This document shows positions 1 through 64,000 of a stretch of 64,000 nucleotides of DNA, piece after piece (position 1 is the first letter of the stretch; each line of letters begins with the position of its first letter). The notes below the pieces were generated by a model. That model was not told where the DNA came from. It searched no databases and saw only the letters and a list, made by a program, of their open reading frames with translations. A program made the translations under genes and the position numbers. Where the stretch lies: assembly GCF_000497125.1 (NCBI RefSeq), contig NC_090596.1, positions 620,001 through 684,000 of the forward strand. The letters are read 5' to 3'. The DNA is from Spironucleus salmonicida. Its lineage: Eukaryota.

Positions 1-441
1 AAGTGACTATTTTTACTACTCAGCATATATTTATCGAGCTGGAAGTTATACACGTGCTCTGTCTTTCATAATTTTTTTATATTATGATGCTATTTTTTAA
101 TCTATTTATAATAATCTGTTAATTTCTGTGGCATTTTAAAGCTCTGGATTAAGATCTCTAACTGTTTCAAGAGTTTTAAGTGAGTCTAATAATTTAGGCT
201 GTGCCACTGGCTCAAAAACAGTATCTGCCGTATTATCAGGTACGTAAACTTAGTTTTTATAATATTTAACAGCTAATGTTTCAGTAACTATATATGGGCG
301 CCTTGGAACTGGTTTTTAATTAGGTTTAACAGAGTTTTACCGAGAAAATGAGTAGTTAGATTTTGCAGATGATGGTGGCTATATAATAGTCCCGGAAACA
401 GTAAGTGATGGAGGTTCATTTGTTTATTTAAGCACTGACAT
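1..441 (-). CDS. hypothetical protein, 3' end runs off window
   Basis: With TAR=Gln the frame is open from ATG at 441 (MSVLKQTNEPPSLTVSG...) to the window edge. The ATG is preceded by TTCCGCAAA. An upstream in-frame ATG at 531 is possible. Confidence 0.65.
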
Positions 442-715
442 TTTGCGGAATATAGTAATATGTTTTGATATAAAAATATATTTAACAAATTTTTACGATT
501 AATATTATCTGCTTAATAATTTTAACATCATATTTATGCAAAATCTTATTGCTAATGTCTTTATACAGAGTATTATGACATTACTGTATGTATTATGATA
601 TCGTGTACCATATAATATTACAAATTTCAATAGTACTAATAAAGCATGTAATTTTAGCTTTTGAAACACCAAACTGTCAATTAATATTAATTTATACGTA
701 AAATAAACAAGTTAC

Positions 716-1318
716 TCATTTACCTGGATTTTCTTCTAATTTAAACTCTTTCTTATTTAGTCTCTCCCAATCCTTAACTATAGCCAAATAACTAAATTAT
801 CTTTCTTATAATTAATATTTTTCACCCTACAAAGACTATTATATATCATCAGCAGTTTATTCGGTCCATGATGATTTAATTTTTTCTTTCTTTTTCATTT
901 CAACACCTGAAATCGCATACTTAAATGAAAGATTACCAGATTTTGTTAATATATCTATAGGTAATTGCTACGATTTGATAGGCTAAGGACTTTCAACAGA
1001 ATATAATTTTTTAGGTCTCGCTAAAAAAACCGGTAGAATACTTTAATTTTACGTTTTTACCAAATTAACAGGAATTGAATGAATAAAAATTTAGCTATCC
1101 TCTTTTAGTTTTGAATTAATACGCTTACTGGACTTAAAATACGCAGTCGGTTTCACTAACTAACTGAATGATATTTACGACCTACTCAACTCATTACACT
1201 TAACCGCAGCGGAATACTTAGCAGTAGGGGTGAACGAACTTCTAATCCATTCAGAGTTGTTATCTGGTATAAGCCGTTTTGGAAACAGCTCTGCTAACAG
1301 TATCTCATTTCGCTGCAT
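716..1318 (-). CDS. hypothetical protein (200 aa)
   Basis: ATG at 1318 (MQRNEILLAELFPKRLIPDNNSEW...) is in frame with TGA at 716-718 under TAR=Gln. Confidence 0.65.
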
Positions 1319-1440
1319 TTCCAGCAGAAAAATAAAATTGATTATGCTTTTTACTACATATAGTATAAATTTTAAAATATTTTTATGTACAACAAATTTT
1401 ATCTATAATCAACTTTCAATCACAAAAACGATCGCAAATC

Positions 1441-3150
1441 TCACTTTTTAATACTAACGCCCTTGATCCTCTGCGCAAATTTAAGCGTGTTCATGCTCTC
1501 GTTGTAACAGTCCGATTCCTCGTTCAGGCAGACGATCATGACAGCCTTGGAATCGCCCTAAAAGTACTCCTGCAAAACGGTCGTGAGCTTCGAATCCCTA
1601 AAGTTGATGTGAGGACTCTTGCTGCTCAGGGCGACGAAAACGTTGCTGAGGCTCGAGAGGCTCATGTTGATAAAAATAGATTCCTGTTTGCGCTGTGCGT
1701 CCAAATTCGTGTTTTGGACCTGCTCAGAACCGGCCAAATCGACCAAAGTGAGACTTCCCTTGACCGGTTTTTCGTTGATGATTTGGGCTACGTGGACCGT
1801 AAAAATCGCATGCGAGCGCGACGAAACGTCGTTCAGAATCGTACTGGAAGTCCTCCGTTTCGACATTGTAACTTGGACCAAATCGAGCAGTTCTGAGCTC
1901 TCTTTGATCTCGATTTCCGATAGCCCAATGATCGAAACCTAGTCCTTTATCGTCTGTACTTTGCACTCTTTGGGCTGATTTTCGATTTGCGAGCTTTTGA
2001 GGTCGCTGCCGAGCAAATCGAACACCTTATCGTTGTAGATTTCGTAAAATGAGACCGTGATCTAGACGCCTTTTAACATGCTCACGCCCAGCTGCTCGAA
2101 AAGGTAATTAATCGATCTGGGCATCAAACCGGCCTGCTCACCTTCGTTTCCGAACATTGTATGCGTTTTCCCGCTCCCAGACTGCCCATATGCGATAAAA
2201 AGGATCTTATGGCCGGAAAACACCTGCTGTACGAGCGGCTGGTACTCGCTGAAAACGTCGTATTGCTCTTCTTTTTGGTTGAAAACTCTGTCGAAATAGT
2301 AGTTCACGAATTTGTTATTGTCTTTGCCGTCGACGCTCTTGTTGCCCTGGCTGAAAATTTGCATATTTTTCTTGAAAGTCGCAAAATCTGGAAAGTTTGT
2401 ACGTATTTTTTCACTTTTTGCCACCGGCCGGACTCGAACTGCCACCCGAATCTTTCCTTTTAAGTCCTAAATGTGGTAGGAAAGTTCGCGATTTTCCGCC
2501 AGAATCGCTGCCATTTTAGCCTCAATTTGGGCCTTTTCAGCGTTATAATTGTTGATTTCGGCCTGCGACAGGTTGTTCAGCTGGTTAAGGGCGTCAAAAC
2601 GGTGTTTTAGATCGTCGAAATTCGACTGAAGTTGGGCGTAAGAAGTTTGGTTTTCGGTGTACGTGGAAGACGTTGCCTGGAGCTGCGTCGTCAGCTGGGT
2701 GATAATGACGTCCTTTTCAGTGATGTCAGAGCGGGCCTGGTTGAGCTGGTTAGCTAAGAGGTGAAATTCTGTCTCCTGCTGCTGGATTTTGATTCTGGCA
2801 TCTGTATCGATTACGGTGGACGGTTTTTGTTGTTTTAGCTCTTTTATCATATCTAAGAGGGCTTCGCGATCTTTTGAGAGGGACGACACTTGCTCTGAAA
2901 GAGCCATTAGTGTTTTGTTCATTTGGAGGTCATTGTTAGACTGTTTATCTAGGAGTTGTGCGATGAGGTTGGTATCCAGTGAGCCTTAGGTGGGTTTACC
3001 TAAAAGCTAGTTTGCCTTTCTAAATTTAGACTAAACGGCCAATTTATCTTTCGTTAGGATCGGTTGGTTCTTCATAACTACTGGCGATGGGCGATCCTCG
3101 GATAAAGCTTGGTTGATTCGCTTGGCTGTCGGTGTTGTGAACTTCTCCAT
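1441..3150 (-). CDS. C-terminal motor kinesin (kinesin-14-like), 569 aa
   Basis: Joins same-frame track fragments 2467-2922, 2062-2445 and 1558-1881. N-terminal coiled coil followed by motor motifs VAVRVRP, YGQSGSGKT, SSRSH, VDLAGSE and HINFRDSKLT. Confidence 0.93.
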
Positions 3151-3538
3151 TTAAAATTTTTGGAAAGCAAACTTTATAAATTATAAATATTATATAATAT
3201 TAAAGAATTATATTTGAATATTTTTTACATATTGATATTTATGTGTTTATCGTGGAATAATATGTTTTTGATGAAAAAATATATTAAATTTAATAGTTAT
3301 AATTAATACAGTAATCTGAATTTGCAATTTTATTAGTATTTTGCATATCTATAGATTAAATAAACGAAATTTCCACATCAATAATCTTTCTTGATTAGTA
3401 ATAACAAAATTTATCTAATTGAAATATTTTAGTTAATTTCAGCTTTTATTAGCCAGGAAATTCTTTTAAGTTAAATCTGATAGATTTAAATAGTATATTA
3501 ATAATATATTATTATTAGCTTTTAGTTTACTAAATTAA

Positions 3539-4525
3539 ATGAAAGCACTATATTATCATATTACTTAAATTTTTAACCCATCATTAGAAGACTTACCAAA
3601 AATAAGATCCATACTCAATGAATTTACAAATCAGAAGCAATCCAACTAAACTCTGTCTCATAACCTTTCACTTCTAAAAAATACTGAAAATCCGCTTTTA
3701 CCCTTCCATGTATTCGCATAAAACTTCTCTTTCTTTGCTAATGATTATGAAATCTTAATTTAAAATTTTTTGTCTAAGTATTAGATGTAATTCTAATTCT
3801 CATTCCGCAATTTATCAAAATAACTTTCTTAACATCATTTTTTCTCTTAGGATGAAATTTTTGAAGTTTTAATTGCATTAGCAGAGCATAATGAACTTAG
3901 AACCACTGATGATATTTTTGCATAAAGTAACTAATTTTTTGCAATTTTAGGAACTAGAAACTGTGTTTCTGAAGCAAAATTTGCTGAATTTTTAATTAGC
4001 TCAAATATTACCGAAGCTGGTATTGAAAATTTAAGCTTAAAGCTTTAAAAACTGAGGAAAACTTTTGGAAATCCATTATAACTAGCTATTAAAAATATTC
4101 CAGAAATAACTGGAAGTGTGAAAGACTTCTTAGTAAACGAAAGTTATATAGCCAGGTACAACTTAAAATTTGATTAACTCATGGTCGAGGCACTTAAAAA
4201 AGAGTTGAAACGACTAAAATTAACTTCTGAAGGTGTTATTTAATTTGTGTTAAATTTGAAAGAAGTATATGAGAAAATGATTTAAAATTGTGGCGAAATG
4301 GAAATAAATGTTATTGAAAATGGAGATATTTAGAGTATTTTTAATATTGATAGGTTAATCTTAGATGCGGATTGGGAGGAAATTGATTTAGGTTTACATG
4401 AAAATTAATTTGATCTAGTCTAATCTGGTAACGCTTCTGATCAGAACGAGATATTATTTTAACATAACGATGATATTTGTATAAGTAACTTGGAAAAGTA
4501 ACTTAGATTGATGAAGAAAAAATGA
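3539..4525 (+). CDS. hypothetical protein (328 aa)
   Basis: ATG 3539 (MKALYYHITQIFNPSLEDLPKIRS...) is in frame with TGA 4523-4525. Confidence 0.65.
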
Positions 4526-5084
4526 ATAAGTGAATAACTTATAGTTTGAATTTTTAAAATAGTACTAGGATGATATATTTCTAATTATTATTTAGTTTCA
4601 ATATATATTAAAAAGATAAATCCAACTCAAGCATTATATATGTAGTTTATATAGACAACTTAATTATCTGCTAATTTATTTCCTGAAGAAATGTGTTAAT
4701 AAACGAACATCAAATAAACAAAGTAAACTTAAATTTATATAAATAAAAAGATTAGACATTATCGAATAGTATATAGTAATTCATTACTCTACTTCTTAAA
4801 ATTCTTACCTAATAAATATTATTTGTCTTTCATATTTTTTTCATTTTACCTGTAATATTTATTAGGAACAAAATTAATCTTAATCTTAAAGTAGAGTTAA
4901 TAAAAATATTTAATACTACTGTTATTTATATGTAATATTTAAATATTTGCATTTATTTTTATAATTACCAAATATAAATTAATATTATGTTTACTTAAAA
5001 AAAACCTATAATTTAGATTCTAAATAATCTAAACTATTATTCATGAGATTTTCTAATCTATCTCAAATATCTACTTTCCTTTAA

Positions 5085-7292
5085 ATGAAAGTTAAAAATC
5101 ATGACTATAAGTAAACATCACATTTACAATTGAATTAGATAGAAGAGCCGCCTTTAGATAAAACATATCCATAGAATTTTATCAATTCATTATTGCGCAA
5201 TGGTGACAAAAAATTTTTATCATATAGATCTGGTATCTCAACAGTTGCTACAGAAATTAATGATGTGTACAAATCTATTACTTATAATTAATCTACTTAT
5301 TACATTTAATAGATAGTAAATTAATTAAAGGAGCTTTATTTTACTCATGGTGACAGAGTTGGTATTTATGCTAAAAACTCACCTTTGTGGCTTTTGTGCG
5401 ATATTGCTATTCAGTTTTCCAATGGTATATCTGTACCAATTTATGATACTTTAGGAGTAGATAATATAAAATACTGTCTTAACTTGGTAGGTTGTAAATA
5501 TATTTTTGTTTCAAGTGAATATTCTAGCAATATTGTTGGTATGTTAGATATCCTTCCAAATTTAGAATATGTTATTCTGCTTGACCCCGTTTCTAATTTA
5601 GAAGTATTTTGCAGAAATGCTACAAAAGTTGCTCTTCACTTTGAAGAAGGATATGAGCTTATTGATGATACTAAATCACTTTATACTATTCACAGCAAAG
5701 CTGGTGAAGCTAATCTTGAAGAAGATGAAGAAATAGAAGTCAAATCATAAAGTGCGGTATATGAGCTTATGATGGTTGGTAATAGGCTTATTAATGATAA
5801 ATAAGTTTTTATCAGGTAGATATCTCTTCCTAAAGAAGAAGATTGTGTAGACAAAATTGTGTTAGAACTTCCTAAAAGCCAAAATTATGATTAGCCTTCT
5901 TCTGTTATTTTCACCTCTGGAACTTCAGGATTCCCTAAAGCCACAGTTTTAAATCATACAAATACATTTGCTGGTGGAGCTACATTAGGTAGATAATTTA
6001 TACCTTATTCTATCTCAGATGCTAACACTTAATCCTCAATGCTTTCATATCTTCCTCTTGCTCACGTTTTTGAGAGAGCAATGGAGCATACTATTGCTTA
6101 TAGAGGATATAACATTTATTATTCATCTGGTAATATCAAAAACCTTACTACAGATTTAAAATTGGCATAGCCCACTGTTTTCATTGGAGTTCCACGTGTA
6201 TATCAAAAAATTTATGACGCAATTACTCTAAAAATATAGAAATCTTCACTCCCTGTAAAACTAGTTTTCAACCTGGCGTACAAGATAAAATCGCTCTTAC
6301 TAACATCTCCTGCTTTTCATAAAACCGGAAAGCTTTCAGTAGTAGATAAAGTTGCTTTCAAAAAGATTCACGAAGCTCTAGGTGGGAAGGTTGAATTCAT
6401 AGTTTGTGGTTCTTCTTCGCTCCGCCCAGAAGTAGAAAAGTTTCTTCAGGTTTGCTCATGTGCTCGTCTTTCGAATGGCTATGGGATGACCGAAATATCG
6501 AGCGCTGGTCTTTATAACTACTGTGGTTAGTTTATGAATAATCCAGGATAACTTGGATTTGCGGCATATGATGTCGATGCCAAAATTACAAATTGCGACT
6601 AATGCGAATTCTCACTCGAGAAGGACCACATTGGTGAACTTTGTATTAAAGGATCCTGTGTAGCAATGGGTTATGTAGACGAGAAATGGGGTAATATCGT
6701 AGATTTTAGAGACAGCGATGGATACTTCCATACTGGTGATTTGTGTAAAATGAACAATGATGGTAGTGCTAGCTTCGTACGCAGGGTTAATTTGGTCGTA
6801 AAATTGTAGCACGGGGAATTCGTAGATCTGGCTGCTTTGGAAAATATTCTGGAGAGCGCACCCTTCGTTGTCACTGCATTTGTACATGCTAGCGCCAGCA
6901 GAGCAGCACCAGTAGCCATTCTAAGCGTCGATAGCAAGGTCTGCTTTGAGAAATTTGGAACTGATAATATTGAAAAATTAGAAGAATTAATCGAAATTGA
7001 GGGCGAAAAAATTATAAAAGCCAGTGGAATGAAAGGATTTAATGTGCCTAGAGCGTATAAGATCTATTTAGACGTTGACTGGACTGTCGATAGGGATCTC
7101 TTCACCCCCAGTTAGAAGAAGCAGCATATTAATTTCAGGAAAAGATTCGCTAGCGAACTAGATGGATTGTTAGCTCGCTGCGATAAGGGTTCAAGACATG
7201 TAGAAAATGTTAAATTGGGATTTAACTCTACAGTTTTTGCTGTTGGTCTAATATTTACATTAATCTCAGCTGTTTTAATTATGAAAAAGTGA
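5085..7292 (+). CDS. long-chain fatty acyl-CoA synthetase, copy 1 (735 aa)
   Basis: AMP-binding motifs FTSGTSGFPK, SYLPLAHVFER, GYGMTE and GYFHTGD. Aligns end to end with the paralog at 29583-31787. Confidence 0.93.
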
Positions 7293-7327
7293 TCGTTATA
7301 ATAACAATAATATTATCACTAAAACTA

Positions 7328-10300
7328 TCAAACTCTCCACTAGCTACTAGTTTATAGAACTCTTCCTACAGGGTCGCGACCTCTTGGGACTGTTATAATT
7401 CCTTTAAGGCAAAGGATCACAATAACTATTACTATTATTACAATTAAAATAAAAACCACAATTAAAATAATTGCCCAACTAGGAATTAAAAGACCATTTC
7501 CTAAAATAGCTGCAAAATTGACAATTTATATCCGAGCATACTCGATCTAATTACATTAACAAGTCAACATTCCTTGTTATGCAACATTCGTACAGTTTAA
7601 AGTTTAAAGTGGAGTAACAATCTAACACCCATAATTTGAATTTATTATAGCATTTTGAACTACAACATGTACATCGCCATCCGTAAAATGCATTTAATTA
7701 CCTTATTAAATTCCAAATTAACCTTTTTCTATACAAGTAGAAATACCATTAATAGTATGAAAAATACTTGCCTACACAATATTTCCATTCAATGTAAAAT
7801 CTTATAAGCTTTATTACTCACACTAATTTGCTGGGTTAGAAGTCAGCATTAGTTAATTCGTTCCACTCTTATATAATTATTTTATTTTTAACCCCATTGG
7901 TAATGAGAATTCATTGAAAATTTGTTATTATTTATAAATTACATCCTAAATAGCATTAAAAATTGCTGTAGTATTAAAAATTGATAGAATTTATGAGAAT
8001 TATAAAAATAAATTCGTTGAAATAAACCCAGTAGGAGATTAAATTTTATTAAAATTAGTAGCTAAATCTACCTAAAACTATGCTTAAATCAAGTTTCTAT
8101 CAGAAGTACGTAAGAAATTCAATAATTCAATTGCTTTTGTTGAATATGGGAAAAGTATAGAGCAATTGGATTTCTAAGCAGTAAGACATAAGATATACTA
8201 ATTAAAAACAATATTAGCTAGCTATTGATTTCCTTGAAGGGAATTTATGACATTATTTCGCATAACAATTGGCATTTAGTCGTAGCTTTATTATGAAGGT
8301 ATCGCTACTGCATTTCTTACATCAATTAATAAAACCCCAGTATCACACTATTAAATAGTATTGCAAACCATTATTCTAGCTTCACCTTCTTTCTAAACAA
8401 CACTTGCAGCAGTTTGATTAACACTAATATGCATTGGAGAAAATCCAGGGCATACTCCTAATAAATTGGAAAATGTTGAAGTTTAACCTGAGGCTGAACC
8501 AAATGTCATTTTACAGGTAGCTGCTGCCCCTTCTACCAAATTTTTATTTAAATTAATGGTAACTAATGCAGTTCCAGTTACCACTGCACCAGCTGACGCT
8601 GCGAAGCTTAAATCAATTGACGCAGGTAGCACTGCACAAGTAGCTGCATTTTCAAACTCTGAATAAAATGTTTAGTTTTAAATAAAAAACTTAGCCAATA
8701 AATTACATGTTGCGGTTATTTTAATAGTAAATTAAAGTGGATCTAATACTGTTGCTGTAGGAATTGGACTTGTTAATGATATTAAATTACTTGATGGAGA
8801 TAAAGAATACTTTTAGTATGAGTATGTTGAAAAAATAGTTTAGTAAAAGAAAAATAAGGTTGATTTCTTAATGGTTATTTATTCCAGAGAAGTTAATACT
8901 AAATCAATATCACACATATCTTAATAATTAATTTACAGTGTATATACTCCAGAAACTAATAAAGGAGATAAAATATTAATTGAAAATGTTGATGGTGATT
9001 ACTAAGTTAGTTAAACAAGAATATTTTATTTAGCTAATGAAACTTAAATATTTTTAACATTTTACGATTAAACAGTAACTATTAAGTCAGCATTGGTACA
9101 AACCGTTTCGGTACACGTCATTTTATCTTAATTTTAAATAGAAAAAGCTAACGACGGAATTTGGATATTGTAATTTTGAGATGGGTAAAATTTATTAAAT
9201 CTAGTCGTTAAGCTAACACTTTTTATTAAGGTACTTACAGCAGTAACCTAAACTTCATGAAAATGATCCTACTTGTTCGGAACAAATATGCCATTTTCAC
9301 AAACTTAGACTCCTTATACATCTTAGTTTGTAAAATCTACCCAAGGATCGGCAAATAGTGCAAAAATTGGTTTTGCTAGCGCAGCTCCATTTAATAAAAA
9401 TTCAGTTTTATTGAGCTACATAAGTTTAGATAAATTAGAGCTTTAAGAATTGATAAAAAATTAAGGAGAATTCAGAGTAACCTAAAATTTTGTTTATGCA
9501 CATGTACATAGACCAGCTCCGACTGTTAATGGAACTTAAGAATTTATGAAATCACAAGGAACTGCTAGTAAAGCAGCTGTATTACAAGGAGCAACTGCAG
9601 CGAAAGCTAGAGTTGGAACGATTGTTAAATCAAAATTTTAGAGTGATTGTATAGTATCAAATTTTATATTAGTTCCTAAAATAATTATAGGAACTTAAAA
9701 AATTCCAACTACTTACGATGACATTATAAGAGTATTATTGCATAAAGAATTAGAAGGAAATATAAGAGAATATTCACCTTCTGGTGCAGTTGACATAGTG
9801 GCAAATGTAAGATTTAATATTTTGGTTGTTTAATTGTAACTGATAGTAGTAGCTGGAATAGCAAAACCTCTATTTTATAACGAATATTTAGATAACGTTA
9901 AATCAACTATTTAAAATTCTTGCATATTTGCTGATAATACAAACTAATAATTATCATACAACAATGGTTCATTAAAAACTAAAACTGCATTTTACGCAGC
10001 TATTTCAAAGGTTTCTCTAAAAGTAGTTCTAAAGCAGCCTAAATATGAAGCTGTATATTTAGATACTCCCGCAACAACATTTACTTCAATATTGGGGTTA
10101 TTTTAAATAGCACCACCTACAACAGGCTTAAAAGTACACTGATATGCGTTTGAGATTGTAATAGTTTAAGTAATTGAAGCAAGTGATATAGGTGGTGAAA
10201 AACAGAAAATGTTAACATTCATATTCGTATTGTTCGGTGTATTTGTAAGTGTGAACTAACTTTTGCTAATAAATAAGAACTATGTAAGATTCTTTCTAAT

Positions 10301-11371
10301 AATATCGCTTAAATCAATATTAACAATACTATTCTCCGTAATTAAATATTATCCTGAAAACTGGATATTTAATTATTCAATTACTGGATTATATACGCAT
10401 CTGCTAGTATCTAAAGTATCAATACCATTAGAAAAAACTAATAAATTACATATATTTTAAATTGCAGTAAAGTTTTTAGACATACTTAGGAATGTTGATG
10501 TAATTTAACATACTTATGTTTAAACGTTACAAGTTATAGGAGCAGTATTTTAAAACTCAATAAACTTTAAATTTTGTATAACTAAAGGATTTGAATTTAT
10601 ATAACTATGGTCACAACTATCTTTAAAGACTCCTTAGAACTAATAAACACCTAGTGGTTTAATAGGAATCAATAAAGAAGAAGCAGTAAGTGCACCATCA
10701 GTAAAACTTTGAATAGTAGTAGATTATAGAGTATAAGAAGTTAGTAACACATTTTAGAATATACCAGGAATCTAGATTGACATTGATTGATTATTAACAA
10801 TTAACTCAGTATTAATTTAAAAATTAGGTCGTAAAATATTTGTAGTAGCCACTGAATAGACTTACCGAACTCCAAAACATGTAATAAATTATATATCTGC
10901 AGCAGTTTCTTGAGTTAAAAATGGTCTACAATTTCCATTATTTGAAAAATTCCCTGAATACAAAGTGCTTGTGATTTTTCCACAAAATCTTTGTAAAACT
11001 GGAATTTATGGAGGAGCTGTAAATTCTATGTTAAAAGTTTAATCTGGAGGGTTTGAATACTTCAATTAAACTAATGCAACATCAAATATGTAAATAAAAT
11101 TTTACCCCGTACCATCAAAAGAAAATGTGCAATCTAAGTTGCCACTAAAAGAATCATATGAACATTAACAATAATTTTTTCGTTATAAGTCGATAGAAAA
11201 GAAGCTCGTTTCGGGAGCTGGTAAACCAGAAGCTTTAAGTACAGGATGTAATGAACTACATAAATTTATAACACTAAATGTTAAACCAGTCGCTAAAACT
11301 TATGTTCCAGTTGATTTACAGGTCTAATCATTGCATTCTATTGCAAATACTTGTAATGTAATAATCATCAT
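7328..11371 (-). CDS. large type I membrane/surface protein (about 1347 aa)
   Basis: Starts MMIITLQVFAIECNDQTC (short signal-like N-terminus). The ectodomain is rich in Cys/Thr/Asn. A C-terminal hydrophobic run WAIILIVVFILIVIIVIVIVILC precedes a short basic tail, and TGA at 7328-7330 is in frame. Confidence 0.75.
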
Positions 11372-11547
11372 TTATAATTTGGAATTTTAGAATTATATAA
11401 TATTATTATAAAATATTACTAAACTATATTTATCCTACTAAATCAAAGTGATATTTTATAAAATTATACTATAGATAATCAAATCTAAATTTAACTATAT
11501 ATTTTTATAAGTATAATATAAGAGTAACTCCCTTTTATTTTATTCTA

Positions 11548-11904
11548 ATGCCTAACTATGAATCATGCTATAAGATATTTTACTCTAAATTTTACCGCCC
11601 CTTAGCCGATCAAAAACAGACCAAGCAAAAGACGAGGACCTCATTCTTAGGATATGAAGTAAAACAGTCCGTGAATGAGTAATATCCCGTGCCACCACTG
11701 CCAGAGCTACACTCCACGAAAGCGAGGACGAGTAATAATATGGCAAGACACGAATTAGACGCCATCATTGATGAATTCGAGGCGACATCTGCGATTGGCA
11801 GAAGCCAGGAGCTGTACGAGATGAAAGTTACGAAGTTGAGGCAGTCGAGCGACGTGCGGAAGAGCCAGTTCCAGAGCAAGCGCCTGAGCTTGGGTGAGAT
11901 GTGA
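11548..11904 (+). CDS. hypothetical protein (118 aa) convergent with H3, part of duplicated cassette
   Basis: MPNYESCYKIFYSKFYRPLADQ...SKRLSLGEM*. Extends track ORF 11689-11904 through a TAA read as Gln. Confidence 0.55.
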
Positions 11905-12099
11905 CAGTCACTAAAATAGTTGGTTCGCTCTGCGGGTGGTGTGCCGGATCTGGCCGAGTACACGCCCGCCTAGGTAACTGGGGTATTGGTTCCGGGCACA
12001 AACCACGATATAGGCACGGCCCACCCCTATTGACACCTTCCTGGTTGGGCACACCAGCTACGCTCCTGAGTGATATATACATCCTATGAAATACAAAGC

Positions 12100-12531
12100 T
12101 CACTTCTTGTGGTCGGGCTGGGCGCGCTTGCCGATCCGGGTGGCGAGCTCCATGTCGGGCTGCATGATGGTGACGCGCTTGGCGTGCTCGGCGCACATCT
12201 GCGTGTCGACGAAGAGGTTGATGAGGTAGTTCTCGGAGGCCTCCTGCAGCGCCTGGATGGCGAGGCCCTGGAAGCGGACGTCGTTCTTGTTGTAGTTCGT
12301 GACGAGCTCACGCACGAGCTTGGAGAAGGGCAGCTTGCGGATCAGGAGCTCGGTGGACTTCTGGTACTTCTTGATCTCGCGCGTGGCGACCGCGCCCTGC
12401 TTGGACCTGCGTGTCTTCTTCACGCCCCCGGCGGTGCCAGCGGTCTTGCGGGCCGCCTTCCGGGCGATGGTCTTCCGGGGGGCCTTGGTGGCGGAGGTGG
12501 ACTTCCTTGCGGTGTGCTTCGTGCGGGCCAT
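12100..12531 (-). CDS. H3: histone H3, copy A
   Basis: [12 protein letters not shown]...[18 protein letters not shown]...HAKRVTIM, a diplomonad-type H3 with a C-terminal extension. Confidence 0.98.
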
Positions 12532-12810
12532 TTTTGAAGGAGGGAACCGGGCCGGAGCGGCGCCGGCGCGCGAAACCAGCTATCTAAAAATATAGAGTTA
12601 AATAATTTATTTTATTTTATTCCTTCTATAATACAACATTTTATGCCCACCTACAAAAATATATAGTATTGTTTGTTCATATAACATATAAAACTAACAT
12701 TTTCAATATACTTTTTTATCTATAAATTTTATTTCGTATAACAATATTAAATCTAAACTGAAATGAAACTATTTCATAGTATTATATAATAATAGTATTG
12801 AGTATAAAAG

Positions 12811-13269
12811 ATGTCACTATATCTAGCTGCTGGGTGTTTTTGGGGAGTTTAATAATAAATTGATTTATTAGAGGAAATTTTAGAATCACAAACTGGATAT
12901 GCAAACTCAGCTACAGCTAACCCAACATATCAATAGGTAAGTACTAGGAAAAATATTGCAACTGAATGTGTACATGTACAGTATAACCGTTCAGAAAAGG
13001 TATTATTTAAGATTTTATATGCATATTTTAAGATATTAGGAAGACGAATTTTACATCAGAAGCCTCTATAATACAAAAATGCAATATTTGTTATTACAGA
13101 GCAGGATTAATAATTGGTAAATCAAGTTTTCAATTAAATAAAATTACAGTATTAATAGCCGTTGTACTTTGAATGTTCTTTACTAAAGAATTTCTGTTTG
13201 GCAGAAGACATGCACTAAAAGTATTATCAGAAGAAGGATATGCAATGTTTATGTACTGAAGAGAAATGA
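12811..13269 (+). CDS. msrA: peptide methionine sulfoxide reductase A (152 aa)
   Basis: Contains LAAGCFWGVQ, TGYAN..NPTYQQV, ECVHVQY and LAEDMHQKYY motifs. Confidence 0.92.
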
Positions 13270-13942
13270 TTATATACATAAATAATTTATTTTCCCAAAT
13301 TATTTTAATAAGTTTTATTTATAAATTAACCAGATTTTTAATTGAATAATTTGATCTATAAAATTTACAGGAAGTTACATTATTTTACAAAATAAATCAT
13401 AAAATTTACTCTTAACTTAACTATTCTATCCTAGTATCCTTCAGCAATTAAATTTATTTAATTATATCATCAATAACAAGACATATTATATTTTTCTATT
13501 CAATAGATAATAATTTACAATAAGACTAAAAAAAGTTACTGCAAACTATTTTAATAGAATTAGTCAGTTATTTTTTAAAAGACTTGTATATGAATAAAGT
13601 TTTGTTAATCTTATAATATAACTAGACAACTAAGTATTATTTACTAAAAGTATAATAAATATTCTATAATCTGCAATAAATAAATTAAATTCGTAAATCA
13701 CTAAAACCATATCTTAAAACATATTTGATAACAAAATCAATTATGAATACAAATTATTTGATTAATTTTTCTTATAGAACAGTGTTACTTCAATTAATAA
13801 TAATTATTCCTTTTATCTTCAAATACAGTAAATATTCTTATTAATGTCAAACGCAAATATTACAATAATAATAATTTAATAGTAAATATTTTTAAAAAGG
13901 AAAATAAGAAGCATATATAATTATAATCTTTTCTTTTCAAAA

Positions 13943-15139
13943 ATGCGCTCCCCTTATAATTATCCACGACCTTTGTCGTCTTTCACAACTTCGCCAACTA
14001 GATAATAACATATGAGACCATATACATCTAAGGCACAGTAATTCTAATTTAGGTTAGATAATTCTGAAGTGTAAAAAGTTGATCTTATTTAGTTATCGAA
14101 TTCTCTATAATAATCGCAATTAGTTTAAGAGTCAGAAATTAATGTTTTGCAATAAGAAAATGAATAATTAAATGCTGCACTTATCCTACTTAAGGATTAA
14201 TTTCATTTAAAAAAACTTAGCTATGACGAAAATTTTTAAAAATTGTAGGATGAGAATTTTTAGCTAAAACGTGAAAATTACTCACTTAATTAACAGAATG
14301 AAATATTTCATAATAAAATTAATGATTTAAATATTTAAAAAAATAACTTTGTGAGACAAAATGTTTAAGTTTTAAATGCGATGGATAAAAACTTTAGTGA
14401 TGAAATACGAGACATTGGTACTACATCAAAAAATCAGCTTATTGTAATTGGTAAACGACTTGATAAAATCAATAGTTATATTAAGTAATTAGAAATTAAA
14501 TTTAATAAATAATAAATAGATAAATAAGTCATAGTTGATGAAATTAATGGATTAGTGTAAGATAAGAAAAATTTACAAAAGGAGTTAATTTTTGCGCAAA
14601 CTAAGGTCTAATCTTAAGATTAAGAAATATAGACTGCAATATTTTCAGAAGAATAAGAGTTAAGACAAAGAATTATTAGTTGTAAAACAGAATTTCCTAT
14701 TTTTCCCACGGTTAGTGATGTTAAAAAATTATTTGCAGCGTTTACTGAGCATGAAAAGCGTTTGTTCTATACATTTATTGATGAAAAGTATATTAATAAT
14801 GTGCTGAAAAGCGTTGACTTATTGGTGTGTCTAGATTTTCATTAAGTTGTAAAGTTTGAGGATTTAGTAATATATTTATAAAACATGTGGGATAAAGATT
14901 TCGAGGTTAAGATAAAGTATTTTCTTAAAAAATATAAGGTAATGTTACAAATTCCTGAACGAATAGGATATTTAGGTATGCCATTGTTCAATACTGATAG
15001 AATTGAAGAGGATGACTCGGAAGATGTTTGGATGATAATAATGGTATGGTTTATAATTTTAGATGGGAAAAAGCATTTTGATAAAGATGATATAATTTTT
15101 AAAATTGAAGATACAGAATTATGCTGGTTTGAACCATGA
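13943..15139 (+). CDS. coiled-coil hypothetical protein (398 aa)
   Basis: ATG 13943 (MRSPYNYPRPLSS...) is in frame with track ORF 14885-15139. The middle is Q/E/K-rich heptads. Confidence 0.7.
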
Positions 15140-15276
15140 TGATATTGAGTATTATGTTATTCCTTTCCTTATTAATATTATTCCTCATTTTTAATATATA
15201 ATTGTTAATTGTATTCATATTAAATTGTCCTATCCATAATATAGACCGATAATAACATATATTAGTCTTTCCGCAA

Positions 15277-18200
15277 ATGTAAGTTAAATTATCAATAGTT
15301 GAAATTAACGGCATCCCTGATGGTCCCATACAATTTACAGCATCGGTTCTAGATAAGCATGTACTACTATAAGAATAAGGAGCATAAATTATTATTTCAG
15401 AAGAAGATTTGTTAGTAGTATTTAATGAATAAAATTCACTTTTTAAGCATAATAAAACAGATTTAAATACATTAGTCACTGTATTGATCAATTAAAGAAT
15501 ATATATTGATCTAATCATGTAACAAACTATAGCTTAAAAAAAGACATAAGAGATTGTTTTTACACCTATCGATTCTTAATACATTGATCTTCTAGTGTTT
15601 TTTAAAAATCCATAATAATAACGTGTTACTAATGTTAATTTATAATTTTCCTAGAATATTTCTCTCATACTTTAAATTGATTTTTAGTCAACTATAACCA
15701 TAAACAATATCGCGACATTTAGTTTAACTGCTATGAATTTTCTTAGCATGCCTACATGCTCATGGGCGTGTGATTTGGTGGTTGATAATGATGTATATAG
15801 ATTTTAATAATTTGAGGTAGAAACCAATGAAAAACTAGACATAAATAAATTGTAGTTACAATAACGTACTTAGCTGTCAATTAATGATATTTAAGCATAT
15901 TCAGAGCTATAAAACACTAATAACTTCTCGTTTTTCGAATCTCATTAGTAATTGGCGAATTATACTTGCAACGCTATATAAGCGTTTGATCTCGGCACAT
16001 CTGAAGCTTTTGAACTATTTTATATATCAAATAGGCCTCTTAATTAAATTTATTGTATTCCAAATCTGTCAAACTAGGTAAATTTTGACAACATTCACGC
16101 AATTTTTTACCCAAAATTTAACCTTCTGAAAAAGCTCCAAATGCTATCTCAGCCGGAATGTTCAAAATTCAAACAACTGAAAGACAGCCCAGTACCACTT
16201 GAAACCATCGGCCCTGTAAATAATACCAAAATTAACGATTTCACGCGTGCACAGCTGTATCAGACCTCACTGATGGACGCACCCTTTGACATAGATCTAA
16301 TGGAATACGCCCTAGTTTTTGAGCTTTCTGGAGCCGAAATCAAGGACCCCACAAAGAAAAATTACCTTCTGAACGTCCTGGACTTCCCCTGCCCGCTGGA
16401 TCTCAAAATTCACGCGATTCCGCTAAAAATCGAAAAGCTGACCGCGCAGCCCACAGACACCAAACCGTCCAAAGGCAAGACAACAGAGGCCGTATATTCT
16501 GACAATTCTCCCAACTACACACTCCGAAACCGCCTCGTAGGGGCGAATTTTCTCGTCGAGCAGCTGCAGAAAACGGCGATTGAGGGCCTCAGCTGCGTTG
16601 GCAAGGACAACGAATTCGTGCGAAAGCTGCTAGCGGGCTATGGCGCGAATTGCGAGAATCAAAATACAGCGAAAACGCTTATAAAGTAGCTCCTGAAGCT
16701 CAATTTCATCGTCGTTCTCGGCGCTGGCACTTCCCCACCACACATCCCTAGCACGCGCTTCCTGGCGAGTGCGCAAAAGCCGATTTCGCTCGTAGGAGAC
16801 TTCAGCCGAAAACTAGCAGGAAACGCGCCAGTTTTGACCCCGAAAAGCGCTCCACTGGCGTTTCACGCCATCGAGCTGAAACCTTCCGCACAGCTCAAAA
16901 AGCACATGATTTCGCTTCTGCAGAGCCTGGCGGAGCGCTACGTCCTGGCGCAGAAGCCAACGAGCTCGATGCTGCAGTCGCTCTCTTGCAAGGAGGCGCT
17001 GGAGGTCGACAGGATCGTCAGGCGCAAGCAGCTGGCGCTGCGCGGCATTCAGGGAAAATTCACGCAGGAAACCGCGAAGGCGCGGCTTGAAATCCAGGAC
17101 CAGCTGAGCATGGGGGAGTTCCAGGAGATCGTGCAGGGAGAGGGCTTTCTGGAGTCGATTGTGCGCATCATCGAGCCGCAGATTCTCGATTTGGCGTAGC
17201 AGGGCTTTTCGAGCCTCAAGGGGCTCATCGCTGAAATTCAGATCATTTTGGAGCACTAGGTGTCGAAATTGAACAGTTTCGCGAGCAAAATTAAGCCGAT
17301 TGCGCACTTTGCGCAAATTAAGCCCACGGGGCTGAAATCGCCCTAAATACTTTCGAATATTAGCTCTCAAGTAGAGATAGATTCGCTGGCATCGAGCTAG
17401 CAGGATGAGCTGGTGATGGAAAATTAGGATACTCGCGTAATTTTAGGCCCTCAGTTGAACTAGATCATTTAGTTAATCTCAACTTATGATGCTTAATACA
17501 TGGAGTATTCTTTTTAAGCACTAATTTCAATTTTAGCTAAAAACCCAATTAGTGCGTTCTCATGTAAGGATTTCAGACTATTTATTTAACTTTTAGTGTA
17601 TTGTGGATTTCTGATGTCATAACCACATGAAATTTAGGCAGTTGAAGATTAGTCTAGGATAAATTAATATCTAAAGTAACCTACCTCGATCGTTATTACA
17701 ATGAATTCAACTCCAGAATTTTAGGCATTTATACCCAGTTCAGTGGCCATGTTGAGTTTGGCTTGGATCAAAACTGAGCGCTTTTTGACAATATTAGCAG
17801 ATTAAAAGGATAAATTTGTTAACTGTTCAGGAGAAATAACTGACGAGGAGGATAAACCTTTAACAGCAAATATGACAACATCTAGCTAACGTGAAAAACG
17901 ATTAGGGGAATTTGTTTAAGAATAAACTCAATAAAACAAATGTTGTGAAGTTAATGAACACGAAAGCTTATAATTACTAAAAAACATTATTGAGGATGAT
18001 GATGACTTTAGTTTAAATATTATTTACAATGGTTTATTAGTTAAGAAAAATGTTTGGAAAAGTACAGATAGCAAAATGGACATATTATCTAAGTTGTAAA
18101 GTTATAAATATACAAAGTAAGATATATCTAGTATTTTAGAAAATATGGGGTTCCCGTATTTTTAAATGACATAGCATGAAAGATTCAATCTTATTTGTTA

Positions 18201-20142
18201 TTCAGACTTAGTTATTTACAATGATGAGGCTGGTAAAAGAAGACAGATGACTATTTATGAAGCAAATAATAAAGATATTGATCTTAGACTTAATAAGCCA
18301 GGAATTTGGATAATTATGTCGTTTTTATACATATTGTGGAAGAAAAACTTAATAAGTGTTAAATAAATAGATATTAGTATTTAAAATGCAGTCAATAAAT
18401 TATATCAAACACATTAGATGGAATTTAGAGGTATTTTATAAGATCTTATTGATAAATAAGAGGAAGATAGATTTATTGCTAGCAGTCAAAGTAGCTATAG
18501 AGCTGGAACAGCTTGTAACTAAAAATAAACTTAATAAGCTCCCACATATGTAAATCTATTACCAAAAGTATAGTCAATTCAATAAGGAATTGATACTAAA
18601 AAGCCTATGGAAAAGCACGTATCGTATAATTAACTAATGGCAATTTAAGAACATATTTGTCAGTAAATGCCTCAAATTTAGCATATTTTACCAACAAGGA
18701 TAGCATTTACTACTGACGAGGAGTATATGGATTATTTATTAAACAAATGTATTCCTGGTGATAAACTAAATATCGAAGATTAAGATCGTATTTACTATTC
18801 GAAAGCAACGGCATTAATTAATCTAAGCGAGTGGTTATGTTTAAGAGGTGAATAAACAATAAGTAAAATGGCATATGAAGAAGCGTAAGTATTTATCTAA
18901 TAAATCAAAACAGATTATAGTTTTGTGTAAACTATGCATTAAAGAGTTCACTTAGTTGTTATCCGTTAATTATTTTTCAGTAAGAATTACAATTCTGTTA
19001 TTGAATATACTGATTTAGTAAAATAATAAGGTGGAATTTTATACTAGAAGATGAAGAACTCGCCTTAATATAATTTACTTCGTTCAAAATCTTTCTTAGA
19101 AGCATATGTTCAAAAAAGAAATGGAGAAAATGTAAAAATTTACAATACTTTCGTTGACATTTTAGCCTTACTAGAAGAAATCAATAAAAATACATTTTAA
19201 GCATATTATGCTTAAAATAAATCTAAAGGTGATTTTGATGACTTTAATAAAGGAAGTACTAATATAGGAGAGATAGGATTTTTTGATGCAAGTTTTGGTT
19301 ATGGTTTAATGACATGTTTTATATCCTGTGTTGGTATAACTGATCATATTAAGTAAATTTACTTACCAATAGACTTTATCAATATAAGAAAAGTTAAGAA
19401 AGATTAATTGCCTATGACAGCGACTGCATTTTTATAAGATTAATCAATTGCGAATGATAGAAATTCATAAGAAACATTAATAAATATGATTAATTCTGGT
19501 GAATTTGATGTTTTAGATTCGGTTTAATAATCTGCTAGAACTGAAGTTGAAGCTTCTAAGAAAAAATAGAAGAAGATCAACCTTAAAACTAATCAAGATT
19601 ATAATGTTAGTGTTACTGTTGACGAATTCTAAGCAATGAGAAAATAAATTATATAAAACTAACAAGAAGGGTTAGTTAGAGACTCTCCAACTAGATAGCA
19701 ATAACTGGTATCAAAACAATAAAGCTTAGTTTCTCAGCATACGAATATTAAATAAGCAGAATAAGTTTAAGATCAATTAAAAGAGACTTATAAATAAATT
19801 TAATCAGCTGCTATGGCATGCAAGTCATTTTTAGATAATTGGTCAGGGTTTGGTCCAGCATGGGCATTATATTCAATAATATAACTAGCAATGGGCAATG
19901 TGTCTGAGGCTAGAATGAGTTCAAGTTTATCTACTCTGTTAAGTCCACAAGTTCCAGAAACTTGGATAGCATGGTCTGCATGTGAGCTTTTCAACGCTTT
20001 AAATGTTAATGGAAGCTATGATGTAATAATGGATGTTTACAAGTAAATAAGTGCGATGGGTGTCACAAAAAGCAAAGCTATTGATATTTGGGAGGAAGTC
20101 GTAAGATTGGTGGAAAGTTAGAAATAGAAGAATAATAAATGA
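15277..20142 (+). CDS. large protein with TPR-like C-terminus, possibly CFAP70-like (about 1621 aa)
   Basis: A single frame runs from MQVKLSIVEINGIPDG through track ORFs 16141 and 16834 to TGA 20140-20142. The C-terminal helical repeats (AWALYSIIQLAMGNVSEARMSSSLSTLLSPQVPETWIAWS) resemble CFAP70 by eye. The family call is tentative. Confidence 0.6.
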
Positions 20143-20228
20143 TTCTAATACTTTACATTATTCAAATATTTTATAATATTTTATCAATTATAATATATTA
20201 GATAATAATATTAAGAATATAATAAACA

Positions 20229-23200
20229 ATGAATTAAATAGATGCAATCCTTAAATATATCAAGAGACCATTAGTTCATTACACACTATCTGAAAATTTA
20301 TAAAATTTATTGTAAAATTATCATAGAACATCACTTTTTAAATCTCTTTCAATGCTACCTCCTACTTTAGTAAATTTCCCTTTATCATTTATAAATTCAT
20401 AAGGCAAGTAAGAAAAAGCATTTATTGAACATGTTAGTTTTAGGTATTTGCCTTTAAGTTCTGAGATCCCATCACCTCATTACCATACTATTCAACCTTA
20501 ATTAAATTAAACATTTGAGAATATATTTAAAAAGTCTGCTTCGGTTAATGGACTTGCCGCATATATCAGAGGTTTAGATTATGATTATTCTGATGAAATA
20601 TTTTCTTAAGTTCATTTTATATCCTCTGACGAAGAAATTCCTACTAATTTGCCTTCACAAGTTATACTAGTGATTTTACCTGGACCAAGGACACCCCCAC
20701 CTAGTTAAAATATTAAAAATACTTTAATTAGAATAAGCTCTGGATTACCATTTACACCACAAGCTATTAATGAATTTTTAGAAATATTTATGGTTGATGA
20801 CTAAAATAAGCTTGATAATCCGTAGTTCTCATCATTCCTACTATAATTTCAATAAAAAATTGCACCAATTGTATTAGATAAGATTTAATAATCACTACTA
20901 TCGACTTCAAAAATTGCTAACTAAAGAAAATTATTTTCATCAGCAAACAATGATGAATTTCGCTTAAAAACTGGTAGCTATTTATACTTACTGAATCTTT
21001 AAACTCAAGCGTCTGATTACTTTAAACTAATCCAGAGTTCAAAATACTTAGTTTTTGCACTAGAAAGACTTAATAGGATTAAGCACTGCCAATTCAGTTA
21101 ATAGTTACTTTTGCTAGCTCAAGATACTGGTAATCTAATATGTAGAAGAATTACAATATTGATGTTTATTTAGTCTAGAGATAATGAAATTTATAATAAT
21201 ATTTTAAGTGGGTAAATAATGTACTCTGAATATGTAAATAGTATTCAAAATGCACATTGCTATTTGATAGCATATGATTATAATAAAAGGTTTGGTATAC
21301 GAAATTTATCATTACTATATAACTCAGTCAAGATATATTTCTTATAAAAAATGTATGAAAACTCATATACTTTGTGCAATGAGTTAATTAAACGAACAAT
21401 TAGGATTAGTGATAATGAACATGTTAAATAGAGTATTCTTACTATTTAAATAGGAAACTCAGTTGGAATAGATAGAGAAAAGTGCTTATAATTTTCAAGA
21501 CAGATTGCTGGAATTAATGCAAAAGCAAAATCTCTTTCAAAAAATTTCAATAATAAATAATTAATTAGCAAGTGGATAGGAAAATAAATGGTAGAAATTT
21601 CTGAGTATCGTGTTATACAAAATGGTATAAGCTAAAATTTTGAAGAAATTGCTTTTAATCAAGATTTTGTTATGGAAAGTTAATTAGAGGCGATTCCATG
21701 TAGTCGAGCTGTTGTAATTTATAGGGCAATGAATACTATCAGAAAAATTCAATAAAATATAGAAATTGAAGAGATAAATCCATTCCTAGAAATTAATGCT
21801 TACAGAAATAAAAATTTATATAAAAATGAGTGTAATCAACTAAACTTGGATAATACACTTTTTAATGGTTGTTTTTGTATAGATAAAAATGAGTTAGTTT
21901 TGAATTAAGCAATTTATGGTAAATATTAAAAAGTTTCTTAATAATATAAAATAGGTGATGATATTTAGATTCTTATATTAGTAAAGTACAAGGCTGCATA
22001 TTTTGATTCAATTGTATCAAATAGCTTATTAATATCAGAAAACTAGAAATTATAAATAACATAACAAATGCCGCTTTCTATTAATGATAATACAATACTT
22101 ATTTTTAGGTTTAAGTTATAAGAAAATGAACATTTTACTCAGTTACAACTCACACTTAATGGCTAATAAATTATATTTACTGTGGATATTAAGTTTATTT
22201 TAAAATCTGAACGAATTTCAAACTTATGTTTATAATTACCTAAAACTATTAAAACAAATCATTATTATTAAGGTAAACTTACTTTAGATAAAGAAGAATA
22301 AACTAATATTTTGTTAACTTCTAATCTTAATTAACATATTTAGTTTGATTCAACAAAGTATTTTTAATTTGATTCTCCTAAAAATATTGATGATGTTCAA
22401 AAATTCTTAGACGTTCTATCCTTAGAAAATACAGATTTATAATTAATAATTTAAAATAAAGAATTTCGTTAAAATGCATTGTCTACCATCTTACTGAAAA
22501 AATTATAGTATAATTTGCTTATTTAAAAACAGTTTAAGGAAGATTTAAATATAACCTAAACAACATCAAATGATATTAATTTTACATTATAATTTTCCAA
22601 ACCAGGAGCATATGTAGTTAGTCTTTATGTGTATGATGGATATCATTTTGCAAAGATCTAATAGCACATAGATGTCATCGAAGGAACCAAAAATATGACA
22701 AAGTTAGCCGGCTATAAAATTGTAAATAAATAGTTGAAATTCTATATTATGCGTGAAAATTAAGATAAAAATTCATTTATTTATTCTAATTATGGAAACT
22801 TAGATAGAATAGGTAAGGTTTCTGCATAAATTACACTATAAAGAAATATGTAACAAGATTAAAATATTGATAGCGTATTTTAGTATTACAAACGAATATT
22901 AATATCAAAAAGCCTAGATTAAATAATTTGCGTAGTAGATGATGCAATACATTAGTTAGATCAAATCACATATATAGAATCTAGCCAAGTAAAAGAACAA
23001 TAGAAACTAGGAAAGTCGCTATTAGAAAAAGATATTAATGGTCTTAATATCATCTATAGTTAATATATATCAAGCATTTTAGCAAAATAACCTATAATGT
23101 TTATCACATTAGATGAATAAAAAATATGGTTTAATTATTCCAAAATGAACCTTGAATTAATTAGTGGATGTGTATATTAAGTATCAGAAGATATTGGGAA

Positions 23201-23393
23201 ATTAAATATCGAACTTTTAAATATAACAGATTATTAATAAACTATTAGTGTCCTAATTCAACCTATTTTAGGATTTGTATAAGGAGATTTAATATTTGAT
23301 ATAATAGTTGAGAAATAATCTTATATATGCAAGGTTTTAGATTTTTATTCCACTATTAAAATTTTTCTAAATGCCTAGTTAGTATTTGAGTGA
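20229..23393 (+). CDS. about 1054-aa protein, tentatively TRAPPC8/Trs85-like
   Basis: ATG 20229 is in frame with GAG TGA at 23391-23393. The segment FSSFLLQFQQKIAPIVLDKIQQ...RKLFSS...EFRLKTGSYLYLLNLQTQASDYFKLI recalls the Trs85 core. The family call is tentative. Confidence 0.5.
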
Positions 23394-23397
23394 GTTT

Positions 23398-24498
23398 TCA
23401 TTAGTGAATAGAGGATATTAATTTAGTAATCTCCTACTAAAATGATTCTTAATGATTACGTCGAACGCTACGGCAGTTAACTTAACCGTTATAAACACAC
23501 TCAACATTTTTAACCCCCACTACACTTTACTCATCATTTCCAAATCCAAATGTATTTGGAATACTTTTTAATACTATATGTTCGTCTTAAAATATATTGT
23601 TGATCATTTCATCTAAACTAAAGCTCTAGTTGATAAAAGATTACTTCATAGGGGACTCTGGTTTCTTGCATAAAATTGCCTTCATCTATTCTTTTGAAAA
23701 TCCAAAATCAGTTGCAATATCTTATAAACTAAACATTTTATCATCCTTTGCAATTACTTTTATTTTACGTTTAGGCCTATAAGTTTATCTGAATATTTCA
23801 GGACGTAGTACTTTTGTCTTTTAAATATCAATATTTGTTTCAATTTTAACAGCTGATACTTAATTTTTAGTATGTATTTCATTTTTAATACGCTTTCTTG
23901 ACATATATGCAATAAACCCTTGATAATCTAATATTTTCAAACAAACCACACTGCGCTTTTAAACATTATCCTATTTACTATGCGTAGTAAGTTCTTATAA
24001 CAGTCCTCTAGCATCATCAATCTTCTAATTCTAGACTTAAAATGTAGCTAAATTAAATTTAATCTAATCAATAATTGTTCTCCCAGAAATCGTCTTTTTA
24101 GCTTCACTTATTGCTTCGCGATAAAGCTCTACTCCAACTTAAAGCGACTTTTGGGTCGCTAATAATTATAAAATTACAGCAGAAAAAAGAGACTTTTAAT
24201 CGCGAAACGGAACCAAATCAACAGTAATGGAGATTTCAGAGAAATCCGCAGTAGAACACCTTCTATTGAATTTTAGGGCTTTTTCCAATAAATTCTCATT
24301 TGTGGTTTTAAGGAGGTATATAATTTAAGAAAATGCGCGGCATTCTAGTGATGTTTTTGGACGTTTTTACAGCAGGGAAAATAACGATAATTAGATATCG
24401 ATTGGGATAGTTGGTAGATACTGCAAAAACGTAACATGCTCTTTATATCCATCTAGTGGAGGATTTTCTGTAGAAAAGAAATCTGTGCATTTTTGCAT
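23398..24498 (-). CDS. hypothetical protein with TPR-like segment (366 aa)
   Basis: MQKCTDFFSTENPPLDGY...QIKFNLATFQVQNQKIDDARGLLQEL..., open to TGA at 23398-23400. Confidence 0.65.
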
Positions 24499-24521
24499 TT
24501 TAAAGTGAAGTGAAAATCCTT

Positions 24522-25913
24522 TCACAGGTCGTCCCTGACCTCAAACGGCCTGAATCCGTCCATATCGCCGCAGTCGACACCGGCAGCAGTCATCTTGCTC
24601 CTGAACACCCTCAGAGCCTCGTTATAAAGCCGCATTACCCTCGCCAGCTCGAACGAAAGCTCTCGGATATTTCTATTTTTGCCCTCCAAAACGTTGTCAA
24701 GCTGGTTGCTGACGCTCTGGGCGACCGCACCGTCCAAATTTGCGGCTGCCATTACCTCGCCCAACGTGGCAGCCTTGTTCTCGAGCTCCTGCTGCAGCCC
24801 AACGATTCGCCTTTCGAGCACGTTCTGCCTGAATGCGCTGCGCTGCGCAACGTCGCTAACGGCGGCCTCAAATCGCGCCCTCAGCTCGTCCCTCTCGCGC
24901 GCCGTGTCCCTGAGTGCGATTTTCAGCTGATCGTTCTCCCACTGCATCTGGCTGTTCAAAAACTCCATTTTCTACGCCTTTGAGGAGTCCTTCGCCAACT
25001 CCTCGTTCAGCTTCTTCTTCTCGTCCAGCTCCTTCCTGAGCTGCTCGACCTCTGCTAGCGCGTTCTACAAGGGCTGCGTCAGCCTCCTGTTCTCCTGCGC
25101 GATTTCGAACATGAGCTGCTCGTTCGCGACCTGGCGCTTCTTCATCTCCTCGACCTCGTCCTTCAAGTTCTTGATGAGCTCCAAATTCGACCCCGTGATC
25201 TGCTGGTAGTACTCCTTCATCTTCGCGAAGTTCTTCTCGTGCTGCTTGATCAGCTGGTCGATTTGGTTGTTTTTAGCGTTTTCGATTTCGCTGATTTCGG
25301 CCTTTCTGCGGATTTCGCTTTCTTGGAGTGAAAATTGCAATTTGAATTCAAATTCTTTCAGCGAAGACCACAATTTCTGCTCATATTCTTCTCTGGAAAG
25401 CGATAACGAACGAGCGGACCGATCTTTCTGGGCCCTCAAAGTGTCCTGGGAGGACAGATTTTGCTCTTTCAGCGTCAGCTTCAGGGCGTCAATTTCGCGC
25501 AGGAGCTCGTTCTCGCGCGTCCTGTAGAAGTCCTCCTCGGCGCGCAGGGACTGCTCCGCTGAGTTCTTGAGAGAGGATGTCGTGTTCTGGTTCTGGTAGA
25601 GCACGTCCTTGATTTTCTGCTGGTAGACGCGCACCGCGACCGCGTGCGACGATGTGGCCTCCTCTAGCTCGCGCTGCAGCGCGGATGCCGTGTTCTTCAG
25701 GTTTGAGGACGTTTACGACTGCACCTCGTATAGAGAAGCGATTTTATCGCGTTCCAGCTAAAAGAAATTGCGCTCCTCCTGCTCTCTGCGGAGGTCTAAT
25801 TTGGTCTGCGAAAGCTGCGTGTTTAGCTGCTCGATTTGTGCTGTGTAGTCGATCGTGCCTTCGGGCACCTTTGCCTTCTTGCCCTTCTTTCCCTTGGCCG
25901 ATTTTGGAGGCAT
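24522..25913 (-). CDS. GAS8: dynein regulatory complex subunit 4 (GAS8/trypanin), 463 aa
   Basis: MPPKSAKGKKGKK..., REQEERNFFQLERDKI, VRVYQQKIKDVLYQNQN, HEKNFAKMKEYYQQIT..NLELIKNLKD and ENRRLTQPL. Confidence 0.92.
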
Positions 25914-26055
25914 TTTTGCGGAAGTGATAGTGCGGAAATGTGGAGTGGTTTTGTCGTAGTTATTAATATTATATAAAGTTAAATAGTTAAAAATATGAAA
26001 AAGAATGTATTGATATTATATAGAGTTTAATCTAAAATTTTCCCTTTACAAACAA

Positions 26056-28386
26056 ATGTCTGACGCTCCAATCTTGTCAAAATACGCATAATATCTTAAT
26101 AAATACAAGCCTGACGCGCAAAGTACAACTTCAGACTACAAAAAACGCTTGGAAGAGTTGAAAAAATAAATTGTATCTCCAGTAACTCAGAAAAATTATA
26201 TTCCTCAAAGCAAATAATAATAACTTTTGACACCTGCCTCGCCGATCAACCCGTCCAAGCTCATAATGGAAAACCAGCTCCAGCTCGACCTTAAGAACAT
26301 TAAGAAACTTCAGACGCAAGCCCAGACGCAGCAGCAGTAGGCAGCGGCCGAGGAAGAAATAGCCCAGCTGTAGCCAAAACTGCAGGAGTATAAGCCACCA
26401 ATACCATCTATTGCGGCAGTTCCAGACGCGCTGATCGACCCAAATCGGCCAGAATTGTCTGCAGAAATTCGCCAAAACTTACGTGAGGCGGACCTCCCAA
26501 AATGGTACAAACAATTAAGTTTTTCACTCCTTCAATAACCCTTTATTGCAGTCCCTAAAAGCACACCCAAGCTGCCTCAAAACGAGCTAGTTTTGGAGCG
26601 CCAGCTCGTCTGCGAGTGCTGTCAAATCCTTTTGGGTGCCAAGCAAACAGACGTGCTTTTCGTCGTCTCGAACGAGCAAAATTGCTCCGTCCAAATCGAA
26701 AATTCACTCTCTTTTTAGCAGAAGCAGACCATTTAGAAAATCATAAATTAGACGATTTCTGACCGAAATTCTGTCATTAAGCATATTCAACTCTATTAAG
26801 ATCAAAACCTATCTAAAATGACCAGAAAATTCGGAAATTTGCTCTACGAAGCCGTGATAACGTTAGACAAAAGCATCGTTAGCATATAATAATCGGCCTA
26901 GATCTTGCTGGAATTAGATCAGAATCTCACCCAAATTTACTTCACGTACCAAATCCTCTCGTCACTAGTCCTTTCGGCCTCGAACAAGCAAGGTGCGCAG
27001 CTCATTCAGCACTTGGAAGAGTTCTATAAGGACCACGCTGGGCTCCCGCACTAGAAAATTGTTTCATATTTGCTCTTTGAAATGCTAAAATTTTATGCCG
27101 AAAATCTGCTTTTTGGCTTCATTTCCAGTGGAAAAATTCCTAAAAACGGGGAATTTTTGGTCGAAAATGTCGAGAAATCGTCAGATTTCCAGTACTTCAA
27201 ACTAAGTAGTCAGCAAGTGCATTTGCTGGATCCAATTGCCTCTGAAATCGTCATTTTGGGCAGAAATTAACACATTTTAGAGCGGTTGAACGTTCACCGA
27301 CAGGACGTCGCCCAGTCGTAGACGCCTTAGCTGCTGCAGCTCGCCTCGAACGGGCTCACAAGCGCTAATTTGGTACGAAAAATCAATTTGGACAACCCGT
27401 CGCCGTTATATCAGTTCGTTCAGCAGCACGCAAAAGCGAGCCAGTAGCTGCTCCTGACGGCTTTGCAGTCTGAGCATCACCTGGTTGCTACTTTCCACTC
27501 AATCAACAAATTCTTCCTTTTCGCACCATCTGACCTCTACCAAATCTTTTTGGAGACCGCACAGGCGGAGCTAGATAAGCCGAAGACGCAAGTGAATCTG
27601 ATACGGCTGAATAACTTGTTTCAGCTGTCTGCGTAAACATCGTCGCTGAAGTTAGACGAAAATATCGAGAACGTGTCGATTTCGACGTCAGAAATGAGCT
27701 TTTTGTAGATTTTCGAGCTCGTTAACTACGGAAAAGTGAGTTCACAGGCGCCTGATAGCGTTCCCAAGATCCTTAACTCACTTCAGCTTAACTTTCGTGT
27801 TAGCTTCCCACTTTCGATCGTTTTCAACGAGGAGCATTTCACCGTTATGAACCTTGTATTCCGACGTTTCCTGCGTCAAAAACTGGTCGAAATCACGCTC
27901 AACTCGACGTGGAAACGGTTAAATGAGCTGAAAGTGACGCGCCAGAGCCGTCGATTTAATTTACTCTACCGTGTGCTCAACAAGCAGCTCAGCTTTGTTA
28001 ACATTTTCAACTTTCACACCAACCTTGCTGTACAGCAGGTCCAGGAGTCCTTCAAGACCAACATGCGTCTAACGGCCTCGCTGGACGACTTTGACAACAA
28101 TCTACGTGACTTTCAGCGCTAACTCATAAAGCGGCTAAAGCTTACCAACCAGGGCACGGTGAAACGCACTGATCGAATTTTCGCTGACTGCCTCGTTTTC
28201 TGCAACTTCGTCGAAAAGAACTTCAGTGTCGAAACAAAGGAGGTCGTGCGTGAGAAGGTGCAGTACCGCGGTGGAGATGCACTAGTGGTAGTTATAGAGC
28301 AAAATCGCACGGCATTGGAGAAGTTGGAAGCGGAGTTTGACCGCAAGCAGCTGGAGTGGGCGAACGAGGCAAGCTTCGACGAGTGA
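26056..28386 (+). CDS. gamma-tubulin complex component (Spc97/Spc98 family, GCP2-like), 776 aa
   Basis: FHSINKFFLFAPSDLYQIFLETAQAELDKP and LQLNFRVSFPLSIVFN...MNLVFRRFLRQKLVEITLNSTW are GRIP-domain-like motifs. Confidence 0.85.
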
Positions 28387-28713
28387 GTGGTGTGAATTAG
28401 AATATTTATGATCTCTAATTGTTAGAGTATCAGATGGTGAATACTATAGCAAAAGAGGCATAATGATACAGAATGCACTATGTGTGAATATTATTCACAT
28501 ATTGAAGTTTTAGTTGAAGTGAGAGAAATGTACAGGTGAGATTTATTGGTTCAATTTGGGTGTTGGGATATGTAAAGGAAAATGTGTGTAGGTAAAGAGG
28601 AGGCGATAGTTCAATTCCTGCTGGGGCAATGAATGCGGCACGGATTATATCAGAAGGATGGTAAAATTTGCGGAAGGTCTAGTTACAGTCCAGAACCGTT
28701 AAGGAGGTAACTA

Positions 28714-29345
28714 AAATACAAAGCTCACTTCTTGTGGTCGGGCTGGGCGCGCTTGCCGATCCGGGTGGCGAGCTCCATGTCGGGCTGCATGATGGTGACG
28801 CGCTTGGCGTGCTCCGCGCACATCTGCGTGTCGACGAAGAGGTTGATGAGGTAGTTCTCGGAGGCCTCCTGCAGCGCCTGGATGGCGAGGCCCTGGAAGC
28901 GGACGTCGTTCTTGTTGTAGTTCGTGACGAGCTCACGCACGAGCTTGGAGAAGGGCAGCTTGCGGATCAGGAGCTCGGTGGACTTCTGGTACTTCTTGAT
29001 CTCGCGCGTGGCGACCGCGCCCTGCTTGGACCTGCGCGTCTTCTTCACGCCCCCGGCGGTGCCAGCGGTCTTGCGGGCCGCCTTCCGGGCGATGGTCTTC
29101 CGGGGGGCCTTGGTGGCGGAGGTGGACTTCCTTGCGGTGTGCTTCGTGCGGGCCATTTTTGAAGGAGGGAACCGGGCCGGAGCGGCGCCGGCGCGCGAAA
29201 CCAGCTATCGGGAAAAGGAGCGGTGCGTTCCACCCGCGGTGGGACCGGCACGGCAGCCATGGTTGCGGCGGGCCAGGCGGCAGCGGGTTGGGTTGGGGCA
29301 GGCCGTGCTGTGCACGGGGGTGGGCGAGAGGAGATGAGCACCTTC
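28714..29345. repeat. about 630 bp inverted duplicate of about 36371-37007 (H3 plus upstream GC-rich block)
   Basis: Reverse-complement identity apart from a few substitutions and a 5-bp tandem indel (CACAG). Confidence 0.95.
28725..29156 (-). CDS. H3: histone H3, copy B
   Basis: Protein is identical to copies A and C. Confidence 0.98.
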
Positions 29346-29582
29346 AGGAAATTTTAAATAACCAATTATTGAAAGCAATAGCAACTTAAATTTTGTAATA
29401 TAGATCTTACCAGTAACTTATTTTCGAACTTGTTAGAAATGTTTTTATGTTAATATTTTAATAAGGTAGTGTGCCTGAAATCAGCTAAACTTTTATTTTT
29501 ACATTTTGATATAAAATATGATAAACGTGAATAAACCTATTATAATGAATAAAATCGTTATAGCAACTAAATAATATTTACC

Positions 29583-31787
29583 TCACTTAATTGCGAAAAA
29601 TGCGACTACTGCTACCACTATACAGGCAGCACTTACTAAAGTTCCTGTTCCAATACCTTGCCCAATAGAAGCTCCATCAATATGCTTACTTCCATGATCG
29701 CATTTTTTGAAAAGATCGTCTAAATCAGATTTAAAATAAATTCTAAGGTTAATATGTTATTTCTTTTAAGTAGGAGTCATAAGTTTTCTATCTGAGCTCC
29801 AATCTACATCTACAAGGACTTTATACGCTCTTGGAACATTAAATCCTTTGAGTCCTGCCAATCTTACTAGTCTGTCTCCTTCTTTTTCGATTAGATCACT
29901 TAATTTAATAGGATCAGTTGTGCCAAATCTATCATTACAAACTTTACTATCTACGCAAACGATTGCGACTGGAGCTGCTTTACTAGGCTCAGCATGAACA
30001 AAAGCACATGTAATCAATGGACTACTTTCTAAAACACCCTCAAGTGCCCCCAAATCAACAAACTCTCCATGTTACAATTTTACAACGAGACTAATTCTTC
30101 TAATAAAGCTAGCACTACCATCTTCATGTAATTTACAAAGATCTCCTGTATGATAAAAGCCATCATTATCTACAACTTTTGTTAGTTTTCCCCATTAGCC
30201 ATCAATATATCCCATACAAACACCAGGACCTTTAATACAAAGTTCACCTGTCTAATCTCTCTCTAACGTAAATTCACATTAATCGCATTGAACGATTTTT
30301 GCTTCTGTAAATGCTGATGAGAACCCAAGTTAATATGGTGTATTCATTTTCATGCCACAATAATTATAAAGACCAGTGGTGCTCAATTCTGTAAGCCCAT
30401 ATCCAAGTGTTAATCGAGCACCTGTACAAATTCTTAAAAATTCCTCCACTTCAGGAGGGAGAGCAGAAGATCCAGATATCACATACTCTACTTTTCCACC
30501 TAGGGATTTCTAAATTTTCTTAAATGCTATATTATCAATAACTGACAATTTTCCAGTTCTATAATGTGCAGGATTCGAATTAAGATATAATTTTTTGATA
30601 TTATAACAGCTGTTAAATACTGTCCTGATTAAAATATTCTATTCGCTTAGTTACTTCATAACGTTGTCATAAATTTTTTAATACACTCTAGGTACACCCA
30701 TAAACACACTAACTTACGCCAATTCAAAATCTTTTGCTATAGTCTTCATGTTTCCACTCGAGTAATATATATTATAACCCCTAAATGCGCACAAATGCTC
30801 CATGCAGCGTTCAAAGACATGTGCCAGTGGTAAATATGACAGCATAGTACTTTATTGGCCTGAATCTGTAATTGAATATGGCACAAACTATCTTCCTAAA
30901 CAGGCGCCTCCGGCACAAACATTTTTATGTGATAAAACAGCTGCCTTTGGATGGCCAGAAGTACCAGAAGTGAAAATTACAGAGTTTGGTTCTGAGAAAA
31001 CCTGATCGACAGGCGGATACAAATTTTCCATGCATTTTTCAGCCAAATCCAACGAAATTTACTCAGGAAGCTCGATTTATGCGATTTTCACGTCCGTCTG
31101 GTTGCTGAGAATGGCCTTGATTCTGGGCGTAATCTGACTAAAATCTACCGCCTCCGAAATCACGGTTTTGGTGCTCTGGACGCTGTACATCGACTTAGTG
31201 TCGTCAATTATCTAGTACGCGCTGTCGGAAATGTGCGAGTAGACCTTGCTGGCCGCGTTGACGAGCTTATCGTCGACCTAGACCTGGTCGAAAACGATGA
31301 TTTTCTTAACGGATTTGCAGTTTTCGACCATCCCAATCACGTTCGGAAGGTACTCCTCAGACGTAAAAACGAATTTCACGCCCGTGAGATTCCAGCAGTA
31401 GACGATGTTTTCGATGCTGAGGGTATCAAAAATTGGCACCGTGACGCAGTTGGCGAACGAAATTGCCAGGTCCGACAGGAGCCACAGCGGTGAGTTTTTG
31501 GCATAAACGGAGATGCGGTCCTGCTTCTGCGCGCCCAGAGCGAGCAGCTGGTCACGGATTTTGGCGATAAACAGCGTCGATTGAGCGTAGGTTATCGACT
31601 GGAACTTTTCGTTTATGAGCTTCGGCGACGTAGAGAGCCCCGCCCTGTAGGACATAAAGTTACGCGCCTTGTTGCGCGATAACGAATTCATGAAATTCTC
31701 AGGAATCGTTGTATCTAGCGGGTACTCCTCCTTCTCGTTTAGTGGGAGGTGGGAGCTGGAGGCGTGATCGTGCGGTTTTACGAACAT
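29583..31787 (-). CDS. long-chain fatty acyl-CoA synthetase, copy 2 (734 aa)
   Basis: Contains FTSGTSGHPK, SYLPLAHVFER, GYGLTE and GFYHTGD motifs. Paralog of 5085-7292. Confidence 0.93.
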
Positions 31788-32274
31788 TTTGTCCCGCGGT
31801 ATGTGAGCAATATTTTGATATATTAATATAATTTTCTACGGACTGAAAGTTGATATTAATTTAAATATACTAAATAATGGTTCGAATATCCAATATAAGG
31901 TTAAAAATATTTACATATTTTGTTGTTAAAAGCTCAGAATTGAAAAATTGAAAATATATACTTATAAGACATACTACTTAATGGGATAGAATGCTTCATT
32001 TTGTATTGATTTGATCGTGAATAGATTTTATTATATCATAAAGTATGATTAGCGTATATTGAGCATATATGTTGATAAATTGGGATAAGATCAAAATTTA
32101 AAAATGTTATAAATGCACATACTGTCCTGAATAGAGTGTATAAAAAAAGATCCATTTCTAGAATATAAAGCATTATAACTATCTAAAAAATAGAAACTTC
32201 TATAATAATTGTAAAACATATGTGTTTACAAGTTAAAAAGAAATATAATTCAAAACAACGCAATATAAGCTAGT

Positions 32275-32490
32275 TCACTTGTTAACTTTACCAAAAACTT
32301 ATAAGCTATTTAAGATAATACCATTTTCATATGGTAAACCAGAATTCGTAGGAGCAATAACTAAATCACCCTAAACAATTTTATCATTTGATGAGGATAA
32401 TACTTTGAACACATTTAACGGAGAAAACAATTCTAATTTTGACTTTGACTCTACTGTTTGTACAAAAATATTATTATTTAATGGTTACAT
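32275..32490 (-). CDS. small chaperonin-10 (GroES/Cpn10)-like protein (71 aa)
   Basis: MQPLNNNIFVQ...KIVQGDLVIAP..SG....IILNSLQVFGKVNK* matches the PLxxxVxV / VxxGDxV / xxdILakv pattern. Ends AAG TGA. Confidence 0.6.
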
Positions 32491-32684
32491 TTAAGGAAGA
32501 GAATATTTTAGAACCTTTTTATTATATAATAAATAACATATTTAATTATTTCTTTAATGTATACATTTATATTAACGAATAATATTATACGACAAACAAT
32601 ATAAATAATTTATAAAAGTAAATAAATTTACTAGTTATAACTATATAATAAACAGTTTATATTTCGGCAGCCACTTCACGAAAA

Positions 32685-34367
32685 ATGTAGTCAGATGTTC
32701 ATCCTGTATTTGTAGTACCATATAATCAAGATTCTCCACTTTCACGCTTAAGTTAGACTCAATCTTCTCCTTTTTGTCTTACACTGATTGACGGATTTCC
32801 GCTGCTTCAGCATTCAATTTATTCATTCTATATAAACGGTATCACAAATTTTACTATATAAACACCTTAATGTTATTAAAATGCATTGGAATCATTTATA
32901 GCTAAAATTTTAAATCCGTCAGCGAAGCGTGCTCGTTATGGATTAGAAATTTGTACAATAAACTTAATTACTGATACACATCTTAAGAAACTTTCTGATA
33001 TTAGCACATAAAATTTTTTCTTCATATAAAGCGATATATTTTACTCTGGTATAACTGAAAGACTTGGATTTTTGCATAGAAAATTTGATGCAACTGGTAC
33101 TATTTTTTTCACAAACTAGGAGTAATTCAAAGTTAAGAACTGTGGAGCTGGTTGTATTAGCTTTGAAGAAGAGGTAGAGATGAATGTTAGCAAAATGTGT
33201 TATTTTAAACCTCTTAATCCTGACAATATAACAGAAAATAAAACTTAGCTTTTAAAAATAAAAAGTGCTCTATTAAAAAATAAAACAGCAAAAATCAAAG
33301 TTCGTAATCAAATGCCTGCAGGTTTTATTCTAGCAAAAGAACTATTAGATACGTTAAGCGTAAATGACGATTTGTGCAATATTTAAATTTTCGAAGAACT
33401 TCTAGAGTTCTTAGTCGAGCAATAGTTTTTAAAAGGATAATATAGACATCCGGCTATTTAAACCTACTGTGAAGAGGATTTACCATCAGAGTTTGACGAA
33501 ATTTACGATAGGTGTCCAATCAATGATGATCTATAAATTATGAAACGGAAAATAGTAATGATTGGTATTTAGATGCCAGAGATACCAGATAATTTCTACA
33601 AACATAATTTCTTACTTTTAAAAGAAAAAGTAGAAACAATGCAACAATCTATATTCAACGAGCGTGTGCGCAATAACAATATGTCGGTATAAAATCTTTA
33701 GTTTAACCAATCCTTTGACTCACCTTTTAAACCACTTACACCTCGTATTTTTAGAGCCTCTACATAACTCAAAATAGCCTCATTTTCTGATTCAACCACA
33801 CATCAAAATCCCTCTAAAAACCCAAAGCTAGAAATATTTATTAACGCAAATTCACTCTAAAATATGCTCAAAATACGCACTTTCCTTCATAACTCGTCGA
33901 TTTATGAAAATGCACTTATTTCAATGAAATATGCTACAATTGACGCTCAAAATTCGACCACAAATGCATAAAATTCTCTCAAATTGAATGTATAGAAACT
34001 TAATTCTATTTTCAGTTTAATCGGCTAGAACACCCTGTTTCAACAACCCTTGATAATGTAAAAATGGGATAATGTAATAGTTTTAGGATGCGAAAATGCG
34101 AGAAATTGTTTAATTGGTGGAAGTGGAAAATTAAATGCAGCCTAGTTAGAAAATTGTTAGATTGGTGACTATGTGGTTATATAGGAGGGAGTAAAAATGC
34201 GAAATTGCGTAGTATTCGATAATTCTGAAATAGTTTCAGGGGAGTACGACGGATGTGTTATAGGAGCTAACTGTATTCTTGATTGCTTGGGCATGGTTGG
34301 ATGCGTTGTTGGTGGTGGAGTTAGGGTACGGAAAAACGAAAAATTTTCTGGGGAATAAATGGGGTGA
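32685..34367 (+). CDS. eIF2B gamma/epsilon-like protein (nucleotidyltransferase-like plus left-handed beta-helix), 560 aa
   Basis: N-terminal PFCLTLIDGFPLLQHSIYSFYINGITNF and C-terminal hexapeptide repeats (NCLIG, NCQIGDYVVIQEGVKMRNCVVFDN, GCVIGANC). Confidence 0.7.
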
Positions 34368-34880
34368 GGAATATTTTGTGACTTTCATCTATTTAAGTGT
34401 ATTCTATAAGAAAGTGAAGTTTTAAAGTAATAGATTTATTTGACGAATGGTTGAATAGCTTAAGCATTTCTGAAAAAAAGTAGGAAATTTTTTATTATTT
34501 AGATAGTTACATAGTGCAATGGCAGCTGAGTATAATATTTAGTTTTATATTCCTATAAGAGACTTTATTAATCAAGTAATGATTTTCGAAACGTTATTAA
34601 TCAGTATCCCAAAATTTTATATTTTAAAATGGATTCGTCTATCTTATAAAAATATTGATAGTTATAGCATAAGTCTGTAATTTTTATAATGAGGACTTGC
34701 TTTGACTATACTCAATTCAGATAATATTTAAAACGGATATATAGTGTACTACAAGTTAAAAATAGAATAAGTATTTTCATCAATGGTAACTTTAATTAAT
34801 ATAACGTTAGAATAACTAAACAAATTAGTCTAATTTGTCTAGTATAAAAATAAATAATTGATATTTATTGCTAATCTCAT

Positions 34881-35840
34881 TCATAAATTTTATAGTTATA
34901 ACATTAACATTAATTCTTGAGCTCTTAAACTTTTAAATTCGGCAATTTTTCTACCAATATCTACGAATACGGGAATTATTTTTAAACGTAATGCCGTTTG
35001 CGCAACGCATCTGGCAAATTTTACATAACTGTATACCTATGATTAGTTTTTCATATTAGTTATCTTAATACCGTTTAAAAAATCTAATTTTTCAAATAGT
35101 TATAAAAACATAATAGGATATTCTAAATCTGTTTCAAGATATTATATATTAGAAAAGCTACAGTAGTTCCAAAATTAAATCATTGTTTAATTTACTAATA
35201 AAGATTTAGAAGACAATTTCTCTATATATTTTATAGGATTATTTGAAAGCTATAAATAATCATATTCATTATATAACTTTATGTTCTGTAATGTATTAGC
35301 GGATAAGTTTAAAAATAAAATATGTTGTAAATATTTATCTGAGAAATTTTATAATTTATTATTTGAAAGATTTAAATACAGTAATTCCGAGTTTGATCCA
35401 TAGAATTTTACTATTTCATTATTTGTTGCAACAAGAATTTTCAATTTAGGGAAAAAAGATATGTCTATTGATCTTATTCTGTTATAAGATAAATTTAGCT
35501 AAAGTAATGAATCTGATTTAAATTATACTTTTGTAAGCTCGTTAAAACTTAAATCAACAAATTATAAAAATTAGCAGGATTCAACAAATTTAGTTTTTTT
35601 AAGCTGATTATTATTCGCAAGCAGCTGTTCTATTTCGATATATTCTGTGAAATGTTTATAGCAGTGTTTATTTTCTTCATTAAATAATATAGTTTTAACA
35701 GTTTACGTAAAAGCAATCATAGACTATGCAATCTATGAAACATATTATATCTATTTCTCCTGAAAATTACTCAACAGTAACTATTTACATGTGCTATTTA
35801 CTTAAGAATAACATGAATCAGATGTTTCACATTCTATCAT
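34881..35840 (-). CDS. leucine-rich repeat protein (319 aa)
   Basis: Repeated LxxLxLSxNxL units: LQFVDLSFNEL, LLQLNLSYNRI, LLYLNLSNNKL and ILFLNLSANTL. Confidence 0.85.
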
Positions 35841-36564
35841 TTCTATACTAATGTTAAAAATTATATTAAGCTAATATCTTTTAATAGACATAGATATAAT
35901 TTTTGTATACAATTTACGAATGATCATATCATATTATTACAATATAGTGGTATTATGTTTAGTAATTAAACTACAATTTTATTTTGTTTTACGTTTCTAT
36001 TTTTATTATTCTTTGAATAATAAATAAACTAGGGAGTAAATTAATTTTTAATGATTTAGTAATAACGATTCTAAATAACTATGCAATTAATAATAAAATA
36101 TAAACTAAACATGAAAATCACGCAGCATATAACAAAATGTATATTTTATAACATTAATGATATTTATATTATAATATAATATTATTCAATTTTTATTTTT
36201 TTCTTAATACCTGGAATATTTACAATCATTTTCTTGCATTATTATTAATAGATCCAATTTAACAATTTTAAATTATCGATAATAATAGCAGTATAATGCA
36301 TCATTTTTACAAAATCACTCTATTGCTTATAGCTTGTAATTGATACATTCATCAGAAACTGAAACACATAGAAGACGTTCATCTCCTCTCGCCCGCCCCC
36401 GTGCACAGCACAGCACGGCCTGCCCCAACCCAACCCGCTGCCGCCTGGCCCGCCGCAACCATGGCTGCCGTGCCGGTCCCACCGCGGGTGGAACGCACCG
36501 CTCCTTTTCCCGATAGCTGGTTTCGCGCGCCGGCGCCGCTCCGGCCCGGTTCCCTCCTTCAAAA

Positions 36565-36996
36565 ATGGCCCGCACGAAGCACACCGCAAGGAAGTCCACC
36601 TCCGCCACCAAGGCCCCCCGGAAGACCATCGCCCGGAAGGCGGCCCGCAAGACCGCTGGCACCGCCGGGGGCGTGAAGAAGACGCGCAGGTCCAAGCAGG
36701 GCGCGGTCGCCACGCGCGAGATCAAGAAGTACCAGAAGTCCACCGAGCTCCTGATCCGCAAGCTGCCCTTCTCCAAGCTCGTGCGTGAGCTCGTCACGAA
36801 CTACAACAAGAACGACGTCCGCTTCCAGGGCCTCGCCATCCAGGCGCTGCAGGAGGCCTCCGAGAACTACCTCATCAACCTCTTCGTCGACACGCAGATG
36901 TGCGCCGAGCACGCCAAGCGCGTCACCATCATGCAGCCCGACATGGAGCTCGCCACCCGGATCGGCAAGCGCGCCCAGCCCGACCACAAGAAGTGA
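36565..36996 (+). CDS. H3: histone H3, copy C
   Basis: Protein is identical to copies A and B. Confidence 0.98.
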
Positions 36997-37191
36997 GCTT
37001 TGTATTTCATAGGATGTATATATCACTCAGGAGCGTAGCTGGTGTGCCCAACCAGGAAGGTGTCAATAGGGGTGGGCCGTGCCTATATCGTGGTTTGTGC
37101 CCGGAACCAATACCCCAGTTACCTAGGCGGGCGTGTACTCGGCCAGATCCGGCACACCACCCGCAGAGCGAACCAACTATTTTAGTGACTG

Positions 37192-37547
37192 TCACATCTC
37201 ACCCAAGCTCAGGCGCTTGCTCTGGAACTGGCTCTTCCGCACGTCGCTCGACTGCCTCAACTTCGTAACTTTCATCTCGTACAGCTCCTGGCTTCTGCCA
37301 ATCGAAGATGTCGCCTCGAATTCATCAATGATGGCATCTAATTCGTGTCTTGCCATATTATTACTCGTCCTCGCTTTCGTGGAGTGTAGCTCTGGCAGTG
37401 GTGGCACGGGATATTACTCATTCACGGACTGTTTTACTTCATATCCTAAGAATGAGGTCCTCATCTTTTGCTTGGTCTGTTTTTGATCGGCTAAGGGGCG
37501 GTAAAATTTAGAGTAATATATCTTATAGCATGAGTCAAGGTTAGCAT
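37192..37547 (-). pseudogene. second copy of the 11548-11904 ORF with a 1-nt deletion after the ATG
   Basis: Copy A reads ATG CCT AAC TAT GAA TCA while this copy reads ATG CT AAC CTT GAC TCA. The span is 356 nt versus 357 nt. It could instead start at the internal MARHELD. Confidence 0.45.
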
Positions 37548-37613
37548 ATCAGCAATGAAACAAAATAATATTAATAAATATATGATAATATTGGTAATAT
37601 GATTCTTTAAAAA

Positions 37614-38426
37614 ATGCTAAGTTTTCAATAGTTATATATATCTGCTATTTTAATATATATTGTCTTGATAAGTATTAGAGTAAAATACTATATAGATTTT
37701 ATTCCTAAGTCTCAATCCAAACATCTTTCTAAAGAATATATGATTTAACTAAGAAAAAGTTACTCTCAATTAAAATCTTTTAAAAATTTAGAGATAGCAT
37801 ATATTACGGCTATCATACCTTTATCAAAACAATAATCTTTAGTATATGATATTATTACTGGAACTAGTGTTAACGGACAATCTTTAATAATAGTACCAGA
37901 GCTTGGTTCTATCCATTCACTGATCGCAGAAATAACTGCAATATTACCTTATTTCCAACATATCTATATATTGAATCGGCGGATATTTTCCCCATTCTAC
38001 CGTTAGACAACCCCTATTCATTCAGCATGTACAGCAGACTTAGAGTACTTGTTAAATAAGACTAAAACATAGCACATACTTATATTGGGAGATTGTCCAT
38101 CTGGATATAGAATTTCTACGCTTAGACCAGTTAGAGTTGCATAAGTTCAACTTGATTTAAATGCAAGGAGGTTGAAGCGCTTCAATGAAGATAGAAAAGA
38201 TCATTTAAAACGTAATAGTTATCTGAACCTCCCCGTATCAGTATTAGAAAATGCCAGAAGATGTGACTCTGTCATGTTTGGTTATATAATCGATCGTATT
38301 CGTGACGAAGGAAATTCATAAAAATCAATAGATCGCAGCCATGTATTTGAAATCGAGCGTAGAGTTAAATGTCAAGGTGGTATGAATATAGTCGCAGCTG
38401 GAGAATGGCTTATTGGAGATTACTGA
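37614..38426 (+). CDS. hypothetical protein with N-terminal signal anchor (270 aa)
   Basis: MLSFQQLYISAILIYIVLISIRVKYY..., open to TGA 38424-38426. Confidence 0.7.
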
Positions 38427-38572
38427 GTTTCATAAAATTTAATTTTACATTTTTTAATATATTTGTCAATAGACTATATATACTTAAATTTTGTTATGGT
38501 TTATAAAATTGTTTTTGTTAAAAAACTATTTAAAATATATTATGACTATAATATTTTTATTGTTATCTATAA

Positions 38573-38788
38573 ATGGGGTGTTCAAATTCAAAAAATCGGC
38601 TGGCAGTAGACGATGTTCCTGATACAGATTATGGTACAGATAAGTAGATGATAATATCAGATAAAATATAATAACCAGGATCAATGATTTTCAAAGCAAA
38701 ATCAAAAATAAGATGTTCAGGAGTAGTTCAAAGAGATTTTAATTCCCTAGCATTTTCAGATATAGGTATACCTAACAAACGTGAGTGA
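38573..38788 (+). CDS. small protein with MGCxxS dual-acylation motif (71 aa)
   Basis: MGCSNSKNRLAVDDVPD...PNKRE*, ending GAG TGA. Confidence 0.65.
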
Positions 38789-39016
38789 TTCATAGTTTTG
38801 CAAGAAGCTTTGTTTCAATGATTGTGTTTTTTACTAATCTTAGTTTTTGATATAACTAACATAATTACATAATAACATAAGAAGGTGAATACCATGGTTA
38901 TTTTATAAATAATATTTATAATGTAAAATAAATCTTAAACGTTATGACACTACAAAAAATAATTTACAATATTTATATTTTTATATGATGTATTATATTA
39001 TTTTCAAATTTTCATA

Positions 39017-39607
39017 ATGTATTAACTATAAAAAACTCCAACAGTTGAGGAGTCGCTCCAACCATCTCAACTTGATTCATACCCGCTTAAAAAAGCAATT
39101 CTAGCACTATCAATAGAAAATCGAGATCTTAAGAACCTCAATTTAAACTCTGAAAACAGAATTCTGAAACTCGAGCAGGAAGTTCTAGCTCTTACAATTG
39201 CTGCAGAATACGAGAGAAATGTGCTGATAAAGAGGTTTAATTCCCAGAAAGATGAATTTGCAGCTATTCTCAGCTGTTAACAACTCCCAGAGTACAGTTC
39301 TTAGTAAGAAACATTCTAAAATACTCTTAACGAGGTAAAAACTGCACTTTTTAGCAATAATTCTTAAATTATGTCAGAAAATATTAATAGTATTATTCTG
39401 TAAATTAAGAGTGATTTTACTATAGAAAAGGAAATTCTCCAAAAGCAAAATATGGATCTAAAAATTGCAGTTTAGCATTAAAAATCATGTTCAAAATGCA
39501 CTAAAACCAAGAAAAAAGTAGTAAAAATGCAGCAGCGTATTTAATTTTTAGAAGAATAGAATTAATTTCTATTAAAGGATTTGTAGTGTTTTATACGAAA
39601 AGAGTGA
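39017..39607 (+). CDS. coiled-coil hypothetical protein (196 aa)
   Basis: MYQLQKTPTVEES...ENRILKLEQEVLAL..., ending GAG TGA in frame. Confidence 0.7.
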
Positions 39608-39636
39608 AAATTTACTAATGAACTGAAATAATTAAC

Positions 39637-40560
39637 TCATCCACAGCATTTCTTGAAAAGGTTACCACCAACATTTTCAGTAAGCAAATTCAGCAATAAT
39701 CTTTCATAGTCGCCAGATGCAATTTTTTTAACATGGGCTCTCAACTCTCCGTATTAGGCGAATTCAGAGTTTAATTTCTTTTTATCTATCCCGATAGAAG
39801 TTGCACAGATTACATAAAGTGAGTTCTTGTTATTAAGCTTAGCTCTTGAGACAACGAATGCGACACCCTGTTCAAGGCCTTAAGCGAAGTTATGAGCGAG
39901 CAAAAATGCATATTCTGATACTCCTGAAAATTCAGCCTTAATAGTTTGTGCGAGAGATTTTCCAAACTGAGTCTAATAAGAAGCAGTAATTTATTTATAC
40001 TCTTCAGTAGTAGAAGTACATAGAATACGTAAGAAAACTGCCTCTTTTGTGCCAGCTCCTTTAGCAGCTTCGAATAATTCTTTAGCTTCTGATTTTGCGT
40101 TGTTTCTGGTGTAACGCATTTAATTCATCCAGGCTCTGAAGAGCAGTCCATAGTCTTTAGAGGCTGATACAGTTTTGTGGATATCTTAGAAAAGATCTTT
40201 TCCAAAAAGAGTGAAATATGCTTCAGAAACTGGTTGAATTTCATCTTCTCCAAGAATTATTATAGCTTCTGCGAGTTATCTTTCATCCTTAAGATTATCA
40301 TTGATGCGCTTGGCAGCCACAGTATAGCGACTGTCAAAAAGCTATACCAGAGATTGCTCAAACCCCTTAGAAGTTTCTGCTTTAATAAGCTGTTAGAGAG
40401 ACTTGCCAGTAAATGCGGTATAAGTTTTAGAAATTAAAGCCAAATCGCCATAAGTAGAGCCAATAACTACGTCTATTATAGCCTTTTCGCGAGTTCCTGC
40501 ACCTTAACAAGCTTTAATGATGGTATCTGTTTTTTAGGCAATTTATAAGACAGACGTCAT
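39637..40560 (-). CDS. annexin (alpha-giardin-like), 307 aa
   Basis: Annexin repeats ACQGAGTREKAIIDVV and AAKGAGTKEAVFLRIL, plus FGKSLAQTIKAEFSG and SGDYERLLLNL. Confidence 0.92.
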
Positions 40561-41219
40561 TACAGATACGGAATGAAAACTGTAAAAATAATATTTATTG
40601 CTTTAATTACATAAAAATAATATTATAAAATGTAGTGTAAAACTAAAAACTAAGAATAATCTAGCCGCAATTAATATTATCTACACAATTTATTTTCTCT
40701 AATATTAAGAATTTGGTGTTAACTCTATTCTATAACTGCATCTATTAAGGTTATTATAATAAATTAATCACAGTTCAAACGTTTGCTTTCTAAAATTCTT
40801 GAATAACATAATTTATAATATATAGAAGATTAGCCTGAAATCTTTCGATTTGAATTTCACTAACTAATATCTTGCTGATACAGTTAATGTATTTTATATA
40901 TTTCATTATTTATCTAGATTTAATATAGCTTAGATCTAATTGACATGAAAACTACTAATTGAAAATCAATATTCTCAATATTGTATTTGAAGCCATATTT
41001 AAATTAGCTATAAACTAACTTCCATCCAACTCCGATAATACTATACAATATCCACGAAAACCAGTAATTTCATCAGTTAATTAACTTCCTGTTATAATTC
41101 TTCACTTCATCACTATTTTTACATTCAAACCGCCACACAATATTTCTTTCCCATAAAAAACAAAAAATAATTATTATTATTATATCTAATCTAATGCATT
41201 CCCCAAAAACTAATCTCAA

Positions 41220-41690
41220 ATGCCCACCAACACAAAACCACCATCTTCCCCGTCTGTCATCTACAGACTGCAAGATGATTTGGTGTCCAAGAATGAGACC
41301 GGTAGAATATTGAAGAAACAGGCGAACTAGCTCCAAATTTTGAGCCAAAAAAATTTCGATTGCGAGGCCGAAATTTTGACTCTCAAAAACCGCTTCCACA
41401 GCCAGCACGTTGAAACCTCGCGCGAAAAGGCGCGGTTCGAATCGCGTATTTCGGAGCTAGAGGCCTCCAATCACGAGCTGACGAGGTACGTGAAGGACAC
41501 GACCTCGCAGTACAGGGCGCTGGCGGAGAAGCACCGCGATTTAGTCGGGTAAGTGCGAGCGTTTTAGGGCGTATATGGGGCGGTCTAGGAGCTCTAAAGG
41601 GCCGGTTCTGATGCTGTGCAGCACGTGCTGGATATCGCGCGGGAGCTTGAATACAAGGTTCTGCGGCTAGAGCAGAAATTGATATAGTGA
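41220..41690 (+). CDS. coiled-coil hypothetical protein (156 aa)
   Basis: Extends track ORF 41340-41552 at both ends and ends TAG TGA. Confidence 0.7.
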
Positions 41691-41937
41691 ATACATTATT
41701 TGGTTAAAAATCGGATATCTTACTTTCTTAAGTATTTATGCAGGTTACGATAAATTGACAGTTATTTAAGTATACGTAAACTTTTATAATAATGTATTAT
41801 CATTGTCATATTAATATAATTTTAGTTTTTACATTATTTTATTTGATCTCTAATTTTATAAAATTATTAATATTTAAAAATAAATATTTTACTTACTATA
41901 CATATTTGTCTATAAATAAGTCGTTTGCGTCTCAAAA

Positions 41938-43221
41938 ATGATGTTGTTTGTACTGTTGGCAAAATGTTATGTTTTTAACTACGAGCAGCCTAATCCAACT
42001 GCAGCAGATGCCGGTATTCACGTAATGCTTACAAACAGAGGACTATCAAAATACAGTGAGAATAATGTTGGTATTGCTATTAATGCTATTTAGGGAACTT
42101 TATAGCTTTCTGATATCAACTTTGATGTAGCATTATTCAAAATTTCTCTATAAGGCGGAAAATTTACATACATCAATTTAAAAGAGGTAGATGTACAAGT
42201 TTTTGATGATTTAGCCAGTCTTAAAGTACGTTAGGCTTCAGTTCATCTTTATTTTGGTCTATTTCTCTAATAGCAATCTTTTCCATACTTATAAGATTCT
42301 GGCTCATTGACAATTTTAATCGATGATCTCTCTATGTCTACCTAGGCTACTATAGAATTTCCCGATCTTTCATGCAAAAGAAAATTCAAAATAAACACAT
42401 TCAAGACGACTTTAGAAGTAAGAAGTTTTACCTTTAATTTTTAATGTGGACTATAAATTATCTTTAATGCAGTTGGTTCTCTCCTGACTTCATATCTTAA
42501 ACAGTAGTTAAATGGCGATTTAGGATAGGTTTTAGCAAAAACAGTACTTGAAGCCCTATTAACTTTATTATCTAATATGACAGAAGAAGCTACTGTGTAA
42601 TGGGATTACCCTATCTTTACTGATTAAAGACCTATGGAAGGAATAAAATTTTCTAATAATTTTCTTAGTGTTATGTACAGTGGTCAGAAAGTAGTTATAA
42701 AAGGATAAAATGCTGTGGGATGGTTAAAGGCTAGTATGAGCCCTGTCCCAAAATTTTATACTAACAATGACATTTAATATTTAGTAAATAAAGTTATTTT
42801 TAACAGTGGGTTACAACTATATTTAACTGGTCCTATGGTATTTGAAAGAGGTATTGATGGAATAAAATTTGTTAATATTACCTTAGTTAGGTTCCATAAT
42901 ATGGGAGCTTAAGTTGATGTCCTAGTTGAGTTTGATGGAAAATAAGAGACTCTCACATATCTTGAAAAGATAAAAATGTCTAGCACAGATATGGATAAGT
43001 AACTATTATTCGGTCGTTTAGGTATCAGGTTAACCAATCTTATTTCAAAGTCATCTCTTCTTACAGTTAATTAATTAAATACTTTGTCAACGTTTTTTGA
43101 TAAATCCTTTTCTTTGTATGATTTTTCAATTAATAACGTCGTAGGTGCAGATTTAGATTCTACAGGTTTTATTTACTTAAATGAAGACTGGGTGCATGTA
43201 GGTTTTCAGCTGAAGGAGTGA
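41938..43221 (+). CDS. BPI/LBP-like (TULIP) secreted lipid-binding protein (427 aa)
   Basis: Signal peptide MMLFVLLAKC followed by AGIHVMLTNRGLSKY, which resembles the BPI start PGxxxRITxKGLDY. Size fits two BPI domains. Confidence 0.7.
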
Positions 43222-43346
43222 TGCATAATTATAAATATTACTATTTTTTATTTTTAGATACTTATATTAAGTAACTAAATACATAGAATAATAGGTTTAC
43301 ATTCTAGGTGTTGCTTATTTTTATAGTATTCTACTAATTGTTATCA

Positions 43347-44105
43347 TCACTTCAAAATTTTACCAGAAACCTTTTCAAAAGCAAGTATTAATTAATCTCT
43401 AAGAGGAATTAGTTTATCGACTGGTAATGATCCTATAATATCCACAGTGTCACATGTTATTGTAATCTATGGGCTTTTCATAGAATTACGAGAATTTCCG
43501 TCTATTTTTTTCGTAATTAACTCGTACGTAATTATATATTAGTCGCTAAGTTCGTCTAGACTATCTTTCATTTTATAGCTAGCATTTTTATCCCGAAATT
43601 CTAGTAGACCTGCACGTAAAATCTAAGAACTCACACTTGGTAACTCAAAATGAGCACGCATATTAAAAAGTAGTAATTCATCGTAGGATACAATATAACC
43701 AGGTAAAATTTATGCAAAACATTATTTAAAATAACTTTGTGTGGCATGCATAGCACCAATTACATCTGTAATATCTCCTTCTAAATGGACATTCATATTT
43801 CCCCATATTTTGCAAGCCACACCGAAACGTCTAGGGTCTACATAAAGACATGCATGGTTGGTAGAATTTTAACCTGAAATTAAAGAGTAAGGAAAGGTCG
43901 CATCTTTTATTGTCCAAGCTAAAGGATTAAACAGTTCTGGTGTAAATTTCGATATTTACGTATACCCGAAAGAAATAGCTTCTCTATCTGGGTTCAAGTT
44001 AATTTTGTATGAAACTTTTACAGATTATATATATTCTTCCAATTAATCTATCTCATCCTAGGAATCATAATGTAAACGCATTACTTATGACATTCCGACA
44101 GACAT
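43347..44105 (-). CDS. 252-aa protein with possible highly divergent TATA-binding-protein fold
   Basis: Clean ORF ending AAG TGA. Two pseudo-repeats align by eye to the TBP repeats (see findings). Confidence 0.45.
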
Positions 44106-44220
44106 TTTAATAAGTTATTCTTTAGTATTATTTAATACTATTACGATATTAACCTTAAGTAAAGATATACTTAATAATACCATATAATAATATTTTATCT
44201 ATTTTCGATTTAAAGTAAAA

Positions 44221-47200
44221 ATGTCAAATCTGTTTTAACTATAAGAACTGACCAGTTTTGACAAAAAATAGGAGACTCTAGTCTTTTTACCTAATAATCT
44301 ATTAGTGTCTATATTTGATAAGACCACGCTTCAAATTCACACGGTTAACGGCCTAGAGCTCACCAAATTTTCAGAAAAAGTATTCAAAGCACCCATTTAA
44401 AGCTATTTTGTCGTACCGTACTACACGATTATATACCTCCTTTCGGGATCAGATGTTCACGTTTACAACTATCGCAAGGACACCACGAAAGTTGTTTACC
44501 GCGATGTTCAGCAGATAGCGCCCCACCACCCAGGCGCGGAGATCGTCGCGCAGCACCTACCTACCAGCGACTCCATCCGATCAGAAAGTGATTTTTTCGA
44601 AAACCAGCCTGTGCACCTCAGTTGCACGCGCCTCACGCAGAGCCTCTTCCAGGCCGCCGCGGCCGGGCTGGAGCCCGCAGCGTTCAGCTTCTTCCTGCTA
44701 TAAGGCGGCCTGCTGCACCTCGTGCACGCGCGCTCCGACGACCCGCTCGTGAGTTCGCCCGTCTTCGCGAGCGACGGCTACCAGGATGCCTTCTGGGACG
44801 ATTCCGAGAGCTCAAAAACCTCGCAGTTCGAGGCGGCGCTGCACTTCGCGCCGCAGCTCGCAAGTCTGCACCTCAGAAACGCGCAAATCGCGACTTTGCG
44901 CTGGGCCGGGCGCTGGCTGCTGCTGCTGCTCCAGAACGGCGATCTGATGCGCGCAGACCTTCGCAGGCTTGCGTTCAGCAACGCCGTGCGCGCGCTGGAA
45001 CAGGTGCCGCCAGTGAGCGATTTGGGGGGCCTTGCTGAGAGGCTCGACGAGGGCGTTGCGGCCCTCGCACTGGCGGGTCCAGCATGCTGCGCGCAGGGCT
45101 AAAACTCGCTCCGGCGGGCGCTGATTCGGAGGCTGGGCAAGGGCGTTGCGGTCGACCTGGCGGCGTCAGAATCTGGTTTCACGGACCGCGTCAAGACTGA
45201 TTTTGCGGAATAGAAGACCAGGGATCCTCAGCTTGACGTGCAGGGGTACCTGCGCAGCGGCGAAAATTACGAAAAATTCTTCAGCGCGTCACCGCCTCGG
45301 CGTTTTGCGAGGGCGCAGATAGCGGATGACGCCAGTAATAGTGAGCTGCTCGCTGCAGTTGGACGACAGCTGAACTGCGAGGTGCCATCCGGTACGCCCG
45401 TCGTTTTCAGTGCGCTCCCGGCGCGTATCCGGGTCGAGAAGGGCGCAGGGGCACTCGTGCACGCCATTTGCGCATACGACATTTCCGACGCATGGACATC
45501 CACTGGGAACGAGGAAATCGCGTTTTTGGCCCCCGCGCGCGAGCTTTCCTACCGTGCGCTCGGCTTCTGCGCGCAGATTCCCTTAATTTCAGCAATTTCC
45601 ACCTCCGTGACGTTCGTCAGGCTCCCGCAGCAAGCGGTCGCGTACCGTGCGTTGCTCGGGGACGCGGTTTCGCGCCAAATTGTGCCTGTTAGCGCGCCGT
45701 TTCTCGTGAAAAACGGTGCCTTCTTCCGGCTCGTGGGGGCCGATCGGGCGGTCGCACTTCGAAAGGCGCTGCGCGCGAGCATTGCGTCCTCATTACGGCC
45801 GGAGAGGCACGAAATCGAAGCATTTTCGCAGAAAATCGGTGCGCAGGAGAGCGCTCGGCGGGAGCTCGCGCTGCTGCACTTCGCTGCGGGCGACTTCACG
45901 GCCAGTGCGGAGCTCTTGGCGTCCTGTGGGGGCCTGAGCCCCATCGCTGTAGCGCGCCTCTTCCTCTCCGGCGCTACGCTGCGTGATGTGCGCTATTTTC
46001 GGCCCTAGGGGCGACTGGAACTCGCCCCGACAGGCGTTCTGGCGCGCTTCGCCCATTTCGGAATTTTCCACGATTTGGCTGTTTAGTAGATTTCACAAAA
46101 AGTTGATTCCAGCGCAGAAAGTGACTGGGAAAATCAAAATTTGTCGCTTTTTGAAATCGTGAAGGGATTGGAGCTCGGTGGGGAGGGGTTCGGGTTCGAC
46201 GGGGAGGTGAACGAGATGGCGCTGAATCGCGGGCAGGACGTGGCGCAGAAGCTGCAGGGGCTGCGGGTGTACCTGGTGTCGGTTTTGCAGCTGAAGGCAC
46301 TGGGCGCGCAGCTGGAGATTCCGTACTGCAGGAGTCCCGGGCGCTTGAGCGGCGAGCTCACAGCAATTTTGCAGGTTTTGCTGCTTGTAATATCAACTAC
46401 AATTCGATTTTCCACTCCTTTTATAGATGCTTCGATTTTGACCAAATAGTCGAATTTCGCGGACGTCATAGGGCTGCTTTTTGTCACTTAGAGGGTGGAG
46501 GAGGCGTGCCAGTTCGTTCGAAAAATCGACGAAATTGACAATTTTCAGAAGCTGATTTTGATTTCTAATAGCAAGTAAATTGACGATTTTGAGATTACAA
46601 ATTTTAATCAATTTTGGTTTTCCGCTCCTAAAATGTAGAATAAAAAATTGGTCAACTTAGCGGCTTAAAAATTCATTTTTAAAGTGAAGAATACAAATTC
46701 AAATCAACTTTCCATTTCTTCTTATGAGGACTTTTTGCTTTTTGAGAAAATTCAAATTTAGACTAGCAAGGATGGTTTTAAACTGCCTAAAAAGGAGACT
46801 GTTTTAGATGTTTTCAGTTACCTTTCGTGCTAGTTTTTCGATGAATTTTTGACAAAAATTTACTTTGAAAATGAAGACATCGAAAAGGAACGGAAGAGAA
46901 AATAGATACTTATTATATTATATATAGTATCTGAATGTATAAAATTTAGCCAAAATTATGAGAAATGCACTGATTTTACAGAGAAAAATAAGCATTCTTG
47001 GACAACTTAAAAACCCGTAGAATTTTTGAAAAAGTATATTATTTTATATAATAATGATGATAGATTTGAAAGAGAATTATTTAGGCAAATTAGAGACAAT
47101 TTGATTGGTATTTAGTTCTATTCTGATATTATTGGGCTTATAAACGTTAAAATAGGCGACTCTAACTCGTTTTTAAAGGATTTGAATACAGAAAATTTAG

Positions 47201-47781
47201 AAATATTTGAGTTGAAGTTTAATTAGATCCTGAGTTTTAACGCAGCAATTAGTAAATAGATTGCCTTTTAAGAGTAAAAGTCGGTGCATGAAGTTCAAGT
47301 TCTCGATGATTGTGAATTTGCGGACAATATTTCGTCTTTAGCAGCCCTTCGGAGTAGGGCCTGCTTCACTGTCAACTTAATACTAAAATTAACTAACTTG
47401 TGCGATAACCAACAACTTGACTTTTCCGATTACAAAAAATTAATCTTTAGGATATTATATAATAATGATTATTTAACAACTGTTCCGCTTCGAGTTCTTG
47501 AATGTATAAGTAAAGATCTCGATATTGAAACTATGGGTCAGTTTCTTATAGATTCGTAGGTCAAATAGCAATAGTTGCAATTTGACTTTTCGCTTCATCT
47601 TTAAAAGCTAAAAAATCAAAAAAGAAGCGAAAAATTAGATTTAACATAGAATAACAAGTAAATTTTGCTCAACGCACACACCAAGTGTGCAGAGTGTGGA
47701 AAACTGGTACAACAGAGCCGCGTGGCCACTAGAATCCGCAGAGGAGAGATGGAGGTTCTGCATTTCGCTTGTTCATAGTGA
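44221..47781 (+). CDS. Vps39/Vam6/TGFBRAP1-like HOPS/CORVET subunit (about 1186 aa)
   Basis: A single frame joins track ORFs 44722, 45238, 46141 and 47284. The C-terminus ILLNAHTKCAECGKLVQQSRV...VLHFAC matches the Vps39-type zinc finger. Confidence 0.7.
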
Positions 47782-48250
47782 TATTTTCGGTTATTTGATG
47801 CGGTTTTTGTATTTTAATATAAAAGGCATTACTTTTATGATAAACATTGTGTTTTTAATATTTTTATCTTGTATTTGACTTTTTGAGATTTCATTTATAT
47901 TATTTTGAATTAGTGTTGGCTACACATGGCTATTTGGGCAATTTGGCGATTTTCTAGTGTTAATAATAATGTGAGCATAAAAATTAGTTAAATACTTAAG
48001 CTGTCAAAATATTAGTTAATAAAATAGACGATTACGTGTCTAAGGTATGGAATAGTTATCTAATTTCGGAAGGTTTTGTAATACAAAAATTAAATTGAAA
48101 ATTACTAGATAGAGGTAAATATATGTAAGATCAGAGAGATAATTTATTTTTTTCTAAAATAAATCTTACGTTTATATCCTTCGATATAGAATATATAATT
48201 ATAATAAATTTTAAATAAAAATAAAAATTAGATCAAAATAGGTGTATTCA

Positions 48251-48514
48251 TCACTTCCTGGAGCTATTTTAGCTAAGGTGGCTGCTTTTGTAAATTGGTG
48301 TACATTCCTCCTATAAGCTAAATTTTATTTCTTCTGGGAGTAGCCATAGTGGTGTTTCTTTGACAAACTTCCACTCTGTCTATGAAACCTCACTATTTTA
48401 ACTTTTTCGCAAGGTTTCGCATTAATTATACGGTAACTCATTTAAATAGTTGCTCTATGACAGTGAGCTATCTTTACTACTTCTAAAAATCCTATTTCTT
48501 GATCTCCTCTCCAT
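48251..48514 (-). CDS. small hypothetical protein (87 aa)
   Basis: MERRSRNRIFRSSKDSS...SSRK*, ending AAG TGA. Confidence 0.55.
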
Positions 48515-48742
48515 GTAATTTTAAATTATGTTTATATTTAATATTATATTTAAGATAAATATAAAAGTTTCAAGATTCTTGTAGATTTAATTATAATTAG
48601 GTTATTCTGATAAAATTTTTCTGTATGGAAAACCGAACCTAACATAAAATATCATCTATATCGATAACCTTTTAAATCTGCAATTTCAACTCTAACACTT
48701 ATTAAAATTTAATTGATTTTCATATCGATTCAATTCACATAA

Positions 48743-49252
48743 ATGAAAATGAACATGGACAAAAAACCGCTATACGGTGACCTACAGATTCCGCATTTCA
48801 GGATCTAGCAGATCTTGAGTCAGAGGACTTCTGGAGCGAAGCCTGCAAAAGATAGCACTGTGAAGTACAACAACTTCATTTCTGCATTTCAGTCCAGCAA
48901 AAACACCAGGCAGTGGAAGTCAGCGCTCAGAGATATCTAGCCCGTGCAAGAGATAAAGTTAATAACACAGTTCACTTTCAAATTCCACGAAGACGACTTG
49001 CTACCTGCGATAGCTACCGACTTCAGCAAAACGTTCTAGGCGGACGACTTGAGCAACGACACCTACTTCGGGAACATCGAAACACACAAGATCTTCATCT
49101 ACAAGATCCAGTAGGAAATAGGCCGTTGCAAGGCGCTGGTGAAGCAGGTCCAGGAAATCGACGATTTCGCCGACGTGCTCGGCATCAAAATCACAAAGCT
49201 GGGCAGTGACCTTCGCACGCAGAATGTAAGCGCGTCCAAGAAGCCTAAATGA
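48743..49252 (+). CDS. hypothetical protein (169 aa)
   Basis: MKMNMDKKPLYGDLQIPHF...ASKKPK*, with coding-like GC3 bias. Confidence 0.7.
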
Positions 49253-49255
49253 GCC

Positions 49256-51547
49256 TCATACGCCCTCCGTCTCGCTAACTCGACACGCGCTGCACATCTC
49301 TGCACCCCCGCAGCGCCCTCCGTGCTGCGCGTGGCCGCACATGAACACGTGGAAGTCGCTCCCGGTCACAATTTCACCCCCGCAGGCACCGCAGACACAT
49401 CCCTCATCTACCCGTATAAACCGGCGTTCTAGCGCGACCCGGCGTCTCTCCAACGTGGCCTGCGCGAACTTCTGGGACCCGAGTGAGTTTTTGCAGTTCT
49501 CAAGCCGGGCCTGCAGGCCCTCGAAAACAGCTTTTTTGTCCGCATCGCGCACCGGTGCGGCCTGGCCCCGTTTCTAGCGCACGCCGAAGGCCTACGCCAC
49601 TTCCGTTCCGATTTTCTGCACGAAACGCGCCTCCGCTACCGCGATCGGCGCGGTCTCTAAACGGTCCAAAGCGAGCGCCTCCGCCAGCTACGAAATCGCG
49701 CGCAGTTCGTGCAGCTGGTAGCCGAGCTCCGCGCTCTCCAGCGACTCAGGAACGCTCGAAAGCGCGTTCAGAAGGTCGCTTTTCACCTCCTCGTCGCCGC
49801 TGTACTTGATCGTCGAAATATAGTTTTGGAGCATATGCGCGTCGAGCTCCGCCCCGCCGCACATGTTCTTATCGATTAGCATAAGCAAGTTTACGCTTTT
49901 TTAAGACAGAAAATTGCGGTTTTTCAGCGCAAAATTTGCGATTTTCCGCTCTAAATTCAACCCGTTCCGATGCGCAAAAACGCACAGAAACGCCACGAAC
50001 TCGCCGCACTCGCGGAAGGCGCCCAGGAAGTCGATTCCGGCCTCAGCGTTCTGGACCGAAACGCCGCTCCGGAACGCGATTTTCACGAACTCCAGCGGGC
50101 CGATTCCTGCCATTTTGAGCTTCCGCGCCCCCTCCGCGAAGTCATTTTTCTCGCACAACGCGACGCCCCAGCGCCGCAGCACCTCCCGCGGGTCAGAACT
50201 GTAAAACTCAGCCCGCTCGAACTGATATAACTCCAGAAATTGCCTGGAAAAATCGGCGGCGAAATCGACCGAAAACAGCGAATTCCGCTCGGTTCCGCAC
50301 GCGAAAAGCACGTTCTGACAGCCAGAAATTGAATTGAAAAGCTCGATTTAGATGCTTTTTTTACTCATTATATCAGTTAGAATCAGTCCGCTCCCTCCAA
50401 TTTAAGCGATTTTGGAGCCCAGCACGACGAGCTGCGGGCTGGGGAACGCGCTTTTGGGGCCCTCTGAAACGTCGAATTTCGCGAGTTTCTGCTGCACTTT
50501 CAGCGCGAAATCGGCCTCGAAAAGCAGGAAATCGGGCAGCGAGCGTACGCCCTCCGCAGCTCCCAAATACAGCGCCTCCAGCTCCGGAAACTCGCAGTGC
50601 GCGATTTGCGTCGCAAAAACGGTTTTTTCTGTCGAATTTAAAAACGTTATATCAGTTGTTTCTGTCAGAGTCTCCCAGCCGTCTTCTCGAATCAATTTTT
50701 CGAGCTCAGAATCGCTGATTTGGTCGATTTTTGCGCTCGTCCTCTCCTTTTTTTCGAGCGTAAACGCGCAGGTCCAATTGGAGCGGGAAAGCGATAACGC
50801 GTTGGGGGAGTTGACGACGAAGTTGCCGTGGAAGTTCGTCGTGTAGTCCGTGCTGACGGGGCCTCCCCGGAGCAGTACTCCGCCGCGTAGCAGTGCGCGC
50901 TCGTTGCTGGCGAGCAGCGTGTCCGCAACGCAGGCGCCGCGTCCAGAGAGCACTTTGAGCCCATTTTCCGTGCTCAGCAAAATCACGTGCTGCCTGGCAG
51001 ACGCCGCACGCGTGCCAGATACGGTTAGCGGCAGGAAGTCCATAGGCGCATAAGACACGCCCAGTTCTGCGGAGCATGGTGAGCTCCCTGCACGCGCAGC
51101 GAGGCCTGCGAGCTGTTCGGGGATGTCGAACGCCGTAAAACCGATTCCGGTGATCTGCTGGTCCGCGCGGAAGACTAGCCGGGGCTTCCTGATGTGCGCT
51201 GAGAGGTAGTGCACCTCACCAGACTTTGATCCTAGGAGCAGCTCGCCGCCGCTGAAAAATCCGGTCTGGACGCCAGGAAGCTACAGGTCCTGGATATCGC
51301 CGTTGAGGGCAATTTGAAGCGTTTTCGAGGATAAGCAGGCGTATGAGTGCGTGTCTGTAAGGATTAGCAGAAAGTTGGACGATGGGACGATGCCGAATTT
51401 CACCTGCTGGGAGAATGAAGCTGACTGCCTGATGAAAATATAACTGTCGGAAGCCTCAAATAACTGGGCTTCAGTACCATCGTACAGCGCTGTTTGGAGT
51501 AGTTGGTACGCGTCGTTAGGCTGAATTAGGGCTGCAGACTCAATCAT
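49256..51547 (-). CDS. Vps18/Pep3-like HOPS/CORVET core subunit (763 aa)
   Basis: Five same-frame track fragments join into one ORF. A C-terminal coiled coil is followed by a RING-like CGACGGEIVTGSDFHVFMCGHAQH..C...CSAC. Confidence 0.7.
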
Positions 51548-52312
51548 TTTGAGCTTAAACGGTAATGTGTGATTTAAGTATATATAAATGCTTGTTAAAA
51601 AATAATTTTTAAAAAATAAACTTTTATATAATATAATAATGAAATAATTTTAGAATTCAGGAGAAGTTTCTAGATATTTGTCGTTTTAACAGCTGTATAC
51701 TTATTTCAAGCAATGAATATAGCATATAGAGGTGATTTAAAAGTCTGTTAAGTTTAATTTATTACTATGGTTGAGATTCTTGATAAATAATTGATAGAAA
51801 ATTATGAAATGAATAAATTGGGATAATTGGTGTAGTTTTCGCTGTTAATATAAATAATGTCAAGTAAAGATAGTGACATATATAAAATACATTTAATAAT
51901 TATTTAATTAATTAAATAATGAATTATAAGCAGGCAATATGCACTTGATAGTATCTAAAAGGAAATTGTTGTCTAAATACGTAATCATAAGTTAAGGTAC
52001 AGAAAATATTCGTAGTAGTTAGTAAGAATAAACAGCTATTTTATGAATCTGATTAAGTTTATTACGAATAGTAAGCTAAATAATAATTATCATTATTCAG
52101 CTAAACTAATTAATATCTTCTTAATAAATTATAGAATCAAAAATATTAAATCTATTATTTGGAAATTAAAATTTAATGTATGCAATATTTGTAGCATATA
52201 TAAGTAATCCACTAAATGTAAATATATTATTTTATATATAACATTTATAACATAAATTATATATAATTTAGTAATATATAATTTTTCAAACTCTAACATT
52301 CCGCAAAATAAC

Positions 52313-52870
52313 ATGGGTTGCGGTTCATCTCAGACGTAAGATCTAACTAAGTCAGAAAATAACACGAATGCGGAGGGTTTAAATCCAAAAGAATCTGAGG
52401 CTCCTTAGGGAAGATCAGCTCCTCCACCTGCTTAAACTAATGGCATTTCTATTAATATAGGCGAAAAGACTAATACGTAATAAACAGCAAAATTAACCAC
52501 CGAACATATGATGATACCTTCACTAACACTATCTATGCATGGCGGTTAGGCCATGACTGTTGGTTAGGATTTCCTTACAGATGCTTAAGTAATGATTTGT
52601 GCTCCTAGTAAAAATGTTATTAAATTTACAGCTACAGGTGATGGTAAAATAATTTTAGTTGCATTTGCTCCAAGAGTTTTCCCTTTAACATCTATTACTG
52701 AGGTTATAGAATAAGCAGAGGGTGAGGGCGAAGTAACTTTAGAAGTTACGAGCACCAGTATAAATGGATTTATTGTTGCTGTTGGTTCTGAGGGTAGAGA
52801 AATTAGCTTAGCCATTGACGGTTAAGGAAAGCCAATTTTATCACTCCTTCATGTTGAGCCTTTACCATGA
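52313..52870 (+). CDS. protein with MGCGSS dual-acylation N-terminus (185 aa)
   Basis: MGCGSSQTQDLTKSENN..., with a low-complexity linker and then a beta-rich domain. TGA at 52868-52870. Confidence 0.75.
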
Positions 52871-52932
52871 TTAAATTGTGATATTTGTTATTATATACTT
52901 TTAATGATATATTATATTTTTCACTTTACTAA

Positions 52933-53266
52933 ATGTCGAAGTATTCCGTAACTATTGATGAAACTGTATGTCTAAACTTTTTTAATGTAACTTATACTAA
53001 CAAACTAGATGGATAAGAGTATCTTATAAGACTTAAAATTTGAGGAATAAAATAATCATTTGGTAACTAAATCAGACAAGTATTAATTAATTGAAATCAA
53101 ACGCTAACAATAGACCTTTTTATCTAACAGCATGAAAGATAAAAAAGTCAAGAGATCATATATTATTTCTTGTATCTTTGAGGAAGTTGTTCCAGATATA
53201 AAATATTCCATTCCCAATCTCCCTTCATCTAACTGGACTCAGAATCTTTAAGCCTATAATAAATGA
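52933..53266 (+). CDS. small spliced gene, join(52933..52965,53009..53266), 96 aa hypothetical protein
   Basis: The unspliced frame stops at codon 37. Removing the 43-nt intron gives MSKYSVTIDET-MDKSILQDLKFEEQ...QAYNK*. Confidence 0.8.
52966..53008 (+). other. 43-nt spliceosomal intron
   Basis: GTATGT 5' splice site, AT-rich interior, and fused branch point/3' splice site ACTAACAAACTAG. Confidence 0.88.
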
Positions 53267-53283
53267 TATTATATTAATTTGAC

Positions 53284-55080
53284 TCACTTTACAATTATTA
53301 AATTTTTAGACTCTAATACTACCATATTTTTTTTGAAGTATTCTTTTATGTCTGTATCACTAATACCCTTAATAGTTAAATAATTTCTATAAACCCCAGA
53401 ATATGTAAAAAAGTCTGTTTTTTCATAATATACAAGTTTCTTTTAATAACCAAGAAAATTACTACTCCATGGATCTAGTTCTTCGATATATTCTCCAAAC
53501 ATTAAATCATATGCATTATATCCTACACAATAACTGGCATAATGCCCATTTATTGGCTTATAACATATTTCATCTAGCTTTTCGTCATTACAAATATATC
53601 TGGTATCTTCAATTATTAAGACTCCATCAAGGCTATATGACTATATAACTAGATCTTAGTATCTAAATTTGATTAATTCAATTTATTATTCTGTACAAAC
53701 ACAAATGTTACAATATTTTTCATTGTACTTATAAATCACACTATCTGGAATCCATAATTCTGGGATGATTAAAATAACTTATTTAATTATATATTTAACA
53801 GATTTATATATTATATAATTGTCTGCCCATTCTATATAGTTTCTTGTCTCACATAATTCTACTTTTTTCTTACTCTCTTCAAAAATTTCATACACTCGTG
53901 TTTTAGCATCTGGACAGTGTTTTAAAACCTCAAGTACAAAGTTATCTATATTCCCTTTATGAAAACAAACTAGAGGTGTCACATGATTAATTGAATTGTT
54001 AATGTCCTCATCACTAGTGATTTTTCCATTTGATGCGCCTATTAGTAATTACTTATGCTTTTCACTGTTTTTATATTTTATTACATTATATTTTCTTAAA
54101 ATTAAGTCATATATAACTTTCTTCTCGCTTATTAATCTTTGAGATAAATATTTTTAAAAATTAATATCTTTAGCAACAAAATGAACAGAAACCTTACCGG
54201 CTGTATTTAGCACCAGAGCATTTATAGGAAAAACATTCATTGATGTTCCAATTATTAGTATACTTTATGATCTCCGTAATATTGTTTCTAAATGCTATTT
54301 TTTAACTTATATTTCTTCTCCATATAGAACCATATTTGACTTTAATGCACAACCACAGAATTAACACATTGGAACTGCATTATCTAATAAAATACTTTAT
54401 AATAACTATTTATCGAATAAAACCGCATTTTCATTTATTTTTAAATCACTATCAAGCTAAAAAAATTGTCTGTTATGCGAATTCCGTAATAAATGTTAAT
54501 GAAAATTTGAAGTAAAAACTTAATTTTTAATAGATTCAATATCCGTATCTAAATTTCTTAGTTATATATTAAGCTAAAAACCGCTACACATTGAATTTGG
54601 ACAGACTAAATTATTAAAAAACTCACCATGTGCGGGGATATGACGATTTTTTAAATGATTTGTAATACCAGAATAATATTCTAGGTTATCGATATTCTAT
54701 GATATTATTCTATCTATTCTATCTATTTCGCATAGATATGATAAGAAGCAGTGAGAAATTGATGGGATTATTAGTTTATCATGTGTAGAGCTATCAAATT
54801 TCGATAAAACTCTATAATGCACTCTTGGATCATTTAATAAACATTTAACACTAAATGCATACTGCAAAAATGAATCAATTTCCGTAGATTTTTCTGGCCA
54901 TGATTCATACTCAACCTGCATTTTTTAAAAGATAGAATTTGTTGAACGAAACGCTGAAAGACCAGAAGAAACAGATATACCCGCTCCTAAAATTGCTGAG
55001 AAAGTAATTTCTGGATTCATTAAATGATTTAGAAAAATTTTTATTCTTGGAAATTGAGACATGTTCGAAATGAAAATCAT
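53284..55080 (-). CDS. Sir2-family NAD-dependent deacylase with long C-terminal extension (598 aa)
   Basis: Contains GAGISVSSGLSAFRS, ISQNIDNLE, AHG and Cys pairs. Ends AAG TGA. Confidence 0.88.
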
Positions 55081-56505
55081 ATAACATATAATTCATATAT
55101 TATTCCGTTTAGTCAAAATTAACTGAGTAATAATGTTAGGTTTTAATTTGTTTACTAAGTAATCCCTATAAAATATAAAATAAAATAAATATATAGTAAG
55201 ATATGACGATGATGAACTTTCTGTCGCAAAAATACGATAGTTGTTAATTATTTTGTACATTTCAAGAGCAAATACGATATGTATTGTATCTCAAAATTAA
55301 CAATACGATTTAGTTATAACTACGTCAATAGGAATCTAAATAGTAAAATAATATAGCTTTTATTATTATATAAGTAACTAAATCATAGTAGTTATTAAAA
55401 AATAAAAAATCAAGATACTAAATATATAATTTAATAGATAACTTAAATCGACTTATTATAATATTTATCATAATAATCTAAACTCTCTATTTATTAATTT
55501 TTTTAATAAAATGCAAACTAACTAAACTAATAGGGAGACCAAGCCTACAGCTAATGGATATTTGTAACAAATTTTGTTTCATATATTTATATAAATTTAA
55601 AACTCAGTTAACAAGCAAATATAGACTCATTTATAATAATGGAATATTATCTCATTAATATATTACTAATAGTTTTATAAAAAACCAGTTACAGCCAAAT
55701 AATTTAGTAAGTGTACGCAAAAGTTTTATTTCCTATTTTAAATACTATTTATTTTAAGTATAATATCAAAATAAATAATAAGTATTTAGTTTTAATTGAA
55801 AATATGGATAATAATTTTAAAATAAAAACTCATGAATAACGAAAAGATTAAACTCATATTTAATTAAACCACCTAATATACTTTATTTTCAAGCCAATCA
55901 AATAATTTAACTATCAACAGAGTAAAAGTTAACAATAGAAATTAACATATAAATATTTTACAGAATTTTAATATTATCAGCATATTATGAAATATATACT
56001 ATAAATAAGTTCAATATTATACATACACTTTTATATCAATGACTTAATTGATAGATTTATGCAAAAATTATTTTAACTTAGCGTTAGTTGATAACAAGCT
56101 AATCGGATAAACATAACCATAGTAACATCGTTAATATTTCATACAGTATGAGACATCATAATAAATTAGAGAATGAATTTAATTTAAAATAAAAATATTA
56201 AAAATTATTTTTTATATTATTATATTAACATGTTTAACGTATAACTAGTTGTTTGATATTACTTACATGATTTTAGTTATATTAACGATTACAATTTTTA
56301 GTAATATCTGATCATATTAGTGATCATTAGAGAATTTTTATTTATATGTAACTCAAAATATTTTTTATATAACATGGTTTATAATACCACAAACGCTAAT
56401 AATAATATATTTAAGTATTTATATAATTATAAATTATTTAAGTCTTAAAAAATAATATAACTCCAATATTATATATACAAGGATTTCCTAGATTTCTCTT
56501 CTAAA

Positions 56506-57066
56506 ATGGATGTAAATTAGTAAATTTTATAGTAATATAGAATCTATCAGAAGTTTGAATATCCACCACCTATTAAAATAGATATTCCATAATAACTCGA
56601 TGAGGATCATATATACTTCAATCCTCAGACGTCTACGGATTTAGAACTTTACTTGTATCAGATATTCCTTAAAGCATAAGCCGAGTAGAACTAAAAATTA
56701 GAAGATATGAAATAGATTAAATAATTATTATAGTAAGTAGAAGAAATAGAATAAGAAGAATCCTCATCGTCATCTAAATAAAGTTAAATCTCGTAAGAAT
56801 TAAATTTATCAAATGAATTACATAATTCATTTTCAAATACCAAGTCTCTAGTAGATAAAGAAACCGTTATATTTGAGGATATAATAACATTATACCAGAA
56901 TTTTAGAGACAGATATATAATTGAGAAATCTCAATTAAAATAAACGATAATACTCTGGATTTAAATTATACACAAACTAGTTGAGTACGCTACGGTTACA
57001 AAAATATTTACTGATTTCGATAGAATTCAATGCTTGAAAGAGATAGAAATGATAATTTTTAAGTGA
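56506..57066 (+). CDS. hypothetical Gln/Glu-rich protein (186 aa)
   Basis: MDVNQQILQQYRIYQKFEYPPPIK..., ending AAG TGA in frame. Confidence 0.65.
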
Positions 57067-57164
57067 TATTCTCTTTCTGTTTCTACAATCTACCTTTAAC
57101 ACCTTTAACTGAGATTTTTAATTCTTTTCATCAATTCTATTATCTAAAATAAATTTCTCTTATT

Positions 57165-57237
57165 ACCTTTATGGTGTAGTGGTTAGCACATAGCATTTAC
57201 GTTGCTCAGGTCCTGGGTTCAATCCCCAGTAAAGGTA
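57165..57237 (+). tRNA. tRNA-Val(TAC)
   Basis: Cloverleaf with acceptor ACCTTTA/TAAAGGT, D arm GTGT-AGTGGTTA-GCAC, anticodon loop TTTACGT and T arm CTGGG-TTCAATC-CCCAG, followed by a T run. Confidence 0.92.
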
Positions 57238-57296
57238 TTTTATACACATGGATTATTAAACTTATTTTTATACAGTATAATGATAATTTTCAAAAA

Positions 57297-58346
57297 ATGC
57301 CAGAGTTCGAAGAAACCATGAAAAACGCCACAACCGAGCTGCAACACAAGAAGTACCTCCTAGCGAAGCTGAAAAAGTCTTAATCGTACTACTAGGCATA
57401 AATCATTGAAATCCACGAAAAAATAAAACTCTCAAACTACCAGTTTCAAGACGATAACGTCTACGACGCGGAAGACTTCACGAGCAATGATCAGGAACTG
57501 CTAAACTTCCAGATGCTAAACTCCTCCTTCTAGGGCCAGTTACAGGCCGCGAAAGCTAAGTTTTAGGCCCTAAAAACGGAAGTTTAGCAGGTTAAAAACT
57601 CCCCAAAAACGCAGGAAACGAAAGATTTGACTCCAGAAATCGACATTTTGAAGCAGAAAATCACCGACTTAACGTTACAGCAGCACACGCTCCAAACCGA
57701 AGGAAAAGACCTTCTACGACTCTTCAACATCGATCTAGACAGCATTTCCCAGCTAGAAAACGTTCATTTTTAGAAAGAAACGAAAAATCGAATTCAAAAT
57801 GAATTAAATTTTAAAAGTAGCATATCGCTCGAAAACGACAGAATAAGCGCCCTGAAAGAAACGAAGGCGAGCCTGTAGGCAGAAAAAGCTCAGATTTTGA
57901 CAGAAAAAACAGACAATTCTGAGCGAATTTCCACTGAAATCGAGATTTTACGCAGCCAAATCGAAGACGTGAAGACGCAGATTTCGGCCGCGCGGGAATC
58001 AGGAACTGCGGCGGCTGCGGAGCTCTCAGATACTCGGCATTAGCTCGAAGCGAAGGAGGCTGCCGACGCCGAAATTGAAGTCAGGTTACTAGCGTTGGCA
58101 GCGAGAAACGCAGAGCTGGCGCGCGAAAATTAAGCCTCGGCGCGCGATTTGGAGCTAGGGAATTTTGAGATAGCGCGGCAGAACGATCGGCTTGAGGAGC
58201 GGCTCCGGAGCATGCCAAATCTGGGTGAAGAGCAGCTCCTCGCAGAGCTGGACAAATTTTTTACCGACGAACTGAATTCAGCACTTCGTGAAACGTTCGT
58301 AGGAGAGGAATTATTATTATTATATAATAATTAGTAAAAAGTTTGA
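57297..58346 (+). CDS. coiled-coil hypothetical protein (349 aa)
   Basis: MPEFEETMKNATTELQHKK... is in frame with track ORF 58149 and TGA 58344-58346. Confidence 0.72.
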
Positions 58347-58460
58347 TACGGTAGAATTTTGATAAAATTCTTATAATAAGAATAATTCAAATTTATCTGT
58401 GATTATTTTATAATTGTATATAATAATTATATAAATGTTTAGTTTCTCTCCCTTACATCT

Positions 58461-61400
58461 TCACTCCTTTCCCAGCTTGCTCGGCGGCCTCGGCACGCCA
58501 GGTGGCAGCGCTGAACGGTCCCGATCGCTCTTCTCGCCCACAGGGTAGTTTTTGTCCAAAAAGCTGTCCAGCGCGACGTCTTGGAAATCCTCCTCGCTCC
58601 CACTCACAACATCGCTCACCTCTCCACACTGCTCATCCAAAATCATCGTGAGCGCGTCCCCGAACATCTGGTCCTCCAGAATGTTCATGTCCTTCTTTTT
58701 CTTCATTAACCCCAATTTTGCAGCGCGAAGCTTCTGCTGCAGCACCTTGTTCTCACGCCGCATCAGGTTGCTGAAGCTGAGCAGCGTGGAGCTCTGCGTA
58801 CGCGCTTGCTCGATCGCCTGGTTCAGCTGCTCGCGGCGCCGGTCCAGCGACTTCTGGAGCGTCGCTACAGACTTTTCGAGGTACTCGCGCTGCCGTGCTA
58901 CACCAGTCTCCTGCGAGTTCCCGCCACCGCGTGGCTCGATCTGGCCCCGGCCGACGAGCGCGTTCAGGATCTCAGAATTGACGTCGACTTTGGCCTTCAG
59001 CTGCAACGCGAACTCGGGGTCAATGTGCTTGCCGTAGATGATCTTCAGCGCGTTGATGAAGTCCTTCGTGTCCTTGTCGGTCGTATTCTGCGGCTGAAGC
59101 GCCTCAACAGATTTTGCAAAATTTTGGTTGATTTTGATGCCCATTTTCTTGCAGTAGAGCTCCGAGAACTTGCTGAGGTCAAAAAGTAGGTCCTTCATGC
59201 CCTGCTCGTTGCGCACGATGTGAGCCGAAATCTGTTCGTTTTCCGCTTTAAACGACTGCTTGCGGAGCGTCAAATCGTTGATCACGAGCTCGGCCTGCTT
59301 CTGCTTCAGCGCATCCTTGAGGAGCTCCTGATCCATGTCCGCGATCTGCGTCTGCAGGTCGCTGATCTGGTCGTCGCGCGGCGCTACGCACTGCTTCAGG
59401 TCCCCAACCCGCTAGTTAAGCAGCTGCTTCAGCTTCTCCAGGTCCTGCTTCTCGCCGCTCATCTGGAAAATCGTCGATTTCTTGCTGATTTCGGCGTTTT
59501 CGCGGTCGAAAATGTCGTTCTGAATGCGGTCTTTCTGGTCGATTTGGAACTGGTAATTCTTGCCGATCTCGAGGCCCGCGTTCTGGCAGCTGATGAGCTG
59601 GTGCTTCGCGTCGCCAAACTGCTGCAGGAGCGCGTTGTATGTTTTCTCCATTTTCTTGTGCTCCGTGCGCAGATTTTGGACCTGGAAAGACTCGTTTTGG
59701 ATCGATTTTTCGACGTTTTTGCGCAGATTCGTTATATCAGTTTCAAGCGCATTTTGGGCGCTGTTGAGATTGTTTGCCGAAATCTGCTGCAAATTCGCCT
59801 GATCTGCTACAAGAGATTGGTACTGGGCGCTCAAATTCTGGACTTGAATTCCCGTGTTTTCGATTTCGATTTATGCTAAATTCTTCGTTTCAAGTATATA
59901 ATTTTTTTCAATTTAATTTTGATTTTCCACTCCTTAAAGTCGTTTTTTCTGTAAGCTATCTCGCTCGCTTTTGAGCCTACTGATCTGCTCGTCGTACGAA
60001 TTTTCGAGCTGCGACTGCAGGGAGCTCAGTTTCGCGCCGTGCTCCTGGCTCATCAATTAGCTCTGCAGGGTGAGCTCGTTGAGCTTATTTTTGCTCTCAA
60101 AAATCTGCTTCAGAGCGTCTTTTTTGCCGTTTTGGAAGTCCGAAAAATGGCGCAGAATCTGCTAATCACACTCCTTTTTCACTCCTTCCATCGATTTTTA
60201 CCCTTCCTTTTTCAGCATAAATAACTTCTGCAAAAGCTCGAAAAGGAGCAAATCCAGCGACTATTAGAGCAAACTAGACCGGATTACCTGCGTCTGAGCG
60301 ATTATCGCCTTCGGAACCGGTTTTTGGATCAAGTTTGTGGAATTAAACTTTATATGCGATATAATAATCTGATTATCTTCAGAAACCGTAATTAAGATAG
60401 TTTCTCGAAGCAATTTCATGAATTTGATATTCGAATTATGAATTTAAAACGCCGAATTTTGATCTGACTGCAAAATCGAGAAAATCTGCAAATAGCCCTT
60501 ATCGCCGCACATAATAACATGATCTTTGCTGTGGTTCTTAATTACGTTATTTTGCATCATTGCCTCGATCAAGCAGTCAGAGGTCGTGCCGTTGTTCTGC
60601 TGCATCCGTTACCACTCCAAAATTTGCAACTGGGATGGTAAAAGGAGCGATTGTGTCTATTTTGAATTGAAATTCAAGTTTCCGCTCTACAAAATGTTCA
60701 AAATCGAAGACTCGATATTCAAAATCTGAACCGCGCCGTCGTTGAAAGTCGTCAAAAGAAGCAAATACTCGATTTTGAGGCCTGAATTTATGGCATTTTG
60801 ACGCTGAACTTTCAAGTTTTCGGTCAAATTTTCGGATTTCAAAATTGAAAAATGAACGGCAAATTTTTGCGAATTTGGGAGTGAAAATTTGAATTCAATT
60901 TGATTTTTCAAAGTGTTGAAAACAGCGATATCGCCATCGCTGAACGAAATGACAGCCAAACCAGAATTTTCAGAAATTTCAAAATGCGTCGGCTGCGCTG
61001 CCGGGTTTAGCATATTCAAGTTGTTTCGCATACTCAATTATGCTTTTTCCGAAAATAAATTCCCATAAACTTGATTGACGAAAGTCAGCCGCTGCTTTAA
61101 TTCGATTTTGGCTACATTTTTGAACTCGTAAAACGTGAAAGTGAGCAGGAAATTAGCTGTCAAAACGTAGAAGAAGTTGCCCGTTTCATCTGTCTGAATC
61201 TGCAAAATTTTCTCTGAAATTTCGATCACAGACGCCACTTCCACGTCTTATTGCACTATGTGTAGTACTATTATACATTCTGTGAACGTTTTGAATTGTG
61301 GTTCATTGCAAGAAACTGAGGCCAAAATGTGGACGCCCGTCGGGTGAAGTTTCAAGTTTGTGATTTCGTACGTCCTTTTAGAGAAGTCAAACTCGTCTGG

Positions 61401-63293
61401 GAGGTCGATTTTGGGCTAATTTGGCTCGATCAGGATCGACTGCTCGTCGTTCAAAATGCTCGTCAGCTGCGTTCGCTGCGTCGTCATTGCGTCTAAAAAC
61501 GAGTGATTTGAGGTCCGCGCCACGTCCTCAGAATCGTCGATTTTATCCAAAATTTTGTTCCGTTCGGGCATTCTGAAGAGGAAATCCGCCACGCCGGCCT
61601 GCTTCACTATCGAGAAGATTTTGATTCTCCCGCTGTCGTCGCCGTAGCAGACGATTCCGGCCTCGTCAGAGACGTCCATTGCCGTTATTTTGTTCGTTGC
61701 GGGCGTCAGAAACTGTTTTCCGGTCTGGTAGCCCTAAAATTGAATATAGGGCTTAAACTGCTGCGAATTGACCAGAACCGAGTCAATTGTGCACAGAATC
61801 GAACTCGTAGCTTAAAGCCAGGCCGTAAACGGGCTTATAGACGAGCTAGAAAACAGAAATTCGGGCCAGGTACTCGGATCAGCGTAAAGAGCCGAATCCA
61901 GCGGATCCAGGTCCTCAGCGCCGACGATATTGACCTTATTCGAAAATTCCGTTTAATTCAACTGATATAACGCCTAATTTTGAATCCGCAAATTCCCGGG
62001 CGACCGGATTAGCTCCTTGAGCTTCGCGACCGAATCGAAGGCGCTCAAAACGGCCAAATTTTGACATTCCAGCCCGTTCGGCGCCGCCTGGACGCGGAGC
62101 GAATTTTTTATCAATTCGCTGATTTTCGAGGGCCGGAATCTGCTCGTTACGTAGCTCTGGCCGTTCTGCTGCTGCGCCAGGACGCTGAGCCGCTAATTCG
62201 CGTCCAGCGCGACGATCGGCGACTCGCCCGGCAGCAGGATGCTGAGCACCAGCGTCACCTCGCAGAGCGTAATGCTGAGCTGGTTGACCGTCTTGCAGGG
62301 CGCCGTTTGGCGCGGAATTGCGGACTCGATTTGGTCGTCCAATTTGTCGATTCTGAAGACCAAAATCCGGCCTTTGCTGGTGCCCAAAATGAGCACTTTC
62401 TGCTAAAGCGATAACAGTTTAACGATTTTCTCGTCTTTCGCGATAACGTTTTCGGGGTGATTTCTGATCAATTTGTAGGGCGGCTGGGTCTTCTGGGTGG
62501 TGCGAATGTGGCAGTGGTGGGATAATGCTACTTCGCTCGGGATAAAACTCACCAGGGACTCTTCTTTGAGCACTAGGATTTCGCTGACATCCGCTGCAAG
62601 CAGAAAGCTGTAATTTCCGTCTTAGAAAACGCAGTCGAATTTGTTGATTATCTTCTTAACGTTCATTGGGGACTGGATTCTGATCGAAGAGTCGGATACG
62701 TTCATCATTGTGTAAATTCCTGGTCCATAAATGCAGAACATATCTGACTTATACTTGTGAAAAGCTAGATTCGTAACTTCTCGTTAAACCTTGAAATTGT
62801 GTAAGCATTTAGGTTGTGAAATTGGTATTAAGTTCGTAGAGGGGTTTTAAAACCATTCGGTAACGGAAGGTGGGATTTACCAGGCGACCAGGAAATAATC
62901 AGGAGCACCTGTTTAAAAAACAACATACTTGCCATCAAGTGATACTGCTACTCCAATAGCATGTTTTGGTAAAGGTAATGAATCTTATACATATAAAACT
63001 GCAACTTTTTACAACGGCTTTAAAGAAAACAAGTGAGCCTTATACGATGAGGATTCATATTACATAATAGCTAAAAATCTTCTACCAGGGTCCATTCCTA
63101 TACATGCAATGTGTTTATAAGAGTCATCTAAATGAATAAATTTAGACAAATTTGATACATTATCATGAATTTACAAAAATTTACCTGCGAGCTGTATAGT
63201 AGTATTAGCATCATAACCAAAACGAATAGGAAAATCAACAGCTTTCGGATTATTTAAAGCAAACACTGGCTGAATGGTAGGCAACTTTGACAT
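58461..63293 (-). CDS. CFAP57: WD40 plus coiled-coil flagellar protein CFAP57 (WDR65)-like (about 1610 aa)
   Basis: N-terminal DPGRRFLAI and SLDGKYVVFQTGAPDYFLVAW. C-terminal QDLEKLKQLLNQRVGDLKQCVAPRDDQI..MDQEL and RQREYLEKSVATL match CFAP57 hallmarks. Confidence 0.85.
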
Positions 63294-63642
63294 TACTTGG
63301 AATGGAAAATTACTTATTTTAAAGATATAATAGGTATATTGTCCGCGATAAACATTTGGCAACGACGAGGGCATCCCGAGCCGCTGCGGCATACTAGGAA
63401 TGCTGAGCAAGCAGGCTTTCCACATTGGCTTGCCTTTCAGTCGTCTCCGGTCACCACCTCGCCCGCTGATGATGGTTGGCGGTACCAGCAGGACAGCATG
63501 GACGCCATTGACCCGCGTAGCCAGCCCTTCAGCTACGGGTGGCAGCTTGTATTAATCTAGATTCTTAGGAATCTTGAACCACAAATCTAGGATTATTATG
63601 CGTAGTGCAACAGAAGATTTGAGAACGTCCCTTCCTTTATCA

Positions 63643-64000
63643 ATGGAACGCGTCAAGCTCCTCGCCCGCGACATCCCAGACTTCCCTACTCCAGGGATCA
63701 TGTTCAAGGACTTCGGACCTGTATTCGCAGACTACGAGGCCTGCGCCTAGCTGCGTTCCGCGCTCTACGCCCAGGTCAAGCATCTGCCCATTACGAAGGT
63801 GCTGATCCTGGAGACGCGCGGCTACCTATTCGGCACTCTACTGGCATAGGACCTCAAGACCGGCGTGGTGCCTGTGCGCAAGGCCGGCAAGCTCCCCGGC
63901 GACACGCTGCAGATCACATACGACCTGGAGTACAAGAAGGGCGAAAAGTGCGAGATCCAGGCGGGGCTGCTCGGTCCCTCCGACATCATTCTCATCCACG
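63643..64000 (+). CDS. APRT: adenine phosphoribosyltransferase, truncated by window end
   Basis: Contains RDIPDFPTPGIMFKDF, LETRGYLFG, VPVRKAGKLPG and YDLEY. Confidence 0.95.

What the first reader, a model, noticed from the sequence alone, without database searches (positions are those of the whole stretch)
52933..53266. Rare 43-nt spliceosomal intron in a tiny orphan gene
Seen: GTATGT(52966)...ACTAACAAACTAG(53008). Its removal joins an 11-codon exon in phase 0 to an 85-codon exon and removes the TGA that otherwise ends the frame at codon 37. Known: diplomonads are extremely intron-poor, and their few introns are short, near the 5' end, and have an ACTAAC branch point fused to the 3' splice site. 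It is the only such signal I found in the window, and the host protein is not one I recognise. It may already be among the few described Spironucleus introns.
Basis: partly seen in the sequence, partly recalled or inferred. Interest (0 to 1): 0.75.

Follow-up and report, generated by a model that had tools for sequence, protein, structure and literature searches.

The report
Known fourth intron of Spironucleus salmonicida
The 43-base intron is real in the sequence and probably spliced, but it is already one of the four introns described and annotated in the fish parasite Spironucleus salmonicida, in a small gene with no known relatives.

Summary
GTATGT starts at 52966 and ACTAACAAACTAG ends at 53008. 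This 43-nt piece separates an 11-codon exon (ATG 52933) from an 85-codon exon (53009-53266, TGA stop, TAA/TAG read as Q).

It is not new. A public 96-aa protein equals exon 1 plus exon 2 letter for letter. It is named SS50377_20376, formerly SS50377_17358, of Spironucleus salmonicida. Xu et al. 2014 list SS50377_17358 as the fourth putative intron: same 13-mer motif, a short and weakly expressed N-terminal extension, and a failed RT-PCR. The 2022 reassembly still counts four introns.

New here: contigs of 2 of 4 RNA-like runs go from 52965 straight to 53009, with no microhomology. Their 5' side is only 19 and 18 letters, below the tool's 31-letter rule. Exon 2 scores as coding. The protein has no relative among 1.84 billion representatives. 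Exon 2 starts with its own ATG, so an 85-aa product made without exon 1 remains possible.

Verdict: already known, low interest.

The parts
52871..52932 (+). 62-nt AT-rich spacer between the stop of the upstream gene (TGA 52868-52870) and ATG 52933; presumed promoter. TATATA lies at -41 to -36, TATATTATAT at -25 to -16, and AA directly precedes the ATG.
   Evidence: Sequence printed. The published pattern is a TATA-like AT peak at -60 to -20 and A enrichment before the ATG (PMC3916229 passages). The promoter role is inferred. No contig covers 52882-52946.
52933..52965 (+). Exon 1: ATG plus 10 codons (MSKYSVTIDET), ending in phase 0.
   Evidence: It is identical to residues 1-11 of the public protein P0002. 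Contigs of runs X2 and X4 cover 52947/52948-52965. It is too short for the coding test (score 0.15).
52966..53008 (+). 43-nt intron. The 5' splice site GTATGT is at 52966-52971, extended as GTATGTCTAAAC. The branch-point box ACTAAC is at 52996-53001, with the branch A probably at 53000 (inferred by analogy with the yeast UACUAAC box, recalled). The 3' splice site AG is at 53007-53008. Box and 3' site are fused as ACTAACAAACTAG.
   Evidence: The motif and length match the published S. salmonicida introns. Contig records 9 (X2) and 15 (X4) skip exactly this stretch. There is no microhomology at the junction. The RNA is unstructured: MFE -0.9 kcal/mol, and 173 of 200 shuffles fold at least as well.
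53009..53266 (+). Exon 2: 85 codons, beginning with ATG, plus the TGA stop at 53264-53266. It holds 5 TAA and 1 TAG codons read as Q.
   Evidence: It is identical to residues 12-96 of P0002. Contigs of all 4 runs cover 53009 to 53252-53257. The codon-usage score of 4.37 lies at the 62nd percentile of true coding windows and is reached by 7 of 430 TGA-free wrong-frame windows.

Best explanation
This is the fourth known cis-spliced, U2-type intron of Spironucleus salmonicida. It lies in the hypothetical-protein gene SS50377_17358, renamed SS50377_20376 in the chromosome-scale assembly.

Proposed mechanism:
- Transcription starts in the AT-rich spacer just upstream of ATG 52933 (inferred).
- The reduced diplomonad spliceosome recognises the extended 5' site GTATGT and the fused branch-point/3' site ACTAACAAACTAG. 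The branch A lies about 9 nt before exon 2 (inferred).
- The 43 nt are removed in phase 0. This joins 11 codons to 85 codons and bypasses the TGA at codon 37 (shown by the sequence).
- The result is a 96-aa hydrophilic, lineage-specific protein of unknown biochemical role.

Splicing is supported but not formally shown by transcript contigs. It is probably incomplete. Exon 2 begins with its own ATG, so transcripts that lack exon 1 could yield an 85-aa form.
For: Identity:
- The only hit to the exon-2 translation, out of 5 candidates scored, is a 96-aa public protein, 100% identical.
- Its sequence is MSKYSVTIDET followed by the 85 exon-2 residues.
- Its source names are SS50377_20376 and EST43055.1 SS50377_17358, Spironucleus salmonicida.

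Literature:
- Xu 2014 passages describe four putative introns with the motif ACTAACAAACTAG. [quoted passage not shown]
- Xu 2022 passages report four introns in both assemblies, and a motif search found no new one.
- Hudson 2019 gives the short S. salmonicida introns as 43 nt. In S. vortens, introns lie near the 5' end, are mostly phase 0, and often carry TAAA from position +8. This intron has all of these features.

Transcripts:
- In 2 of 4 RNA-like runs a contig lies on 52947/52948-52965 and continues at 53009-53255, with 0 other letters and 0 gaps.
- In the other 2 runs the contig begins exactly at 53009.
- The junction has 0 nt of microhomology on either side, and the 18- and 19-mers are unique in the window.
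- A template switch on the nearby AAACT repeat would leave the AG behind. The contigs do not have it.
- As a 5'-end control, contigs of the upstream gene start 9-10 nt after its ATG 52313 in 3 of 4 runs. A start 14-15 nt after ATG 52933 is therefore compatible with a transcript that includes that ATG.

Coding: exon 2 scores 4.37 in its frame. The read-through alternative 52904-53008 scores -7.22.
Against: - The 5' side of the two joining contigs is only 19 and 18 letters.
- The runs are only guessed to be RNA, all four belong to one study, and they are contigs rather than reads.
- The original authors' RT-PCR failed for this intron. Hudson 2019 counts three confirmed introns and found no new ones by RNA-seq.
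- The contigs do not reach ATG 52933, so translation of exon 1 is not shown.
- Its extended 5' site, GTATGTCTAAAC, differs from the GTATGTTTAAC reported for the three confirmed introns.
- The AAC-pyrimidine-R motif directly upstream of the branch box has only 2 pyrimidines (AACTTA) instead of 3-4.
- A 96-codon open frame is weak evidence in a genome with a single stop codon.
Confidence: 0.85

Rival explanations
1. The intron is real, but exon 1 is not part of the functional protein. The product would be the 85-aa form starting at ATG 53009. It would come from transcripts that start inside or after the intron, or from spliced transcripts whose 5' end lies downstream of ATG 52933. The intron would then be a 5'-UTR intron, or, in Xu et al.'s words, one 'on its way to be lost'.
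For: - Exon 2 begins exactly with ATG.
- Contigs of 2 of 4 runs begin exactly at 53009, and no contig reaches 52933.
- Xu 2014 report that the N-terminal extension is only weakly expressed.
- A 5'-UTR intron exists in S. vortens Rps15 (outline and passage).
- Exon 1 is too short to score as coding (0.15).
Against: - Exon 1 has an ATG preceded by AA and a TATA-like stretch at -41 to -16, as is usual for this species' start codons.
- The splice is in phase 0 and keeps that ATG in frame.
- Contigs of the upstream control gene also miss the first 9-10 nt after their ATG.
- A contig start exactly at the acceptor is what an assembly-graph fork between two upstream forms would give (inference).
- Both public annotations give the 96-aa form.
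Confidence: 0.22
2. The site is not spliced in vivo. The motif would be a chance or fossil signal. The two joined contigs would be artefacts of assembly or reverse transcription, or would come from an intron-less DNA copy.
For: - RT-PCR failed in the original study.
- The joined contigs fall short of the 31-letter rule, and the runs are not on record as RNA.
- Looser motif patterns are not rarer than chance in the window: 1 hit against 2.84 expected.
Against: - Two separate runs give the same junction at exactly GT...AG with 0 microhomology. Reverse-transcriptase artefacts typically show repeats at the boundaries.
- The 13-mer is an exact match to the species motif, and the length is exactly 43 nt.
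- The strict pattern is expected 0.04 times per window.
- Contig boundaries follow gene boundaries, as expected of RNA.
- The public protein was seen on one contig only.
Confidence: 0.07
3. The transcript is spliced but non-coding. The 96-codon frame would be a by-product of a one-stop-codon code in AT-rich DNA.
For: - No homologue anywhere, no Pfam family and no confident fold: pLDDT 42.9 here, 0.38 in the Atlas model.
- Long spurious ORFs abound around it under table 6.
Against: - The codon-usage score of exon 2 in its frame is 4.37, at the 62nd percentile of 379 true coding windows. Only 7 of 430 TGA-free wrong-frame windows reach it. The five other frames of the same stretch hold 1-3 TGA and score negative.
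- The splice restores the frame from an ATG.
Confidence: 0.1

Closest known systems
The three RT-PCR-confirmed S. salmonicida introns: Rps24 SS50377_16134, Rpl30 SS50377_16979 and unknown protein SS50377_18398 (Xu et al. 2014, PMC3916229)
   Same: Same genome. GT/AG ends with GTATGT. The same fused motif ACTAACAAACTAG. The short ones are 43 nt.
   Different: RT-PCR failed for this one. It only adds 11 residues in front of an ATG. Its extended 5' site is GTATGTCTAAAC rather than GTATGTTTAAC.
Spironucleus vortens cis-introns (Hudson et al. 2019, PMC6679479)
   Same: Short (40-67 nt), near the 5' end, mostly phase 0, with a fused RCTAACAARHTAG, which this 13-mer fits. TAAA from intron position +8. 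An AAC-pyrimidine-tract motif. A 5'-UTR intron occurs in Rps15.
   Different: S. vortens uses GTAAGTY at the 5' site. Its confirmed host genes are mostly ribosomal-protein genes, whereas this host gene is an orphan. No S. vortens counterpart of this protein turned up.
Giardia and Trichomonas vaginalis introns
   Same: Extended 5' site GTATGT(T). A branch-point box fused to the 3' splice site at a fixed short distance, in extremely intron-poor genomes (motifs quoted).
   Different: The 3' motifs are [AC]CT[GA]AC[AC]CACAG in Giardia and ACTAACACACAG in T. vaginalis, not ...AAACTAG. Giardia also has trans-spliced introns, and none were found in S. salmonicida.

Membership tests
Annotated S. salmonicida intron-bearing gene SS50377_17358 / SS50377_20376 | The spliced translation equals the public protein. 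| tested here: met
   P0002 (96 aa) is 100% identical over all 85 exon-2 residues, and its first 11 residues equal the exon-1 translation.
Diplomonad (Spironucleus) short U2-type cis-intron | GT...AG ends with the extended 5' splice site GTATGT. | tested here: met
   GTATGT at 52966-52971 and AG at 53007-53008.
Diplomonad (Spironucleus) short U2-type cis-intron | Branch-point box fused to the 3' splice site: ACTAACAAACTAG. | tested here: met
   Exact 13-mer at 52996-53008, the only match in the window even with up to 2 mismatches. The motif is as printed in PMC3916229.
Diplomonad (Spironucleus) short U2-type cis-intron | Uniform short length (43 nt in S. salmonicida) and no need for an internal stem. 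| tested here: met
   43 nt, matching the Hudson 2019 passage. MFE is -0.9 kcal/mol with z-score +1.05.
Diplomonad (Spironucleus) short U2-type cis-intron | AAC[T/C]3-4R motif directly upstream of the branch point. | tested here: inconclusive
   AACTTA lies directly upstream of ACTAAC and has only 2 pyrimidines. AACTTTTTTA, with 6, lies next to the 5' site.
Diplomonad (Spironucleus) short U2-type cis-intron | Removal from the mature mRNA. | tested here: inconclusive
   Contigs of 2 of 4 RNA-like runs join 52965 to 53009 exactly. The 5' side is 19 and 18 letters, under the tool's 31-letter rule, and the runs are contigs of guessed RNA from one study. The published RT-PCR failed.
Diplomonad (Spironucleus) short U2-type cis-intron | Position near the 5' end of an ORF, with splicing that restores the frame. 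| tested here: met
   The intron follows codon 11 in phase 0. Unspliced, the frame ends at codon 37.

The most novel reading that the evidence does not exclude
The 'unverified' fourth intron is spliced, but only in part of the transcripts. Together with the ATG placed exactly at the acceptor site, this would let one tiny gene give two products: 96 aa when spliced from the upstream start, and 85 aa from transcripts lacking exon 1. That would be regulated or alternative use of an intron in a diplomonad with only four introns, rather than an intron merely decaying.
Probability: 0.2. Interest if true: 0.35.

Novelty: already known. Interest (0 to 1): 0.15.

Why it matters
Diplomonads keep a costly spliceosome for only a few introns, so each intron matters for the question of why splicing persists. 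This one is already catalogued.

The only new point here is modest. Independent transcript contigs suggest that the single S. salmonicida intron that failed RT-PCR is in fact removed. If so, the count of working introns rises from three to four. The ATG at the acceptor site then makes this a small test case for intron loss versus alternative use.

The host protein remains a species-restricted orphan with no inferable biochemical role.

Tried and rejected
- **Whole-genome motif scan:** no genome is held for this window. The other three introns could not be fetched or aligned.
- **Supplements of PMC3916229:** these include Figure S2, the alignment of the four introns. They may show details of this intron that I could not compare.
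- **Sequencing runs:** no RNA holder is listed on record. The four holders are 'RNA?' guesses from one study.
- **Gaps in contig cover:** no contig covers 52882-52946 or 52966-53008. I draw nothing from this on transcript starts or on the unspliced form. Contig depths were not used to rank genes.
- **Protein function:**
  - Pfam: 0 families for the 85-aa form at E up to 0.01.
  - phmmer against 1.84 billion representatives: only the protein itself.
  - PDB sequences: best E-value 0.27, not meaningful.
  - AlphaFold2 single sequence: pLDDT 42.9, so no fold search was run.
  - ESM Atlas: no usable feature hit, and all structure rows had TM under 0.5.
- **Earlier scan notes:** none.
- **Literature:**
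  - The search for the four locus tags returned only Xu 2014.
  - The search for 'four introns', 'fourth intron' and similar terms with the species name brought no paper that verifies this intron (top 15 of 167 seen as a listing).
- **120-aa read-through ORF from ATG 52904:** rejected as the gene model. Its extra part scores -7.22 in the coding test and no contig covers it.
- **Two calls failed on syntax**.

Full report
**What is in the sequence.** Reading 52600-53600 and slicing by coordinates gives three pieces.
- Exon 1 is ATG 52933 to 52965: 33 nt, 11 codons, MSKYSVTIDET.
- A 43-nt piece follows, GTATGTCTAAACTTTTTTAATGTAACTTATACTAACAAACTAG, at 52966-53008.
- Then comes 53009-53266. Under table 6 (TAA/TAG = Q) this is 85 codons plus TGA.

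Read unspliced, the frame of ATG 52933 stops at TGA 53041-53043, codon 37.

Exon 2 itself starts with ATG. Under table 6 its frame stays open through the intron, back to ATG 52904, giving a 120-aa ORF.

**Chance.**
- The strict pattern (GTATGT, 15-45 nt, ACTAAC, 3-8 nt, AG) occurs once in the window. Shuffles expect 0.04, and 4 of 100 shuffles gave at least one match.
A looser version gives the same single hit against 2.84 expected.
- The 13-mer with up to 2 mismatches has one match, the exact one, against 2.26 expected.

Sequence statistics alone are only moderately persuasive. The exact fit to a published species-specific motif is what counts.

**Identity.** The word-based search with the exon-2 translation scored 5 candidates and returned one hit: a 96-aa protein, 100% identical over all 85 residues. 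Its sequence is the 11 exon-1 residues followed by the 85 exon-2 residues. The exact-sequence look-up gives these names and accessions:
- hypothetical protein SS50377_20376 [Spironucleus salmonicida]
- UniRef100_V6LEU8
- EST43055.1 Hypothetical protein SS50377_17358
- KAH0577028.1 and XP_067767801.1

The 85-aa form on its own is not in the collection. The public annotation therefore already splices this intron.

**Literature.**
- **Xu et al. 2014 (PMC3916229, passages only).**
  - They report four putative introns found with RNA-seq. Three were confirmed by RT-PCR: Rps24, Rpl30 and an unknown protein.
  - The legend of their Figure S2 names SS50377_17358 as the gene whose intron failed RT-PCR.
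  - The conserved motif they print, ACTAACAAACTAG, is the 13-mer found here.
- **Xu et al. 2022 (PMC9509377, passages).** They list four introns in both assemblies, and a motif search found no new one.
- **Hudson et al. 2019 (PMC6679479; outline, sections 5 and 7 in full, passages).**
  - They speak of three confirmed S. salmonicida introns and give 43 nt for the short ones.
  - They found no new candidates by RNA-seq.
  - In S. vortens they describe the traits seen here: position near the 5' end, phase 0, TAAA from position +8, and an AAC-pyrimidine motif.
- **Roy 2017 (PMC5224939, passages).** It counts four known cis-introns in this species.

**Transcript evidence obtained here.** Four runs of one study hold the region. 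Their kind is only guessed to be RNA, and they are kept as contigs. Laid on 51900-55300, contig boundaries follow gene boundaries, as expected of RNA. The upstream gene is covered at 52322/52323/52370 to 52870-52881, this gene at 52947/53009 to 53252-53257, and there are scattered pieces on the convergent Sir2-family gene.

- In X2 (record 9) and X4 (record 15) a single contig lies on 52947-52965 or 52948-52965 and continues without a break at 53009-53255, with 0 other letters and 0 gaps. It skips exactly the 43 nt.
Here the 5' side has 19 and 18, and the joint table is empty. This is support, not proof.
- In its favour, the 18- and 19-mers are unique in the window, and the junction has zero microhomology on either side.
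- The AAACT repeat (52961-52965 and 53002-53006) would leave the AG in place if a reverse-transcriptase template switch were responsible. The contigs lack it.
- In X1 and X3 the contig starts exactly at 53009. I read this, by inference, as an assembly fork where two upstream forms diverge. A transcript start there cannot be excluded.
- As a control for 5' ends, contigs of the upstream gene start 9-10 nt after its ATG 52313 in 3 of 4 runs. A start 14-15 nt after ATG 52933 therefore does not argue against a transcript that contains that ATG.

**Is the ORF coding?** With a single stop codon, long open frames are cheap. I trained codon tables on 12 long AT-rich ORFs of the window and scored 85-codon windows with leave-one-gene-out.
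- Exon 2 in its frame scores 4.37. This is at the 62nd percentile of 379 true windows.
- Only 7 of 430 TGA-free wrong-frame windows reach that score.
- The other five frames of the stretch hold 1-3 TGA and score negative.
- The read-through N-terminus (52904-53008) scores -7.22.
- Exon 1 is too short to tell (0.15).

The training ORFs were chosen by length and low GC, not by independent annotation.

**The protein.**
- No Pfam family (85-aa form).
- No relative among 1.84 billion representatives.
- No PDB sequence hit with an E-value better than 0.27.
- The AlphaFold2 model has pLDDT 42.9.
- The ESM Atlas gave no usable look-alike.

It is a species-restricted orphan, and its biochemical role cannot be inferred.

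**Mechanism and rivals.** The best reading is a U2-type cis-intron of the short diplomonad class. It is removed in phase 0 to give a 96-aa product, and splicing is probably partial (confidence 0.85 that the intron is genuine and spliced). The rivals are:
- The functional product is the 85-aa form and exon 1 is untranslated or optional (0.22). This is compatible with a real intron.
- The site is not spliced at all (0.07).
- The transcript is spliced but non-coding (0.10).

**Verdict.** The small added value is independent, though sub-threshold, contig evidence that the one unverified S. salmonicida intron is spliced.

Noticed in passing
window 52313-52870 (+): The upstream neighbour is a 185-aa ORF that starts MGCGSS, an N-terminus resembling acylation motifs (recalled, not tested). 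It has no Pfam family. Its contigs carry much higher word depth than those of its neighbours (about 600-1700 against 8-30). The tool warns that this is a poor measure of expression.
   Followed up: partly
window 53284-55080 (-): A 598-aa Sir2-family ORF (PF02146, E 1.1e-22, residues 32-285) converges on the intron gene. Only 17 nt separate the two stop codons. With poly(A) sites about 14 nt past the stop, as reported for this species, the two 3' ends should overlap.
   Followed up: no
whole window, e.g. 49256-51547 (-) against 53284-55080 (-): Gene GC content differs sharply. Long ORFs range from 18-30% to 55-60% GC side by side. Xu 2022 link higher GC to duplicated regions. Whether the GC-rich genes here are duplicated was not checked.
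   Followed up: no
window 57164-57238 (+): tRNA-Val (anticodon TAC), the only RNA-family match in the window. It lies inside a 438-aa table-6 ORF (57030-58346), so that ORF is probably partly spurious.
   Followed up: no
window 52908-52925 and 52274-52288: The two adjacent promoters share a TATA-like stretch followed by TTTTTCA. This may be chance.
   Followed up: no
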